Shown piece by piece: positions 1-64,000 of a stretch of 64,000 nt of DNA. The stretch is from a virus. Under the pieces are notes generated by a model. The model was not told where the DNA came from and made no database searches. It saw only the letters and a program-made list of their open reading frames with translations. The first letter of the stretch is position 1. Every line of letters begins with the position of its first letter. Position numbers and translations under genes: made by a program. The stretch is taken from IMG/VR virus record IMGVR_UViG_3300045988_115355, positions 1 to 64,000 of that record; one strand, 5' to 3'.

Positions 1-117
1 GAGAATCCTGAAGAGTGGGAAAAGTTTGTTGCCTCACAGGGTCAGGAAGCTGCCAACCAAGAAGCAGATGAAAAGGAGGGTACCAAAGAAGAAGACCAAA
101 ACCCTTTCAAGGTATAG
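1..117 (+). CDS. 3' fragment of an upstream gene, 38 codons in window, acidic C-terminus '...EEDQNPFKV'. Function unknown.
   Basis: Open frame 1 runs from the window edge to TAG at 115-117. No start in the window. Confidence 0.3.
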   Translation, partial: ENPEEWEKFVASQGQEAANQEADEKEGTKEEDQNPFKV

Positions 118-179
118 TCCTTATCATTAGTATAGCAATATTATTATTTTATTTTATTATTAAATTATATTTATAGATT

Positions 180-1151
180 ATGGCATTTGCAAGAGGTAAA
201 GAATCTAAGGATTTTCAATTCAAACTTTACACAGGTATTGCTGCTCTTAAAGTTACTGCCGTCAATCCTACAGCTGAAGAATTAGCTAAGATGAGAGAGA
301 CAGAAGTAGGGCAGCCTATTAACTATGTAAGCACTACTACTATCAGAGTAGGTGATGATACTAAGGAAGTTCCACAAGTAAGACTTTCTTTTATCTGTGC
401 TACTGATAAGGAAGTAGCATGTAATAATGGTATTGAGACCACTGTTACCTTGCCTTTCTTCCTGAATAAGAGTTACCGTCATAGTAAAAGTGGTAAAGTG
501 CAGGTTATTGACAAGTTTGGTAGAACTGCATGGGTGACAGAAGAAGAATTCAAGGCTAAGAAGGTGCCTACCTATACTGACAAGCAGGGAAATACAGTTC
601 CCTTCCAAGTAGACAAGGATTATCGTGCTGTCTTTATGGGTGAGGAAGAGCTTACTTCTTTCATCAAAACTCTTCTCAACATTGATAGTCCTACAGAGTG
701 GGATAATGAGAATAGAACCTTCAAGATGAAGAAAGACACTACTGCATGTGAATGTAGGTTTGAAGTGGCTACCTTAGAGAAACTTTTTAAAGGTGATTTC
801 AGTGATATCAAGGAGATTATCTCTTATCAACCTGATAATAAGCTGAAAGTTCTCTTAGGTGTAAGAACTACTAATGAAGGTAAGCAGTTCCAAACTTTCT
901 ATAACAAGACTTTCATGCACTTAGGTGTATCAAACTTTGAGAAGTTAGCTGCTGAAGTAGCTACTGAAGAGAGTGAGGGTAGATTGAAAAATACTTTCTT
1001 TGAGGTTGGTAATCTTAAAGAGTACGTGGCAACACCCACATCTTATGCTGCTACCCCTGTAAGTAATGATGACCCCTTCTCACAAACTCCTGATAGTACT
1101 TCTACAGAGGAACCAAGTGTTGAAGACTTGGATAAGGACTTACCATTCTAA
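180..1151 (+). CDS. Single-stranded DNA-binding-like protein (323 aa) with an acidic C-terminal tip
   Basis: ATG at 180. C-terminus '...EEPSVEDLDKDLPF' matches the acidic D-(L/I)-P-F tail of bacterial and phage SSBs (B. subtilis SsbA ends DDDLPF). It is the first gene of the replication block. The OB fold cannot be confirmed by eye. Confidence 0.45.
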   Translation: MAFARGKESKDFQFKLYTGIAALKVTAVNPTAEELAKMRETEVGQPINYVSTTTIRVGDDTKEVPQVRLSFICATDKEVACNNGIETTVTLPFFLNKSYRHSKSGKVQVIDKFGRTAWVTEEEFKAKKVPTYTDKQGNTVPFQVDKDYRAVFMGEEELTSFIKTLLNIDSPTEWDNENRTFKMKKDTTACECRFEVATLEKLFKGDFSDIKEIISYQPDNKLKVLLGVRTTNEGKQFQTFYNKTFMHLGVSNFEKLAAEVATEESEGRLKNTFFEVGNLKEYVATPTSYAATPVSNDDPFSQTPDSTSTEEPSVEDLDKDLPF

Positions 1152-1161
1152 AGAAGTATAA

Positions 1162-2145
1162 ATGATAAGCAAAGGAAGACCTATATTAGGCAAGAGGACA
1201 ATTCTTTCAAAGATAGACGAGGTGTCTTTGTTGAAAAGATATCTCTCTGTGAAAAGAATTCCTTGTCTGATATGCTCTCCTTTAAGGGAAGATAAACACC
1301 CTTCATTTAGCATTTATAAAACAGCCAATGGTCATATTAAATATTATGATTATGCTACTTTAGATAAAGGTAATATCTTTGATTTATTAATGAGTATCTA
1401 CCATCTTTCCTTTAAAGAAGTTCTTTTGAAAGTATGGGAAGATGCTCATTTAAATATTACACCTATCTCTTTAAAAATTCCTTCTTCTCCTATATCAGAA
1501 TCTTATGTATCTATCAGAAGCATTAGAAGAGAATGGGAAGAAAAGGACTTTAAATATTGGGAATCTTATGGGGTATGTAAAAGATACTTATTACATAGTG
1601 ATATTTATCCTATATCTCATTATATGATTATTACACCTACTTATAATACACTTATTAAAGCTGATAAGATTGCTTATACTTATATAGAAAGGAAAGAAGG
1701 TCATATCACTGAAAAGATATATCAGCCCTTTAATAAGGATGGTTATAAGTGGAGAAGTAATCATGATTCATCAGTAATAGATTTATGGTGTATGCTTCCC
1801 TTAAAGGGAGAGAAGCTCATTATCACATCTTCAAGGAAAGATGCTTTATGTCTATGGTCTAACCTGCATATCCCCTCTATCAGTCCACAGAGTGAATCTA
1901 CATCTTTGAATCCTAAAGTAATAAGAGATTTGAAGAAGAGATTTAAAAAAGTCTATGTCCTGTATGATAATGATTTTAACAAGTCTTTTAATACAGGAGT
2001 AACTGATGGGAAGAAGTTATGTGATACTTTTAATCTTACATACATTGAAATACCTAAAGAATATAGCAGTAAAGACCCTTCTGACTTATATAAAAATAAA
2101 GGTAAACAGACCTTTATGGAAGTCATGGAGTGGTTATTAAAGTAA
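1162..2145 (+). CDS. DnaG-like DNA primase (zinc-binding + TOPRIM), 327 aa
   Basis: 'CLICSPLREDKHPSFSIY...GNIFDLLM' resembles the DnaG CHC2 zinc-ribbon ('CPFHxEKTPSFxV...GNAIDFLM'), although the second ligand pair is degenerate. 'VYVLYDNDFN' is a TOPRIM DxD motif, with an upstream 'GEKLIITS...DAL' acidic segment. Confidence 0.65.
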   Translation: MISKGRPILGKRTILSKIDEVSLLKRYLSVKRIPCLICSPLREDKHPSFSIYKTANGHIKYYDYATLDKGNIFDLLMSIYHLSFKEVLLKVWEDAHLNITPISLKIPSSPISESYVSIRSIRREWEEKDFKYWESYGVCKRYLLHSDIYPISHYMIITPTYNTLIKADKIAYTYIERKEGHITEKIYQPFNKDGYKWRSNHDSSVIDLWCMLPLKGEKLIITSSRKDALCLWSNLHIPSISPQSESTSLNPKVIRDLKKRFKKVYVLYDNDFNKSFNTGVTDGKKLCDTFNLTYIEIPKEYSSKDPSDLYKNKGKQTFMEVMEWLLK

Positions 2146-2177
2146 TTATTATTTATCAACATTTAAAAAGTAAAAAA

Positions 2178-2813
2178 ATGGAAGCAAGAGACATTTTAGT
2201 AAATGATGCACAATCTCAAAGTCGTTTTAAACTCCACACTGATGTGGAGACCTTTGGTGAGTTAAAAACTCTATTGCTTGAGAAAGGCATTAGCTTAGAG
2301 AATGTAACAGTAACTGAAGGAATTTCAAAGACTTCCTTTGTATCTGATGATTCTCTGTTGCCCAAAGACCAATTCTTCAAAGGTAAGAAGACCAATGAGT
2401 TGCTTATCCTTATCACTCCTAACAAGAAGATTAAGTTAGGTCTATCTCGTCAGGATGTACTAAAGCACATCAAAGAGAATGGTATGCAGGATGCTATCAA
2501 GGAACACTTTGGTAAGAACTTTACCAATGTATCCACAGCAGAACTTGTAGAGTTCCTTGTAGATAATCAAAAGGAAGAGAAAGAAGAGAAGCCTAAGTAC
2601 ACTGTATCTGAAGTAACATGTACTTTGGCAGAAAAACTGTTGGAGATTGGTGCAGAAATTGCTAAGTTGGCAGCTTTGGTGGAAACATCTTATCGTAAGG
2701 CTATGAAGGAAGGTAAACATGAAGACTGTAAGTCTACTAAGGTTTCCCATTTAGAGACGAAAGGTGGCCTTAGTGAGGAAGATTTGGATGAGGCTTTTGA
2801 AGACATGGAATAG
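2178..2813 (+). CDS. Hypothetical protein (211 aa from ATG 2178; the track shows a GTG start at 2130). Possible beta-grasp-like N-terminal ~80 aa, acidic helical C-terminus.
   Basis: ATG preceded by an A-rich leader. Residues ~15-85 alternate like a beta-grasp: 'FKLHTDVETFGELKTLLLEKGISLENVTVTEG...ELLILITPNKKIKLG'. There is no terminal GG. This is inference only. Confidence 0.5.
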   Translation: MEARDILVNDAQSQSRFKLHTDVETFGELKTLLLEKGISLENVTVTEGISKTSFVSDDSLLPKDQFFKGKKTNELLILITPNKKIKLGLSRQDVLKHIKENGMQDAIKEHFGKNFTNVSTAELVEFLVDNQKEEKEEKPKYTVSEVTCTLAEKLLEIGAEIAKLAALVETSYRKAMKEGKHEDCKSTKVSHLETKGGLSEEDLDEAFEDME

Positions 2814-2851
2814 TCTTATCATATAATCTATATATTTAATGTTTATGCTGA

Positions 2852-2886
2852 CCCCTTTACTCTTTTACAAGTAAAGGGGTTTTTTA
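2852..2886 (+). terminator. Rho-independent terminator after ORF 2178..2813
   Basis: Stem 'cccctttac' (2852-2860), 10-nt loop, stem 'gtaaagggg' (2871-2879), then 'ttttttattta'. Confidence 0.6.
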
Positions 2887-2906
2887 TTTATTAAATAGGA
2901 ATAATC

Positions 2907-3998
2907 ATGGAAGGATTATCATTTAGAGAAAGTTTAAAACAATGGAATGAGAATATACGACCTATCTATGAGGAAATAAAGCATTATTATGGTGAAGAGA
3001 GAGTAGATTTACAAAATAACCTTACACAAATCCTTACAAGTAAAGGATACAAATTAGATGATGTGATAGGTGGATGTGCGTATTTAGAAGTAAAAAAGAG
3101 TTTTCAGCATTATATCCTCATCTATTGGAATAAGGCTACTGTAACTAATGAGAGAGGGTTGTCTACAGATATTACAGATGTATATGTAAGACTTACCTTT
3201 AATTATGTTGGATGTTTGTACACCACAGTAGAAATGCTTAGAAGCAGTTACACTCAAAAAGAGTTAGATGCAGACTATATGCACTCTCATATCCATCATA
3301 TTAGTAGGAATTGGCAATCTATGTGCTTAGGAGATTCCTCTTTACTTATTCTAATGACTGAACTACAGAATAAAAATAAATATGAGGAAGGAGATTATAT
3401 CTTACTCTCTATGGAGTTAGATAAGGCTATTCATACAGAATCTCTTGCAGGGGTACCATGGGTCAGGATTGATAAACTCAAAGCAAGTAGGAAAAAGAAG
3501 CTATTTAATTTCAGAAATTTAAGTACAGAATATTCTATCTGTAATATCAAGTCCTATAATCTCTTATGGAGGGATATTATATGGGATTTAGTCAGGAATT
3601 CTGAAACTCTTTATTTCAGTTATTTTAAAGAAAAGAATATCATAAGCAGTAGTATAAGAACACTATTCTTAGAGATAAGTAATGTGATGATTAAACATTA
3701 CAACAAAGCTGTAGAAGAGAAAAAGTATAGCGACGCTATTACTATAAAAAGTTATTTATTGAAAGGAAGGGTAACAGATGAAGGTTTTTATTCTAAAAAT
3801 CTTGAAACACCTCCTTTAAGGAATTTAGATGGCCTTGAAGCTACTTTTAAAGGCAAGCAGCTGAAAGTAACTGTTATAAAAGAAGAAGAAAGAGAAGAAG
3901 ATAACTATTATATCAATAGTTATTACTTCAAAATGGTATTAAGTATTTTAAGTTTATTAAGTAATTATGAAGCAGAAAGACAGTTTAAAATCTTTTAA
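2907..3998 (+). CDS. Hypothetical protein (363 aa). Possible catalytically degenerate MPN/JAB-like paralog of the downstream gene.
   Basis: 'DADYMHSHIHHISRNWQSMCLGDSSLLIL' aligns with the downstream 'WDLALVHSHHNMSTHPSQTDIDTLLSL': same HSH-x7 spacing and a conserved Q, but the JAMM Ser is replaced by Trp and the Asp by Met. The upstream 'GGCAYLEV' parallels 'SGALFISHEE'. Confidence 0.4.
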   Translation: MEGLSFRESLKQWNENIRPIYEEIKHYYGEERVDLQNNLTQILTSKGYKLDDVIGGCAYLEVKKSFQHYILIYWNKATVTNERGLSTDITDVYVRLTFNYVGCLYTTVEMLRSSYTQKELDADYMHSHIHHISRNWQSMCLGDSSLLILMTELQNKNKYEEGDYILLSMELDKAIHTESLAGVPWVRIDKLKASRKKKLFNFRNLSTEYSICNIKSYNLLWRDIIWDLVRNSETLYFSYFKEKNIISSSIRTLFLEISNVMIKHYNKAVEEKKYSDAITIKSYLLKGRVTDEGFYSKNLETPPLRNLDGLEATFKGKQLKVTVIKEEEREEDNYYINSYYFKMVLSILSLLSNYEAERQFKIF

Positions 3999-5073
3999 AC
4001 TCATTATCTCTGTTAATGCAGAAGGTAAGATAAGATATTTACAAGAAAGGTTTCCTTCTACTGAATGGTCAGGAGCATTGTTTATCTCTCATGAAGAGAA
4101 GGATAATATATGTACTATTACAGCAGAGGACATATACCCAATGAATGTAGGTAGTTCTGTGTTCACAGAGTTTAATTTCAATGAAGAGGTAACCTCTTAT
4201 ATGGCTAATCATCCTGAAACCTTTGAGTGGGATTTAGCTTTAGTACACTCTCATCATAACATGTCTACCCATCCCTCACAGACAGATATAGACACTCTTC
4301 TTTCCTTAGGAGAAGATATTAATAGTCTGCTGTCTCTTATTGTAAATAATATAGGAGAATATACTGCTATGCTGTCAAGGAAGGCTACTACTAAGACAGA
4401 ACTAATTACTAAGGATATTACAAATACCTTATTTGATGGTACTTATAAGTCTCCTATTCCTGAAAAGAAGTGTAGTGATGACACTGTTGTAGTATGGGAA
4501 TATGTACCTATTACTATCATTAAAAGTGAGCCTATCACTACTATTAAGGAAAGAGTTGATGAGATTGAGGCTAAGCACATTAAGCTTCTTGAAGAGTATA
4601 AATATCCTAAGCAAGGAGAATTGGATTTTATGGATAGGTATTATAACCACCTTAGTAAGGAGAATACTTATTATTCTAAGTGGGATAATGAAGTTATCCC
4701 TGTCAGTGAAGACTTACAGGAGTTAGCTTTAAAAGCTGTACAGAAGATGGTGAAATGTAACATCAATATAGATGCTAAAACGTCTATATATGAGTTACAA
4801 AGGTTTGTATCTAATTATATGAACACTCTCTATACTCGTAATTTCTCAAATTCAAAGTATGGTAGTTATACTCTCTTTGATGATTGGGCATATTTCATTA
4901 CAGAGTTTATCCTTAATAAATATAGTGAGGAAGGTGATGAAGAAACCTTTATTAAAGCTGTATTAGATGTGCTCTATGAGTTAGATACACAAAATTATTA
5001 TATTACAAAGTATATAGAAATCCTTGAAGGTTTCTTACCTGAAGAGGACTATACACATATCATTAAAGATTAA
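3967..5073 (+). CDS. JAB/MPN+ (JAMM) zinc metalloprotease-domain protein (368 aa), with a ~200 aa C-terminal extension of unknown function
   Basis: Exact JAMM signature H-x-H-x7-S-x2-D at residues 94-107 ('HSHHNMSTHPSQTD', nt 4246-4287). An upstream Glu candidate lies in 'SGALFISHEE'. Confidence 0.7.
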   Translation: MKQKDSLKSFKLIISVNAEGKIRYLQERFPSTEWSGALFISHEEKDNICTITAEDIYPMNVGSSVFTEFNFNEEVTSYMANHPETFEWDLALVHSHHNMSTHPSQTDIDTLLSLGEDINSLLSLIVNNIGEYTAMLSRKATTKTELITKDITNTLFDGTYKSPIPEKKCSDDTVVVWEYVPITIIKSEPITTIKERVDEIEAKHIKLLEEYKYPKQGELDFMDRYYNHLSKENTYYSKWDNEVIPVSEDLQELALKAVQKMVKCNINIDAKTSIYELQRFVSNYMNTLYTRNFSNSKYGSYTLFDDWAYFITEFILNKYSEEGDEETFIKAVLDVLYELDTQNYYITKYIEILEGFLPEEDYTHIIKD

Positions 5074-5078
5074 GTAAA

Positions 5079-6059
5079 ATGAATGAAGAAAATTACAATC
5101 TTACAGATGAAGATGTAAATGTTATTCTTAATGAGTTAAATGGTAGCATAGATAGTGCTGCTATAGAGAATTCTGATGAGAATCCTACTGAACAGAATTC
5201 TACTGATAGTGCAGAAGATAACTCGAATGAAAGTGAAACCCCTGTAGCAGGGAATTCTACAGAGGATTCTCCCAATGAGGATTCTCCCAATGAGAATTCT
5301 ACTACTGAAGAGCCTGTTATTGTAGAACTTGTAATGGAGAATATTCCTTTAAACAATGATTCCACAATGAATGAAAATCGTAGTAGGTTCTCTGGAGCAC
5401 CATGGTTTAATGCTGTAGCAGAAGAAAGATGTTTTATCTTAGGAGCAGGAGGTATAGGTAGTTGGACTGCTTATCATATAGCTAAGTTAGGAACTTCTAT
5501 CTGTCAAGTAGATAATGATAGAGTATCTGCACAGAATTTAGCAGGACAACTGTTTGCAATAGATGATATAGGTAATTATAAAGTAAGTGCTTTAGGAAAT
5601 CTTATACAAAGACTGAATGATGAGTATAAGTATTCAGGAAGAGAAGTTAGACTGATGTCAGATGAACAATATGACAGATATATTATGCCTATTACTATCT
5701 CTTGTGTAGATAATATGGAAGCAAGAAAGAAACTCTTTAGAGCTTGGAAAAGACAGGAATATAGAGCTTTATTTCTTGATGGTAGGTTATCTGCTGACAC
5801 TTTACAAGTATTCTGTATAACAGGACAAGATGAGGCTTATATGAAGGAGTATGAAGAGAAATGGCTCTTTAGTGATGCAGAAGCTGATGAAGGAGTATGT
5901 TCTTTTAAACAAACTTCTTATATGGCTTGTATGATAGGTTCTATCATCACTAACTTGTTTATCAACTATGTTGCTAATAGAGCTACAGGAGACTATTATG
6001 ATTTACCTTTTTTCATAGAGTATAATGCTCCTTATGTTTTATTTAAAATACAAAAATAA
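5079..6059 (+). CDS. E1-like ThiF/MoeB-family adenylyltransferase (326 aa) with a ~100 aa acidic low-complexity N-terminus
   Basis: 'CFILGAGGIGSWTAYHIAKLGTSICQVDNDRVSAQNLAGQLF' fits the ThiF/MoeB Rossmann GxGxxG + 'DxDxVxxSNLxRQ' region. 'ISCVDNMEARKKL' fits the MoeB 'DCTDNxxxRxxLN' motif. A C-terminal 'GVCSF...ACMIGSIIT' segment is also present. Confidence 0.75.
   Translation: MNEENYNLTDEDVNVILNELNGSIDSAAIENSDENPTEQNSTDSAEDNSNESETPVAGNSTEDSPNEDSPNENSTTEEPVIVELVMENIPLNNDSTMNENRSRFSGAPWFNAVAEERCFILGAGGIGSWTAYHIAKLGTSICQVDNDRVSAQNLAGQLFAIDDIGNYKVSALGNLIQRLNDEYKYSGREVRLMSDEQYDRYIMPITISCVDNMEARKKLFRAWKRQEYRALFLDGRLSADTLQVFCITGQDEAYMKEYEEKWLFSDAEADEGVCSFKQTSYMACMIGSIITNLFINYVANRATGDYYDLPFFIEYNAPYVLFKIQK
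5262..5300 (+). repeat. 15-bp tandem direct repeat 'gaggattctcccaat' x2 plus a partial third unit, inside the E1-like gene (encodes EDSPN-EDSPN-EN)
   Basis: Units at 5262-5276 and 5277-5291 are identical. Read directly from the sequence. Confidence 0.6.
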
Positions 6060-6658
6060 TGGTCAGAGAGAATAAAGTATATACAGCTGTAGGCTGCTTT
6101 ATACGTGACCTACAGGATTATACTATTAAAGCATACTATAAAAGGAGTGGTCTTATATTACAAGTTAATTATGGTGATACTCCTTATATATGTATGTTTT
6201 ATATAGCTAATTTGAGAAAGGAATATAACAGGTTTACATCTTCTCTTTTCTCTCCACTCTTGCAATTTCCTCATCTTCTATATAAAGTGAGGATAGGAAT
6301 AAATACTTATTATTTAGGTAGTGGAATGGTATTAGATGTTAACTATAACCCTTTATTTTATGCTTATCATACTTATAGTATTCATCAGCAGAAGTATGAT
6401 TTAAATATCCTTATCCACAAGTCTTTAACTGACAGTAGTCATATCTTACATCTTTTATTTAAAGCATTCTGTAAGAATATGGCAGAGAATGGGTTGGTTG
6501 ATTTTAAAGTTGAAGATGATGTGAAGGAATATCCTGTTGATATACACGTACATATCACAGATACTATCTCTATAGGCCTATTAAAGTCCCCGTTTATAGC
6601 AGACCAAGAAATCATTAGAGATACTATATGTGCCAATATAAGTTTTCTTTTAGGATAA
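6059..6658 (+). CDS. Hypothetical protein (199 aa). Possible partner of the E1/JAB module.
   Basis: ATG overlaps the E1 stop as TAATG. No motif recognised. Ends '...ISFLLG'. Confidence 0.5.
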   Translation: MVRENKVYTAVGCFIRDLQDYTIKAYYKRSGLILQVNYGDTPYICMFYIANLRKEYNRFTSSLFSPLLQFPHLLYKVRIGINTYYLGSGMVLDVNYNPLFYAYHTYSIHQQKYDLNILIHKSLTDSSHILHLLFKAFCKNMAENGLVDFKVEDDVKEYPVDIHVHITDTISIGLLKSPFIADQEIIRDTICANISFLLG

Positions 6659-7143
6659 TGGGAAATAAAAAGATTGTAAATGCTACTACTCAAAAGGCTT
6701 ATAATATCTCTTTCAAGAGTTTATTGGAGAAGAGGTGTTATGAGCTTTTGATAGAAGCAGGATATCATCCTTTATATGAGGGAAAAACCTTTACTTTGAT
6801 AGATGGATTCACCCCCACAAAGCCTTTTATTAGTAGAGTGTATAACAGGAAAGAGAAAAGGAAAGTATTTTCTTTCGATAGAAGAAAAATACTACCCATC
6901 ACTTATACTCCTGATTTCACTTTCATGGTAAAAGATGTGTTGGCAATCATAGAGTGTAAAGGGTTTGAGAATGATGTGTTCCCTGTAAAGAAGAAACTAT
7001 TCAGACGACTTCTTGAAGAGAAAAAACATCCTGTTATCTTCTATGAGGTTTTTGCATTGAAAGATTTAAAAATATGTATTGAACAATTAGACAGATTAAA
7101 GCATGATAAAGAGTTTAAAAGAGATTTCTTGGCAGGTAGATGA
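6658..7143 (+). CDS. PD-(D/E)xK-fold nuclease (~162 aa from ATG 6658; possible resolvase or VRR-NUC-like)
   Basis: 'ITYTPDFTFMVKDVLAIIECKG' gives a PD...(E)xK arrangement. ATG 6658 overlaps the upstream stop; the track start at 6628 is in frame upstream. Confidence 0.5.
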   Translation: MGNKKIVNATTQKAYNISFKSLLEKRCYELLIEAGYHPLYEGKTFTLIDGFTPTKPFISRVYNRKEKRKVFSFDRRKILPITYTPDFTFMVKDVLAIIECKGFENDVFPVKKKLFRRLLEEKKHPVIFYEVFALKDLKICIEQLDRLKHDKEFKRDFLAGR

Positions 7144-8185
7144 ACCTACCTATAGGGCAGATGATGCCCTTTCCTATTCTACATTAGCTAAATATGAGAG
7201 AGAAGGTAAGTTTAACAGCTTACCTAAACTCTTTGAAAAGGTAAGTACACCATCACTTACTTTTGGCTCTATGGTAGATACTTTGATTACAGGTACTAAA
7301 GAAGAGTTTGATAATCTGTTTATGGTAGTAGATTTCCCTGCCATTTCTGATAGTCTTGTAGAAATAGCTACTACACTATATCAAAAGTATGGTAGCCATC
7401 CTAATGATATCTTTGAAGAGTATTATGAGAAATTTGAGGATATCCCTGAAAGTATCTTAGCTACTGTAGGTAAAGAATGTAACTTTTATGCCAATGATAA
7501 GTATGCTTCTTATAGGGCGAAAATTATCAAAGAGGGTTGTAAAGAATATTTTAACCTGCTTAAGCTATCAGAAGGTAAGGTCATTGTTGACAATGACACT
7601 GCTGATAAGGCTTATAAAGCTGTAGAAGCCTTAAAAACAAGTAACGCTACAAAGTTCTATTTTAAAGACGACAGTCCTTTAGAGCCTAATATTGAAAGAT
7701 ATTATCAGTTGAAATTTAAAGCTACTGATAGTATAGGTCTTGTTAACTATAGATGTATGGCGGATTTGATTATAGTAGACCATGCTACTAAGACTATACA
7801 GCCTATAGATTTGAAGACTTCTTCTCATGCAGAATGGGACTTTTATAAGTCCTTTATGGATTGGCGTTATGACATACAGGCAAGACTATACTACAGACTT
7901 ATTCAAAGTAACTGTGCTAAGGATGAGTACTTTAAAGACTTTAAGATTTTAGACTATAAGTTTATTGTAGTCAATAAATCCTCTTTAACACCTTTAGTGT
8001 GGACTTATCCTCATACACAGGTACAAGGAACTCTTAAATATAGTTTAAATTCAGGCTATATGTTTACTTTAAGAGATCCTTATGAGATAGGAAAGGAATT
8101 AAATTATTATCTTTGTCGTCCTGATGTTAAAGTACCAAGAGATATTAGGGATGATAATAACATTGTAGAGTTTATAACAAAGTAA
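7103..8185 (+). CDS. RecB/Cas4-family PD-(D/E)xK exonuclease (phage recombination exonuclease-like), 360 aa
   Basis: 'ADLIIVDHATKTIQPIDLKTSS' supplies the hhD and DxKT motifs. 'YDIQARLYY' is a QxxxY motif. The true start is uncertain: it overlaps the upstream gene by 41 nt. Confidence 0.6.
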   Translation: MIKSLKEISWQVDEPTYRADDALSYSTLAKYEREGKFNSLPKLFEKVSTPSLTFGSMVDTLITGTKEEFDNLFMVVDFPAISDSLVEIATTLYQKYGSHPNDIFEEYYEKFEDIPESILATVGKECNFYANDKYASYRAKIIKEGCKEYFNLLKLSEGKVIVDNDTADKAYKAVEALKTSNATKFYFKDDSPLEPNIERYYQLKFKATDSIGLVNYRCMADLIIVDHATKTIQPIDLKTSSHAEWDFYKSFMDWRYDIQARLYYRLIQSNCAKDEYFKDFKILDYKFIVVNKSSLTPLVWTYPHTQVQGTLKYSLNSGYMFTLRDPYEIGKELNYYLCRPDVKVPRDIRDDNNIVEFITK

Positions 8186-8351
8186 GTATGAAGTATCTCA
8201 TTAATGCTGATTTAGTACATTTCAATAAGCTCTTTAGAGCTACTGCTATTGTAGTAGCTAAGGATGAAGAGGCTGCTATAGCTAAATATAAAAGGAAAAT
8301 CAGAAGTACACTACACATGAAGTGTACGGAGATTAATATTGAAAGTCTATC

Positions 8352-8609
8352 ATGGGGTTGAATAGAAAATGGGAAGCTTTTATAGATACCCATATCCCCT
8401 ATGAAAAGAGAGGATATATCTATAAACGCTATAGTGAAGATGAGAGATTAAGACAGATTGCTCATCAGAGAAGAGGATTTGTAAAGGGTTATAAGGCTTA
8501 TAGAGACTTAGTAAAAACTCATTTAAAGCTCTTTCCTAATGAGACAATGACAGAGTTTAAGGAGTTTTTAAAGAAACTCCCTAAACCTTTCTCTCCTGAA
8601 GATAAATAA
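8352..8609 (+). CDS. Hypothetical small basic protein (85 aa)
   Basis: ATG ORF. No motif. Confidence 0.4.
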   Translation: MGLNRKWEAFIDTHIPYEKRGYIYKRYSEDERLRQIAHQRRGFVKGYKAYRDLVKTHLKLFPNETMTEFKEFLKKLPKPFSPEDK

Positions 8610-8618
8610 GTAAAGAAT

Positions 8619-9116
8619 ATGAAATTAAAGATTAAAGTTAAAGTAAAATTTGATTCCCTTTTCCCTGAAGTCATTGATAAGGGAGATTGGGTGGATTTAA
8701 AATTGCCTTATTTGGCTATCTTAAATCCTTGTACAGCTAAGGGGAATGGGGAAATACAATTTTCCTATAATAACATTCCTTTGGGAATAGCTATGGAGCT
8801 TCCTAAAGGATTTGAAGCTATTGTTGCTCCAAGGAGTTCTACCTTTCAGAGGTATGGTATCATTCAAGCTAATGGGATAGGAGTGGTGGATAATAGCTAT
8901 TGTTCTGATAAAGATGAATGGCATTTCCCTATTATCTCTACAAAGAGAATTACTGTCTTTGAAGGTACAAGATTATGTCAGTTTAAGATACAGTTATCAC
9001 AGAAAGCTACCTTCTTACAGAAACTGAAATGGTTATTCTCTAATGGTATTGAATTTATCAAAGTCTCTTCTTTGGATAATGAGACAAGAGGGGGCTTTGG
9101 GAGTACAGGTGATTGA
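8619..9116 (+). CDS. dut: dUTP diphosphatase (dUTPase)
   Basis: All the conserved dUTPase motifs are present: 'VAPRSSTFQRYGI', 'GVVDNSYCSDKDEW', 'RLCQFKI', and the C-terminal 'TRGGFGSTGD'. Confidence 0.9.
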   Translation: MKLKIKVKVKFDSLFPEVIDKGDWVDLKLPYLAILNPCTAKGNGEIQFSYNNIPLGIAMELPKGFEAIVAPRSSTFQRYGIIQANGIGVVDNSYCSDKDEWHFPIISTKRITVFEGTRLCQFKIQLSQKATFLQKLKWLFSNGIEFIKVSSLDNETRGGFGSTGD

Positions 9117-9118
9117 AG

Positions 9119-9595
9119 ATGATTATAACAAGTATTATTATTTTTATCTTTGTAGTCTCTTGTATCTATATCAAGTATGAAATATCCAAGAGTATCTATG
9201 TACTTCCTTTCTTAGAGCCTGTAAAGGATTTAAAGTTCCCTATTATCACCTTTGATTGCCAAGGTAAGAAATTAAATTTTATCATTGACACAGGGAGTAT
9301 GGATTCTATTATAGACAGTGAAGTATGTAATACTCTTGAAGGAAGAGTGCTTGATAAACAGTCTACTATCTATGGTTTAAATGGGGTTCTTTCGCAAGCA
9401 TATTATATCCTAATAGATTTAGAGTATAAAGGGAATAAGGTCGAAAACTTATTCTTAACAGCAGATATCAAGGAGACTATGAAGGACTTTAAAGAATCTA
9501 AAGGTATAGAAATTCATGGTTTGATAGGTAGTAAATTCTTAAATGTTTATCAATCTATTATAGACTATAAGAAAGAGTGTTTAACATTTAAATAA
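9119..9595 (+). CDS. Membrane-anchored retropepsin-like (clan AA) aspartic protease, ~158 aa from ATG 9119 (track TTG start at 9113)
   Basis: Hydrophobic N-terminus 'MIITSIIIFIFVVSCIYI'. Active-site motif 'FIIDTGSMDS' (DTG at 9287-9295). C-terminal 'IHGLIGSKFL' matches the retropepsin hhGxDhL motif. Confidence 0.55.
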   Translation: MIITSIIIFIFVVSCIYIKYEISKSIYVLPFLEPVKDLKFPIITFDCQGKKLNFIIDTGSMDSIIDSEVCNTLEGRVLDKQSTIYGLNGVLSQAYYILIDLEYKGNKVENLFLTADIKETMKDFKESKGIEIHGLIGSKFLNVYQSIIDYKKECLTFK

Positions 9596-9601
9596 TAAGT
9601 T

Positions 9602-9799
9602 ATGTTTATTTCAATTTTAGATTATACCACTAATAGTGTGGTTGTAAGAGAAGTACCTAAAGAGCTTGAAGATGCCAGTGATGATGAAATCTTAGAAGGT
9701 GTGAATTTTGGTAATTTAGACTGCTCTTTTGTCATCAGTGATACTATGGAGGTAGATGTAAAAACAAAGAAAGTAAAGGTAAATATTTCTTTAGAGTAG
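9602..9799 (+). CDS. Hypothetical small acidic protein (65 aa)
   Basis: ATG ORF. Ends with TAG one codon before, and in the same frame as, the polymerase ATG. Confidence 0.35.
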   Translation: MFISILDYTTNSVVVREVPKELEDASDDEILEGVNFGNLDCSFVISDTMEVDVKTKKVKVNISLE

Positions 9800-9802
9800 A
9801 AG

Positions 9803-12130
9803 ATGGTTTATTTAGTATCTAAGAAAGAGTATAATTATCCTACTGTCAAGCAGATAACTGTAGATAAATCCTTAGACCTTTTAAAGGCTTGTGATAGACT
9901 GCAATTAGATACTGAAACTACAGGATTAGATGCTCATATAGATAAACTACTTACTCTCCAGTTAGGTAATGCTATTAAGAACTTTCAGATAGTTATAGAT
10001 GCTACAACCATTGATATCTTAATCTATAAAGAGATATTAGAGAATACATTCCTTATAGGTCATAACTTAAAGTTTGATTTACAATGGTTATATAATTATG
10101 GTATTCATCCTCTTAGGATATACGATACTATGATTGTAGAGCAGTTCCTACATTTAGGTTATCCTGCTTCTTTGGAGTTATCAGAAGAAGAGTATAAAGA
10201 AGAGCATTATCATTATCCTCACCATGCTTATCATAATAAGTATGGCGTTTATTCTTATAAACTAAGTTATGCTTTAGATGCAGTAGCTATGTTTAGAATA
10301 AATAAAAAGATTGATAAGACTATAAGAGGTCAGATTATCTATAGAGGATTAGATGAGAAGGTTATTCTTTATGCTGCTGGGGATGTAGAACCTCTTGAAG
10401 CTATTATGTATAAACAGCTTGAAGATGTAAAGAGAGTTCCTAATGCTCTTAGAGGGATGCAGATAGAATGTGAGTTTGTAGCTTCTGTGGCTTATCTGGA
10501 GTGGTGTGGTATTAAACTTGATGAATCTAAATGGAAAGAGAAGATGATGAGAGATAAACATAATCTCGATTTATCTTTAAAAGCCTTAGATGATTGGTTT
10601 ATAGCCTTCTTTATGGAGCATCATGTGGGAAATATCAGAAGCCCTACCATTAAGGTTACAAGGAAAGGCAGTAACATTCCTCATGGAGCTACGAATGTTC
10701 AGTTCCTCCCTAAAGAAAAGACTTATCAGTATGATGAAGTCATATCCCTTGTAGACAGTAATAATAATCCTTTGGTTGTTTATAATGACCAATATGATTT
10801 ATTCACTTCAAATGAGAACATAGGTACTTATAGATGTGAAATAAATTGGGCATCCTCTCGGCAAGTTATTCTTGTTGCTAAGATACTTGGCTTTGATGTT
10901 AATACTATAGATAAAAAGACAGGTAAAGAGAAAGAGAGTGCAGGCTTTGATGTTCTTAATCTACAGAGAGGTGTCAATGATGAGTTCTTAAGGTTATATT
11001 TAGGTGAAGGAAGAGAAGGTGATGATGATTATTTTGCAGGATATAGTGGGAGTTTTAAAGTATATACTTCCTTTGGGCAAGGGCATTTAAATGCTATTAA
11101 CCCTTATACAGGAAGAATACATACTGTTTATAGAGCTATAGGTACTATATCAGGTAGAATGTCTTCAGGCAGTTCTGACAGTAATAAATCTTTAGCTAAA
11201 GCAAAAGGCTTAAGCGCTAAAGATGTGAGTTATCCTAATATGCAACAATTACCCCATGATGCTATTACAAGAGCTTGTTTTATAGCTGAAAAAGGTAATG
11301 CTTTTATATCATGTGATTATAGTGCTATGGAGGCAAGAATTGGTGCTGATGTATATAATGAACATAAGTTACTTGATGAGTTTTTATATGGTTCAGGAGA
11401 TACACATGCTGTTTATGCCAAAGCAGTATATAAAGAGGAATTAAAAGATATTCCTACATCAGAAGTAAAGAAGAAAAGACCTGATTTAAGAAATGAAGTT
11501 AAGTCAGTGGAATTCGCCACACAATTTGGGTCTGATGGTACTGCTGCTGCTAAGAAATTAGGTATAACAGTAGAAGCATCAAAGGCTTTAGTAAGTAACT
11601 TGCTTAACGGAATGACAGGTCTAAAATCTTTTAAAGAAAAAGGAGGTAAATTTGTATTGGCTCATGGATATGTAGAGATGCTTCCTGATACAGGACATAG
11701 AGGCTATTGGGTACATTATAAGAAATTTATGAGAATGCAAAAGAGCTTTACTACAGAGTTTTGGGATAAGTATAGAACTATTCATAAGCCTAATAAAGAT
11801 AAGGTCTATTATCAAGTGAAGACTTATTTTAAAGAAAGGTCTAAATGGTGTGATAGGTTAACCCTTAATATGCCAACGCAAGGCGGAGGAAGTGTTTGCC
11901 TGAAAGTAGCTGTAAATAGTATATATAGATGGATTATAGAGCATGGTTATTGGGATAAAATACTGTTTGTTAATTTCACTCATGATGAGATAAATAGTGA
12001 ATGCCCTGAAGAGATAAAAGAAGAATATGCTAAGGTAGTCAAAACTAAAATGCTTGAAGCAGCTGCATTGTTCTACCATAAGCTACCTATTCCTGCTGAA
12101 GCAGAGATAAGTGACCATTGGGTACATTAA
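9803..12130 (+). CDS. Family A (Pol I-like) DNA polymerase with an N-terminal 3'-5' exonuclease domain, 775 aa
   Basis: Exo I 'LDTETTGLD'. Exo II 'GHNLKFDLQWL'. Pol motif A 'CDYSAMEARIG' (~11315). Motif B 'RNEVKSVEFATQFGSDG' (R..K...F..YG-like). Motif C 'FTHDEI' (~11981). Confidence 0.9.
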   Translation: MVYLVSKKEYNYPTVKQITVDKSLDLLKACDRLQLDTETTGLDAHIDKLLTLQLGNAIKNFQIVIDATTIDILIYKEILENTFLIGHNLKFDLQWLYNYGIHPLRIYDTMIVEQFLHLGYPASLELSEEEYKEEHYHYPHHAYHNKYGVYSYKLSYALDAVAMFRINKKIDKTIRGQIIYRGLDEKVILYAAGDVEPLEAIMYKQLEDVKRVPNALRGMQIECEFVASVAYLEWCGIKLDESKWKEKMMRDKHNLDLSLKALDDWFIAFFMEHHVGNIRSPTIKVTRKGSNIPHGATNVQFLPKEKTYQYDEVISLVDSNNNPLVVYNDQYDLFTSNENIGTYRCEINWASSRQVILVAKILGFDVNTIDKKTGKEKESAGFDVLNLQRGVNDEFLRLYLGEGREGDDDYFAGYSGSFKVYTSFGQGHLNAINPYTGRIHTVYRAIGTISGRMSSGSSDSNKSLAKAKGLSAKDVSYPNMQQLPHDAITRACFIAEKGNAFISCDYSAMEARIGADVYNEHKLLDEFLYGSGDTHAVYAKAVYKEELKDIPTSEVKKKRPDLRNEVKSVEFATQFGSDGTAAAKKLGITVEASKALVSNLLNGMTGLKSFKEKGGKFVLAHGYVEMLPDTGHRGYWVHYKKFMRMQKSFTTEFWDKYRTIHKPNKDKVYYQVKTYFKERSKWCDRLTLNMPTQGGGSVCLKVAVNSIYRWIIEHGYWDKILFVNFTHDEINSECPEEIKEEYAKVVKTKMLEAAALFYHKLPIPAEAEISDHWVH

Positions 12131-12243
12131 ATAAGTATAAATAAGGCTGAAATTACAATTTTATTTATAGTTTTGGCCTTATTATATGCTATTTGAGAGA
12201 TAGAATATGTAAAACAAGGTATTTTAATTTCAAAATAAATAAG

Positions 12244-12822
12244 ATGAAAGAAGATATTAAAGAAGACATAAGAAGCTATAATATAGGACAATCTGATTAT
12301 AGTAAGTACAAGATACAACCTTGGGATATATGGGAAGAATACCAACTCAACCCTTGGGATGCTGATATTGTCAAGAGAGTACTAAGAACAAAAGAAGGCG
12401 AAGACAGGATTACAGATTATGAAAAGATTATTCATATCTGTAAAAAGAGAATTGAACAACTTCACAAACAGAAAGCTACTGTAAAAGTAGTAGAAGAAAA
12501 TACTCCTAAGATAAATTTTGAGGATATTCAAAAGAGGATGCTTGAAAATATGCCTAAGTTAAAGTTTGAAAAGAATGGTAATAAAGATGAGTATAGAGAT
12601 ACTAATGGTATATTGTGTGAGAGTTATTACATCCATCAGGCTTTATGTGTAAATACTTTTGGTAAACGTCCTTGGGGTTTAGTTTATGGTAAGATTGAAT
12701 TTCCAAAAAGCATATCATGGTATGATACATTAGAGGAAGCTATGAAGGCAGCTAATGAGGATTACAAAAGAAGAATAAAAAGAATAGTATTAGGACTTAA
12801 TTATATGAGTGAAAAAGATTAA
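12244..12822 (+). CDS. DUF3310-like phage protein (192 aa from ATG 12244; track TTG start at 12193)
   Basis: 'YKIQPWDIWEEYQLNPWDADIVKRVLRTKEGED' resembles the DUF3310 core 'IEPIDYI....N.IKYV.RWK.KGG'. Confidence 0.45.
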   Translation: MKEDIKEDIRSYNIGQSDYSKYKIQPWDIWEEYQLNPWDADIVKRVLRTKEGEDRITDYEKIIHICKKRIEQLHKQKATVKVVEENTPKINFEDIQKRMLENMPKLKFEKNGNKDEYRDTNGILCESYYIHQALCVNTFGKRPWGLVYGKIEFPKSISWYDTLEEAMKAANEDYKRRIKRIVLGLNYMSEKD

Positions 12823-13294
12823 GTTATGAAATGCCTATAAACATGGCTGAAAATTTAATGAAAAATCAAGGCTTTATTAGCCAAGAAGATTTCAGAGAAT
12901 GGTATTACTTATAAAACAATGTAATTATGTGTACAGAAGCAGAACACTTGTCTGAAATATATAATGATTATGATGCAAGATACGATGATGAATATATTGC
13001 AGACAGAGAATATGAAAGGTTATGTACTCTTTAAAACTTAGCAGGTACAAGAGTATGTAAAAAGAAACGCCGTCTTAATAAAAAGGATAAGAATTTATAT
13101 CTTATTATACAGGATAGCAGAAAAGATAATACAACTCTTATGCTTGTTGATAGAAGAAAATCAAAGGGTTATTGGTGGACACATGACTTCTCTATTGCCT
13201 ATAAGGGTAATAAAGAAGACATGAAAAAGGCTGCTAAGAAACTTAAAAAGAACAATGTTAGAGTTGTAAGTTATGAGAAATATTTGAATAGCTT

Positions 13295-13528
13295 ATGAGG
13301 AATATTAAACGTTGGTGGTTCAAAAAGAAAATACATTTCTTATGTAACTGTATTAAACAAATAAACAAGTTATATAATAAGCATTGTAGAAAACAGAGAA
13401 TTCCTCTGTTGGGAGAGATAGATAATATAACTCCTGAAGAAACAAGAGAGTTATGGTATTTATTACAAGCAGTAAGAGATTTGGAATATGATATATGGAA
13501 AGTATATCATGCAATAGACGATGATTAA
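13295..13528 (+). CDS. Hypothetical small Cys/His-containing protein (77 aa)
   Basis: ATG ORF inside a low-coding AT-rich stretch. 'CNC...HC' spacing suggests a possible zinc-binding site. Confidence 0.3.
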   Translation: MRNIKRWWFKKKIHFLCNCIKQINKLYNKHCRKQRIPLLGEIDNITPEETRELWYLLQAVRDLEYDIWKVYHAIDDD

Positions 13529-13539
13529 AAGTTAAAGTT

Positions 13540-13710
13540 ATGACAATATTAGAATTACAAAAAAGATTACAAGAATTATACAAAGAGAATGGGGATATAG
13601 ATGTCCTTATTCAAAATGGTGATGAGGGAGTTGACTATGAAGGCCAAAGACCTATTCAAGGAGTATATGTTGAAGGGGAAATTCCTAATGATATGGTTAT
13701 TATAACATAA
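13540..13710 (+). CDS. Hypothetical small acidic protein (56 aa)
   Basis: ATG ORF 'MTILELQKRLQELYKENGDIDVLIQNGDEG...'. Not in the track because it is under 60 aa. Confidence 0.25.
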   Translation: MTILELQKRLQELYKENGDIDVLIQNGDEGVDYEGQRPIQGVYVEGEIPNDMVIIT

Positions 13711-13857
13711 AAGATAGGCTATGAGTAAATTATTTTCCAAACGTAAGTTTAAAAAAGTTTGCAAAACATATAGGAGGGGTATCCCCTTAAAAACAAAGTT
13801 ATTAAGGTACATATATGAACGTTATGCCATTGATTGGTATTACGAGGAACATGCAGA

Positions 13858-13865
13858 TATGTTTG
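13858..13865 (+). promoter_or_regulatory. Candidate Bacteroidota-type -7 promoter element 'TATGTTTG' (TAnnTTTG), 20 nt upstream of ATG 13885
   Basis: Motif read directly from the sequence. No clear -33 TTTG. Confidence 0.3.
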
Positions 13866-13884
13866 AAACTAACAGATATTAATT

Positions 13885-14205
13885 ATGAATAGAGAAAAAG
13901 AAATAAGTAAAGCAGCACAAAATTACATTATTACAGATGAAACATGTGGTGTTGGCGTTAGAACACAAGCATTCATTGATAAAGCTAAATGGGCCGACAA
14001 GTACCCTAAAAGTCCTTGGCATTCTGCAGCTGATGAGGATTTGCCACCATCTAATAAAAACTGTTTATTTTATTATCAAGGAGATTTATATACAGGTTTT
14101 ATGCGTGGGGATAATAGTTTATATTTAGACTATAATTTAAGACTTCATTTAGATGTTAATGATATTAAATATTGGATGGAAATTCCAGAGTTACCAAATA
14201 GTTAA
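13885..14205 (+). CDS. Hypothetical protein (106 aa)
   Basis: ATG ORF. The next ORF (14209) is in the same frame after a single TAA + AGT. Confidence 0.45.
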   Translation: MNREKEISKAAQNYIITDETCGVGVRTQAFIDKAKWADKYPKSPWHSAADEDLPPSNKNCLFYYQGDLYTGFMRGDNSLYLDYNLRLHLDVNDIKYWMEIPELPNS

Positions 14206-14208
14206 AGT

Positions 14209-14472
14209 ATGAAACCATATAGAGTTAAACATAAAGCAAGTGGGTTGTATTATCAACCTACTTGCAATAGAAATAATTTGTCTAAAACAGGCAAGGTTTA
14301 TCTGACAAAGAATAACGTATTAAATGGAACAGATATTTTTGTATATATCTCACTTAACAAGGAAGGCAGGATTTGGAAAAAGTATGGAAAGTTTTTTCCT
14401 ACTTTAAAACCTTATCATTTTGATATGACAGGTAGAGTTCCTAAAACAGAATTTGAAATAGAAGAATTATGA
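14209..14472 (+). CDS. Hypothetical protein (87 aa)
   Basis: ATG ORF. Confidence 0.4.
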   Translation: MKPYRVKHKASGLYYQPTCNRNNLSKTGKVYLTKNNVLNGTDIFVYISLNKEGRIWKKYGKFFPTLKPYHFDMTGRVPKTEFEIEEL

Positions 14473-14653
14473 AAAGATTATTATTTACAGTTTTATTCTG
14501 CTTATCTATTTATGGATTAGTGGCTTTTATAGGATGAGATATAGAATGGTGTTATACAAGGACAATCAATGACTTGAATGGTTTTGATAGATTTTGTTTT
14601 GCAATGCCAACTATTATCCTTGCACAGGTTATTTGTCCTTTAATGGAAGAGAA

Positions 14654-14821
14654 ATGAAAAAGATATTATTAATAGCATCACCATTCTTTATTATCTATCT
14701 GATAGCAGCATTTATATGTTGGGATATAGAATGGATTATAAGTGGCTGGGAATGGAGAGTATGGTATATAATTGCCTGCTCTACCATTTCATTGGCTGTA
14801 TGTGTAGATTTAAAAGCATGA
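14654..14821 (+). CDS. Small membrane protein (~55 aa from internal ATG 'MKKILLIASPFFIIYLIAAFICW')
   Basis: Single predicted TM helix. Its stop overlaps the next ATG as ATGA. The track ORF 14594..14821 is in the same frame. Confidence 0.35.
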   Translation: MKKILLIASPFFIIYLIAAFICWDIEWIISGWEWRVWYIIACSTISLAVCVDLKA

Positions 14822-15003
14822 ACGCTATAACAGTAAAAGATAAGCAGTACATCTTGGTTAATAGTCATAAGAAGGATACAAGATGTGAAGATTGTGATTT
14901 ACACAATCACTTATGTGATTGTCTGTGCTACACTATGGCTACATTATGTGGCTTAAAGAGTGGTACAGACTATGTGTTTAAAGAATTAAAAGTTGAAAGG
15001 TAA
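14818..15003 (+). CDS. Small Cys-rich protein (~61 aa, 'MNAITVKDKQ...CEDCDLHNHLCDCLC...')
   Basis: Internal ATG of the track ORF 14716..15003. Cys/His cluster. Confidence 0.35.
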   Translation: MNAITVKDKQYILVNSHKKDTRCEDCDLHNHLCDCLCYTMATLCGLKSGTDYVFKELKVER

Positions 15004-15004
15004 T

Positions 15005-15301
15005 ATGAAAAGAATAACAGAAATTAGCCAACTTACAAAAGGTGATGTTATTGTAACAATAGCAGACCATAAAATTGTGAAAAGGGAGTTTATTTGTGTG
15101 CACCCTCACAATGATAAGTATTCAATATTCTTGGATGAATATTATGATGGATGTAAGAAGTTTTACAATGAAACTCTCAAATTTAATAAATGGTATTTGT
15201 TTACAGACAGTAAGGAGGAATTGAAATACCTAAATGCTATGATGGTTGAGGAATTCAAAAAGGAAATGGATTTTTACGAACGGTATAGTAAAAAATTATG
15301 A
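15005..15301 (+). CDS. Hypothetical protein (~98 aa from ATG 15005; track TTG start at 14993)
   Basis: ORF. No motif. Confidence 0.4.
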   Translation: MKRITEISQLTKGDVIVTIADHKIVKREFICVHPHNDKYSIFLDEYYDGCKKFYNETLKFNKWYLFTDSKEELKYLNAMMVEEFKKEMDFYERYSKKL

Positions 15302-15843
15302 ATAGAGAAATATTATTTAGAGCAAAATGTGGTGGAGTATGGCGTTATGGAAGCTATGTCCATCTTGATAAAAAGCCAATTCACGATTGCTATAATGACA
15401 AATATAGAGATTTTATTGTAGTAAATGAAGTAGATGGTGAACATTATTATCCTATTATAGATTTAGAAACTATTGGTCAGTATACAGGTTTAAAAGACAA
15501 GAATGGGAATAAAATCTTTGAGGGTGATATAGTACAATATTATACATTAGAAACTTATTGTATTAATCCTGATTGTGATTTAGCTGTACAAGGATATGGA
15601 AGTAAACTTATTGTAAAAACAGCTGAAGTAATATATGATAATACTTTTTTCTGTGTAGATGACGAGAGTGAAAACTACAATCGGTTAAGTTATTGTGGTA
15701 TTGATAGTGAATTCTTAAAGGAATTACAAGAAAAGGAAAGCAATGATGCTTATTTTGATGCTAATGGTTATGAAATAGATAACTCTATTATAGGCATTAA
15801 AGTTATAGGTAATGTATGTGAAAATTATGGATTAATACTATAG
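15298..15843 (+). CDS. YopX-family phage protein (181 aa)
   Basis: 'REILFRAK...[21 protein letters not shown]' matches the YopX-domain hallmark ('MREIKFRAW...[21 protein letters not shown]'). Confidence 0.6.
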   Translation: [181 protein letters not shown]

Positions 15844-15848
15844 AATGT

Positions 15849-16130
15849 ATGAAAAAGATAATGTTTTCAGATGATTACTGTTTAACACAAGCAGTACTGA
15901 ATAGAACAAAAACAATGAAGAGGGAAAAACTTATTATTCCTACAACTTTTGAAGGTAAAGATGTATATGGTTTCAATGTTCTTACTAATAGTAAAGGTAC
16001 TCAATGTGTAGACCTGTTAGATAAAGAAGGTAATGTAATAGGTAATTGGAAACCTAAGTATGAAGTAGGTGAAATGATAGCTATTGCACAGCCTTATAAG
16101 GCCATTGTAAAATCTATGGCTGAATATTGA
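15849..16130 (+). CDS. N-terminal part (93 aa) of a possible ASCH/PUA-like protein. It ends at TGA 16128-16130, and the next ORF follows in the same frame.
   Basis: 'FSDDYCLTQAVLNRTKTMKRE' resembles the ASCH N-terminal motif ('ILAGRKTITIR' in E. coli YqfB). Confidence 0.35.
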   Translation: MKKIMFSDDYCLTQAVLNRTKTMKREKLIIPTTFEGKDVYGFNVLTNSKGTQCVDLLDKEGNVIGNWKPKYEVGEMIAIAQPYKAIVKSMAEY

Positions 16131-16136
16131 GATATT

Positions 16137-16478
16137 ATGTTTGATAATAGTGGTAAGCTCCTTAATGAGTATAAACAAGGATGGAATAATAAATTATTTG
16201 TTGAAGCCTCTTTAATGCCTCATCATATCAAAATTACTGATGTCAAGGTAGAACACTTACAGGATATTTCAGATAATGATATAATGCACAAAGGTGTTTT
16301 TCAACTTTATGATAATAATAAATTGTTTTATATTTCTAAAGCTGTAGGCCATTCTACTATGATGGCATTTATAAGTACTCATCATGCCTTTCATTATCTC
16401 ATTGACAAAATCATGGGCAAAGGCACATGGGAGCGCAATCCATGGGTAGTAGCCTATAGTTTTAAATTAGTAGATTAA
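16137..16478 (+). CDS. C-terminal part (113 aa) of the possible ASCH-like protein (same frame as 15849..16130)
   Basis: C-terminus 'ERNPWVVAYSFKLVD' resembles the ASCH C-terminal 'FYVIEFKCL' strand. Confidence 0.35.
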   Translation: MFDNSGKLLNEYKQGWNNKLFVEASLMPHHIKITDVKVEHLQDISDNDIMHKGVFQLYDNNKLFYISKAVGHSTMMAFISTHHAFHYLIDKIMGKGTWERNPWVVAYSFKLVD

Positions 16479-16636
16479 TATATGGACGAATTAAGAAAAG
16501 AATATATCATTCCTGTGCATTTAAATCATGCAGAAGTGATTGATTGTAGTTATCTACTCAATAAAAAGAGTAAATCACGTGCAGGGTCAACCTCCTACGC
16601 AAGTAATAGGAAAAAGAAACGTAAAAAATAAATATT

Positions 16637-17068
16637 ATGAAGAAATATACAATAGAGGCAACAAAAGAGCAATTAGAAGGAATTGCTTATGCTTGTCAGA
16701 TAACTGACAGGTTAATCCTTGGACAACTTAGTATTCCCTTGCAAGATGTTTGTTTAGATGCAGTAGAAAGAAGATATAAAGGTAATCCTGAATTATTTAT
16801 GAGAAATAAGATTAGAGAAACATCTGATATTGTAAATAGGCATATTCAAGAATTACAAGAATTATGTTGGGGACTAAAGAAGGGCGAATATAATGGAGTA
16901 GGCTATGATGAGTATGCTGATATGCTCTTCGATATTCAGAAAGTAATTGAGCATTCATTATGGTTAGAAAAGCCTAATGATAAGAAAAATTATAGTACAA
17001 ATGATGCTTTTCCTCCTAAGCAATATGGGGAAGAGCCATTAATAACAATTAAATCAAAAGAAGTATGA
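16637..17068 (+). CDS. Hypothetical protein (143 aa)
   Basis: ATG ORF. Its stop overlaps the MazG-like ATG as ATGA. Confidence 0.45.
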   Translation: MKKYTIEATKEQLEGIAYACQITDRLILGQLSIPLQDVCLDAVERRYKGNPELFMRNKIRETSDIVNRHIQELQELCWGLKKGEYNGVGYDEYADMLFDIQKVIEHSLWLEKPNDKKNYSTNDAFPPKQYGEEPLITIKSKEV

Positions 17069-17391
17069 CATTAAATGAGTATCAAGATTTAGCTTTGGGT
17101 ACAACAATTTATCCAAGAGAGTACAAAGTTATTTATCCTGCACTTGGACTAACAGGTGAAGCAGGAGAGTGTAGTGACAAAATCAAGAAAGTTATCCGTG
17201 ATAATAACGGAAAATTTACAGAGGAAAAGAAATAAGATATAGCTAAAGAAATTGGTGATGTGCTTTGGTATTGTGCAGCACTTGCTAATGATATTGGTTA
17301 CTCTCTTGATGAAATTGGGGAATTGAATATAGGGAAATTACACTCTCGTAAAGTGCGTAATAAACTTCGTGGAAGTGGAGATAATAGATAA
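17065..17391 (+). pseudogene. MazG-like nucleoside-triphosphate pyrophosphohydrolase gene interrupted by one in-frame TAA (17233-17235). Pseudogene or readthrough gene.
   Basis: Frame-1 translation 'MTLNEYQDLALGTTIYPREYKVIYPALGLTGEAGECSDKIKKVIRDNNGKFTEEKK*DIAKEIGDVLWYCAALANDIGYSLDEIGELNIGKLHSRKVRNKLRGSGDNR*'. Both MazG hallmark segments ('E.GE....K' and 'EIGDVLWY') are in one frame on either side of the stop. Confidence 0.55.
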
Positions 17392-17622
17392 GTTGTGTTA
17401 TTAAAATTAAAGATATGAAAGTAGAATTACAAGCAGGTGATAAAATAACTATTCCTGAAGGTTGTAAAGCTATTATCAATGATGGTAGTGTTGTGTTTGA
17501 GAAAGAGCAAGGGTTTAAGGATGGAGATATAGTAATTTCAGATATAAATACAAGCTGAAGAAGCTTCAAAGCGAGTGAAGGAAACATTACGAAAATATCA
17601 CGAAAAGATAGGAGAATAAGAT

Positions 17623-17952
17623 ATGAAAGCAAAAATAAAAAATACAGGTGAAATCTTTAAGGTACTTTATTTAGATAGTGAAGCAGTACTAATCAAATGT
17701 GGAAATGAAGTAAAAACTCTTCGTTTACACGAGGTTGATTTAATCCCTGAGAGTGCAGAGGGTTACCAAAAGAGAGAAATTGATTGGGAGCAACGACGCT
17801 ATGAATTAGCAAAAGAAGCTATGAATGGTATCTTATCTCCTTCTATCATAATAGCTAATTCTCAACAGTACAGCCCTAAAACAGTTGTAAGACGTTCTAT
17901 AAGAGTTGCAGATTTAATGATTGAACAATTAAAAAAGAAAACAACAGAATGA
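17623..17952 (+). CDS. Hypothetical protein (109 aa)
   Basis: ATG preceded by 'aggagaataag'. Confidence 0.45.
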   Translation: MKAKIKNTGEIFKVLYLDSEAVLIKCGNEVKTLRLHEVDLIPESAEGYQKREIDWEQRRYELAKEAMNGILSPSIIIANSQQYSPKTVVRRSIRVADLMIEQLKKKTTE

Positions 17953-18368
17953 AAAAAGAAGCTACTTATTGGGAATTAAAAGATAAATGCTTTGGAAGAG
18001 CCTTAGGTAAATTAAAGGCATTTGGCTTTAGAGTATTTATCTGTAACAAAGAAACAAGAAATAATGGCTATAGGTGGGCTTATTTTTGTGATGTTGATAA
18101 TGTCTTAGGATATATACAACAAAATGACTTAGGTATAGGCATTAATTTTGGTACTATCCATAAACCTGCAAAAGGTATAGGATCAGGTTTATCTTGTAAG
18201 TATAAAGGTAATAAACTTGAAGCTATTAATGACTTTGATAGAGAAGAAGTAGAAGTAGCATTCTCTTATGATGGTGGATGGCTTACAGGTGGAGATTTAG
18301 CCTTAGTTAAAAAGGTAACTGTTGAAAAGTGTAAGGAAATTATCAATGGTAAAATGGTAGAGATTTAA
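17949..18368 (+). CDS. Hypothetical protein (139 aa)
   Basis: ATG ORF, ATGA overlap with the upstream gene. Confidence 0.45.
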   Translation: MKKEATYWELKDKCFGRALGKLKAFGFRVFICNKETRNNGYRWAYFCDVDNVLGYIQQNDLGIGINFGTIHKPAKGIGSGLSCKYKGNKLEAINDFDREEVEVAFSYDGGWLTGGDLALVKKVTVEKCKEIINGKMVEI

Positions 18369-18369
18369 G

Positions 18370-18537
18370 TATGAAAGAGTATGAAGTATTAGTCAGTGAG
18401 CTTCTACAAAGGAAGATTAAAGTAAAAGCTAACAGTGAGAAGGAAGCTAAAGATAAAGTAAAAGATATGTATTTTGATGAGAAAATCATCTTAAATGATG
18501 ATGACTTATATGATTACAATATTGAAGTATTAGACTA
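18370..18537 (+). CDS. Small protein (55 aa), paralog of 19741..19932
   Basis: 'MKEYEVLVSELLQRKIKVKANSEKEAKDKVKDMYFDEKIILNDDDLYDYNIEVLD' shares 'V.A.SEKEA....Y.(E/D)(D/E)KI(I/V)L....LYD..I' with the other copy. Confidence 0.4.
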
Positions 18538-19413
18538 ATGAAACTGTACAAAAATATAGCTGTAACACTTGAAGGTACTAAATACACCTTTGGTTGTGAA
18601 GAGGATGTCTCTAATGGGAAATTCTTTGCAGCTTATAACACATGTAAAAAACTAATAGGGGAATTTTACTTTCCTCTATTAGTATGTATTGATAATCATC
18701 TTATCTTATTACAGGATAAGATGATTAAAGAAGGCTCTTATGTAAGAGAGAATAAAAAGACTTTCAACACTATACAAAAGATAGTAAGAAAGAGATTAGT
18801 GTATATGCAAGAGTATTTTGTAATACCTTCTTTCTATGAAGAGCTTTCTGAATGTATCTACGAAGATTTGAAACCTTATATCAAGGTTATTAAGGAGAAG
18901 GCAAGTGATATTGTTTATAAGGAAAACTATGAGTTAGATGTAATTGTAGTCTCCTTATTAATTGGGTTAGTGTTTCTCATCTTTGATTCTATTATTAGAC
19001 AAATAAAAGTTAAAACGTCTATTGACTTTACGAAAGTATTTTATCACTTAAGACTTACTAATATCCAAGGATTACTTAAGACATGGTGTCCTTTAATTGA
19101 TAAGTATCATGCAACTTCAAAAGAAGATAATGGTACACTAAAATTGTATCAGAAAATTCTTGACATTCCTACTATTAAGGAGTGGCAGGATAAAGCTATG
19201 GAAGCTATTGATAGTAAGTATAAACAGAATTGGGTAGACAGTACTATTATTCCTGATAATAGTACCAATATCTATATCTTAAAGAAAGGAAAGATTTTTA
19301 AGGCTTATTTCAGAGATATGACTTCTGTTATCTGTGAGGATAATACTACTTTTGTATGGCAGCAAGATGGTAATTATTTATGGATATATGAAAAAGAATT
19401 TAAAAGAGGATAA
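18538..19413 (+). CDS. Hypothetical protein (291 aa) with an internal hydrophobic segment 'VIVVSLLIGLVFLIFDSII'
   Basis: ATG ORF. One predicted TM helix. Confidence 0.5.
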   Translation: MKLYKNIAVTLEGTKYTFGCEEDVSNGKFFAAYNTCKKLIGEFYFPLLVCIDNHLILLQDKMIKEGSYVRENKKTFNTIQKIVRKRLVYMQEYFVIPSFYEELSECIYEDLKPYIKVIKEKASDIVYKENYELDVIVVSLLIGLVFLIFDSIIRQIKVKTSIDFTKVFYHLRLTNIQGLLKTWCPLIDKYHATSKEDNGTLKLYQKILDIPTIKEWQDKAMEAIDSKYKQNWVDSTIIPDNSTNIYILKKGKIFKAYFRDMTSVICEDNTTFVWQQDGNYLWIYEKEFKRG

Positions 19414-19740
19414 AGAAAGATATAATTCCTATATGGAATCACAAGTAGAGTATTATATCAATGCAATGAACAATGAAGAGTAAGTTATTAAAGAAACTAA
19501 GAAAAGATATTATCAAACATACTACATACGTTTGCACTAAACCATGTAGTTATATAACTGAATATACTTATACAAGAGGTTCGATTATTGAAAGTAGGTG
19601 TTATGCAGGTTATCCTGATAAATACACTGCTATGCTATTTATGCACATAATGATTACATATTTGTTGAAGATTGATTACTCTCATATCAAAAGCAATAAG
19701 TGTAAGCAATATAATAAATATAAATATAAGGAGATATTAT

Positions 19741-19932
19741 ATGGCAAAAGTAAGTAAGTACAAAATAACTCTCACAGAAGAGTTAAGATATTCTATGGAT
19801 GTGGTTGCTTCCTCTGAAAAGGAAGCTGTCTCTATCCTACAAAAGTTATATAGAGAAGATAAGATAGTTTTAAGTAGGGAGAATCTTTATGATTCCACTA
19901 TTAAGGCTACCTTAATTAAAGATTTAAAATAA
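19741..19932 (+). CDS. Small protein (~63 aa from ATG 19741), paralog of 18370..18537
   Basis: 'MAKVSKYKITLTEELRYSMDVVASSEKEAVSILQKLYREDKIVLSRENLYDSTIKATL...'. Preceded by 'aaggagatattat'. The track ORF 19672..19932 is in the same frame. Confidence 0.4.
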   Translation: MAKVSKYKITLTEELRYSMDVVASSEKEAVSILQKLYREDKIVLSRENLYDSTIKATLIKDLK

Positions 19933-19933
19933 T

Positions 19934-20833
19934 ATGAATTATTTTTACAAAGATAAGAGTGACACAGTAGAGATATATGATAATCCTGTACAGCTGTTAA
20001 AGGACTATTGTAAATGTGGTGAATACCACTTCTACAAGACTTGTAACATTCATGAGAAGGAAGTTGTCTTTGATGAGATAACTAAAGAAGAGTTATCTAT
20101 TGAAGAACTGCTTGCAGAATGTAATAAGTATATTGAGAAGCAGGTAACTATCAAAAAGAAACTCAATGATAAGTACAAGGAAAGCACTTTGTATTTTCAT
20201 GTTTCTAATAAGAAAGTTTCCTTCGAAGGAGATATGAAAGGCATTCTTCTAAGAGGGGATAATTCTGTTGCTTCTATTAAAAGCTCTAATGTGAATGCTT
20301 CTGTTATAGGAAATGACAATATTATATCCTTTACATCAGACTTTGGAGAGCTAATTGTTAACGGAGATAGGAATACCATCATTGTAAACAATGAATTATT
20401 CTACAATGGTCTTGTTGTGAATGGTAAGGATAATTATATCTTTGTAGAAGAAGATGTAGTTACTGTAAGAGGAATGGGTAATTTTGTCTTAAATACTTGC
20501 AGTGCTTTAATAGATGCTACTAATAGTAACTATATTGTCTCCTTAGGAAAATATGCTGCCATCAGAGTGGATGCTAATAATATTATTAAGATTAAAGCTG
20601 ATGGAAATGATATTACCTGTGGAGGGAATAATATTATTCATGCTGAAGGAAACCTTACTGCAATAGAGACAAAATCCCTGCAAGGTGGTATTAGAATGAG
20701 TGATGATAGTGTACTTGATATTACTTGGTTTCATAAGACATATTCTCTTATGAATAGAGACTTTAAGAAAATATTAGGTACTACTATTGTTAGCGCTGAA
20801 GGCTTAAAGAGTGTGTTAGATGGACGAGTGTAA
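19934..20833 (+). CDS. Repeat-containing protein (299 aa), probably a beta-helix
   Basis: Residues ~80-240 carry periodic 'N..I..G.N'/'V.G.D' repeats ('SVIGNDNIISF...LIVNGDRNTIIVN...LVVNGKDNYIFV...'). Confidence 0.4.
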   Translation: MNYFYKDKSDTVEIYDNPVQLLKDYCKCGEYHFYKTCNIHEKEVVFDEITKEELSIEELLAECNKYIEKQVTIKKKLNDKYKESTLYFHVSNKKVSFEGDMKGILLRGDNSVASIKSSNVNASVIGNDNIISFTSDFGELIVNGDRNTIIVNNELFYNGLVVNGKDNYIFVEEDVVTVRGMGNFVLNTCSALIDATNSNYIVSLGKYAAIRVDANNIIKIKADGNDITCGGNNIIHAEGNLTAIETKSLQGGIRMSDDSVLDITWFHKTYSLMNRDFKKILGTTIVSAEGLKSVLDGRV

Positions 20834-20856
20834 AGAATGTAGTCTATATAACCTAT

Positions 20857-21342
20857 GTGATAAGGTTATATCCTCTACAAAGATATGTACAAAGTATGGA
20901 AAGTATAAAAAGTAATTTACCTATAGGAGCTGATAATGACATGTCAGCTCCTTATAATGAACCAAGAGTTCCTAAGCCTTTAGAGGCTAATGTATTAGTA
21001 TCACAGACATTCAGTAAGTCTATTCCCATTAAAGTATATCATCATATCTTAGAAGAGAAAAGGAAAGATGATGAAGGCTGTAGCTTTATAGAGAGGATTA
21101 TTGATGAAAAGGAAGTAGATTGGAAAGAGGAATTTGATAGTAATGATGTGTATAACATCAGTAAACTGTTAGATGTTCTTTATGCTATGGCAGAAGCTAA
21201 TATAGCCTCTGCAAGACTTATGTTAGCTAAGTGTAGTGAGGATAAAAAATCCTCCTATGAGAAAAGAATAGCTTACTATGAGAAGATAAGAGACAGTTGT
21301 CTTTATTGGGATTTAGATGATGAAGAATATATCAAAGACTAA
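20857..21342 (+). CDS. Hypothetical acidic protein (161 aa; track GTG start, first ATG at residue 14)
   Basis: ORF only. Confidence 0.4.
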   Translation: MIRLYPLQRYVQSMESIKSNLPIGADNDMSAPYNEPRVPKPLEANVLVSQTFSKSIPIKVYHHILEEKRKDDEGCSFIERIIDEKEVDWKEEFDSNDVYNISKLLDVLYAMAEANIASARLMLAKCSEDKKSSYEKRIAYYEKIRDSCLYWDLDDEEYIKD

Positions 21343-21619
21343 TATGCTTAGAGTAAGGTTATTCAAGGAAGATTTAGAGAATCATGATAAGATAGTGAGA
21401 GCCATTAAAGCTGGCTTTCCTATCTATTATAGATTAGGTTACAGATATCAAGGTGCTGTGCTTAATGAATTAAGTATTAAACAAGCATTAAGTATCTTGC
21501 CTCAATATAAACCTAAGAAAGGATTAAAGGAGTTAATCCTTGAAGAGGGTTATGGAGGTAAGAAATATTTAGTATTAAATGAATTTACAGAAACAGATTT
21601 AGAAGATGAGATTTATTAA
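21317..21619 (+). CDS. Hypothetical protein (100 aa)
   Basis: ATG ORF overlapping its neighbours. Confidence 0.35.
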   Translation: MMKNISKTNMLRVRLFKEDLENHDKIVRAIKAGFPIYYRLGYRYQGAVLNELSIKQALSILPQYKPKKGLKELILEEGYGGKKYLVLNEFTETDLEDEIY

Positions 21620-22484
21620 GCCAAGTGTAGAGTTATGGAAACAGACGTATGATTTAGAAGGTATATATGACCATATCAGCAGATGTGTAAGAGTATGCTA
21701 TCAAAGTACACCTAAGGATAATGGTGAGAATAGCTATGATTTTATCAATAGAGTAATCTTTAGAGATAAAAACAAGGCTTCAAAAAGTAATCATTTATCT
21801 GTTTTAGAGCATGGTACTGTGTATTTAAATATTCCTATGAAGTGTAATACTTTACAGGAAAGTGCTATGATTAGTAAGGCTTTGAAGTTATTTAAAAATA
21901 ATCCTTATAGTAGAGTTATTACAGATAACATTAACTATTATATCACTACTAACTTTAGAGTTATAATAGAAAATGACATGCTACCTGTCTTAAGATACTT
22001 AGCTAAGCCTTCTATTCATGAAAGGAGATATACAGTAAGTGTAATTACTGATATTGGTGTTACAAGAGAGTTTAACAGGCATAGATGCCACTCTATAACA
22101 GAAGAGAGTACAAGATATTGTAACTATTCAAAAGATAAATTTGGCAATGGACTTACATTTGTTATCCCTGCATGGAGTAATATTCCTGAAGGAGTTAACT
22201 ATAGTGAATCTGATAATTTCTTTAATACTCCTAAAGCAGATTATACCTATATGATGTCTTGTTTAGTAGCAGAAAACAACTATACTCAACTTATAGCTTT
22301 AGGATGGAAGCCACAGCAAGCAAGAGAAGTGTTACCTTTAGGACTTAAAACACAAGTTATCCATACTGCTTTTAAGTCTGATTGGGTTGATTTCATCAAT
22401 TTAAGAAGTAAGGAAATAAGTGGCAAGGCACATCCTAATATAAAAATTATCGCTGATAAGATTAAGGTTTTACTTAATCTTTAA
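21606..22484 (+). CDS. thyX: Flavin-dependent thymidylate synthase ThyX
   Basis: ThyX signature RHR-x7-S ('RHRCHSITEESTR', ~22077-22115) plus 'HLSVLEH'. 292 aa, a typical ThyX length. Confidence 0.85.
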   Translation: MRFIKPSVELWKQTYDLEGIYDHISRCVRVCYQSTPKDNGENSYDFINRVIFRDKNKASKSNHLSVLEHGTVYLNIPMKCNTLQESAMISKALKLFKNNPYSRVITDNINYYITTNFRVIIENDMLPVLRYLAKPSIHERRYTVSVITDIGVTREFNRHRCHSITEESTRYCNYSKDKFGNGLTFVIPAWSNIPEGVNYSESDNFFNTPKADYTYMMSCLVAENNYTQLIALGWKPQQAREVLPLGLKTQVIHTAFKSDWVDFINLRSKEISGKAHPNIKIIADKIKVLLNL

Positions 22485-22511
22485 ATTAGTTCTTTTTTAA
22501 GAAAAAAGACT

Positions 22512-22550
22512 AACCCTGTAAGTATGTATTGCTTACAGGGTTTTTATTTA
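22512..22550. terminator. Bidirectional rho-independent terminator at the junction of the convergent gene blocks
   Basis: Stem 'aaccctgtaag' (22512-22522), 9-nt loop, stem 'cttacagggtt' (22532-22542), then 'tttttattta' on the plus strand. The A-run 'agaaaaaaga' (22499-22509) sits just 5' of the stem and supplies the U-tract for minus-strand transcripts. Confidence 0.6.
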
Positions 22551-22566
22551 TGTCTTTGACTATTAA

Positions 22567-25500
22567 CTATTTATTAGTAGACTGTTTAAATACATTAAAG
22601 ACATAGTCCTCTTCATCAATATTAAACTGCTTCACTATCTGACTATAGAAGGGTATAACCCTCTTGAACTTATGCCAATAGAGATTTTCTCCTTTATCTT
22701 TACCATTCTCTACTACACTAAAGAGATTAGTAACATCTATTAAAGCTCCTATATCATTAATCATGTTAGTAGAAGCAATAGGAGAGTTTAAAGTAGTCAC
22801 TATGTTGTTAACAAAACCCATAGCACCTTGTCCACTAAAAGGCATAGGAATAGGTGTTGAAGCCTGTGTTTCCATCAGCATTCTCTTAATCTGATAGACA
22901 AGGTTTCTATAAGCCCTGTTTCCTCTTTTATCTTTATAATCACCAAGAGAGAGATTACTTGCAGTAAGCATAGCAAAGATAGCTACTTCTGCAATACATC
23001 TTTTCATATTATATTTATCCATTTCAGATAACTCTTCCCATCTTGTCTGTATCTGCGGTCTTGCTTTTACAAGTCCTTCAGCACATCCTTTAAGATAGTT
23101 CCATAGAGAAACATAATACCCTCTTCTGAATTCTCCTAAGTCTTGGTCATAATGAAGCCCCATAAATCTTCTACCATAGTGTGTAGGCATCCATTGTCTG
23201 AAATTCATAATCAATCTACCTACTACATATCTATGAGCCATACCTTTATCTATATCACTAAAAGCACCGTGCATGGTCTTATTAGCATAGGTAATTATCT
23301 TCTCAACTCTTTCTTCATCTTTTTCTGTGATAGGTCTGTAAGATACATTACCATCTTTATCTTTCTCTATCCATTGGTATCTCTTATCCAATATAAGTTT
23401 ACCATTGTTATCTTTCTTCTCTACTTCATAAGCCTCTCTTAAGGAAACATCTGTATTAGTTTTACTGTCATGTACCTTAGTATGATTTAAAATAGCATAC
23501 ATAGTAACAGCATGCAACATGTGTTCCCCCATACCATATAGCATAAAGAGATTAGCATTGCTAAGCATTCTACCTAAAGCTGATTTATGAAACCCTTTAG
23601 ACTTTAAAGAGCCGTAGAAATCCTCTAATATATCAAATTTCTCCATTAATAATCCCATCTTTGAAGACTTGTTATTACTATTAAGTTCTAATAAGAAAGG
23701 AGCTAACTCTTTAAAATATTCATATTCTCCTATTCCTAAATCCTTAAGATTGTAGAACTCTCCTGCACCACCATCAATAAGCATTTGCAGTTTACCTACT
23801 AATACATTAGCTTGTGCACCTAACATATTAGTAACAAGGCCTGTAGTAGAGGTATAAGTAGTAGCCCAATCAGCTATCTTATTTTTATCAATCCTTACCC
23901 CAAATAGATAGAAGCTGCCATTATCTATCTTTGTTTTACCATATACACTTTTTTCATAGAAGTCTGTCAGTAATCCTTCTGTATAACCATTCTTTTTATA
24001 CACAGATTTAATGACCATATCTCTACCCCATGTAAAGATATCATTGGCTACTCTATTACCTTCTGTTTGAGTATATTTTCTTTCTCCTAATATCCAATCT
24101 TTACTAAGCATTAAGGCATCAATGATTTTACTCATTTCCATATACTGAATACTTGTAGCCATCATAGCCATCATGCCTTTTGAGAAGTCAGTAGATAATC
24201 TTGTTTTATCTTTAATCTCTCTTGTAAAGAATAATGGTATTCTCATTAACTCCTGACCATTTAAATCAGATACTACTCTCTTAATACCATTTAACTCTAA
24301 TACATCGTCAAAGTCTTGACCATAATCAGTGTCATCTTCTCTTCTTTGTATAGCATCAGTAAGTATGTTCTTTACAGCATGATATACTTGCATAGGATTA
24401 CCACCTGAATCTTTAATCAGTTGTGTGTAATCAGCTGCTACCTGAATAGCTTGAAAGAAGTCTGTTTCCTTGGTAGGATTTCTACTACTCATAATCATCT
24501 TTAAAGCCATCATCTTATAGTAGTAATCTCTTTGTGCAGGGCTTAAACTAAAGACATCCTTCACAGCATATCTACTTCTCTTTGGAACCCTGATACTATA
24601 TATATATTCATCAGGGTTTACTTTCTCCCCAAAGATTTCATGTACCATTTCCCTAATGATATTTTGCGGAAAACCTTCTTTAAATAAATCTGTCTTTTCT
24701 GTATTAGCTTTTATCCATTTATCCACTTTATAGTCAATAGATGTTTTACTTAAACCTTGCTCTTTCAAGGACTTAATATAGGCTTCCTTATCTCTATTAA
24801 AGGCTTTAAAGTCGTAGGGAGAAATAAGATACCCTGTTGGAACACCTTTCTCATCCCTGATATACATAAAATCAGATTTATTTCCTGACTTATAGAGAGC
24901 ATCTGTAGCCTGTCTTACAATATACAGTCCTCTGTTTAACTCTTTATTTCTTTCTCTATTTCTCTCTTTAACAGCACCATAGATAAGATTTAAGACAACA
25001 TCGTTACTCTCATTCATAGAATAGACAAACCTATCAAAGAAATTAATATCTTTCTGTGCTATTCTAAGCATACTCTCTAAGGAATAAATCTCATGGTCAA
25101 ACTCTTTAGTATCTTCATTTCCCCAATATAACTTTAGAAAAGAATAGATAACATCAAATTGTTTATCTCTTGCACCGCTCTCTACATTCTCTAATAGTGT
25201 ATTTAATGATACCGCCTTATCACTTATCTGCGGTAATATATCCTTTAAATCTTCTTTCTCTTCATCTGTAAGATAGTCAAAGTTTGTAAGAGCTTTCATC
25301 GCAGGTTTATAAGCATTAGCTATCATTAAACCATTTCTAATAGCTCCTGACAGCCGATTAATAATATCCAAGGAATCAGGATTCATCTTATAAGAATCCT
25401 CTATCATGTTATATTCATCATTGAGTGTCTGTAACTCTATCTGAAAGTTATCAAGCATAGCGATAATAGCTGAAGTATAATCTTTAGCTTGCATGAGTTT

Positions 25501-26631
25501 AGTGACCTCTTTTAAAGCCTTATCATCACCTTCACTTTTACCTTTCTTTGTTCTGTTTATCTCTAACTGTTGCAATCTTAAATTCAACAGTCTTTCAGCT
25601 GCTTCTTGTAGAGATTCTATTTTATCCTTAATACCATCAATAATTTCTTTATCTATATGATAGGTTTTATATAATTCTCTTAAAGTCTTCTTTACTTCTT
25701 TTACTTCTGTTCCTTCAGTAGTTGTTGTGTTTTTATTTAGAGAGTTTCTATTTGCTTCTACAAAGGCATTTAAATCTTTGAGGTTGATAGAGCCTAATTT
25801 CTCTTTAACAGATAGAAGCATGATATCTATTTTCTCTTTCCAATAGTCATTGAGATTATTCAATGCTTCAGGCTCTAAACCATAAGCCCTGTTTCCCGAC
25901 ATAAAGGCAAGAACATTGGGAGTAAAGTCACCAAATTTATCTACAATCCTTTGCATCAAAGGATTTTCTTTAAATAACTCTTGAATAAATTTAGCTGTTA
26001 CCTCATTATATAAATAACCATCAGCTCCTGAACTAAAGATAATATCCTTTACAGTGCTATAGAAACTCTTAGCATTTATTACATTGACAAAGGTACTAAG
26101 TAAAGACTTTGTAAATACAGTGTTAACTTTTAATTTATCATTAAGATATTGCAATACACTATCTTTGATAATTCTATTATCTTCTAAGGTGAAGTTAGTA
26201 TCAAAGTTATCAGCATTTAAAGGCTCTACTTCTATATGGAACATACCTTTTGTATAGGCAATAGTAGCTCTAAGATTCTTTTCTCTATTATTAAAGTCAA
26301 GAACCTTAGTTAATATCTCTTCAGGGGTACTATATTCTATAATATGACCCCTATCATCTACAGCACCTATCTCTTCTTTTTTATCTTCTATTAGCTTTTT
26401 ACTTCTTACAATATCCTCTATACCTATCTTCTCTAAGAACTTAGGACTTCTGATTTCATCTTGGCTATTAAAGTCTTTCTTATCAAACTTATCTTTAATC
26501 TCTTGTTGAAGAGATAGGCTATATAAATAGTTTGCTAACTTTCTGTCTTTTCCTGTAGCTTTAAAGATATCCTTATAAAGCTCACTTGGTTTACCTTTTA
26601 CAATAGGTACTAATACACATACTGCTCCCAT
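22567..26631 (-). CDS. Giant virion/cargo-type protein of unknown function (1354 aa), last gene of the late block
   Basis: Uninterrupted 4 kb ORF. Co-oriented and nearly abutting the 2996-aa gene. Confidence 0.8.
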   Translation of the reverse strand: MGAVCVLVPIVKGKPSELYKDIFKATGKDRKLANYLYSLSLQQEIKDKFDKKDFNSQDEIRSPKFLEKIGIEDIVRSKKLIEDKKEEIGAVDDRGHIIEYSTPEEILTKVLDFNNREKNLRATIAYTKGMFHIEVEPLNADNFDTNFTLEDNRIIKDSVLQYLNDKLKVNTVFTKSLLSTFVNVINAKSFYSTVKDIIFSSGADGYLYNEVTAKFIQELFKENPLMQRIVDKFGDFTPNVLAFMSGNRAYGLEPEALNNLNDYWKEKIDIMLLSVKEKLGSINLKDLNAFVEANRNSLNKNTTTTEGTEVKEVKKTLRELYKTYHIDKEIIDGIKDKIESLQEAAERLLNLRLQQLEINRTKKGKSEGDDKALKEVTKLMQAKDYTSAIIAMLDNFQIELQTLNDEYNMIEDSYKMNPDSLDIINRLSGAIRNGLMIANAYKPAMKALTNFDYLTDEEKEDLKDILPQISDKAVSLNTLLENVESGARDKQFDVIYSFLKLYWGNEDTKEFDHEIYSLESMLRIAQKDINFFDRFVYSMNESNDVVLNLIYGAVKERNRERNKELNRGLYIVRQATDALYKSGNKSDFMYIRDEKGVPTGYLISPYDFKAFNRDKEAYIKSLKEQGLSKTSIDYKVDKWIKANTEKTDLFKEGFPQNIIREMVHEIFGEKVNPDEYIYSIRVPKRSRYAVKDVFSLSPAQRDYYYKMMALKMIMSSRNPTKETDFFQAIQVAADYTQLIKDSGGNPMQVYHAVKNILTDAIQRREDDTDYGQDFDDVLELNGIKRVVSDLNGQELMRIPLFFTREIKDKTRLSTDFSKGMMAMMATSIQYMEMSKIIDALMLSKDWILGERKYTQTEGNRVANDIFTWGRDMVIKSVYKKNGYTEGLLTDFYEKSVYGKTKIDNGSFYLFGVRIDKNKIADWATTYTSTTGLVTNMLGAQANVLVGKLQMLIDGGAGEFYNLKDLGIGEYEYFKELAPFLLELNSNNKSSKMGLLMEKFDILEDFYGSLKSKGFHKSALGRMLSNANLFMLYGMGEHMLHAVTMYAILNHTKVHDSKTNTDVSLREAYEVEKKDNNGKLILDKRYQWIEKDKDGNVSYRPITEKDEERVEKIITYANKTMHGAFSDIDKGMAHRYVVGRLIMNFRQWMPTHYGRRFMGLHYDQDLGEFRRGYYVSLWNYLKGCAEGLVKARPQIQTRWEELSEMDKYNMKRCIAEVAIFAMLTASNLSLGDYKDKRGNRAYRNLVYQIKRMLMETQASTPIPMPFSGQGAMGFVNNIVTTLNSPIASTNMINDIGALIDVTNLFSVVENGKDKGENLYWHKFKRVIPFYSQIVKQFNIDEEDYVFNVFKQSTNK

Positions 26632-26660
26632 ATTATAATCTTTATTTCTTTACAAAATTA

Positions 26661-29600
26661 CTAACATAATTTCAATTCCTCAATAGTCTTCTTAGCATTC
26701 TCCATAGTAAGTTCTGCTTTAGAAGCATCACCCACTATCTGTCTAATCTTATTAGCTACTTCATCTGTTATCATAGGGAAAGCCATAGAGTTATATTGGT
26801 AAGTTTCAAGGCTTTTTTCCAAGCCTTTAACCTTAGCTATCTCATCCATAGCTTCATAGTTCTCAAACTCTTTACCAAAGAATAACATGTGAGCAACATA
26901 ATCATAAGCACTGCTATAAGTAGGAGTGTTCTTCTCCCCTTCCTTACCTGTAGAGGGTTGTGTATCTACATTTTCTACTTCTGTAGTTTCAGTACTATTA
27001 TTCTGTGCTTCCTTTTCAGCTTCTTCAGCTTCTTTCTTAGCAGCTATTCTCTCATTAATCTTAGTCCATATAGTATTAGGGAAATAAACATTAGGGTCTA
27101 TCTCAAAACTATTTCCATTCCCACCTAAGCTATCTACTATTTGTACAATAGAAGTAGCTTTATCCCTATGCTTACTATAACCTCTGTATAGCTTACCATC
27201 AGGAGCTTTAAACCTAATGATAGTAGGAGTAAAGGTAGTGATAGGAGCTAAGAAATAATGATTGCCAAACTTATCTTCTTGTAAGGTAATACCCTCTTTA
27301 CTCAAATCATAGTACTTACCTAAGTTATTATTCAGCATAAACTGAACAACCATCTTAGTGATATGCTTTTCTATATCTATCTCATTATTACTTAGATTAG
27401 TGATATAATTAGGCAGCTTCGTCTTTAAAGTATTAGGCATAAGCTGTAAGAAAGTCTTAGGGCTAAAACCAAATGACCCTCTGAAATAGTTATATTCCAC
27501 TAACTGTAAAGCAAGTTTAGGGTCTTTCTCATATAAATCTTCCCATGCTCCTTTAAGTTCATCAATCTTATCTCTACTCATTCCCCTTACATCTAAGTTG
27601 AGTACAGTGATGCCATTCTTCTGTGTCTCTATAGTAATAGCTTTAATAAGAGGATTGTCAATATATTTAGTTTTAATCTCATTAAAGTCTACAGGGAACC
27701 TCTCTGCATAGTAAAGTCTATGCTTATAGTCATTATTAAATACAGGGTTCTCAATATTCACATAATAGGACATAAAGAAATTCATAAAATTAGTAGCTAT
27801 AGATTCATTCATATAACCCGATGCTTTATAAAGATACATAAAACTATCTGTGAAAGATTCATTACCTTGTACAAGATTATTTCCTAATAAGATATTATGT
27901 AATCCATAACTCTCTGTTTTAAAAGAACTTACAATAGGAAGACCTTTAAGGTAATTCTTTAATACAGTGTGTATATGTTCATCATCTTCAAACTTTGCAT
28001 CCTTAATCATCATCATCAAAGTATTAGCCATTGTAGGACCAAGAGCATGTGAAATACTATTATAAGATGTCATGTGAGTTAAATTTCTAAAGGTATCGGA
28101 TATCTTGTTTACTTTTCCATACAACTCTAAGATAGTCATATTTCTAATATAACTATCAATACCTTCATCTTCCTCTTTAATAGCTTCTTTGAAATCTTCA
28201 TTCTTAAGAGATACATTTTGTACAACACCTGTGATAGAGGAATCTAATGCTTTAGCTTTTTCAAGCTCTTCAACAGTTAAATCAAGTATCATTTCATCAA
28301 TGTTAACATAATCACCTGAAGAAGCTCTTACAGCATATTCATTAGCTAATTTTTGTATAATAGGAGTACTTAAGAACAGTCCTACTGTCTCTAAAGAGAA
28401 GCCTAATCTCACTAAGGTAGTTACAATATTCACAGTGTTCATATTGATACCCATAAGGTTTAATATAGGGTCTTTTACAGCATCTACAGAAGCTGCTAAT
28501 AACTGCGCTAAGTTCTCACTTATTCTTGTAACACCATCAAAAGAATATTCCTCATCAATAGATACATCCCTTCTTATATCATGACCATTTAATGTAAATT
28601 CTTGCTCTGCTTCTATACCTATCTTATGTATAGGAGCATTCATGATAATAGAATGAGAGATATTAGATACTGCAAATACACCAATCAACTTAGCTGCTAC
28701 CATATTTTGTTTATGGAATCTAAGTTGAGTATCTGCATACATCAAAGATTGTGAGCTATAGCTTATATCTTTAAGTTCTTTGATACTCATCTTACCTAAT
28801 TCATCGAAGTCTTCTTCTGATGTTCTTGCAGCTTCAATCATATAACCTACTCTCTTAAGCTCATCAAAGTTACCTGCCGATAACACTTGGCTCATGGCTT
28901 GTGGAGAAGTAAGGATAGCCCATTGAGTAGCAACATTTAAATTATCATTAGCTTCCTTACCTACTTTAGGAGACCTATAGATAACTCTCTTTCCTTGATA
29001 GTTCTTCCAAGCATCCCTAATAAGTTCTGCTTGTGTGCTTAACTTTTCAGCTTCAGTGCTATCTTTACTAATAATATCTCTTACTAATTCTTTAGATAAC
29101 CCTGTTTCCTTTGCAGCCCATTCTACAAATCCTTTCTTATCTTTTACTTTAAATCTATTTAAGGAGTATCTCATGATATAGAGTTTATCTATATCAAAGT
29201 CAGAACCTGAAAGTAGTGTAATTTCTTTAGGCAACATAATAGCTTCTCCTGCTTCAGCAGGTAAGAAACCTTTAATTCTGATAGGTACCATAGAATACTT
29301 TGCTTCTGTAGGAATTCTATAACCAACCATTTCTAATAATCTTGGGTTGGCTTGCGCCATAGCTTTAATATCTATAGTACCATCTTCCTTAGCAAAGTCT
29401 CTAATGATATTCTCATCATAAATAGGTAAGTAACATTCAAAGTAAGCTACACTATTCTGATGCTTGGCTTTATATTCATCATAAGTCTTCTCCTTATCAA
29501 TCTTAATATATTTGTTATCTTGCTTACCTGTCTTAAGAGCTTCATTAAATTCCTTTTCTGTGAGTAAAATATTACCTTTTTTATCTTGGAATCTAATATT

Positions 29601-32600
29601 AAGATTATCAGATAAACCATAAGAAGAAGTCTGTACTACAGGACCACCTGCTATCTTCTGTTTATAAACAGTATTTTTAATAATACTGTTAAGAAGTTGC
29701 TGTATTCTGTAGGTTTGTACAGGGTCACTAAGAGGAATATTAAATTCACCATTCTCATCAGTAGAACAAGCCCATAGTAAATCTAAATCGCCTCTACCAC
29801 TACTTAGAATCTCTTGTTGTAAGATTCTACTTAGTTGTACATTTCTTAGTTTTTGATTCTGAAAGTTAACACCTAATCTTTCAGATAACTCCTGCACACT
29901 CGTCTTTACATTCTCCTTGATAGCTTTATAGTAGTTTTGTTTAGCTTCAGCAACTGTTATTTCCTTAGCTACTCTTCTACCATATTCATCTTCCTCATAG
30001 ATAACAACCTTATTATCATTACCTGCTTCATCTGTATCAGGCATATCAGCAACTATCAAAGCTCTATCTTGTGAACCTTGTTGCTGCTCTCCTTGGAAGT
30101 GTTTAGGTATCTCCTGCTGTAAGCTGTAATCTTCAAATGGTAATTCATGAACATTATCCATATTATAACTACCATCTGCATTATACATCTTCTTTTTAAA
30201 GAGTTCTTTAATCTCATCATAAGAGAGATTGTTAATATCTAAGGCTTCCATTAAACCTGTCTTAACAGTGGATTCAAACTGTATAGTATCAATACCTTTA
30301 GTATTAGCTTCTCCTTTCAGAGTATTACCCTCAATCTTCATCCCTTGACTTTCTTCCATTACATCAAAGAGAGCTGTAAGTTTTGATTGTACACCTTGCC
30401 CTCTCATTAGAGCATCAGCCATCACTAAGAGATATTCAGAATCTTTATTCTGTACACCTACTTTCAGTTTAGGTAAATAAGGATTATGTCCATCCTTTTC
30501 TATCTGTGAATAAAGGAAAGGTTTTAAAGGTTGCCATTTACCATTTAAATCTTTTAAAGTGAAATCACCTTTAAGAATTCTATGATAAGCAGCTTCATCT
30601 TCATTATCCCATTTCCCAAATATAATCATCTTCTTCCTATAAGGAGTAGGAGAAGTATAACCTTGTGCATCTGCCCAGTTGATAGACTTAAAAGCATCTA
30701 TCAAAGCATCTACTTTTGATAAGGCTAAATCTCTTAATACCTGATTATCTTTATATTTAGGATTTTCAAGTATCTTCTTCTTTACTTCTTCAAGGTTTGA
30801 TATTATATCTGAAACAGAAATACTGTCTTTTAAATACATGGTTCTAAACTTACCATCACTAACTCTCTTACCTTGATAAGTAGCATTAACATTAGGATTT
30901 AACCCCGGGGCATGATATTGTGCTAATCTCTTTTGTAAGTCTTCTGCATTCTTATAAAAGGCAGTATCAGTAACCAACAACTGTGTAAGCTGTGTAGTAT
31001 AGAAATAATCTTCAAAAAAGAATTGCCTTGTATTTGTATTACTTGTAAGTGTTTCACTATACAGAGGGCTGTTAGTATCTGTAACAGCAGGTTCAAATTC
31101 ATATAATTCTCTATAACCTACACTGTTATCCTCATTATCATAATTAGCAGTAATATCTTGTATAATATTCTCACTACTTAAATAATGTAAGAAGCCCGAA
31201 TATCTTAACTCTATCGCATCCTCTATTACTTCAGGTAATACCCTTGCAATATAAGCAGCTTCTCCTTTGATAGTTTCTTCTACTATCTCATTTGTTTTAT
31301 AATTCTTAGTATGTATAGTAAATTCAGTATCAGGGTCTAAAGCATCTTCATGAATCATCTTATAGATAATCTTACCTATATTATAAACTCTATTATTTGA
31401 AGTACCTTCCTTTCTACTTTCTAATTCCTCATAAATATTCAGATAGTTATTTAAGAAATCAAGCCATTGAAACTTACTACCATTCTTATCAAAGTTTGTA
31501 ATAGTAGGAGCACCATGAGCTTTTCTATAATTAACAGCTTTTATTCTGTTAATCTCCTGATAGAAAGTCTTTTCTGCTAAGAAGTTAACTATATCACTAA
31601 TAGGAAGATGTCTTAATTTAACATATTCCTCTGACGGCTTATTAGACATAATAGGTATTCTAAAGTAACCATAAAGATTCTGTCTATTACCATATTCCCA
31701 CATAGAGAGCATACTATTCAAATACTGATGAGTAGTCTTATCAGTATAACCTATCTTATCATCAGTGAGCAATACTACATGTTTAAGTAATTCCTTATCC
31801 ATATCCTTTCTTTCGGCTAACTCTAAGATATAGTTTAGCCAACCTTTAGGACCTGCTTGCATTCTATTACTATCTTCTACTTCAGTACTGTTATAGAAGA
31901 TACCTTCATAAGGTTTAAATTCCTCATTTAATGTATCTTCTACATTCCCTGAAGTGCCATTCAGCTTTTCAAAGAGTTTACTCAAATAGTTTGGAAGTAC
32001 ATAGCTATAATATAACTTACCATTAGCATAGGTAACAGCTTCCATATCACTACCCATATAAGAAGCTATAGGTCTTAACAACTCATTGATATAGCTTTTT
32101 GTCTTATAAGAGACATATTTAAAGTTAGTCTTATTCTCTTCACTTGCTAATGTTCTACCTAAGTACATTACATACTTACAGAACATTTCAAGATTATCCC
32201 TTCTTAAGCCTTTATTAATAGCACTTGAAGGATTAAAGATTTGATATAGCTCTTCTACTGTAGGGGTATCTATATTAAGTAGAGTATATATCATTTGAAT
32301 ACTCTTAGCATCATCCATAGTGAAGACTCTTCTCTTCTCTTGTTTACCTGTCTTAGGATTTCTGACAAGTCCATATTGATTAGAGAACTGAACATAATGA
32401 GAAATACCTGTAAGGAGATTATAAATCTCATCCATAATCTTTTCATTGATTTCTCCTTTTTCAGCATCCCATATAGTCAAAGCACCTTTATCTTTATTAC
32501 GTTCTTTCTGCTGTAAGTTCTTAATAGCTTCATCAGCAAACTGCTTATCATTCATGATTTTCATAATACCTTTCCCTTGCTCATCTTTATAGAGAACAGC

Positions 32601-35600
32601 ATATTTCTGAAAATACATTTTAAACTTACTATAGAACTGTGATTTAAACTGCTCATTACCATCACTTACTAAGATACCTGTCATTTGGTTTCCACCAATA
32701 AGACCTCCATCCCAATAAGTTCCTACTAATTGGTTAAGCCAAGGTTCTGATTGTAAATGCTTTTGAAGCATACCTATCATAGAGTTATCTTTATAACTAC
32801 CATCAGCATTCTTCTCATCTAAGCTAAGAGCACCTTGTGTATAAAGAAGTATCTTGTTGACAGCTGTAGCACCATCTACTTTTCTTGCAATACCATATTC
32901 ATCTAAATTATAAGTACCGTCAGGATTGATAACATATAATTTATTAATAGCAATCTTTAGTATCTTACTTAAACTACTATGAGCAGATAACTGTCTAAAG
33001 CCTACTTGCCAATGCTCTAAAGAGTTACCAAATATCTCCTGTGTTTCTTGCTCTGTTTCTTCTGTGATAGCTTCTCCATCAGCATTCTCCTGCATGTCTA
33101 TAGGCTTTTCATTTAAAGCTACTTCCTCCATATCAGCTAATGTATCATAGCCTAACTTTACAAATGCTTCAAAGTTATCATAAATCATATTCATCTTATC
33201 ACAGATGTCATCATCATTATCAGCAGGCTCTGTATTTACATTCACATTGAAAACAGTCTCCTTGACAATATTAAGAAGTCTATCTAAACCAACAGTATTA
33301 AGTACTTCTATTCTTGTCATGTGAGTAAAGTCTACATCTTTAAACTCTTTATCAAGACCTAAAATAGCTTTACTTGCTTCATTACTCTGGAGCATAGTGA
33401 TATAATCACTGACCTTAAACATAGTAGTCTTTGCTAAGTGTTTAAGCTCTGAAGCAGTGAATATCTTTGAATCTAAGAAGTCTTTCTTAAACTTAATATC
33501 TCTTAGTTCTGTTTCTGTATAACCTACAGTGTAATTACCAAAGGCAGCTTTATATAAACCATATCTACTTAAGGTATTCAACTTAGCTCTTAAGCTCTTA
33601 TTGATATTATTCGTGTAGAGAGTTTCTCCTAACTTTAAATCACCTTTATCAATAGCTTTAATAATCTTATCAGCTACCTCATCATCAGTACCTGTAAATA
33701 AGTCTTCTTCCTCTTTAGGCGTAGCATTTAAAGAGACTACTTCTGTAGTACTCTCAATAGCTTCTTTGACAAAATCATTAATACTGATTCCTAACTTATT
33801 AGCAGCCTTTAAATCTTCAGCAGTAATAAACAATGCTTTGTGGTTAGCATCTGTATAAATGATTTTATCCTTAAGAGATTGTAAATTATCTTCTCTACTC
33901 TTATTTTCGTCTAAGTCTAATCCTATAAATTTAATACCATCCCTATCAAATACTAAGGCATGTTTATTATACTCGATATATCTATTATCAAAGTAATCTT
34001 CATTAAGTAAAGAATCAGCACCACTGTTATTAATTACCCTTTCAATTCTATATCTGTGAATCTCATTCTCATTATTTCTATGTAATATTCTACCTTTTAA
34101 TCTGTCCTTTACTCTATTACTTAAGAAGTCTATAATACGAGTATCTAAGTTTAATCTTTCTTTCTCTGTCTCTACATTAGGTTGTACTACTAAATCTGTA
34201 AGGACAGGCACTAATTGGTCATATAAAGTATTATTTGTTTTAGGTTTAATAAGTCCTAATATCCAATTAATAAGTTTCTCAAACCATGACATCTTACTTG
34301 TAGGTCTTGGTTTAAGCCTCATTAATAGAGTTTGGAATTCTCTATTAGAAAAGAACTCTGCTATAAACTCTTTAGGATTATACAGAGCATATATATCAAA
34401 AGGAACTATTCTACCTTTATATTCACCATCAGGAAATTTATCAGAATAGGATTTTATTTGCTGAATAATATCTACCATCATATTCTTCAACATCCTAAAG
34501 CTAGTAGCATCAGACAATGCTTTCTGTACAGTCAAAGTATGTACTAACTCATGCAATATAACTTTAGGTAAATTGAATTTTACATTACCTCTTGTATTTA
34601 CATTAATATTAATTTGGTTTCCCTTGGCAAACCCAGCTCTTAATTTATTCTCATCATGATAGAAATTAATAGTAATTCCAGCATTTTGCACTAAAGGTAA
34701 AAATAATGTAGCTAAAGTAGCATAGTATTTTTGATTATAATCATCACCTGCATTATCTATTAAAGTAGCTAAAACATCTTCAGCTTTTAATTCTTTATTT
34801 ACAGGAAATGTTTCTACCTTAACACCTTTTCTTTGGTCTTCTGTGAGACTTTTAAAGCTTAACATTTGTTTGCCTGCTGTAGCTTTATATATAGCATCTA
34901 AAACTTTATCTCCTGATGCTTTTACTTCTTCTTCTGTAATAGTAGGAGGTGTAGCTACCTGCATTAAATCATCAGAATGTAACTTAATTACATCAGATTC
35001 TTTAGTAGTAGCAAAAGGAAAGAACTCACTCTTATTTGCTTCATAGTCTAATATTTTACTTCCTACATTGTCTCTGTGGAATTTATAATAGATGCCTGTA
35101 CTATCAAAGTAAGCTAATAAATCTTTCTTAATAGCAGCATCCTGCATTCTTCTTTGTACAGCATTCCTTGGTGATTGCTTATAAGCATTATTAATGCTTT
35201 TCTGATAATCTATTTTACCTGCTTCAGCAGTCTTTAAAGATAATACAGGAGCTTTAATAACTACTTTCCAAGTTCCTTTATCAGGTTCTGTGTATTCACT
35301 ACTATGTTTCAAAGGAGCTATTTCCTCCTTTGAAGGTTGTCTATATATAAAGACATTCCCCTTACCAAACTTAGGTGATAACTCTTTATCTCTAAACTTT
35401 TCAGCATCACCCTTAGAATTGAAAGTAAAGGTGTTCCCTATTTTTCTATAGTATCTTACTTGTGCTACAGTACCTTCAAAAGATAAATGTTCTACATAAG
35501 CCTTTATCTGATTAGCAGTAGGCATAAAATCATCTTGATGTAATACCTCTCTAAAGTATTTTATTAGATAGTTTACTATATCAAGTGAATACCCTGTCTC

Positions 35601-35651
35601 ACCAATAAGCCCTTTTATTTCTTTTGAAATATAAACACACTGATTACTCAT
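26661..35651 (-). CDS. Giant protein (2996 aa). Candidate virion-packaged RNA polymerase-like protein (DPBB-type Asp triad 'DFDID'), with an N-terminal HExxH motif.
   Basis: 'LLSGSDFDIDKLYIM' at residues ~2146-2160 (DFDID = nt 29187-29201) resembles the double-psi beta-barrel RNAP catalytic motif (NADFDGD / DbDGD of RNAi-type RdRPs and crAss-like virion RNAPs). 'VILHELVHTL' at residues 364-373 (nt 34539-34553). Confidence 0.45.
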   Translation of the reverse strand: MSNQCVYISKEIKGLIGETGYSLDIVNYLIKYFREVLHQDDFMPTANQIKAYVEHLSFEGTVAQVRYYRKIGNTFTFNSKGDAEKFRDKELSPKFGKGNVFIYRQPSKEEIAPLKHSSEYTEPDKGTWKVVIKAPVLSLKTAEAGKIDYQKSINNAYKQSPRNAVQRRMQDAAIKKDLLAYFDSTGIYYKFHRDNVGSKILDYEANKSEFFPFATTKESDVIKLHSDDLMQVATPPTITEEEVKASGDKVLDAIYKATAGKQMLSFKSLTEDQRKGVKVETFPVNKELKAEDVLATLIDNAGDDYNQKYYATLATLFLPLVQNAGITINFYHDENKLRAGFAKGNQININVNTRGNVKFNLPKVILHELVHTLTVQKALSDATSFRMLKNMMVDIIQQIKSYSDKFPDGEYKGRIVPFDIYALYNPKEFIAEFFSNREFQTLLMRLKPRPTSKMSWFEKLINWILGLIKPKTNNTLYDQLVPVLTDLVVQPNVETEKERLNLDTRIIDFLSNRVKDRLKGRILHRNNENEIHRYRIERVINNSGADSLLNEDYFDNRYIEYNKHALVFDRDGIKFIGLDLDENKSREDNLQSLKDKIIYTDANHKALFITAEDLKAANKLGISINDFVKEAIESTTEVVSLNATPKEEEDLFTGTDDEVADKIIKAIDKGDLKLGETLYTNNINKSLRAKLNTLSRYGLYKAAFGNYTVGYTETELRDIKFKKDFLDSKIFTASELKHLAKTTMFKVSDYITMLQSNEASKAILGLDKEFKDVDFTHMTRIEVLNTVGLDRLLNIVKETVFNVNVNTEPADNDDDICDKMNMIYDNFEAFVKLGYDTLADMEEVALNEKPIDMQENADGEAITEETEQETQEIFGNSLEHWQVGFRQLSAHSSLSKILKIAINKLYVINPDGTYNLDEYGIARKVDGATAVNKILLYTQGALSLDEKNADGSYKDNSMIGMLQKHLQSEPWLNQLVGTYWDGGLIGGNQMTGILVSDGNEQFKSQFYSKFKMYFQKYAVLYKDEQGKGIMKIMNDKQFADEAIKNLQQKERNKDKGALTIWDAEKGEINEKIMDEIYNLLTGISHYVQFSNQYGLVRNPKTGKQEKRRVFTMDDAKSIQMIYTLLNIDTPTVEELYQIFNPSSAINKGLRRDNLEMFCKYVMYLGRTLASEENKTNFKYVSYKTKSYINELLRPIASYMGSDMEAVTYANGKLYYSYVLPNYLSKLFEKLNGTSGNVEDTLNEEFKPYEGIFYNSTEVEDSNRMQAGPKGWLNYILELAERKDMDKELLKHVVLLTDDKIGYTDKTTHQYLNSMLSMWEYGNRQNLYGYFRIPIMSNKPSEEYVKLRHLPISDIVNFLAEKTFYQEINRIKAVNYRKAHGAPTITNFDKNGSKFQWLDFLNNYLNIYEELESRKEGTSNNRVYNIGKIIYKMIHEDALDPDTEFTIHTKNYKTNEIVEETIKGEAAYIARVLPEVIEDAIELRYSGFLHYLSSENIIQDITANYDNEDNSVGYRELYEFEPAVTDTNSPLYSETLTSNTNTRQFFFEDYFYTTQLTQLLVTDTAFYKNAEDLQKRLAQYHAPGLNPNVNATYQGKRVSDGKFRTMYLKDSISVSDIISNLEEVKKKILENPKYKDNQVLRDLALSKVDALIDAFKSINWADAQGYTSPTPYRKKMIIFGKWDNEDEAAYHRILKGDFTLKDLNGKWQPLKPFLYSQIEKDGHNPYLPKLKVGVQNKDSEYLLVMADALMRGQGVQSKLTALFDVMEESQGMKIEGNTLKGEANTKGIDTIQFESTVKTGLMEALDINNLSYDEIKELFKKKMYNADGSYNMDNVHELPFEDYSLQQEIPKHFQGEQQQGSQDRALIVADMPDTDEAGNDNKVVIYEEDEYGRRVAKEITVAEAKQNYYKAIKENVKTSVQELSERLGVNFQNQKLRNVQLSRILQQEILSSGRGDLDLLWACSTDENGEFNIPLSDPVQTYRIQQLLNSIIKNTVYKQKIAGGPVVQTSSYGLSDNLNIRFQDKKGNILLTEKEFNEALKTGKQDNKYIKIDKEKTYDEYKAKHQNSVAYFECYLPIYDENIIRDFAKEDGTIDIKAMAQANPRLLEMVGYRIPTEAKYSMVPIRIKGFLPAEAGEAIMLPKEITLLSGSDFDIDKLYIMRYSLNRFKVKDKKGFVEWAAKETGLSKELVRDIISKDSTEAEKLSTQAELIRDAWKNYQGKRVIYRSPKVGKEANDNLNVATQWAILTSPQAMSQVLSAGNFDELKRVGYMIEAARTSEEDFDELGKMSIKELKDISYSSQSLMYADTQLRFHKQNMVAAKLIGVFAVSNISHSIIMNAPIHKIGIEAEQEFTLNGHDIRRDVSIDEEYSFDGVTRISENLAQLLAASVDAVKDPILNLMGINMNTVNIVTTLVRLGFSLETVGLFLSTPIIQKLANEYAVRASSGDYVNIDEMILDLTVEELEKAKALDSSITGVVQNVSLKNEDFKEAIKEEDEGIDSYIRNMTILELYGKVNKISDTFRNLTHMTSYNSISHALGPTMANTLMMMIKDAKFEDDEHIHTVLKNYLKGLPIVSSFKTESYGLHNILLGNNLVQGNESFTDSFMYLYKASGYMNESIATNFMNFFMSYYVNIENPVFNNDYKHRLYYAERFPVDFNEIKTKYIDNPLIKAITIETQKNGITVLNLDVRGMSRDKIDELKGAWEDLYEKDPKLALQLVEYNYFRGSFGFSPKTFLQLMPNTLKTKLPNYITNLSNNEIDIEKHITKMVVQFMLNNNLGKYYDLSKEGITLQEDKFGNHYFLAPITTFTPTIIRFKAPDGKLYRGYSKHRDKATSIVQIVDSLGGNGNSFEIDPNVYFPNTIWTKINERIAAKKEAEEAEKEAQNNSTETTEVENVDTQPSTGKEGEKNTPTYSSAYDYVAHMLFFGKEFENYEAMDEIAKVKGLEKSLETYQYNSMAFPMITDEVANKIRQIVGDASKAELTMENAKKTIEELKLC

Positions 35652-35663
35652 ATCTAATACTTA

Positions 35664-38600
35664 TTAAATTCCACAATTTTTAATTTCTTTGATAATATCT
35701 TCTATATTATCATCATCTGTAAAGTCTCTGTATAAAGTACCTACCATATTAGGAGACTTGCTAAGTAATTCACCTATCTCTTTAGCATTCTTTACTTGCT
35801 TTCCTGTAGCCTCTTTGATAGCTTCCTTTAGCATCTTCTTTTTCTCTGCATTAAACTTCTTATAAGCCTTTTCAAAAGTAACATTATAATCTGAATTATT
35901 CAAATTTACAGAAGTACTTGTAGTAGAATTAGTAGTATTAATACCTGTAGCAGTGTTATCATTACTATCTTGTGTAGTATCATCAGTAATTAAAAATTTA
36001 GTAGTAGGAACAGCTTTCTCTTTTTCACTATTACTAATAGTAAACTTAGGTGTAGGTACAGCCTTTTCCTCACTATCCTTTGTAGATTCAGTAGATACTT
36101 CTGTATTTTCTAAAGCCTTTTCAATCTCTTTATCTTGTTTATCAGCTACTTCCTTTTCAGCAGCTTCTGCTTTCTTTACTTTATATTTCATTACTTCTTC
36201 ATCTGTTAAGACATGGTAACCTCCTGAAGATAAGATAATAACCTTATCTCCTGTTTCCCAATAAGAGACTGTTCTACCTTTGCCTACATCTTCTATAAAA
36301 TCAGGTTTCTTTACTCCTATTGATTGTATAAAATTCAGTAGGTCTAAGACCTCCTTATCATCTATTACTTTATTATTTAAAGCATTGGTAATATTATTCT
36401 TACCAACAGCATACCTAACACCATTTAAGTAAACAATAGATGTATCTAAAGTAGCTTTTGGTGTATCATGTATGTCCTTACTATTTACAGAATTAATAAT
36501 AGGATTAAAACTATCATCTATAGGTCTTACAAAACTCTTAGCATTGACTGTTCTTAGACTTCTTGCATTTATTTTGATAAGCCCAGCATCTGCATAATAT
36601 TCTAATAAGTTACCTTTCACATTTGTATGGAAGCTGATATTAAAGTGAGGGTTAGTTCTTTCTATCATTTGGAACATTCTCTTAATAGCTCCTTCTACTT
36701 CAAAATGTGGAGAATTAAAGTTAATCAAAGCAGGCTGCCTATTATTATTAACAGTATAATTTACAGTACCTCTTTTCTCATCATAGAAGATATTATTACC
36801 CTCTCTAAAGAGTAACATGTCTTTGAGTATTGCAAGAGCTTGTAATTTATCCTTTCCTTTTCCTTTAATAAAAGATTCCACTACACTCCTTAGCTTCTTA
36901 TAATATTCAGAAGATTCATTTAAGATGACATCATTGTAAAGTAAAGGTTCCACATAGTAAGGAATATAGATACCATTAGCTCCTTTAATACCTATAAACA
37001 CTTTACCATAACCCATAGCTTTTGAGAGAGAATATAGACTGTCTTCTATGTTAAAGTTAACATAGTTAAACTGTCCCATACCATCCTCTCCTGCACTAAT
37101 ATATCCCCATTTAATATCTTGCAAGCTGATACCATCAGGATTAGCTGTAGGGTCATTTACTAATTCCCTAATATCTTTACTACTTGGAGTATCTTTAGGT
37201 TCATTTTCTTTTCTTCTAATAACAGAACCACTATTAATATCAAAGATTTCATTAGCATACTTATCACTTACAAAATAAGTATCTTTATTATCACCCCTTT
37301 CTTCTATTAAAGCCTTAAGAAGTTTACCATATTTATCTCCTAAGTTCTGTTGGTTTTCGGCATAACCTAAATAGCCTACTATCAGATATTTTATACCATT
37401 AACATCTACTATATTTCCTTTAATAGTCTGCTTATAATCAGGACATATCTTAGATACTTCATCTGTATAAGGAGTAACCAATGCTATTCCTTTAGAGAGA
37501 TAACCATGATTAATGTGCATATACTTAATAGGAATACTTCTATTAGGTAAACTATTTAAAAGGTCTCCTACATGATAATCAGTCATAGCCTGTATATCTA
37601 TTCCTAATTCACTGCATGCCTTATAGAATTCCTTAACAGTTTTATGGTTTCTTTCAGCTAATAAACCATGTCTCTTTAAAGCATCTTGGAAATACTTTAA
37701 GAAAGCGTTACCTACATAAGAGATAGAGGTTACTTCAGGTGTAGGTTCTTTATTATCTCTTACAATAACAGGACCTTCATTAGCGGGTTTATTTTCTTCT
37801 GCCTTTTCAATCTCTTCTTTTGTGGGGATAGCTTCCTCTTCCTCTTCTTTGAAAAGTAATTCACCCTCTTTAGGTATTACTCTTACTTTATCTTTATCAT
37901 TAGTTTCCTTAATTTCTTTATCTTCCTCATTACTATCTTCTTCATTACTATTTTCAGTAGTCTGTGTATTAGCCTCTTCAGTAGAAGTGGTTTCATCATT
38001 CCCTGTGATAGTAAACTTATCAGTAGGTTTAGTCTCTTCATCAGGAGAGATTATACTTTCCTTTTTATGAGTATGCTTATTATCTATAGGAATAGTATCA
38101 CCTTCCTGAATAGGAGGTAATTCTTCTCTTTCCTCTATATCTTGTTTAGGAGATACTGTAGTACCTTCTTTAGGTTTCTCTTCGGTAGACAGTTCTTCTT
38201 TAGAAGTAGCTTTCTCACTTTCTTGTTTAGTAGTAGTACTACTATTATTATCAGTAGTATTACTATTAGTAGTATTACTATTAGTAGTATTAGTACCACC
38301 TTTACTACCAACAGTACTTGAAGCCTGTTGAGCAGTGGTTATCTTATCTACTTCTTTAAGCAGCCTGTCCACTAAGAAACTTTGATATACAGCAGCTATC
38401 TTCTCATCTTGATTAGCATTATTACTTATACCTTTTAGTATCTCTTCTCTAATATCTTTTAGTTTATCCTTGAAGGATGCTTTGAAGGTGTTTACACCTA
38501 CTGCTTTATATTCTTCACTGTTGAATAAAGAACTTAAGGCAGCATCTGAAACACTACCTAAGAGGTTAGTAATAGCTTCTTCATCTACACCTTGGCTTTT

Positions 38601-41135
38601 ATTCTCTTCATGAGCAATAGTTTGTATAACACTTTGCAAACCGTTAGCTACAGCAGCTGTAGGTAAGAAACTCTTTAAAAGCTCCTTTGTTTTACCTTCT
38701 GCCTTATCAATAGCTTCATTTAATACATCTACTTTATTACCATTAAAATAAAATAACTTAGCTACATCATCTAATGTTTCTGCCTGTATATAGGCTTCTA
38801 CAGTCTTAGCATCATCCTTTCCTCTTTTAACCTTTTCAAAGAATAGCTGTCTGTCTATTAACTCATCTATGAAGGATTTAGGATTCTTCTGCCAACTATT
38901 CAGCTTATCAGAATGTTCTTTAATCTGATTATCTATCTGCTCTATACCTTTAGTAATGTCTTGCTTCTCTTTCTCAGTTAAAGTGTTATCTGATAATTGA
39001 GTATTCAACTCTTCCTTTCTTCTGTTTAAATCCTGAAGAAGTAGCTTAGCACCTGTCATTTCAGTGATAGCTGTTTCCTTAAATAAAGGACTAATCTCAT
39101 TAAAAGCATTCCCATATTTACTATTCAGGTTATCATAAATAGACAAGGCTTCTTTTACCTTTGAAAGGTTAGATGAGGCTTTTTTTTGATAGATATTTTT
39201 TAGTTCATCATCAGTCTTACCTTGAAGATAAGATTCTCCTGTCTCCATATTAGTAAGCTGTGACTTAATTTCTGTGAGAGTTTCATCATCTATGTTCTTT
39301 GCCATTTCCTGTAGCATGTTCTCATAGATTTCTCCCATACCTGCCTGTCTCATAGCTAAAGCAGTATTAGCTATAGATAGGAGTTCAGAGTTCTTAAAGA
39401 GGTTAACATCATTCCTATCAAGAGCTTCATTCATATCTCTTGAAAAAGTCATGGCAGCAATGGCTCTCTTAGACCTCTCTATAAATTTAGGGTCTGTAAG
39501 GGCTTTATTTGTTCTCTCTATAGCTGCCTGTTGTTCTACTTGTTCAGCTTTAGCATCTTCATAAGCTTCTCTAATACCACCTATCCAATCTACTTTCAGT
39601 TTACCTTCTTTAGTCTGTCTCATTCCTAAAGAACCAAACATACCTGTGATAGCTCCAAGGGCTACCTCTTCCCATCCTGTAGCTTCAGGACTACCAAAGC
39701 TATCATGCCATGTTTTAGCAGCAGCTTTCATGTAGTCAGTAAACTCTTCAGATACATCAGGGTTTAAAGAAGCAGCAAACATAGATGTTTTATCTTTTCT
39801 ATGCTCTTTGTTAGCCCATTTATTCAGCTTTGCTTGGTCTACTAATTGTACAGTATCTGAAATCATTCTTTGAGCACCTTCCTCAAAGCCTTCAGATAAA
39901 CTATTCTTAATGGCACCTAAGGCTATTCTCTTAGCAGAAGTATCAATCTCATCACCTGCTACCTTTGCAGTTCCTTTTAATAACCCTTGTGCTATCTTTA
40001 AAGGATTAGATTCTTCAGCACCATTCACTAAGAATTTCATTCCTTTAATAGCAGCTTGTGAGTTAAATCCTCCCTTTAACAATCTTCCGAACTCTAAGTT
40101 ATTAGTTACAAAGAGCAGGGCTAAGTTCATAGCATAAACAGAGTTACCTACATCAGTAGCTTGCTTATTAACTTGTTGTTTAGCTTTATCTGCTTGGTTA
40201 TTAATCAGGTTTCTCTGCTGCCCATACCATGCAGTTGCTTCTTCTTGTGAAGCACCATTAGCTATCATAGCCTGATAATTCTCATCAAGACTTTTTAAAG
40301 CATTAGACTTAGCTATCTCAATATTATTATTCTGATAAGTGATATTATCCTTTACAGCATTGATAGCTTCTACTGTAGCTTCGGAGGAAGCTGCAACTAA
40401 TCCTCTACCTACAAAGCCTGCAAAGTTACCTATATCTTTAGCCATAGAACCTGCTTTACCTAAAGCACCTATTCCTTTAGCTAACCATGACATGTTAAAG
40501 CCTGGCACTAGAGCTGCTGCTATAGCACCTTCAGTGAAACCCATATTCTTTAATATCTTATCTCCTAAGAAGTTAGCAGATAACACATTAGCAGCTGAAT
40601 ACCATGGAGAGTTTAATTGGGCATTTGAATAGTAATTAGGTAACACTTTCTCCATATCATTCTGTATGGAAGACATGGCCTTATTAATATCATTATCCCA
40701 AAAGCCTTGTAAGAAAGAAGTATTAGGATTACTGTCTAAAGCATTAGCAATACCCTGACCTAAACCCCATATAGTTCCTAAAGTACCATTAACTAAAGTA
40801 GTACCTGCTGTTATCTGTCCTTTGACAGCACCATTTAACAACTGTAAAGCCCATGGTTGATTAAGTGCTCTATAGTTATTTAAATCCTGTGCTTCATCAG
40901 CAGTAGTGATATTCTTATCATAACTGCTCTCTCCAAAGCCATAGTTAGCTAATTTAAGACCTACATTCTCTTCAGGTAGGGGTCTGTACTCTTCAGCTAC
41001 TTCCTTTGAAGTTCTCTGCTTCTTCCCTAAGATATTAGCAAGTAAAGCTACCTTACTCTCTTCATCAGTAGGTAACTGATTTAATCCTTTAAGCCCTTTA
41101 AGTCCTACAGGACCTGTTGATGTTATATCTGCCAT
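35664..41135 (-). CDS. Giant virion/cargo-type protein (1823 aa) with S/T/N/E-rich low-complexity and short repeated segments
   Basis: 5.5 kb ORF. Repeats 'EKAVPTPKFTISNSEKEKAVPTTKFLITDD'. 'TNTTNSNTTNSNTT' tracts. Confidence 0.8.
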   Translation of the reverse strand: MADITSTGPVGLKGLKGLNQLPTDEESKVALLANILGKKQRTSKEVAEEYRPLPEENVGLKLANYGFGESSYDKNITTADEAQDLNNYRALNQPWALQLLNGAVKGQITAGTTLVNGTLGTIWGLGQGIANALDSNPNTSFLQGFWDNDINKAMSSIQNDMEKVLPNYYSNAQLNSPWYSAANVLSANFLGDKILKNMGFTEGAIAAALVPGFNMSWLAKGIGALGKAGSMAKDIGNFAGFVGRGLVAASSEATVEAINAVKDNITYQNNNIEIAKSNALKSLDENYQAMIANGASQEEATAWYGQQRNLINNQADKAKQQVNKQATDVGNSVYAMNLALLFVTNNLEFGRLLKGGFNSQAAIKGMKFLVNGAEESNPLKIAQGLLKGTAKVAGDEIDTSAKRIALGAIKNSLSEGFEEGAQRMISDTVQLVDQAKLNKWANKEHRKDKTSMFAASLNPDVSEEFTDYMKAAAKTWHDSFGSPEATGWEEVALGAITGMFGSLGMRQTKEGKLKVDWIGGIREAYEDAKAEQVEQQAAIERTNKALTDPKFIERSKRAIAAMTFSRDMNEALDRNDVNLFKNSELLSIANTALAMRQAGMGEIYENMLQEMAKNIDDETLTEIKSQLTNMETGESYLQGKTDDELKNIYQKKASSNLSKVKEALSIYDNLNSKYGNAFNEISPLFKETAITEMTGAKLLLQDLNRRKEELNTQLSDNTLTEKEKQDITKGIEQIDNQIKEHSDKLNSWQKNPKSFIDELIDRQLFFEKVKRGKDDAKTVEAYIQAETLDDVAKLFYFNGNKVDVLNEAIDKAEGKTKELLKSFLPTAAVANGLQSVIQTIAHEENKSQGVDEEAITNLLGSVSDAALSSLFNSEEYKAVGVNTFKASFKDKLKDIREEILKGISNNANQDEKIAAVYQSFLVDRLLKEVDKITTAQQASSTVGSKGGTNTTNSNTTNSNTTDNNSSTTTKQESEKATSKEELSTEEKPKEGTTVSPKQDIEEREELPPIQEGDTIPIDNKHTHKKESIISPDEETKPTDKFTITGNDETTSTEEANTQTTENSNEEDSNEEDKEIKETNDKDKVRVIPKEGELLFKEEEEEAIPTKEEIEKAEENKPANEGPVIVRDNKEPTPEVTSISYVGNAFLKYFQDALKRHGLLAERNHKTVKEFYKACSELGIDIQAMTDYHVGDLLNSLPNRSIPIKYMHINHGYLSKGIALVTPYTDEVSKICPDYKQTIKGNIVDVNGIKYLIVGYLGYAENQQNLGDKYGKLLKALIEERGDNKDTYFVSDKYANEIFDINSGSVIRRKENEPKDTPSSKDIRELVNDPTANPDGISLQDIKWGYISAGEDGMGQFNYVNFNIEDSLYSLSKAMGYGKVFIGIKGANGIYIPYYVEPLLYNDVILNESSEYYKKLRSVVESFIKGKGKDKLQALAILKDMLLFREGNNIFYDEKRGTVNYTVNNNRQPALINFNSPHFEVEGAIKRMFQMIERTNPHFNISFHTNVKGNLLEYYADAGLIKINARSLRTVNAKSFVRPIDDSFNPIINSVNSKDIHDTPKATLDTSIVYLNGVRYAVGKNNITNALNNKVIDDKEVLDLLNFIQSIGVKKPDFIEDVGKGRTVSYWETGDKVIILSSGGYHVLTDEEVMKYKVKKAEAAEKEVADKQDKEIEKALENTEVSTESTKDSEEKAVPTPKFTISNSEKEKAVPTTKFLITDDTTQDSNDNTATGINTTNSTTSTSVNLNNSDYNVTFEKAYKKFNAEKKKMLKEAIKEATGKQVKNAKEIGELLSKSPNMVGTLYRDFTDDDNIEDIIKEIKNCGI

Positions 41136-41142
41136 ATTATGA

Positions 41143-42948
41143 TTACTCTAATTTACTGTTTGACTGTGGTTTAACCTGACTAACATTAACATTGTTAATC
41201 TGATGTATCTCTCTTAAAGCCTGTTCATTAGCTTCTTTCTGTATAATCTCTAAAGCCTGTCCTTTAGGTTCTTGATGATACATCTGCTTATAAGCCTGCT
41301 CTAACTGTTTTTGATATACCTCTCTATTCTTTAAAGCCCTTGCAGTCTCCGTGTTCACTAACTGTGGGTTAACAGCATAGATGTGGTTCTCTGTCTTCAC
41401 AATAAGTTTATCATTCTGTGGAGAAACACCAATACTTAAAATCTTAGAATCATCTTTCTTAAAGTCATCTATATCTTCACCTTTACCTGTGCCTTTACCA
41501 TGTATATCTAATCTTTCAATTCTACCTTTCAAAGCATCATTGTTATAAGCATACATGACATTACCTTTAATGGTTTCAGCTATATGTTTAGTAGCATCAT
41601 CACCATTAATATTATATACAGCTCTTTCCTTTCCTAAGCTGTCTAACCGCTTATTCATATCCCATATAAAGCCTGAACCTGATTTATAATAACTTAGTTT
41701 ACCTGTGTTACTATATTTCAGTTCATTCTTTAATAACTCATATTGGTCTTTTGATATAACCTTTTTAACACCAATAGACTTCAGATAATCATCAGCTGTA
41801 TGCTGTGGTTTTCTACCATTATCTACATACACACCTGCTGAATTAGTATGCCCTGCATTAGCAGCATCATCATTAGCTTTCAGTCGGCTGTATTTCTCAT
41901 ATATAGATATAAGATTAGTATTTAAACCATCTTTACCTATATAATCAGCATTAAGACCTTTACCATCTTTACCTGCTAAGCCTGCTATTAACTGTTTATA
42001 TTTAGCCAAATCTCCTGAAGCATCCAACATACTCTCTGAAGTAATACCTATAGAATCTAAGGCTTCTTTCTGTTTAGCTTCAGCAGCAGCTTTCATTTTT
42101 TGCATATCATAGTAGTTCTGTAAAGCAGCTTTCTTCTGATAGTATTGCCAATCAAGTTCTGCTGCTGCTTCAGGGTTCTGCATATATTTATGTTGCTCTT
42201 GATAAGCAGCACCATCCATAATACCTTTCATGATATAAGCATCAGCTCTTGCTTGATCCTGTCCACTAAACTCATTAATTCTATACATATCTCTGATATT
42301 CTGCATGGCATCCCTAAACTCGGGAATACTGTCAGTCATCTTTTTAAACTTAGCTAATGCTTCAGGAGAATAACCTTGTTTTACTACATTATCTATATAG
42401 TATCTCATAATACCTTTTCCTACTTCTGTAGAGTTAAGATATTTCCTTGCAGAAGCTGCTTGTGAAGATTTAGCAGCATGAGTGTACATAGCATCCCCAC
42501 TTGCTGTTAAAGGAGTAGCTGATGGGTCTTGCAATAACTCATCAACAGTAGGCATGTGTGCTACCATAAAAGAAGGGTCTTTTATTCTACCTTGCTGTAT
42601 AACCTTAGTCATAGCATCTAAGTTTTGGGCAGCCTTATTGATAGGTAGAATATCTGTCATATAATCCCTCTTCATCTTATAGAGTGTATTTCTATTGACA
42701 AGACCTAATCCTTCAGTAGACATAGTACCTGCTATATTCTGTAGGTTATTATTATAGGCTTGTACTATCTCTCCTGCTTTAGTTCCTTTGAGATACTCAT
42801 CAAAACTATTAGCTGTTTGTGAGAGGGTTGACAGCCCTTCTTGTATATTATTATATTCTTGTGTATAAGCAGCTAAAGGTGCTAACATTTCCTGATAAGA
42901 GAAAGGTCTGAACCTTGCATTACTGACTACACCTGTAAATATTCCCAT
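41143..42948 (-). CDS. Virion-associated protein of unknown function (601 aa)
   Basis: ORF in the tight late operon. Q/A/K-rich coiled-coil-like middle. Confidence 0.7.
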   Translation of the reverse strand: MGIFTGVVSNARFRPFSYQEMLAPLAAYTQEYNNIQEGLSTLSQTANSFDEYLKGTKAGEIVQAYNNNLQNIAGTMSTEGLGLVNRNTLYKMKRDYMTDILPINKAAQNLDAMTKVIQQGRIKDPSFMVAHMPTVDELLQDPSATPLTASGDAMYTHAAKSSQAASARKYLNSTEVGKGIMRYYIDNVVKQGYSPEALAKFKKMTDSIPEFRDAMQNIRDMYRINEFSGQDQARADAYIMKGIMDGAAYQEQHKYMQNPEAAAELDWQYYQKKAALQNYYDMQKMKAAAEAKQKEALDSIGITSESMLDASGDLAKYKQLIAGLAGKDGKGLNADYIGKDGLNTNLISIYEKYSRLKANDDAANAGHTNSAGVYVDNGRKPQHTADDYLKSIGVKKVISKDQYELLKNELKYSNTGKLSYYKSGSGFIWDMNKRLDSLGKERAVYNINGDDATKHIAETIKGNVMYAYNNDALKGRIERLDIHGKGTGKGEDIDDFKKDDSKILSIGVSPQNDKLIVKTENHIYAVNPQLVNTETARALKNREVYQKQLEQAYKQMYHQEPKGQALEIIQKEANEQALREIHQINNVNVSQVKPQSNSKLE

Positions 42949-42973
42949 AATAACAGTATTTTATTATTATACT

Positions 42974-45900
42974 TTAAAATCTTCTTTTCTTCTTAAGACT
43001 ACCACCTAAACTCTTCTTAGTACTATTCAAAGGTGTTGAAGCAGTACTTGGGATATTAAGTGGATTTGTAATCCCAGCACCATCTTTCCACATATTATGC
43101 TCCATGTCTCCTGCAAAAACACCTCTTTCAGCTAATGAGGTAAGCCAATTCCTTTGCATATTCTCCCATCCCATATCTCCTAATCCTTGTAAAGCATTAG
43201 TGATATTAGCACTGATAGCAGCTTTTCTTTGATCATCTAATGCTTGCCTCATAGCATAACCTCTTGCTAAACCATTCATCATAAAGGATTTCTGATTAGC
43301 ATTAAGCTGTGCTTCTGTCAGATTTCTTTGGTTATCAGATTGAGCATTAAACATATTAGTACCTCTATTAAATTCTGATACCTGTGCATCATCTGCTCTA
43401 TTAGATAAATAAGATTGTCTTGCAGCTTCTGCTAAACTTCTCTCATTGTTGTAATTATTAGCCATGATAGCTGCTAATCCCATAGCCCTGTTACCATTAG
43501 TAATGTCTTGTGCTATCCTATTAGCAGCAGCATTATTCTGCATTATCTGATTGGCGAGATACCTTTCATCAAAAGGCTTCTTTTGCCTGTAATCTCCTAT
43601 TACACTAACAGGAATGCTAACAGGTCTTCCTGCATTATAAGCAGCATCTATGATAGCATTCGCATTCCTATAATCAGGTTTACTTAATATATTATCCAAA
43701 GCCATAGCAAAGCTGCCCATCATAGGAGCATATCTCATCCATGTAGATAGATATTTAGCTTTGGGATTTCCCTTTGTGGGTATATTATTCCCAACATTAT
43801 TAGGTAATTTATTCACTAAAGGATTTAAATAACCTTTATCCTCTTTAGGTTTACTGCCTGACAGAATATCTAAATTCTTATTAAAGTTCTTTTCCTTTAA
43901 TATCTCATTAGCTACATGGTGCATAAAACCATACTTCCCATCTAAAGCTCCTTGCCTCCACTGTTCATCTGTAAGAGTATCTAAGGTGTTTCCTCTCTTC
44001 AGATAACTAAGAAAAGAAGGGTCATTAGGATGCTGTTTAGTCCACTTTCTAATATAATCAGCTGTTAAAGAGTTAACTAAATTTCTGTAGTCATCTGTAT
44101 AATCATAAGCATGACCTGCCTTATCATATTTAAAACCCCAACCTATAGGAGAGGAATCTTTCATGATATCATTGTAATACTTATAAAGTTCAATTCTCTT
44201 TCCCATTTCTATGGGAGATATATTACCTATACTACCATCAGTAATATCTCCACCATCAGGATAGAGATTACCTCCAAAAGCATAAGTGTTATCTTCGTCT
44301 ATCTCACTATTATAAGCATTATAAAGCTGCTGTAATTTCTCATTCTCCTTAGCAACTTTATCCTGCTGTTTCTCATATTCTTTTTGCTCCATAGCAGCTT
44401 TCTGTGCTTCCTGTGTATCTTCAAACTCTGCTAAGTTACCCTGCATAGTCTTTTGAGAGATACTGTCATTAGGTCTTTCTTTAGCTTCTCTTGATAATTT
44501 CTTTGAGGCTTCAGCATAGGTGATACCTTTAGGCAACCTATATTTCTCCGCCAACTCATCAGGAATAGTTAATCTATCAGAGAAGACATAATCTCCTTTC
44601 CATATAGTCTCTCCTTGTTCCACTAAGTTAGGAACACCTTCATTGTCTGTACCTATAGGTACACCACCATGGGGATTAGTCTCATGTCTACCACCTTCAT
44701 TAATAGCTGTCAAGCTCCCATTCTCACTTAACTTTCCACCTTTTGCATATACACTTGCTAATGAAGGGTTATATGTATCAAATTTTAATTTACCACCCAT
44801 TGCATTATAATTTTGTAAAGCTCTATAATCATTTAAATCATCAACCTTTTCAGCAGCATACATCAAGTTATGATTAACTCTCTCATTAGCTGCGTTTATC
44901 TTATCATTTAACTCTCTTGCTTTTCTCTTAGCTTTCCCTATACCTATGATAGAACCAACAACTGAAGAGACACCTCCTACTATACCTCCTATAGCAGCAC
45001 CCCAAGGACCAAAAGAAGAGCCAGCATTAAACCCTTCAAAAGAAGCAGGTACTGAAGAGAGGAAATCATCAAAGTAAGATTTATCTCTTATATCTCTATA
45101 ATTAAGATTACCATTGATGTTGGTCTTATTATTAAAGAGATTAAGAACATCAGAAGTAGTGTTCACATTTCCTACAGCATCATCAATAGAATGAGAGAAG
45201 TTATCTATCTTATTCTCAATAGCTGTAGTACTCTGAAGAGTTGATTGGTTTTTAAAGTTACTTGCTAACTTTAGAACTGAATTAGCTATATTAGCATAAT
45301 TCATCATATTCCCACCACCTGCAAAGAGATTGCCACCATTATTATATAAACCTATCTTCTCTTCCAAGGAAGGTCTATTGTGTTTTGTGAATCCTCTGAT
45401 AGCATTTAGAATATCATAGGTACCCATTCCTAATTGTCCTGCCATACCATAAGAACCACTACCACTGTTTCTACCTAACATAGGATTTTCCTTACCCCAT
45501 GTTCCTATAGTGGTAGCTAATGTCCCTGCTTGACCTAACCAACCATTGATATTACCCATCATATTACCCATCTGTCCTATTCCTGCGGTGGTAAGACTAC
45601 CCCCATCAGCATAAGTATTTAGGTCTCCCATATTGTAACTCTCTAAAATAGATTCTACTGAAGGAATAGTAGAGATAATAGGAGATTGTGGTCTTTGAAT
45701 ATAGTTACTAAGAGTATTTAAATCTACATTACTTTTATTGAATGTAGGTATAGTAGGTATAATAGACTTCTGTGAAGGAGAGATATTAAAATCTATATTA
45801 CCTCTCTTAACATTGAAGTCAGGGACAGGTAATGATTTAAATTCCTCATTCTCTATAGGCATATTCATAGGTGGCTTAGCCACCCTTAAAGCATCAGGAA

Positions 45901-47161
45901 CAGCTACTTGCTGTGTATTTACTTTAGGTAGATTGTAGTTACCACCTGCATATACACTTTTCCTAATGTTATTTCTTTTATCATATCCTTTTACCCCTAA
46001 GTAGTTAACAGCATTCTTATCTCCTGCCATTACAGCCTTATGAAATCTTGACCCCCTACTTACAGCTATAGGACTTTGATAATAGGTATCTAAAATAGCA
46101 GCTACCTGATTAGCATTTAAAGGAGTATCACCATAAGTATTTCTTAGCGTAGAAGCTGCCCTATTTAAATACCAATCTAACTCTTGTTCTGCTTGCTGTT
46201 TAGACATTCCATGAGGATAACTATTTGTGATACCATCCTTATATCTTTCTCTAAACCCTGCATTTGTAAATCCATAACCAATAGTGGCATTCCCTAAATG
46301 GTCTTTATAAGTAGCACTTCTCCACCCTTCATTCCTTCTGATAATATCTTTAGCTTTAGTTACTCCTGCTTTCCATACATCACCTCCTGAAGCTAACACA
46401 TGGTTTAAACTACCACCATTAGCCATATAGTTTGTCATAACCCTTACATCATTTAAACTATCTACATTATCTGCTGTATGGAGGATAGAGTTGAAATAAT
46501 CACTGTTAGCACCATCAATCATTGTATTTAAAGCATTGGTCTTTCTTCTTGCTTTATGAGAGAACCAACCATCTTTACCTACTTCAGATTTAATAACATT
46601 AGTCATAATAGCATTATTAGCAAAGTCTGCCAATAGGCTATCGTTGGTAGTGGCTTCTGAAGTGAAGTTTCTTAAAGCCTTTGCTTTAGCTTCTGTTGCA
46701 TGGATAAAATCTGTATTTAACTTACTGCCAAACATGGTGTTAATAACACCACCTAATGTTGAAAGCCCTGGTATAGCACTAATAATATTTCCTACTTTTG
46801 ATTCTCTTCCATTAGCTACCATCTTAGCTATGTTTCCCCCCATAGTATCAGCAGCTAAAGCTATCCCCATGATATCTCCACCACCATTAGAATTAGAGAA
46901 CATGGAACCTAAAGAACCTAAAGGGTTATTATTGCTATTAGTAGTAGCACTGTTTAGTCCTGCATTTCTAAACATATTACCAAAGTTAAAGGTACTGTCA
47001 TAATTGGTATTGGCAGTACCATTAAACATCTGTAATCCTGAATTACCTACAAAGCTGTTAGTACCTCCTGACAGGCTACCACTACCCATGTTCCCTATAA
47101 GGCTATTAGAGTAATTCTGAAATTGCTGTAAAGAGTTATTATTAATATTATTAGTGTTCAT
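42974..47161 (-). CDS. Giant tail/ejection protein (1395 aa) with an embedded GH24 (T4-lysozyme-like) muramidase domain and an N/G-rich low-complexity N-terminus
   Basis: 'IIRRNEGWRSATYKDHLGNATIGYGFTN' at residues 274-301 parallels the T4 lysozyme '[22 protein letters not shown]' catalytic region. Catalytic Glu codon at nt 46328-46330. Confidence 0.7.
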   Translation of the reverse strand: MNTNNINNNSLQQFQNYSNSLIGNMGSGSLSGGTNSFVGNSGLQMFNGTANTNYDSTFNFGNMFRNAGLNSATTNSNNNPLGSLGSMFSNSNGGGDIMGIALAADTMGGNIAKMVANGRESKVGNIISAIPGLSTLGGVINTMFGSKLNTDFIHATEAKAKALRNFTSEATTNDSLLADFANNAIMTNVIKSEVGKDGWFSHKARRKTNALNTMIDGANSDYFNSILHTADNVDSLNDVRVMTNYMANGGSLNHVLASGGDVWKAGVTKAKDIIRRNEGWRSATYKDHLGNATIGYGFTNAGFRERYKDGITNSYPHGMSKQQAEQELDWYLNRAASTLRNTYGDTPLNANQVAAILDTYYQSPIAVSRGSRFHKAVMAGDKNAVNYLGVKGYDKRNNIRKSVYAGGNYNLPKVNTQQVAVPDALRVAKPPMNMPIENEEFKSLPVPDFNVKRGNIDFNISPSQKSIIPTIPTFNKSNVDLNTLSNYIQRPQSPIISTIPSVESILESYNMGDLNTYADGGSLTTAGIGQMGNMMGNINGWLGQAGTLATTIGTWGKENPMLGRNSGSGSYGMAGQLGMGTYDILNAIRGFTKHNRPSLEEKIGLYNNGGNLFAGGGNMMNYANIANSVLKLASNFKNQSTLQSTTAIENKIDNFSHSIDDAVGNVNTTSDVLNLFNNKTNINGNLNYRDIRDKSYFDDFLSSVPASFEGFNAGSSFGPWGAAIGGIVGGVSSVVGSIIGIGKAKRKARELNDKINAANERVNHNLMYAAEKVDDLNDYRALQNYNAMGGKLKFDTYNPSLASVYAKGGKLSENGSLTAINEGGRHETNPHGGVPIGTDNEGVPNLVEQGETIWKGDYVFSDRLTIPDELAEKYRLPKGITYAEASKKLSREAKERPNDSISQKTMQGNLAEFEDTQEAQKAAMEQKEYEKQQDKVAKENEKLQQLYNAYNSEIDEDNTYAFGGNLYPDGGDITDGSIGNISPIEMGKRIELYKYYNDIMKDSSPIGWGFKYDKAGHAYDYTDDYRNLVNSLTADYIRKWTKQHPNDPSFLSYLKRGNTLDTLTDEQWRQGALDGKYGFMHHVANEILKEKNFNKNLDILSGSKPKEDKGYLNPLVNKLPNNVGNNIPTKGNPKAKYLSTWMRYAPMMGSFAMALDNILSKPDYRNANAIIDAAYNAGRPVSIPVSVIGDYRQKKPFDERYLANQIMQNNAAANRIAQDITNGNRAMGLAAIMANNYNNERSLAEAARQSYLSNRADDAQVSEFNRGTNMFNAQSDNQRNLTEAQLNANQKSFMMNGLARGYAMRQALDDQRKAAISANITNALQGLGDMGWENMQRNWLTSLAERGVFAGDMEHNMWKDGAGITNPLNIPSTASTPLNSTKKSLGGSLKKKRRF

Positions 47162-47185
47162 ATTATTTCTACTACTTTATGGTTA

Positions 47186-47193
47186 CAAAAATA
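47186..47193 (-). promoter_or_regulatory. Candidate -7 promoter element 'TATTTTTG' (minus strand), 25 nt upstream of ATG 47161
   Basis: Plus-strand 'caaaaata'. Lies between a terminator hairpin and the start of the 1395-aa gene. Confidence 0.3.
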
Positions 47194-47225
47194 GCTATAA
47201 TAAACATTTATACCAATCTTTTACA

Positions 47226-47265
47226 AGAAAAAGAAATATCCCAATAAGTAAAATTCTTATTGGGA
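47226..47265 (-). terminator. Rho-independent terminator (minus strand) after the 1674-aa gene
   Basis: Perfect 10-bp stem 'tcccaataag' (47239-47248) / 'cttattggga' (47256-47265) with a 7-nt loop. Minus-strand downstream 'tatttctttttctt' (47226-47238). Confidence 0.6.
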
Positions 47266-47283
47266 TAGTCTTTTATATTCATT

Positions 47284-50200
47284 TTAGATATTATAATTTA
47301 CTCCTATATCATGCAAAGTAAACTTACCCATATTCATGTTATTCATTTGAGAGGAAGAAAGGGTTATCTCTGCCCATGTTCCATTCATTCTATTTAAATG
47401 ATAATTGAGTAGTTTACCATTATTCTTCCTACTGTCTCTTGGCAGGATAACATTCCATACATTAAACTTCTTTTGAAGATTTGAAGGATGATTCCTTACC
47501 CATTTAAGTACTGCTGAAGAATGTTGTCTTTCAGTAGTTATCTCTACACTGTCAAATGTCTTCTTATCATAATCTTCCACATTCTCTTTATTCATATCAT
47601 TAGTCTTATCTGCATAATAACTTCTAATATCTAAAGTGTTGAATACCTTGTTATAGATAGAGTTATCATTTGAAATAAAAGAGATACTGAAAGGTCTGAT
47701 AACATCATAGATATTATTATATTCGCCTTTGAAGCATTCATACATATCAGTACCATAAATAGCAAAAGTACTGTCTAAGATATTTCCTAAGAAAGAAGTA
47801 GTGCCATAGGAGAATCTTGAAGTAAACCGCTCTAATATTTCAGAGTAGCACAGTGCTTCTTTATTTCCTACAATATAAATATCACTATATACCTCATCAT
47901 AGTATAAAGCCACATCATAGGTATCTTCAAAGATATAATTAAAAAAATTGTAATTACTCAAATTGAAATTATTCATATCTTTAAAATAGGAAGACATTCC
48001 TTTAGCTATGGAGATATTCTCCATACCATTACCTAATCTATATAAATATCTGCTGTTACTATCTAAGAAGTACAGACCTTTAGGAGTAGAACAAATACTG
48101 TATTTATTAATACATCCTATGGTATTTGAGATATATCTTAAACCTTGCATCTTAAGACCATTGGTAATCTCAATAGGCTGCCCATCAGATGTAGGAATCT
48201 GCACTCTTGAATTAAATAATAGCTGTGCTATTCCATTATCTTGAAAAGCATATAACTCACTATTAAAGGTTCTGATAGCAGTATTTTCTCCTTTATTCCC
48301 TTCTAAGTCTATGGTATTGGTCAAATCAATAGAACACCATTTATCTATCTCTTCTCCTAATACTTTCTCTAAAGACCATGTAATCATATTAGGGAAATAA
48401 GGGGTACTGTATTTATCAGTATCTAAGTAAGCGTAGGTAAAATAGTTATTACTCTGATTATATCCTAAAAGATTAAACTGATTAAAGTTCTGTGCATTGA
48501 TAAAAGTATTATCTTTTAAGAACCTGTTTCTATCTACTCTCTCATCCAAATGTACCCTTGATTCTACTTCTGTTGATAATATCTCAATGATAGAATTAGG
48601 GTCTTCATTGGTGAAAGGTTTAGTCTTTAAACAGTCATATCTCTCTAAATAAGTATCACCTTCTTTAAACACAATCTCTACGCTTGGAGCATCCAAGTCT
48701 ACAGCATCCCCACATCTATGCCATATATTATTTGCAATAGCTTCCTTACTGTTTCCCCCAAACCTTGCATCTAACTCTTCTTTGGTAAATACTCTATAGA
48801 GTTCCCCAATGTATAGTCCTGCATATTTAATATCATTCCCTACACCTACATAAGTCTTCTTAGTGTTTTCATCTTCCCAAAAGTTGCTATGTTTATCTTC
48901 CCATACCATATCTTCGGTAGCTGTTCTAAGATAAAAGCTGTATTTACCGTTATCTTTGAATTTCAATACAAGATGTGGAGTACTCTTATATTTCATAGAG
49001 ATAGGGTCTCTTGACCATACACCTGAATCAACATTAAAAATTTCTGTTCTTGTGAATTCTCCAAAGGAATGGTTATTACCATTCTTTAATTGCAGTTGGT
49101 TATTCTCCCACCAAGTCATGGAGTTACTATCAATGAAGATACCATGATTGAGTATCTCATTAAAAGTATATTGATGGTTATTCAATATCCAATAATCTGC
49201 TGCTGATAAAGCTGTAGCAAAGGGGTCTACTGTAGGAGCACCATTATCAGGAACTTTAAACCATTCAAACTTAATAGGATAACCCTGTGCTTTATTAGAA
49301 CCATGACAGGTTAAATCTCTCTTTTCTGTTGATAATGTCTTATAAGACTTAGTAACAAACTCATAAGATGATAAGTCTATATTGTTATAGGTAAGCACCT
49401 TATCTATGTTACCATAATAAAGAAGAGTTTTATTAATACCTCCTGAAGTATTAATTTTAATAAGCTCTACTTGGTCAGAATTAAATAACTGTGGGGTCTC
49501 AATAGCTACATTCATAGCACTCTTAGTGTTAATAGTAGCTGCTGGCTCTACAGATGAATATTCATTATAGTTATCGTCTATTCTTTGTATCTCATCAAAA
49601 TACTCTGTACAACCATAATAGATATTAGCCCATTTCTTATATTGTAATTCAGCAGTCCTTCTCCAAGCATTCTTCAGCTGTCCTGAAGTTAAACTATCTT
49701 GATTATTTAAAGACCCATTTCTATGCCAAGGGTATACTTTCCAACCATATAAAATACTCTGTCCTTTAAAAGGAGTAAGGTTTTCAGAATCATACACATC
49801 TACTTGACTATCAACATAATAACCACCTGCATATCTTGTAAAGTCTACATCCTTTAAAAACTGTGCATCCTTATTAAGACCTACACTCTTAGTAGTGCAG
49901 TAGATATTTGTAGAGTAATTTAATTCTTTCTGCAACTTCTTATCAGCATTATCCCCTGTCATTCTAATAGGTAATGGATTACTGATATTAGTAGCTCCTA
50001 TAATTCTCAAAGAACAATTCTCAAAATCTGATTCTTTTAACTCTTCTCCTACTTCTATTTCGGGAGAATTAAAAGTAAGGATATTACAATCTAAATAAAA
50101 GTACTCTTTAAAATACTCTGCAAACTTACTATTCTCTAACTTCTTTACAGTACCATTATCTTTATATTCTATATAAGGAAAAATAAGATAAGGCTCAAAG

Positions 50201-52308
50201 TTATTCTGTATTTCATCATTCCCTCCAAATAAACCTACAGGTGCTGTCAGTGACATATTATGTCTCTCTACACTATTCACACTATGATAGCCATTATGAG
50301 CATTGATATAATTCTCATTTGTAAATCTGAAATACCACGAAGCCTGTGCATAAGGAGAGTTAGTCATCCTGTCCTTTACATTATACACAGTAGGAGATAA
50401 TAACCCTTGACAGATAACTTTTCTATCAGACATTAAAGGATATACTGCTACGGGGGCCACCCTTCTAAACCCTGCGGTCTTAAGAGCCACTATAGTATCA
50501 GTATCTAACTTATATTTCCATGTGCCTGTACTATAAGTGACAGAGTAATCTGCTGTATTTTCAGCATGTAATACAGGTACTTGTGTTTGGTCATAATCTC
50601 CTAAATAAAGAACATCAGACCAAGAACCATCTTTATATTGAGCTATATAGCCTAATCTGTAATTCTCTCCAAACTTAAATCTCTTAACAGCATAACTACT
50701 TCTGTTGTTGTCAACATCATAATTACCAAATAGTCTATCAGAAGGATTATAGGATGTTTTATCTAAAACACCTTCATAACCTATAACAGCAGGTAAAACT
50801 TCATTCTTATTGGTATTAAGTTGTAAGGTTGTATAATCCTGCAAGGGAACCTTATTAACAGGTATAGTCCCTATCAACTTCTTAACTTGTTTTATGTTCC
50901 CTAAGAATAAAGTATTATCTTTTTGTGCTATATGCTTAGCTATAAAATTCTCTCCCCCTATAAAGAGTAAAGCAGTAGCATCAATAGTATGTCCATAAGT
51001 ACCTGTGTCTACAATAGTGATACTACCTTTTGTAGTAGTCTTGATATAAGGGGCACTATACTCTGCTTGTACATAAGTAGCTTTCTTTACAGTACTTCCT
51101 GAAGGAGCATAAACTGTAAGATTTAATCCTTGGCTATCAGGATAATAAATAGTATTTGAAGAAGTATCATATAACACATACCTGTCTCCTAAATCAGTTC
51201 TATTAAAATAGAAATCTGTTTCAAGATAAGAACCTCCTAAGATAGATGTAGAAGATTCCTGTGGATTATAATGATTGAAATCATCTATATTTCCTGTAAG
51301 AAGGTCTAACATCTTGATATTATCAAGGTTAGTATCTAATATAGTTTTTCTTTTATTAGTGTTATGAGGGTCTTTGGGAAGTAGATGCTTAGCACTTAAC
51401 TGATGGGTAGTACTTACTTTAGGGATATTATAATCCCCTACTACCCTACACTGTAGAGTAGCATTCTCTGAACTTCTTACAATAGCATATAATCTCACAT
51501 AATCAAAGGTAGTATCTAATCCTTTTAAGTTAATATGGAAAGAACAGTTGCTGACAGTATCTGCCTTTAAACCTCTATTCTTAGGAGAGAGATAATATAA
51601 AGGAGACTGTTCTACTATCTTTGATTCCTGATGGAACTTATTAAAATAGGAAAAAGCATATTGCACAGTACCTGCTGAAAAAGAACCTCCTGTGTTATTT
51701 TTAATAACTTCCATGGTATGCTTAAGAGCTACTTCAGGAGCAAAATCTATATGAGTGGTAGCACTGTCATACTCTTTATTCACAGCAATATTTAACATTC
51801 TTGTCTGATGAATACCATCTACCCAATAGACTTTTTGTAGGTTATCTTTCTCATATACCCCTATAGCTTCTATAGGATGTAAATAATTAAACCCTAAGTT
51901 ACCTCTATACAGAACCATTCTTTTTATGGTAGTAACATCATTATCCTTTGTAAAAGTATAACGCATAATCATACTATCATAAGTAGAAGTAATCATGTTT
52001 TGTTTACAATCTAAAAAGAGTATAAGATGGTTATTTAAGACAGTATATCCTACTATTACAAAAGGAATAGTGGTCTTATCAAGATACCCAAACTCTTCTT
52101 CTGTACAAGTATTTTTAAAATTAATATCTTCCCAACTTGGAGTTAACTTTAATGTACCTTTCTCATTGTGAATAATATAACCATGATTACTATCATCCCT
52201 TGTGGTAATTCTTATATTTAAAGCATCTACAGCTGAATCTGTCTTAATCTTAGATTCAGCACTATCCCTGTCTAAACCTAAGATAACATGTAAATCTTTC
52301 TTATTCAT
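47284..52308 (-). CDS. Giant virion protein (1674 aa), probably tail/fibre/muzzle-type. Function unknown.
   Basis: 5 kb ORF rich in Tyr/Asn/Gly/Thr, typical of tail adhesin-like proteins. No catalytic motif seen. Confidence 0.75.
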   Translation of the reverse strand: MNKKDLHVILGLDRDSAESKIKTDSAVDALNIRITTRDDSNHGYIIHNEKGTLKLTPSWEDINFKNTCTEEEFGYLDKTTIPFVIVGYTVLNNHLILFLDCKQNMITSTYDSMIMRYTFTKDNDVTTIKRMVLYRGNLGFNYLHPIEAIGVYEKDNLQKVYWVDGIHQTRMLNIAVNKEYDSATTHIDFAPEVALKHTMEVIKNNTGGSFSAGTVQYAFSYFNKFHQESKIVEQSPLYYLSPKNRGLKADTVSNCSFHINLKGLDTTFDYVRLYAIVRSSENATLQCRVVGDYNIPKVSTTHQLSAKHLLPKDPHNTNKRKTILDTNLDNIKMLDLLTGNIDDFNHYNPQESSTSILGGSYLETDFYFNRTDLGDRYVLYDTSSNTIYYPDSQGLNLTVYAPSGSTVKKATYVQAEYSAPYIKTTTKGSITIVDTGTYGHTIDATALLFIGGENFIAKHIAQKDNTLFLGNIKQVKKLIGTIPVNKVPLQDYTTLQLNTNKNEVLPAVIGYEGVLDKTSYNPSDRLFGNYDVDNNRSSYAVKRFKFGENYRLGYIAQYKDGSWSDVLYLGDYDQTQVPVLHAENTADYSVTYSTGTWKYKLDTDTIVALKTAGFRRVAPVAVYPLMSDRKVICQGLLSPTVYNVKDRMTNSPYAQASWYFRFTNENYINAHNGYHSVNSVERHNMSLTAPVGLFGGNDEIQNNFEPYLIFPYIEYKDNGTVKKLENSKFAEYFKEYFYLDCNILTFNSPEIEVGEELKESDFENCSLRIIGATNISNPLPIRMTGDNADKKLQKELNYSTNIYCTTKSVGLNKDAQFLKDVDFTRYAGGYYVDSQVDVYDSENLTPFKGQSILYGWKVYPWHRNGSLNNQDSLTSGQLKNAWRRTAELQYKKWANIYYGCTEYFDEIQRIDDNYNEYSSVEPAATINTKSAMNVAIETPQLFNSDQVELIKINTSGGINKTLLYYGNIDKVLTYNNIDLSSYEFVTKSYKTLSTEKRDLTCHGSNKAQGYPIKFEWFKVPDNGAPTVDPFATALSAADYWILNNHQYTFNEILNHGIFIDSNSMTWWENNQLQLKNGNNHSFGEFTRTEIFNVDSGVWSRDPISMKYKSTPHLVLKFKDNGKYSFYLRTATEDMVWEDKHSNFWEDENTKKTYVGVGNDIKYAGLYIGELYRVFTKEELDARFGGNSKEAIANNIWHRCGDAVDLDAPSVEIVFKEGDTYLERYDCLKTKPFTNEDPNSIIEILSTEVESRVHLDERVDRNRFLKDNTFINAQNFNQFNLLGYNQSNNYFTYAYLDTDKYSTPYFPNMITWSLEKVLGEEIDKWCSIDLTNTIDLEGNKGENTAIRTFNSELYAFQDNGIAQLLFNSRVQIPTSDGQPIEITNGLKMQGLRYISNTIGCINKYSICSTPKGLYFLDSNSRYLYRLGNGMENISIAKGMSSYFKDMNNFNLSNYNFFNYIFEDTYDVALYYDEVYSDIYIVGNKEALCYSEILERFTSRFSYGTTSFLGNILDSTFAIYGTDMYECFKGEYNNIYDVIRPFSISFISNDNSIYNKVFNTLDIRSYYADKTNDMNKENVEDYDKKTFDSVEITTERQHSSAVLKWVRNHPSNLQKKFNVWNVILPRDSRKNNGKLLNYHLNRMNGTWAEITLSSSQMNNMNMGKFTLHDIGVNYNI

Positions 52309-53000
52309 CCTTGATGTTGTTTAATATATTCAGTATCTCCTAATGTCTTAAACCCTCTACTAAACTCTGTGTTATTAGGTAATAACCTATGTAACATACT
52401 TGTGATACTTTGCATTTCGCTTAAAGAAAGCATCTTATACCTGTTACTTACTTGACCAGCAGCAAAATAATATTGCTGTTGTATGTTCTGTAAGATAGCC
52501 ATAGATGCTAACTTACCACATTCAAAGAGTGTAGTAAAGCATTGTAATCTAATATACAACTCTAAAGCTCTCATAAAGACAGTATCATCAGGAATTAAAG
52601 GTAGTCCTTCTTCATCTGTCTTCATAGTTTTATAAGCTATCTCAATCTTACCTTCCTTAAAGGAAGTATAGATGATATCCCCTTGTATCTTAAAAGATAA
52701 CTCACTTTCTATATGATTCTGTTTTTCATTGAAAGTATCTGTCATTGCTCTTAGGAACCTCTTACTGCAATACTCTCTTACCTGAATAACCTGTATAACC
52801 TTACAAGGTAGTTTGCCTCTATAATCTTTAATATCGATAGTATCATTTCTATCTTCATAGATAACAGGTAAACCCATAATTCTAATAAAGTCTACAGCAT
52901 ATTGTATAGCTGCTTCTAAATTAAAATCCTGAAGCATAGGATGCCTTAGCACCCTACTTATCACCTCTCTTATATTAGTATATTCGAGCTTGTCTATCAT
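52305..53000 (-). CDS. Hypothetical structural-module protein (231 aa)
   Basis: ORF. 4-nt overlap with the downstream giant gene. Confidence 0.55.
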   Translation of the reverse strand: MIDKLEYTNIREVISRVLRHPMLQDFNLEAAIQYAVDFIRIMGLPVIYEDRNDTIDIKDYRGKLPCKVIQVIQVREYCSKRFLRAMTDTFNEKQNHIESELSFKIQGDIIYTSFKEGKIEIAYKTMKTDEEGLPLIPDDTVFMRALELYIRLQCFTTLFECGKLASMAILQNIQQQYYFAAGQVSNRYKMLSLSEMQSITSMLHRLLPNNTEFSRGFKTLGDTEYIKQHQG

Positions 53001-53553
53001 AACTATGTTTATTTAAAGGATATTCCATTCCATTCTTAATAGCCGCACTTAAAGCATATTTAAAAGAAGTAGCAGCATGAAACATTGCAAAGAGTTTAAA
53101 CTTTAGATTAGCACGATGAGCTTTACATAAATAAATAGTATGTGTACAGTTGGTATCAAAATACACAAATACTCTATTCTTTCTTGCTTCCTCATCTTTA
53201 AACCAAAGTTCAGTAGTTGCTCCCCAATTAATTATCTTTCTATTAATCAGTCTACCATTCTTTATTTCAGGAGTAAGGTCTACTTTGATAATTCTTACAT
53301 TACCCATTCCATAAGGTAATTTAAGAACACCACCTTGAATGATATACTCTCTTTGCAACATTAACATCCTATTCATGATAACCCTGAATTTCTCTCTATT
53401 CATATTATATTCAGGCTTATTATCAGGAATCAGCGTCTTATAATGTCTGTGATAATCTTTATACCTATAACAGTTATGGGCTTTATTTTTAGGCCTACAC
53501 CCTTTTCTTGTAGACCTAAACTGACGTAAAGCCTCTTTATCTATCTCTTCCAT
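52975..53553 (-). CDS. Hypothetical structural-module protein (192 aa), basic N-terminus
   Basis: ORF only. Confidence 0.55.
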   Translation of the reverse strand: MEEIDKEALRQFRSTRKGCRPKNKAHNCYRYKDYHRHYKTLIPDNKPEYNMNREKFRVIMNRMLMLQREYIIQGGVLKLPYGMGNVRIIKVDLTPEIKNGRLINRKIINWGATTELWFKDEEARKNRVFVYFDTNCTHTIYLCKAHRANLKFKLFAMFHAATSFKYALSAAIKNGMEYPLNKHSYDRQARIY

Positions 53554-53554
53554 A

Positions 53555-54283
53555 CTATCCTTCTATCTGCTGTTGTAAGCTGTTCTTCATATTCCTTCTA
53601 ATGAAAGTCATCATATCTGACATATCATCTGAAGCATTATTCTCACTATCTTCAGGTTTATAAATAGCAGCAGTGAGTTCTCTTACCACTAACTGAATTA
53701 AGTTATTCACCTGATTATCTTCTAAGGGATATTCCCTCTCTAAGATATCACAGTCTTCTCCATTACATCTATTGGCTAAATCTGAAGCCTTATCAGCATC
53801 TTCAAATATAGCAGTAATGCTTGCACTCTCTAACATAGAGAATTGAGGATTTCCTGATGTAAAATACAAATGGCCATCAGGATGTAAACTGCAATAAATG
53901 ATATTCTTTAACCATTTATTATACCCTACATATTTCATTCTATTCCTACTGATATAAGCTATCCTATCATCATTGTAAAAGTCTATAGGATATATCATAG
54001 GCTCTCCAAACCCTTTAATAATAGGAGGAATTTCCTCTTTACTTTTAAGGAGAGTTTTATCCTCACAAGGTACATTGTTATTCACGGGTTCTAAAGTGAG
54101 ACAGATGGTCTGATAATTAGCTTCTGATATAGGTTTAGGAGCCTTTGTATCATATTCCATCTTTAATATCTTAGCCCTATATTTATTACATAGAAATCTG
54201 ATGTGATCTAAAGTAAAATAAGCATCATCACTTATATTCTTTAGCTCATCATTAATCATGTATAATAATTCTTTGTATTTCAT
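53555..54283 (-). CDS. Hypothetical structural-module protein (~242 aa from ATG 54283; track TTG start at 54313)
   Basis: ORF. ATG 'MKYKELLYMINDELK'. Confidence 0.55.
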   Translation of the reverse strand: MKYKELLYMINDELKNISDDAYFTLDHIRFLCNKYRAKILKMEYDTKAPKPISEANYQTICLTLEPVNNNVPCEDKTLLKSKEEIPPIIKGFGEPMIYPIDFYNDDRIAYISRNRMKYVGYNKWLKNIIYCSLHPDGHLYFTSGNPQFSMLESASITAIFEDADKASDLANRCNGEDCDILEREYPLEDNQVNNLIQLVVRELTAAIYKPEDSENNASDDMSDMMTFIRRNMKNSLQQQIEG

Positions 54284-54301
54284 TACAGTAATATTAATAA
54301 A

Positions 54302-54346
54302 TAACCTTTGCAAATATACTTAAAACAAATATATAAGCAAAGGTTA
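54302..54346 (-). promoter_or_regulatory. Inverted repeat (10-bp arms 'taacctttgc'/'gcaaaggtta', 25-nt AT loop) enclosing two minus-strand TAnnTTTG motifs. Candidate promoter/operator just upstream of ATG 54283.
   Basis: Arms at 54302-54311 and 54337-54346. The minus-strand loop reads 'ttatatatttgttttaagtatatttg'. Confidence 0.35.
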
Positions 54347-54364
54347 TGATAGATTTAATAGAAC

Positions 54365-54688
54365 TTATGTATGAAGATAACTCCTAAACTCTCTTTTATT
54401 CTCTCCTACAGGATATACATTATACTTATAAGTATAGGAAGGATTATGCTTTACAGGGTTATTTAACATACAATCCTGTGAAGTCATACAAGCAAATACT
54501 CTTCTAAAGGTACTTTCCTCTTCAGGAGAGAGAAAAGCCTCATAATCTTCATAAAACCTATAGGTAAGCAAAAGTCTAAGTAGGTTAATATAGCCTACTC
54601 TTCTCTTATATCCATAATACTTCAAGGTCTGGTAATAAGAAGACAGACCTTGTGTAATTAATAATTTAATATTATCCATGACAACCAC
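54365..54688 (-). CDS. Hypothetical protein (107 aa)
   Basis: ORF only. Confidence 0.45.
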   Translation of the reverse strand: MVVMDNIKLLITQGLSSYYQTLKYYGYKRRVGYINLLRLLLTYRFYEDYEAFLSPEEESTFRRVFACMTSQDCMLNNPVKHNPSYTYKYNVYPVGENKREFRSYLHT

Positions 54689-55235
54689 ATCCTTTAATCT
54701 TACTACTTTCAGGGGCTATACCTTTGAGTTTTTTCCATAGCTCTATAGCCAGCATATAGTTCCCTGTATCTAAAGCTAACTTAAAAGCATTATATAGTAA
54801 TAACCAATTCTCATAACCCATAGGTACTTCACAATCTAAAGATAAATCTTTGATATAACCCATACCTAACTTAAAAGGTATCTCTTCATCATAGAGTACA
54901 CATAAGGCTGTCATCACATCTTCCCCACAAGGAGTATTAGGAGAAGGGGTTCCTTTGAGAGTTACCCATACAAAGAGTAAATCATCTTTATGTAATTTTT
55001 CTTTATAGTCTTTCAGGCTAAAAGAGACACTTGCTACCTTTAAAGTAAAAGCATCAAAGTCTGCTACCTTGACAGCAGTAGACGATGGTCCAGCCTCTAT
55101 AAAGGTATCTTGATTATCTATCTTAAAATCTTTAATAGTGATGTTTGAGAGGTAAGGCTTATTTTTGACTTTCACATCAATAATAGCTTTCTCACCTCCC
55201 CAAGTCATCCTACATTCAAGGAAATCTACCATCAT
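54672..55235 (-). CDS. Hypothetical structural-module protein (187 aa), ends 'KGCGCHG'
   Basis: ORF only. Confidence 0.5.
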   Translation of the reverse strand: MMVDFLECRMTWGGEKAIIDVKVKNKPYLSNITIKDFKIDNQDTFIEAGPSSTAVKVADFDAFTLKVASVSFSLKDYKEKLHKDDLLFVWVTLKGTPSPNTPCGEDVMTALCVLYDEEIPFKLGMGYIKDLSLDCEVPMGYENWLLLYNAFKLALDTGNYMLAIELWKKLKGIAPESSKIKGCGCHG

Positions 55236-55264
55236 AATAATAACAATTTAATGTTTAAACAATA

Positions 55265-55288
55265 AAGGAGGGTCATGAAACCCTCCTT
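55265..55288 (-). terminator. Hairpin terminator (minus strand) after the 299-aa gene
   Basis: Stem 'aaggaggg' (55265-55272), 8-nt loop, stem 'ccctcctt' (55281-55288). Minus-strand downstream T-rich 'ttattgtttaaac'. Confidence 0.45.
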
Positions 55289-55323
55289 ATATGAAACTAA
55301 AACACAATACTTTTATACTAACA

Positions 55324-56223
55324 TTAATCCAAATGAGCAGGACTACCAGCAGCAGCACCTGTCATAGCATTAATACTCGCAATAAATGCAGTAGTCTTAG
55401 CAGTAGGAACAGCTATCTGAATATCCTTTTCAGACTTACCTGAATCCATGCACTCACCCTCATCAAAATAGTGAATGGTAACTACATCATAGGTAGCATT
55501 GAGGTCTGTCAAGTATTGAGTGTCAAAGTTATTAGGATAACCCATATCTCTATACTCATCACCTCTTGTACCCATGCAGAAATATTCAAGGTCTGCAATC
55601 TTCTTGGCAGCATCATTGGCAGCAGTTGAAGCCCCCTTAGTGATAGTTGCCCATGCGGTGGTCTCTACACCATTTGAAAGGATAGGTGCTACACTAACCA
55701 TAACAGGCATAACAGCTACAGGGAATTTACCTCTTTGCCAAGGTTGCTCAACCTCTGCAATATTAATAGTATCTGTAGTAACAGTTACCTTGATAATGTT
55801 CTCTCTCTTGGTGTTAAGCTCTAAAGACTTACCTAACTTATCTGCAATGATAGCAGCAGTATCACCTGTAACAGCAGTATAAGCTCCTAATCTTACAGCG
55901 GTATCACCTGCACCACCTCCAATATAGTTTTGAAGATGTACCTTGATAATATAAGTCTGACCAACAGCTACTGTGACAATCTTAGCATTAACAGAATTCA
56001 GTTTAGTATTAAGATTAGCAGCTACAGTCTTCTTAGCATAGAGGATATTAGCAGGATTAATCTTATCACTTGCTACTACACCACCATGCCCTTTCTGCTT
56101 AAAGTAGAGGGACTTGCCAGCAACACCACATACTGTAAGCTCTCCTAAAGTTGCAGGAGCGGCATTATCTGCACCCACAGCATTAGCTACATAAAAGTTT
56201 CTAACTTGATGAATTGAAAACAT
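55324..56223 (-). CDS. Ala/Gly/Thr/Val-rich structural protein (299 aa), probably abundant (head decoration or fibre-like)
   Basis: Composition and a dedicated downstream terminator. No specific motif. Confidence 0.5.
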   Translation of the reverse strand: MFSIHQVRNFYVANAVGADNAAPATLGELTVCGVAGKSLYFKQKGHGGVVASDKINPANILYAKKTVAANLNTKLNSVNAKIVTVAVGQTYIIKVHLQNYIGGGAGDTAVRLGAYTAVTGDTAAIIADKLGKSLELNTKRENIIKVTVTTDTINIAEVEQPWQRGKFPVAVMPVMVSVAPILSNGVETTAWATITKGASTAANDAAKKIADLEYFCMGTRGDEYRDMGYPNNFDTQYLTDLNATYDVVTIHYFDEGECMDSGKSEKDIQIAVPTAKTTAFIASINAMTGAAAGSPAHLD

Positions 56224-56248
56224 ACTTGTATAATTTATAAATTAAACA

Positions 56249-56959
56249 TTAGGAAGCATTTGCAACTACTCCTATCATTCTACTCTTAATAGCTGCACTG
56301 ACAGCCATCTTTAAGATAGTATCATGGACGGAAGTATGCAGTTTGCAGTCCATTATATTAGAGTAGCCTTCAATAGTCAAATCTTCTAAAGGAGTTAATA
56401 TGATAGGTGTAGGTTTCATTATATATCTAATGATATACTCTGAAATTGGGTAGGTAGAAATTAACTCTGAAAAAGATTCTCCTAAATCAAGCCTTAATAC
56501 TCTCGTTTTACTTGCACCCTTGAAAGGGTTCTTAATCACTATATTGATATCATCATGTCTTACAGGTGTGACATCCATTACTTTCCCACTAAGACATTTA
56601 TCTTCCATATCTCCTAATACAGCTTGTTCAGCTATAATATACCAACAGTCATCAGGTCTCTTGAAGACAGTGCTCTTCTTAAAAGCATTAGCCTGTATAG
56701 CAGGCTCTGCCTTTACACCATTCCCTTGTTTAATTAAGGTAATCAAAGATTCCCTTAAGTACTCATTACCTTCAAAAGGCTCTCGGTGAATACTTTCACC
56801 ACTATAATAATCCCTTACTAAGTCATTTTGAGCTTCTGTAAGGAACACAGATTTCTCATATTCAGAGAACTTTAAATCCTGAATAGAAGAGGATAAAGCA
56901 GTCTTATCATAACTGTTTACTAAAGTATCAAAAGCTGTGCTAAACTCTAAGTAATTCAT
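56249..56959 (-). CDS. Structural protein (236 aa), tandem paralog of 56959..57798
   Basis: N-terminus 'EFSTAFDTLVNSYDKTALSSSIQDLKFSEYEKSVFLTEAQNDLVRDYY' vs 'EFYQEFNVLYNNINSNVVTGLSSYEISVFLTKGQEQLVKEYF'. Confidence 0.55.
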   Translation of the reverse strand: MNYLEFSTAFDTLVNSYDKTALSSSIQDLKFSEYEKSVFLTEAQNDLVRDYYSGESIHREPFEGNEYLRESLITLIKQGNGVKAEPAIQANAFKKSTVFKRPDDCWYIIAEQAVLGDMEDKCLSGKVMDVTPVRHDDINIVIKNPFKGASKTRVLRLDLGESFSELISTYPISEYIIRYIMKPTPIILTPLEDLTIEGYSNIMDCKLHTSVHDTILKMAVSAAIKSRMIGVVANAS

Positions 56960-57798
56960 TATTCACTCCTTTCTCCTAACTGTGTTATAATCTGTGTATT
57001 ATCAGCAGGGTAAGAACCCTTTGCTATTTCCACAGCTCTTTGTACTATCTCTCTATGTATTTCTTCATTTAACTCACAAGGAGAAGTACCATTGTAAATA
57101 GGCTCATTGCCTACCTTACCATCAATAGTCAAACCTTGATATTCTCCTACTAAAGGCTCTACAATAATAGGTCTCGGTTTTCTGATATATTTTAACTTGT
57201 AAGTGTAAACAGGTCCTGTTAAATAGGAGATGTTAGATTTAAGAACCACCCCATAAGTAGTGTTGAAAGAAGCATCTTTCAACCTGTAAAAGATATTGGG
57301 AATAACATAAGCAGCATTTCTTTGGTTATTCTGTAACAGTCTCCACGCCTGCTTTCTTAAGGGCTCTCCAAAAGGTTTAGACATCAATCTGTTATAGTCA
57401 CTATTGGTAATAGGTAAAATAACAGCTTCTTTTGTGAGTGTCTTATTGGTATTACCTTCCTTATAGGTATATACTATCTTTAACTTCTCATTAATAATGA
57501 AAAGTAAGTCTTGTGGTAATACAAAAGCAATAGCTCTACTGTCTATAGTTTGAGGAAAAGCTGATGCAGGTGCTTCTATATAGGAAGTAAGATTAACAAA
57601 ATCTATCTGTCTCTTAGCACTGTCATCATAACCTTGTTTATACTTATTCCCAAGAGGATTGAAGTACTCCTTAACTAATTGCTCTTGGCCTTTAGTAAGG
57701 AATACTGATATTTCATAAGAAGACAGCCCTGTAACAACATTACTATTGATGTTGTTATATAGAACATTAAACTCCTGATAAAATTCCTCTTTGGTCAT
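56959..57798 (-). CDS. Structural protein (279 aa), tandem paralog of 56249..56959
   Basis: Shared N-terminal pattern, see the paralog entry. Confidence 0.55.
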   Translation of the reverse strand: MTKEEFYQEFNVLYNNINSNVVTGLSSYEISVFLTKGQEQLVKEYFNPLGNKYKQGYDDSAKRQIDFVNLTSYIEAPASAFPQTIDSRAIAFVLPQDLLFIINEKLKIVYTYKEGNTNKTLTKEAVILPITNSDYNRLMSKPFGEPLRKQAWRLLQNNQRNAAYVIPNIFYRLKDASFNTTYGVVLKSNISYLTGPVYTYKLKYIRKPRPIIVEPLVGEYQGLTIDGKVGNEPIYNGTSPCELNEEIHREIVQRAVEIAKGSYPADNTQIITQLGERSE

Positions 57799-57807
57799 AA
57801 TATATTA

Positions 57808-58758
57808 TTATTTATCAAACTCATTAATCTTAGCCTCAATAAACATCTTCAATGTTTGATTGACAGGCTTATTGATATAAGCAGCAGCTACTGAGAGAAT
57901 AGCATCACCCTTATCACATAAAGGTTTACCATCAACAGTAAAGAAAAAACCATTTCTTACAATGATAGCTCCTACTTCTGCGCCTCTCTTAATAAGCAGT
58001 TTAGAGTAGAACATGGGGTCTTCTACAATCCTTAAGAAGAGCTTAGCATCTGCCTTGATAAGTTTATCAATCTTATCAGATAAGACGTCTGAAGAGGTAT
58101 TTACAGCATAGGGTTTTCCTTCTGCCATTTCTAAGATAAATCTCATCTTATGTTTATCATCTTCAATCTTACCAAACTCCTTATAAGCAGCAACAGTGGC
58201 ATTCACTCTCTTCTTATTGGCTTTTGCTTCTTCTGTCTCATGTAAGATAACAAACTCATAAGTAGCTTTAGGTCTATTCTGAAGCATATCTAAAGAAGGA
58301 GCAATAAAGTCCTTGTTAGCCAACAGTACCTTATATTTGATATAATCTTCAGGAACACTTAAATCTAAGTAGTTATCCTGCTTCTGTAGTCTTACAAAGA
58401 AATTCTTCCAAAAGTTATCCTTCTTTCTATATACAGAGAGAGCGTTATCTTCAAGCCCCATAGCCTTCTCTAAGAATGATTTTTCAGTCTTAGTAAGCAC
58501 ATCTACTAATTGCCCTGACCTAAGCATAGGAACAGTAAACCATCGTGAAGCCTCTTCAGACATACCACCATAGTTAATATGCTTGGGGTTATGAATTAAG
58601 GCAGATTCTTTAGGAACGTGCTTTACAATAACTCTTTCATTTCTCAAAGGGTTTTCCTTTACTTCCTCTTGCTCTGTATATACTTCTGCCATATCTTCTT
58701 GTACTACAGTTTCTTCAATTTCTTTAGGCTTTTTGCCTTTCTTCTTAGTCTCTTCCAT
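57808..58758 (-). CDS. Structural-module protein (316 aa) immediately downstream of the capsid-candidate gene
   Basis: ORF. Acidic N-terminus. Confidence 0.5.
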   Translation of the reverse strand: MEETKKKGKKPKEIEETVVQEDMAEVYTEQEEVKENPLRNERVIVKHVPKESALIHNPKHINYGGMSEEASRWFTVPMLRSGQLVDVLTKTEKSFLEKAMGLEDNALSVYRKKDNFWKNFFVRLQKQDNYLDLSVPEDYIKYKVLLANKDFIAPSLDMLQNRPKATYEFVILHETEEAKANKKRVNATVAAYKEFGKIEDDKHKMRFILEMAEGKPYAVNTSSDVLSDKIDKLIKADAKLFLRIVEDPMFYSKLLIKRGAEVGAIIVRNGFFFTVDGKPLCDKGDAILSVAAAYINKPVNQTLKMFIEAKINEFDK

Positions 58759-58803
58759 TTATTATTCTCCCTATAATATTATTATTTAAATTAAAAGTAC
58801 CTC

Positions 58804-58825
58804 GAGGGTATAATTAAATACCCTC
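58804..58825 (-). terminator. Hairpin (8-bp stem 'gagggtat'/'ataccctc', 6-nt loop) just downstream of the capsid-candidate gene. Probable terminator or attenuator.
   Basis: Read directly from the sequence. Minus-strand downstream 'cttttaatttaaataataat'. Confidence 0.4.
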
Positions 58826-58844
58826 AAGGTTGATAGTTGATATA

Positions 58845-60380
58845 TTAAGAAGCTAAAATACTAGGTATAATAGCCATGGTCTTCGTGGGGTCATAAACAA
58901 TAGTACCGAAAGTAGCCATCTTATGAACAGTTGCAGAATCTTCTGAATAGCTCATGTTGTTGATGTTTCTTTCACCTGTGAAAGGATTTCTAAATCCTGA
59001 TTCATAACCTCTTACCTCATAGTCACCCTTAATAGCTGTCTTTTGGATATTAGGAGTTTCCTCGTCTGCACCAATATACCAAATATCAAATCTATAACTA
59101 AAGGCAACACCACCTTCAGGATGTAAGATTTTATTTCTTACCTTATCATCATAGAAGGGGTCTACATTAAGTTTTACATAAACACCATTAGGAGCCTGCC
59201 ATTCAGTAACCTGATAGTCAGTAATTCTAACAGCATTCGTAGGAGCAAACTTTGAAGCTACCTTAGAAACAGCAGCAGGATTACCATCACTATGAGTGAA
59301 GATAGGCATCCATCCTGAAGTCTCCTTCTTAGCCTCTCTATTAAAGATAAGAGCACCTCTCTCACCTGTATTAATGACAAACTTTCTATTAGCAAAGTTT
59401 AGCTTACCTTCAGAGAGTTCTGACAAAGCATTGATAATCAACTTCATAACAGTAGTAGTGTCATTGTAATACATAGCATTAGCTACCTCTGATTGCTCAA
59501 AGATACCAGCACCCATTCTAATCACATTACCTGACTTACCAAAGTTAAGATACTCACCATTGGCATTTCTGTTACATCTACCAAAGGCCATAGCAGTGTT
59601 CTTTTGGTCTTGGAACTCTGTTTCAAACTGCCAATCCACATAGTGCATCCACATGTTTGAATTATCCTTAACCTGATTACCACTTGCATCCTGCTTAACC
59701 ATAGGAATACCAAAGGCAAGTTTTCTATTCATCTTATTACCTGCTACCTTATGAGAAAGTCTGATAGTCGTCCAACCATTTCTCATAGCTACAGGAGTAG
59801 TAAAATGAATATCACCAACCTTTCTTGAAAGCTCTGCCTCTACAGGAGTATATTCAATAGAGAATCTCTCACCAGCAAGCAGTCTTTCAGCAGGAATACC
59901 TTCTGTAATACCACCCATCAACTCACAGCAATAGACAGCATTAGTACCTTCAAATCTTGCACTACCCTTCACTCTAATAGGATAAGCCTCATTAAGATTA
60001 CCACCAATCACTGTACCATCAGGGAACCAATCTTCAGGAAATACCAAGTAGAAGTCAGAACCACCAACACCTACATTGTTACCACCTGCTACTACAACAG
60101 TAGTACCATCCTGCTCTCTTGCTTCAATCAGAGGTACATTCTTCTTAGAAGAGCCTAAGACATTCCAAAAATACTCTGTATCATCATCAAACTCCTTAGT
60201 AGGGAATTGATTCAGGAAAGTCTCCAAGGTGTTACCTCTATTTGCTGCAAGCAATCTAATCATAATGTCAGAAGCTCTTTGAGGTTGTTTTTGGAACATA
60301 GCTCCTAAGTGATTATCAGAGGTTAAACCTGTCCAACCTGTAAATCCGAGTGTCTGAAATTTACCTAATTTACCAGCCAT
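58845..60380 (-). CDS. Major capsid protein candidate (511 aa)
   Basis: ~500 aa, directly downstream of an acidic coiled-coil scaffold-like gene and followed by a hairpin terminator, which is the typical scaffold-MCP arrangement. No fold evidence by eye. Confidence 0.45.
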   Translation of the reverse strand: MAGKLGKFQTLGFTGWTGLTSDNHLGAMFQKQPQRASDIMIRLLAANRGNTLETFLNQFPTKEFDDDTEYFWNVLGSSKKNVPLIEAREQDGTTVVVAGGNNVGVGGSDFYLVFPEDWFPDGTVIGGNLNEAYPIRVKGSARFEGTNAVYCCELMGGITEGIPAERLLAGERFSIEYTPVEAELSRKVGDIHFTTPVAMRNGWTTIRLSHKVAGNKMNRKLAFGIPMVKQDASGNQVKDNSNMWMHYVDWQFETEFQDQKNTAMAFGRCNRNANGEYLNFGKSGNVIRMGAGIFEQSEVANAMYYNDTTTVMKLIINALSELSEGKLNFANRKFVINTGERGALIFNREAKKETSGWMPIFTHSDGNPAAVSKVASKFAPTNAVRITDYQVTEWQAPNGVYVKLNVDPFYDDKVRNKILHPEGGVAFSYRFDIWYIGADEETPNIQKTAIKGDYEVRGYESGFRNPFTGERNINNMSYSEDSATVHKMATFGTIVYDPTKTMAIIPSILAS

Positions 60381-60399
60381 AATTCAATTTAAAATTTAA

Positions 60400-61578
60400 T
60401 TAATACTTACTATTATCAAGTAACCATCCATCGTTTTTCATCACATCATTAAGGCCATTACCTCTATCACCTTCAGCATAAGCCAAACTACCACCCATGG
60501 GCGATGTACTTAACTTTGTTTCAAAATCACTAAGACGAGATTTCACTTGCTTTTTAACTTGTTTGTTTATAATTCCATCTAAGCTCTCAAAGCCATTGGT
60601 TAAAGTAAAGAGAACACCTAAAGCTTTTCTAAACTCTACAGGGTGTTCATCAGCATATTGCTGTACCTTAGTAACAGGGTTTCCTTCAGTATCTTTCCCT
60701 ACAATCTTAGTCATCACTTCATAGGCTTTCTGCCTTGTAGGAGCATCTAACTGAATACCATTAAATACTTCTTTACTTTCTAAAAGAGATTTCTTAAACT
60801 CTTCAGCCTCTTTCTTTACTTTTGCTTGAGCTTCTTTCTCTTTTTCCTTAGCTTCATTAACAGTACTATCATACTTATTCTGATAGAACTGTTTAACACT
60901 TTCAAGAGCATCCTTAGCATCCTCTTTGTCAGTACCTGCATCAATACTTCTTTTAGTTAAAGTCTTTGCTTTTTCTTCAGAAATACCTTTGTTAATAAAG
61001 TCCTGATAGATGAGGTTAGCTCTAATATTCTGCCCTTCATCTGTTTCAGCATTTATTCTATCTTCATCAATACTATTTAAGTTATTAATGATGTTAGTAT
61101 AATTCTGAATAGATTCCTGTGGAATACCATAATCAAGAGCTTCTTTGATTCTCTTCTGCTCTTCAGTAAGTCTTGCAGTTACTTCTTTCTCAATAGCTTC
61201 TGCCATACTTTGAGCATCTTTGATACCATTTAAAGTCTCTTCATCTAAGTTTTGAAGATAGCCGTCTTCCCTCATAGCCTTGGCAAAGGAAGAGACAAAA
61301 TTGTTATTGGGAGAAACATCCTCTTTTTGAGAAGACGGCTCTTCAATATCTTTTTTATTCTCTTCACCACCTACGCTCTTTGGTTTACTATCCTCGCCAA
61401 ACAAATTTTCAGCAGTCTCTATAACCTCGGTAGTGTTTTTTACTTCATCATTAGACTTCTCTTCCTCCACTTGCTTACCACTGTTATCAGTAGTATCATC
61501 AACTTTCTCTTCCGTATTATTGCCAAATAATACAGAAGCATCTGTAAAAGCTGAATCATTTAAAACAAATTCTCCCAT
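60400..61578 (-). CDS. Scaffolding-protein-like acidic coiled-coil protein (392 aa)
   Basis: E/K-rich heptad-like segments ('KEKEAQAKVKKEAEEFKKSLLESKE'). Position immediately upstream of the MCP candidate. Confidence 0.4.
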   Translation of the reverse strand: MGEFVLNDSAFTDASVLFGNNTEEKVDDTTDNSGKQVEEEKSNDEVKNTTEVIETAENLFGEDSKPKSVGGEENKKDIEEPSSQKEDVSPNNNFVSSFAKAMREDGYLQNLDEETLNGIKDAQSMAEAIEKEVTARLTEEQKRIKEALDYGIPQESIQNYTNIINNLNSIDEDRINAETDEGQNIRANLIYQDFINKGISEEKAKTLTKRSIDAGTDKEDAKDALESVKQFYQNKYDSTVNEAKEKEKEAQAKVKKEAEEFKKSLLESKEVFNGIQLDAPTRQKAYEVMTKIVGKDTEGNPVTKVQQYADEHPVEFRKALGVLFTLTNGFESLDGIINKQVKKQVKSRLSDFETKLSTSPMGGSLAYAEGDRGNGLNDVMKNDGWLLDNSKY

Positions 61579-61596
61579 AGTCTTTTAAATTTATTA

Positions 61597-61604
61597 CAAA
61601 ATTA
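61597..61604 (-). promoter_or_regulatory. Candidate -7 promoter element 'TAATTTTG' (minus strand), 19 nt upstream of ATG 61578
   Basis: Plus-strand 'caaaatta' in the 88-nt intergenic gap. Confidence 0.3.
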
Positions 61605-61666
61605 AATGTTATTTTATTGTTAAAATTTATGTCACATATTATCACTAATAGATGCTTATGATAAAA

Positions 61667-62089
61667 CTAATAGCTTACAGTCAGATATACCTTATCAGCA
61701 CTTTTGATTCTCTCTAAAAGCCTATTATAAGTATCTTTACTATTAAGTACTTTTCCTTTAGCTTTATTCTCTCCTACTAAGATACAACCATCTGTATCTT
61801 CTGAAGTATTACCTGCATGGATTCTAATCCCTGCAAAGCCTTTCACATTCATCACTAAAGGCATGATTCTTTTAAACCTATTACTGTAATTTAAAATAAC
61901 AGTATAAGTCCCTGTAGGAATAGCAGTGATATGAGGCTTCTTTAAGAACATTATCTTCTCTATAGGCATGTTCTCTTCAAGACCCCTATCCTTATCTTCT
62001 AAAGTATCACAGAAATAAGCACCGTCAATATAAAGTTTACCTATTGTATAGGTATCCTTTAAAGCAATTCTTTTTACTTCAATATTCAT
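61667..62089 (-). CDS. Small protein (140 aa) with an L,D-transpeptidase (YkuD)-like catalytic signature. Candidate cell-wall-acting enzyme or endolysin.
   Basis: 'GIRIHAGNTSEDTDGCILVG' fits the YkuD 'H-x(8-10)-(S/T)-x-G-C-(I/V)' His/Cys motif ('IHGT...S.GCIR'). Confidence 0.35.
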   Translation of the reverse strand: MNIEVKRIALKDTYTIGKLYIDGAYFCDTLEDKDRGLEENMPIEKIMFLKKPHITAIPTGTYTVILNYSNRFKRIMPLVMNVKGFAGIRIHAGNTSEDTDGCILVGENKAKGKVLNSKDTYNRLLERIKSADKVYLTVSY

Positions 62090-62889
62090 TATTTATAAAT
62101 TTTATTGTATGCGTAAATATATAAGTAGGGCTTAGCTTCAACAGCCCACTCTTTTAATATTTTGTAAATAGTAATACTGTCAGGTCTGTACTTTAAATTA
62201 TTCTCTTTCCAAGCTACAGAGATAATAGATAAAGGAAGGTTATCTTCATGTACAAAATACATAGCTTTATATCCTACTTCTGCCTCCCTCATCCTTAAAG
62301 AATAGTCTTCATCTATCTTGTATAAATCTTTAGCACTACCTGCCCAAAAATTATCTTTGTTTTCTCTTAGGTATCTATAAATACCTAAATCTCTTGTAGG
62401 AATATCTACATATCTCTTTGAAGGGTCTCTGTAATATCCTGTAATCTTACTGATATTTCTTTTCTTTGATACCTTCTCATAGCCTTCATCCATATACTTA
62501 AAGTCTATATTTCCTGAAGTATATTTACCATTGTGAAATAAAGAGATAAGGCATCTGTCAGCATCTAAAGCCTTTAGGATATTGTAAGATATATCATTTA
62601 GATTATCCTCAATCTCATCACTTAAGATGGCTTCTTTCATCTTATTCCTTACTCTTACAGAATCTACATCTTCAGCAGCATCTACTACTGCTTCCTTAGT
62701 AATATTCTTAATCACAGGGGTATAGTTCTTTAAGCTAATATCTCTATTAAAGATTGAGAATAAAGTATAAATTCCTAAGATAATTACAATGTACAAAACT
62801 ACCTTAAAGAAATTCTTAAGAGAAATACCTACAAGGAATTTATAGACTTTTCTTGCACTATTTATGATTACTTCTATTGTCTTATCCAT
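62089..62889 (-). CDS. Membrane protein (266 aa), single N-terminal TM helix
   Basis: 'FFKVVLYIVIILGIYTLFSIF' hydrophobic segment. Start overlaps the downstream gene. Confidence 0.5.
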   Translation of the reverse strand: MDKTIEVIINSARKVYKFLVGISLKNFFKVVLYIVIILGIYTLFSIFNRDISLKNYTPVIKNITKEAVVDAAEDVDSVRVRNKMKEAILSDEIEDNLNDISYNILKALDADRCLISLFHNGKYTSGNIDFKYMDEGYEKVSKKRNISKITGYYRDPSKRYVDIPTRDLGIYRYLRENKDNFWAGSAKDLYKIDEDYSLRMREAEVGYKAMYFVHEDNLPLSIISVAWKENNLKYRPDSITIYKILKEWAVEAKPYLYIYAYNKIYK

Positions 62890-62890
62890 A

Positions 62891-63541
62891 TTACTTCACT
62901 ATAGTTACAAATCTATTACTATCTGATTTAATGTAAGGATTTCTTTCCTTCACCTCCACATTAATCACAGTATGTTTCTTTTGAAACCACCTTAATAAGA
63001 AAAACTTCTTAGGAGGCTCAATAGTCTCTTTCCTTGCAAAAGTAATAATATATTTCTCACTCTTAAAGTAAGGACTTACTACTAAAGCATTTGGATAATG
63101 TAAACTAAGTTTAAGTCTATACCATTCATTATTTAATGTAGTGTCTATCTTTGTATTATTCTTAAAGATAGTATCTCTTAAATGTAGTGTGTCTACTTTA
63201 GTGATAGTTGTCTTTAAATAACTATAGCTGACTAAAGATTTAGGTTTAACCTTTAGTTGCTTCATAGTGCTTAACAATTCCTTTGATATATAATCATTGG
63301 CATTCTTAAGCTCTCTTACTTTTAACTCATACATCTTAGCTTTATCAGGCAGAGAATCTTGCTCTGCCTGCATAGCTTTAATAGTGATAACAGCTCTTTT
63401 GTATTCACTCTTATAATAGTGATATTCCTTATAACCTGCTATACATACTATCATAGTTACTATAAAGAAAGTAACATATAATGTTTTTAAATTTAAGTAC
63501 CTCATGTTATTCAGCATTTTTATAAGTAAAAGCAGACCCAT
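62891..63541 (-). CDS. Membrane protein (216 aa) with an N-terminal TM helix and a coiled-coil-like region (spanin-like topology)
   Basis: 'LYVTFFIVTMIVCIAGY' TM, followed by 'AMQAEQDSLPDKAKMYELKVRELKNANDYISKELL'. Confidence 0.45.
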   Translation of the reverse strand: MGLLLLIKMLNNMRYLNLKTLYVTFFIVTMIVCIAGYKEYHYYKSEYKRAVITIKAMQAEQDSLPDKAKMYELKVRELKNANDYISKELLSTMKQLKVKPKSLVSYSYLKTTITKVDTLHLRDTIFKNNTKIDTTLNNEWYRLKLSLHYPNALVVSPYFKSEKYIITFARKETIEPPKKFFLLRWFQKKHTVINVEVKERNPYIKSDSNRFVTIVK

Positions 63542-64000
63542 CTAAATCACCTGCAATTCTTTCACCTCTTATAATAGTATCATCCATTAAGAATTGCATG
63601 TTAAAAGCAAGACCTATAGAATCAGGTAAAAAGCCTCCTATAAAGAAGTTAACTATTTTATCCGTAAAGGTTGAGAAGTCATCCATCTTTACTACACAGA
63701 TAGCTTCATTCTTAGTGCAAGGAGCATCAAAGTCTATAAATAGGAACTTTAATTTATTACCTAAATTATAAACCTTAAATTTGTTATAATAAGAAATTCC
63801 CTTCCTAACAGGTATATCAATATATAATCCATTTAATGTTCCTTTATAGTAATTTAAACCATTAGCAACAGGATGAGGATAAATTCTTAAAGTTCTCTTA
63901 TCATCTTGAAGTATTACTAATTGTTTGATTTTAGTAGGTATAGCACTCCAAGGCTTACAAATTCCTCTATATAATAGATTATGGTCTACTTTCCAAGTAG
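63507..64000 (-). CDS. 3' part of a gene that runs past the window edge. Function unknown.
   Basis: Minus-strand frame open from 64000 down to the TAA at 63507-63509 ('...TWKVDHNLLYRGICKPWSAIPTKIKQLVILQDDKRT...AGDLDGSAFTYKNAE*'). Confidence 0.4.
   Translation of the reverse strand, partial: TWKVDHNLLYRGICKPWSAIPTKIKQLVILQDDKRTLRIYPHPVANGLNYYKGTLNGLYIDIPVRKGISYYNKFKVYNLGNKLKFLFIDFDAPCTKNEAICVVKMDDFSTFTDKIVNFFIGGFLPDSIGLAFNMQFLMDDTIIRGERIAGDLDGSAFTYKNAE

Follow-up and report, generated by a model that had tools for sequence, protein, structure and literature searches.

Single-lobe retropepsins work as dimers in which each subunit supplies one catalytic Asp and the N- and C-terminal strands make a base opposite the flaps, and autoprocessing is typical of these enzymes. 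Two bacterial aspartic proteases associated with membranes are the closest points of comparison for the protein described here. APRc (ApRick) of Rickettsia conorii is said to have a multi-helix membrane region and to act on surface autotransporters, hence facing outward; autoprocessing has also reportedly been seen for it. SpoIIGA of Bacillus is a dimeric aspartic protease that is anchored in the membrane, faces the cytoplasm and cuts a specific cytoplasmic protein, pro-sigma-E, at the membrane; it has about five transmembrane (TM) segments, and its activating signal comes from outside the membrane. A retropepsin-like protein is also annotated in crAss-like phages, the most abundant human gut viruses, whose host phylum is the Bacteroidota and whose infection cycle is largely unexplained. 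In crAss001 this protein is Gp66, the gene for which falls within the replication and nucleotide-metabolism module, a middle class of genes that is switched on 10-30 min post infection (PMC8375218). We found no paper in the searchable literature that discusses or tests the crAss-like protease, and no experiment on any of its members.

We analysed a window of 64,000 nt from the virus record IMGVR_UViG_3300045988_115355, the term window denoting that whole stretch and not the protease ORF alone. The ORF of interest lies on the + strand (9119..9595) and encodes 158 amino acids plus a stop, running from ATG at 9119 to TAA at 9593-9595, with an alternative in-frame start, TTG, at 9113. Its product is a clan-AA retropepsin-like single-lobe domain behind one N-terminal TM helix and is an orthologue of crAss001 Gp66 and its relatives. 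Megablast of positions 8000-13000 against a phage collection returned zero matches, the phage being only distantly related to sequenced ones; searches were therefore made at the protein level. By tblastn the protease matched 49 of 50,697 phage records (E 4e-19 to 7e-10; 30-37% identity), including crAss001 Gp66, PhiCrAssBcn isolates, cr128_1, Kolpuevirus and IAS virus. All of the named or inspected records were crAss-like, the inspected ones being Steigviridae/Asinivirinae, and most carried the annotation 'aspartyl protease'. The window itself comes from a divergent relative of Steigviridae among the crAss-like phages: its protease is 25-37% identical to the Steigviridae orthologues, its family-A DNA polymerase (PolA) is 40% identical to Kolpuevirus 'DNA polymerase A' and 32-34% identical to the other matches listed, and its layout, a + strand replication block followed by − strand giant ORFs and structural genes, is typical of crAss-like phages. 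The protease gene sits in the + strand replication block, and the structural and giant-protein genes occupy the − strand from ~22.5 kb.

A sequence-only reading of this DNA had called such proteases uncommon in phage replication modules. The tblastn count bears this out for phages generally, as does PHROGs, which has no family for the protease and gave a sole match of 0.071, but within this crAss-like group the statement fails, since there the gene is fixed and already annotated. The best fold matches in BFVD were named 'Aspartyl protease [uncultured phage cr111_1]' and 'Retropepsin-like protein [CrAss-like virus sp.]', and these entry names, with that of crAss001 Gp66, show that the protease identification is already in public annotation. 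The window gene is thus a divergent member of a known crAss-like family and not a new system.

The protease ORF is a conserved protein-coding gene. It is no chance ORF, because its product scores above the gathering threshold of Pfam Asp_protease_2 (PF13650; 28.3 bits against 24.3; E 2.9e-6), its dN/dS is 0.089 in comparison with a 92%-identical relative (L003), its profile recovers 331 protein clusters at E<=1e-30 and the strand opposite holds a 31-aa ORF only. The dUTPase gene of the same pair of phages has a dN/dS of 0.010. When 5.8 billion proteins were searched with a family profile there were 442 matches, and the 120 that were listed are 158-188 aa long (<=171 aa in all but one), many of them on contigs of ~100 kb. 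HMMER run exhaustively against 1.84 billion cluster representatives, clusters being counted as representatives at 50% identity, returned 4,260 at E<=1e-3 and 1,134 at E<=1e-10 besides the 331 above; among the best 150 matches most covered the full profile, and some were shorter and without the N-terminal part. A protein 93-94% identical to that of the window (P0001) matched the family profile at 1e-55, and at 4e-45 in the exhaustive search. A scan of 8000-12500 for sigma-70 promoters and terminators, using a model that does not cover Bacteroidota promoters, showed no enrichment over shuffles, and no tRNAs were detected in the 64-kb window.

Sequence and structure comparisons agree on a retropepsin fold. 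The PF13650 match spans profile positions 4-90 of 90 and reaches residue 140 of the window protein, crAss001 Gp66 scoring 30.0 bits against the same profile, and the Pfam families gag-asp_proteas and RVP gave weaker matches to the same region. In an NCBIfam scan the clan-AA matches were limited to TIGR03698 and TIGR02281, both sub-threshold. When PDB sequences were searched with phmmer, only retroviral proteases were found, with the window D57-T-G aligned to D25-T-G of HIV-1 protease (PR), and hhalign of a 41-sequence family profile against HIV-1 PR gave the same active-site register (D57 = D25). That profile matched EIAV PR (2e-6), FIV PR (1e-5) and Rickettsia ApRick (0.012). An AlphaFold2 (AF2) monomer model built from the 41-sequence alignment had a mean pLDDT of 84.3 and a pTM of 0.73, and in it a helix (residues 2-23) precedes a domain rich in beta strands. 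Foldseek against the PDB returned APRc as the best match (5c9f; E 7e-6, probability 1.00), and many HIV-1 PR entries, the RVP domains of Ddi1 and EIAV PR also at probability 1.00, the target-normalised TM-scores for these four kinds of protein being 0.56-0.69. The sequence-only reading had proposed a hydrophobic N-terminal helix followed by a clan-AA core, quoting two strings that are indeed present in the 158-aa protein (FIIDTGSMDS at residues 54-63; IHGLIGSKFL at residues 132-141), and the aspartic-protease fold on which it staked that proposal is what structure prediction found.

The residues expected of a working retropepsin are retained throughout the family. Conservation was counted over 121 sequences, namely the window protein and the 120 listed homologues of the 442 matches. 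The catalytic Asp-Thr-Gly, D57-T58-G59 (GAC ACA GGG; 9287..9295, + strand), lies in the string I-I-D57-T-G-S, which fits the motif hydrophobic-hydrophobic-D-T/S-G-A/S; D57 and G59 are invariant (121/121) and T58 is present in 120/121, the exception being a Ser. The tip of the flap hairpin, I84-V90 'IYGLNGV' (9368..9388, + strand), was located from the phmmer alignment, which pairs G86 and G89 with the HIV-1 PR flap glycines G49 and G52, and from the AF2 model, in which the flap is a beta hairpin of strands E76-85 and E91-103; G89 is invariant and G86 is found in 120/121. A C-terminal retropepsin motif, H133-G-L-I-G137 (9515..9529, + strand), contains the invariant G134, and position 137 is Gly in 97 sequences and Ser in 24. 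Matched by eye and not by a tool alignment, this motif appears to correspond to the HIV-1 PR region 'I-I-G-R-N', which includes G86. The remaining positions identical in all 121 sequences are F31, K51, N53, F140 and Y144. Strands E27-30 at the N-terminal end of the domain and E154-157 at the C-terminal end of the AF2 model are candidates for the dimer interface.

Although the 121 sequences have diverged, the catalytic Asp, the glycine of the DTG and the two flap glycines vary little or not at all, as would be expected of an active enzyme. The same observation speaks against a catalytically inert retropepsin fold that would serve as an anchor in the membrane or as a scaffold, for instance by holding the replisome at the membrane. 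Such a role would suit the persistent adjacency of PolA, the overlap of the protease stop with the PolA start in some relatives and the occurrence elsewhere of inactive retropepsin-like domains, yet with the catalytic and flap residues so strictly kept we regard it as highly improbable.

The orientation of the protein in the membrane determines which substrates it could reach. The N-terminal TM helix (residues 2-23; 9122..9187, + strand), identified from the AF2 model and from hydropathy, is modelled at pLDDT 86-94 and is the single hydrophobic segment of the window protein, the N-terminal 19-mer having a mean Kyte-Doolittle hydropathy of 2.47 where all other 19-mers have <=0.95. The feature is family-wide, with an N-terminal 19-mer at >=2.18 in 120/120 listed homologues (of 442 matches). 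Lys and Arg are markedly asymmetric about it: the family averages 0.2 ahead of the helix but 3.9 within the 15 residues that follow, there are more on the C-terminal than on the N-terminal side in 120/121 members, and the extreme N-terminus is often acidic across the 121. By the positive-inside rule this excess after the helix points to a reverse signal-anchor (N-out/C-in), and the protease domain should consequently be cytoplasmic. This predicted topology is drawn from charge statistics of the family as a whole; the window protein is its weakest example, since K19, E21 and K24 follow the helix and no charged residue precedes it.

A different orientation would follow if the hydrophobic N-terminus were an export signal, either an N-in/C-out signal-anchor or a lipoprotein signal, in which case the protease would be periplasmic or act on the envelope, for instance in superinfection exclusion or in trimming a receptor or envelope protein. 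Several features of the window protein fit such a reading: residues 12-15 (VVSC) resemble a lipobox, the upstream TTG at 9113 would put an 'MK' n-region ahead of the helix, and its own flanking charge bias is weak. There is also a bacterial precedent, in that APRc is reported to act on surface autotransporters (PMC10414592). Against this, the lipobox-like Cys occurs in just 3/121 members, the charge asymmetry runs the other way in nearly the whole family with acidic residues common before the helix, and a hydrophobic stretch of ~20 residues lacking an AXA-type cleavage region is a feature of N-out/C-in anchors. We accordingly consider export unlikely, and we reject the specific case of a lipoprotein processed by SPase II, given the rarity of the lipobox and the positive charges that follow the helix. 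For the candidate roles proposed from sequence, namely processing of a membrane protein or regulated proteolysis, the predicted topology would leave only substrates that the enzyme can reach on the cytoplasmic side of the membrane.

The segment that joins helix and core bears on whether the enzyme stays at the membrane. Across the family it has the juxtamembrane consensus S-F-R/K-E-S/T-M-D-L..LP, with F31 in 121/121, E33 in 119/121 and P41 in 120/121, and residues 31-40 are the least confident part of the model (mean pLDDT 64). Such conservation and low model confidence, with autoprocessing being usual for retropepsins and known from retroviral proteases and APRc, would be consistent with a membrane form that is only a precursor and cuts itself in the juxtamembrane segment, freeing a soluble cytoplasmic enzyme that might act on replication proteins. 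The conserved segment may however be structural, since the model puts the N-terminal interface strand at 27-30; moreover, a shorter form of the protease is nowhere documented, and the juxtamembrane segment of the window protein departs from the family consensus. Self-release of this sort is compatible with our main model, and we think it rather unlikely.

Upstream of the protease gene lies a dUTPase gene (8619..9116, + strand; Pfam dUTPase 25.1 bits, cut-off 22; phrog_135, 1.4e-18), and downstream, after a 65-aa ORF (9602..9799, + strand), lies the gene for PolA with its 3'-5' exonuclease domain (9803..12130, + strand; DNA_pol_A 122 bits, DNA_pol_A_exo1 53 bits). The gaps between dUTPase, protease, 65-aa ORF and PolA are 2, 6 and 3 nt, so the four genes read as a single co-directional string, and the placement first noticed from the letters, between dUTPase and DNA polymerase and one small ORF before the latter, is correct. 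In 14/14 distinct phage contexts dUTPase, protease, no more than one small ORF and PolA come in this order, the contexts comprising the window, L003, crAss001, cr128_1, Kolpuevirus, DAC15, IAS virus, cr106_1 and six metagenomic contexts that carry diverse members of the protease family. In 11 of the 14 the dUTPase directly adjoins the protease; in crAss001, L012 and L096 one ORF intervenes. The protease is a strongly constrained, syntenic and fixed core gene of the replication module and not a variable accessory gene. The conserved order could stem from vertical inheritance alone and need not mean that the protease is functionally tied to dUTPase or PolA. Betaretroviral pro-pol has the order dUTPase-protease-polymerase as well, a parallel with the phage gene order that is probably coincidental.

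It had also been suggested that the protease might function with the neighbouring 65-aa acidic ORF (pI 4.2), which would make the two a functional unit in which the small protein is substrate, inhibitor or cofactor. The 6 nt between the genes, the purifying selection on the 65-aa ORF (dN/dS 0.044 versus L003) and the presence of a small ORF in the same slot of most relatives would suit such a unit. The occupants of the slot, however, are not homologous. In most relatives it holds a 'Gp65-like' protein of ~90 aa annotated as muconolactone isomerase, an annotation for which a Pfam scan gives no support, and we reject the 65-aa ORF as a Gp65 homologue because hhalign gives a probability of 0.09%. 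In L008 the occupant is a 49-aa ORF, and in IAS virus, L010/L011, L012, L094 and L095 the slot is empty. Among 5.8 billion proteins the 65-aa ORF has two relatives, both near-identical, whereas the protease is family-wide; its AF2 model is a small alpha/beta fold of modest confidence (pLDDT 73), with which a fold search gave no structural match. A conserved pairing of protease and small ORF is therefore unsupported, and we take the 65-aa ORF to be a real but lineage-specific ORFan and no conserved partner of the protease; that the two nevertheless work as a unit in this lineage seems extremely doubtful.

The interpretation that best accounts for these observations as a whole, to which we give a probability of roughly 0.75, is that the window gene is the Gp66 orthologue and encodes a membrane-paired, cytoplasm-facing, middle-expressed protease that cleaves a protein at the membrane's inner face. 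By analogy with the crAss001 module, the protease would be expressed together with the replication and nucleotide-metabolism 'middle' genes. Its short N-terminus would face the periplasm and its protease domain the cytoplasm, as the positive-inside rule predicts, and two copies would be expected to associate on the membrane and share a single active site, pairing being required of every single-lobe retropepsin. As the base of a retropepsin dimer, opposite the flaps, is made of the terminal strands, anchoring through the two N-terminal helices would leave the substrate cleft open away from the membrane and presented to the cytoplasm. The activity may then be a site-specific endoproteolysis of some protein that reaches the inner face of the host membrane.

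As to the nature of that protein, a role as prohead protease in capsid maturation was rejected, because the gene is located in the replication block and not in a head-assembly module and because the enzyme is anchored in the membrane. The paper on the crAss001 virion structure mentions no protease, cleavage or proteolytic processing, so that no phage substrate is in view from that side. We favour a conserved target that serves the phage's own cycle, either a phage protein or a highly conserved membrane-associated protein of the host, over a fast-evolving anti-defence role, since the gene is core, syntenic and strongly constrained. A more far-reaching proposal is that the retropepsin is integral to crAss-like replication, its site-specific cleavage serving, at the inner membrane, to activate, release or anchor the adjacent PolA or some other protein of the replisome. 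If so, the fixed order dUTPase - retropepsin - polymerase would be functional, but we judge this distinctly unlikely.

Homologues outside phages place the domain in a wider context. A scan of 185,579 species genomes recovered mis-binned crAss-like contigs and also true homologues, ~24-30% identical, on the chromosomes of Flavobacteriia and other Bacteroidota. Two of the chromosomal PF13650 proteins were inspected, and both have a chromosomal context unrelated to replication. In contrast to the phage protein, the 155-aa protein of Flavobacterium taihuense has a basic, non-hydrophobic N-terminus and no TM anchor, and the 328-aa protein of Jejuia has two tandem lobes behind a hydrophobic N-terminus that is a putative signal peptide. 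The absence of a single N-terminal TM anchor from these two cellular relatives suggests that the anchor is a feature of the phage family. The PADLOC profile PDC-M08B, which represents a candidate defence system, matched protease residues 38-155 (E 6e-7). The proteins it models are ~127 aa long, lack a TM segment and belong to bacteria and not to a phage replication module, and we read the match as shared domain ancestry only.

The fold call made from sequence at the outset thus proved right, and its object turned out to be a divergent copy of an annotated gene family. New here are the cytoplasmic orientation predicted for the protease, the strictness of its synteny with dUTPase and PolA, the extent of the family and the finding that the 65-aa ORF is not a conserved partner. 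A strictly conserved, membrane-tethered aspartic protease marks the replication module of one major crAss-like subgroup, and its target, once found, would reveal either that phage DNA replication includes a proteolytic step or that the Bacteroidales host is altered in a conserved way.

Compared with described systems, the window protein is most like crAss001 Gp66 and the other Steigviridae orthologues (PhiCrAssBcn, cr128_1, Kolpuevirus, DAC15 and IAS virus), which it resembles in size (152-171 aa among the orthologues), in having the N-terminal TM helix, in its motifs (DTG, flap glycines and HG..G) and in being encoded between dUTPase and PolA; it differs from them in a diverged juxtamembrane segment and in a downstream small ORF unrelated to the Gp65-like proteins. 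With the HIV-1, EIAV and FIV proteases and the RVP domain of Ddi1 it has the fold and catalytic motif in common, but the retroviral enzymes are soluble and excised from polyproteins and Ddi1 bears ubiquitin-like domains, whereas the phage protein is free-standing and TM-anchored. APRc (PDB 5c9b, 5c9f) is, like the phage protein, a prokaryote-encoded single-lobe retropepsin on an N-terminal membrane region, although identity is 16-18% only, the profile E-value is 0.012, and the phage protein has a single helix and a predicted orientation towards the cytoplasm. Membership of the SpoIIGA type was rejected, the window protein having one hydrophobic segment and matching SpoIIGA in none of the sequence or profile searches, the Pfam and NCBIfam scans included. 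SpoIIGA is nonetheless the closest working analogy and APRc the closest structural relative, and the phage protein belongs to neither family.

The small reading frame between the retropepsin-like protease and the family-A DNA polymerase gene (PolA, window 9803-12130, plus strand) lies on the plus strand at window 9602-9799 and encodes an acidic protein of 65 residues (pI 4.2; 14 Asp and Glu versus 6 Lys and Arg). Purifying selection is acting on this protein, homologues of which were found in near-identical phages only and for which a fold search returned no match; it is a lineage-specific ORFan. The same slot in other Steigviridae is occupied by an unrelated protein of ∼90 residues. In crAss001 (locus L001, 6396-6710) the small protein between the protease and PolA is Gp65; it and its orthologues at four further loci (L002, L004, L005 and L007) bear the GenBank name 'muconolactone isomerase'. 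Pfam support for that name was absent here, the top match being DUF1949 with an E-value of 0.64, and the annotation may be an over-annotation that has spread from record to record.

PolA itself differs between the window and its close relative L003 (92-93% identical). The L003 gene (4683-8057) is interrupted past '...CDYSA' by an insert of ∼1 kb coding for a 311-residue reading frame, beyond which the polymerase picks up again at 'MEARIGADVY...', while the window gene is continuous at this site. The difference resembles an insertion polymorphism of a mobile intron or a homing endonuclease. Other metagenomic contexts carrying members of the protease family likewise have selfish elements inserted into their replication genes: a LAGLIDADG reading frame divides PolA in L094 (4030-7268) and ribonucleotide reductase in L008 (70-3292), and NrdD contains an intein in L012 (1-2192).

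The replication block of the window also contains a plus-strand gene (5079-6059) for a protein of 326 residues that matches the ThiF/E1-like family (64.9 bits) and whose N-terminal region is long, acidic and of low complexity, being rich in Asn, Glu, Ser, Asp and Thr; the next reading frame encodes 199 residues and carries no annotation. On the minus strand, giant reading frames for 1354, 2996, 1823, 601, 1395 and 1674 residues follow one another (22567-52308), an arrangement characteristic of the block for virion RNA polymerase and tail in crAss-like phages; it confirms the crAss-like phage type.

A cellular relative of the protease, encoded on the chromosome of Jejuia pallidilutea (locus L064, 4977-5963), is a protein of 328 residues with a hydrophobic, signal-peptide-like N-terminus followed by two retropepsin-like lobes in tandem. 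Only the first lobe has DTG, DTA standing at the equivalent place in the second. The protein thus has a pepsin-like layout of two lobes, made from the retropepsin-type domain. Betaretroviruses have the pro-pol order dUTPase-protease-reverse transcriptase, which the order dUTPase-retropepsin-polymerase at window 8619-12130 resembles; this likeness is probably a coincidence.

Follow-up and report, generated by a model that had tools for sequence, protein, structure and literature searches.

The window under study is a stretch of 64,000 nucleotides (positions 1 to 64,000 of IMG/VR virus record IMGVR_UViG_3300045988_115355) with a G+C content of 32.7%. An early/replication block extends along the + strand to about 22.5 kb, and the - strand carries giant genes with ORFs of 1361, 3000, 1828, 1401 and 1679 codons. 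In public assemblies, the flanking loci encode the domains Crass_capsid, CrAss_Ring, crAss_AuxCP, crAss_THA and crAss_MUZ together with DNA polymerase A, dUTPase, ThyX, a primase and a helicase. By virtue of these crAss domains and replication genes, the virus can be assigned to the crAss-like phages; contig coordinates give a circularly assembled genome of ~85.8 kb. Within the early block, a single + strand frame at 17065-17391 comprises a 108-codon MazG gene with one internal stop, and a damaged gene lies downstream of it. The features of the locus are given below, with the helix positions for both MazG halves taken from an AlphaFold2 model of P0001, an intact homolog that is 93% identical.

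17065..17232, + strand: MazG N-terminal half, codons 1-56, with helices 1-2 and the first metal-binding motif E32-x-x-E35 ('GEAGE')
17233..17235, + strand: premature TAA at codon 57, in the context AAG AAA TAA GAT; inferred ancestral codon CAA (Gln)
17236..17391, + strand: MazG C-terminal half, codons 58-108 and the native TAA, with helices 3-4 and E62-x-x-D65 ('KEIGD')
17415..17558, + strand: 5' remnant of a ~190-aa gene, a 47-codon ORF whose TGA end was created by a frame shift
17550..17619, + strand: 3' remnant of the same ~190-aa gene, out of frame with its ATG, reading QAEEASKRVKETLRKYHEKIGE and a stop

Translated on the + strand, 17065-17391 reads MTLNEYQDLALGTTIYPREYKVIYPALGLTGEAGECSDKIKKVIRDNNGKFTEEKK, a stop, DIAKEIGDVLWYCAALANDIGYSLDEIGELNIGKLHSRKVRNKLRGSGDNR and a second stop, which amounts to 56 residues, TAA, 51 residues and the terminal TAA. 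An initial reading of this DNA from the sequence alone (the sequence-only reading) had described two halves lying in one frame and parted solely by the TAA at 17233-17235; the translation agrees, and both peptides quoted in that description are present. In the ORF listing, the gene appears instead as two pieces, one of 56 aa at 17065-17235 and a GTG-started one of 43 aa at 17260-17391. MazG is the one domain in the window that spans an in-frame stop, the remaining same-frame ORF pairs being ordinary adjacent genes, each with its own start codon. At its 5' end, the MazG ATG overlaps the TGA of a 143-aa upstream gene as ATGA (17065-17068), an arrangement shared with the relative L001 that suggests translational coupling of the two genes.

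The identification of the domain as MazG-like, also put forward in the sequence-only reading, is upheld by two profile matches. With the stop masked, the frame scores 34 bits with Pfam MazG (PF03819; E 3.7e-8), for which the curated cut-off is 22, while each half taken singly falls under that cut-off. The joined product also matches PHROG 229, 'MazG-like pyrophosphatase', at E 2.5e-36. Judged by these scores, the resemblance of the joined frame to MazG is far above chance. The acidic residues E32 and E35 of GEAGE and E62 and D65 of KEIGD, which we take from knowledge of the MazG family to be metal ligands, are all retained in the window's frame and are invariant or near-invariant across the homolog alignments. 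A functional PF03819 member requires an uninterrupted ORF; here, the TAA at codon 57 parts the two motifs. The window copy can thus be regarded as a member of the MazG family by descent that is predicted to be non-functional.

Among known systems, the phage MazG-like pyrophosphatases (PF03819, PHROG 229; cyanophage MazG, HMO-2011, SIO1 gp19) resemble the window product in being single-domain proteins of ~108 aa with four helices and in sharing the E-x-x-E ... E-x-x-D metal motifs. The window product is 52-56% identical to the annotated MazG of Puniceispirillum phage HMO-2011, Roseobacter phage SIO1 and Rhodococcus phages. Like these genes, it sits among genes of nucleotide metabolism and replication (dUTPase, ThyX, DNA polymerase A); unlike them, it is broken by a premature TAA, with a predicted loss of activity. 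One phage enzyme that has been studied biochemically, the cyanophage MazG, hydrolyses dGTP and dCTP and not (p)ppGpp (PMC6850273). The small cellular MazG/dCTPase proteins, consisting of YpjD (2GTA), integron iMazG (2Q73), Bacillus MazG (5IE9), mouse RS21-C6 and human DCTPP1, provide the best PDB matches in both sequence and fold. Their identity to the window product is only about 20-28%, and they are intact whereas the window's protein is cut at the start of helix 3.

Structural evidence comes from P0001, the top homolog, which is an intact protein of 108 aa from a related crAss-like phage and is 93% identical over 100% of its length. Its AlphaFold2 model has a mean pLDDT of 90.3 and contains four helices (3-13, 23-46, 53-76 and 81-97), giving the all-alpha four-helix fold of the MazG/dCTPase type. 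The model matches B. subtilis YpjD, DCTPP1, RS21-C6, Bacillus MazG and DR2231 with TM values of 0.6-0.7 and a probability of 1.0, and a PDB sequence search matched 2Q73, 2Q5Z, 2GTA and 5IE9 at E values of 1e-4 to 5e-4. In the model, codon 57 sits four residues into helix 3. A 56-aa product would keep E32 and E35 but lack E62 and D65 along with half of the bundle, and knowledge of the family leads us to expect no activity from it.

To place the stop in an evolutionary context, homologs were gathered at both the protein and the nucleotide level. Among 5.8 billion proteins, 2896 homologs were retrieved; of the best 120, none is interrupted and 108 are exactly 108 aa long. Position 57 is the most variable column of the alignment (I/Q/S/K/R/V/H/L/Y) and lies inside the highly conserved EKK-x-EIAKEIGDVLWYC. 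A scan of IMG/VR and a metagenome collection with a degenerate pattern over codons 55-72 yielded 121 loci, and these, together with loci fetched by way of their proteins, bring the codon-57 survey to about 125 loci. TTG is the most frequent codon (78), followed by CTT (13), TTA (10), ATT (6), CAT (4) and then CGT, CAA, AGT and GCC (3 each), CGC (2) and single instances of ACA, CGA and TTT. A stop at codon 57 was found in none of the roughly 125 related loci outside copies of the window's own contig. The alignment to intact MazG homologs, which the sequence-only reading had proposed as a check, displays a sense codon at position 57 across the relatives, with 108-aa orthologs as the usual form.

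The codon that preceded the TAA can be approached through the locally closest relatives. Three of these (L059, L063 and L127) share with the window a local 'DNNG(K/E)FT' context; at the position of the window's TAA GAT they carry CAA GAG, which makes a single C>T transition (Gln to stop), accompanied by E58D, the most economical origin. In the closest relative over the whole gene, L001, codon 57 is ATT, three changes away from TAA; the ancestral CAA is therefore likely rather than proven. The nearest different genome is only ~89% identical to the window, a distance at which the exact ancestral codon and the age of the mutation cannot be fixed. When 16400-18400 was compared by megablast with 50,697 phage records, no match resulted, meaning that those records hold no annotated close relative. 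Exact-match look-ups with both flanking proteins, made in search of a near-identical strain with an intact MazG, led back to the same contigs only.

Apart from the stop, the gene shows few signs of decay. The window's MazG deviates at two columns that are conserved at 95% or more (A14T and E58D); at least two such deviations occur in 18 of the 109 sequences compared, the window counted in, and the window is therefore not an outlier. Changes unique to its lineage affect three codons synonymously and five non-synonymously, which is similar to the intact L059. Neither a second stop nor an indel was found in the window's MazG. With no excess decay in the rest of the gene, the lesion appears to be young. 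The good preservation of both halves would, on the same sequence comparison, fit equally well with a gene still expressed in full, and in formal terms MazG may yet be under constraint.

Turning to the downstream neighbour, a gene of 186-196 aa begins ~24 nt after MazG in five distinct close lineages in which MazG is intact (L001/L002/L074, L059, L060-62, L063 and L127). In the window, the first ~44 codons of the ORF at 17415-17558 align with the partner proteins of L001, L060 and L063, and the last ~22 codons of the partner gene survive, out of frame with its ATG, up to the original stop at 17617-17619, just ahead of the ATG of the next gene at 17623. Between the two remnants, a net 371 nt have been deleted in a frame-shifting manner, the junction falling within 17529-17557 at about 17549/17550. 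This deletion, which is missing from the sequence-only reading, amounts to a second, genuine and independent lesion directly next to MazG and makes true gene decay a better explanation than a read error. For the ~190-aa partner gene, neither Pfam nor PHROG yielded a significant hit. The idea that MazG and the ~190-aa gene form a widely conserved module was dropped, the pairing being limited to the window's close clade. More generally, the early region has a mosaic make-up: set against the 89%-identical L001, the window contains additional small genes over ~1.1 kb at 13036-14175, its segment at about 15480-16718 does not align to L001, and it has a 139-aa gene at 17949-18368 where no gene is called in L001.

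The genetic code of the window can be read from its terminators. TAA ends 37 of ~52 predicted genes (~71%), the native end of MazG included. All three stop codons terminate long ORFs, and under code 11 coding sequence takes up ~94% of the window. The ORFs of 1361-3000 codons contain no in-frame stops of any kind. Reassignment of TAA was rejected on the strength of this terminator usage and of the uninterrupted giant ORFs, in line with the expectation of the sequence-only reading that TAA would not be recoded here. Recoded gut phages, some of them crAss-like, read TAG as Gln (code 15) or TGA as Trp (code 4), and the window resembles them in coming from a crAss-like gut phage and having an in-frame stop within a gene that can be recognised. 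Such phages have many in-frame TAG or TGA codons, mostly in late genes, make reduced use of the recoded codon as a terminator and often carry suppressor tRNAs (bioRxiv 10.1101/2021.08.26.457843). In contrast, the in-frame stop of the window is a lone TAA in an early gene, TAA, TAG and TGA all serve as terminators, and no suppressor tRNA was found in ~95% of the genome. An ARAGORN search found no tRNA in the 64-kb window and none in 8.9 kb past its other end (L139); in the 8.8 kb upstream flank (L136), the only tRNA is tRNA-Arg(TCT) at L136 441-515. On the circular genome, this tRNA lies ~8.4 kb upstream of window position 1 and is the lone tRNA in ~82 kb. A suppressor tRNA with a UUA anticodon was accordingly not found in ~95% of the genome (window, L136 and L139).

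Collectively, these observations point to a genuine nonsense mutation, young in evolutionary terms, in MazG, a dispensable accessory gene of a standard-code crAss-like phage, a reading to which a probability of roughly 0.8 is given. The window's MazG carries a disabling lesion at a position where its orthologs are intact, as expected of a recent nonsense pseudogene. A C>T transition would have converted a CAA (Gln) at codon 57 of this 108-codon MazG-type nucleoside-triphosphate pyrophosphohydrolase into TAA. Translation would then halt after 56 residues, yielding helices 1-2 with the first Glu-x-x-Glu motif. With helices 3-4 missing, and with them the Glu-x-x-Asp motif needed to complete the metal site, such a fragment would presumably be inactive as an enzyme. 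The downstream half of MazG would be a silent remnant that has had too little time to decay, and with the neighbouring gene destroyed too, a small early/replication stretch may be in the course of being lost from the window's lineage. A recent nonsense mutation producing a pseudogene was also ranked first in the sequence-only reading, and it is borne out by the intact 108-aa orthologs, the CAA of near relatives and the lack of further decay.

The main rival holds that the stop is a sequencing or consensus error or a minority variant, in which case the phage population would carry a sense codon (e.g. CAA) and the TAA would stem from faulty reads or from the assemblers' handling of a polymorphic site. 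The 56-aa truncated product is called in three differently named assemblies (ERZ28662447 scaffold_86, ERZ27262860 k119_128022 and Logan ERR589631), and the contigs with the TAA (L003, L004 and L005) match the window at 100% identity along stretches of up to 20 kb. These are probably re-assemblies of one sample; their agreement argues against an assembler artefact, yet it provides no independent biological replicate, and the apparent origin of the TAA in one sample speaks for an error. So does the clustering of the C>T and G>T substitutions within 6 nt at codons 57-58. The Logan ERR589631 contigs also break near the site, at 17248-17266 (L005 extends to 17266, and L135 begins at 17248). As a sign of polymorphism, this break was judged uninformative, since the Logan contigs are short throughout (1-4 kb) and a nearby break is not specific to the site. 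Against an error, the same base appears in the scaffold, the k119 contig and the Logan contigs, the TAA site is not a homopolymer indel, and the adjoining 371-nt deletion attests to real gene loss at the MazG locus. An error in sequencing or assembly was among the options listed in the sequence-only reading; weakened by three assemblies of identical sequence, it stays as the main rival, though an unlikely one.

The other rivals would leave the gene in some use. Programmed or suppressor-mediated readthrough of the TAA would supply full-length, active MazG at a reduced level, and it would accommodate the placement of both halves in one frame, the intact set of four catalytic acidic residues (E32, E35, E62 and D65) and the lack of excess decay; ~4.1 kb of the genome also lies outside the tRNA scan. 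The stop itself is not conserved, being missing from about 125 relatives. TAA is moreover the main terminator of the window, and TAA followed by G, the context of the internal stop, closes 8 of the 37 TAA-ended genes. The fold of the RNA 3' of the stop does not improve on that of shuffled sequence (z = -0.43), leaving no stimulatory structure, and the search of ~95% of the genome for a suppressor tRNA was negative. TAA is also recognised by both release factors, which makes it the least leaky of the stops. Surveys of gut phages describe TAG and TGA as the reassigned codons, with TAA retained as a stop and strongly preferred as the terminator in related standard-code phages (bioRxiv 10.1101/2021.08.26.457843). 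Programmed readthrough, the last of the options in the sequence-only reading, is thus very improbable given a stop that is conserved in no relative, the lack of RNA structure and the failure to find a suppressor tRNA in ~95% of the genome. A +1 or -1 frameshift at the A-rich tract was discarded as a means of rescue, since each of the two frames runs into a stop within 3-5 codons. A functional split gene, in which the 56-aa N-fragment and a separately initiated C-fragment assemble non-covalently into an active four-helix bundle, draws on the model, where the break is near the helix 2-3 loop, a place at which some helical bundles tolerate splitting. In the same model, however, the stop falls four residues inside helix 3 and outside the loop, and the split arrangement is seen in no relative. 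No ATG, GTG or TTG occurs from the stop to GTG 17260, and a start there would drop E58, E62 and D65. Re-initiation to yield the C-terminal half was rejected on this ground, the first start codon lying 3' of the catalytic E62 and D65, and a working split gene is scarcely credible. Positive support is found for none of recoding, readthrough, frameshifting and a split gene.

If the codon-57 TAA is taken as a young nonsense mutation, the locus involves no new coding trick; it is an ordinary, recently inactivated accessory gene, already known in kind. In annotation, the label of two hypothetical proteins would best give way to that of a MazG pseudogene (or a possible read error), and the locus offers no evidence for TAA recoding in crAss-like phages. 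Beyond annotation, its significance is small.

Lesions in MazG are not confined to the window. In the lineage of L030, L081 and L104, a 1-nt deletion changes GAAAAGAAG to GAAAAAAG at codons 55-56 in an A-rich tract; it is seen in contigs from two assemblies, L081 having been assembled separately from L030. Slippage of the dnaX type was considered for L030 and rejected, its A6G run being phased unlike a dnaX-type heptamer. In L095, a 2-nt deletion lies near codon 30. By their sequences, the L030/L081/L104 and L095 frameshifts appear to have arisen independently, and with three independent lesions among about 125 loci, MazG would seem to be dispensable and repeatedly lost in this crAss-like group. 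The clustering of independent lesions and the well-preserved halves would also allow a more speculative interpretation, in which the A-rich tract is a mutational hot spot that reversibly toggles MazG in crAss-like populations or low readthrough keeps partial activity; this is considered a long shot. The codon-57 TAA and the deletion at codons 55-56 are at most two codons apart in the same A-rich tract. By the authors' estimate, such proximity would arise by chance roughly one time in eight for three lesions in 108 codons, and at those odds it is treated as a coincidence worth noting.
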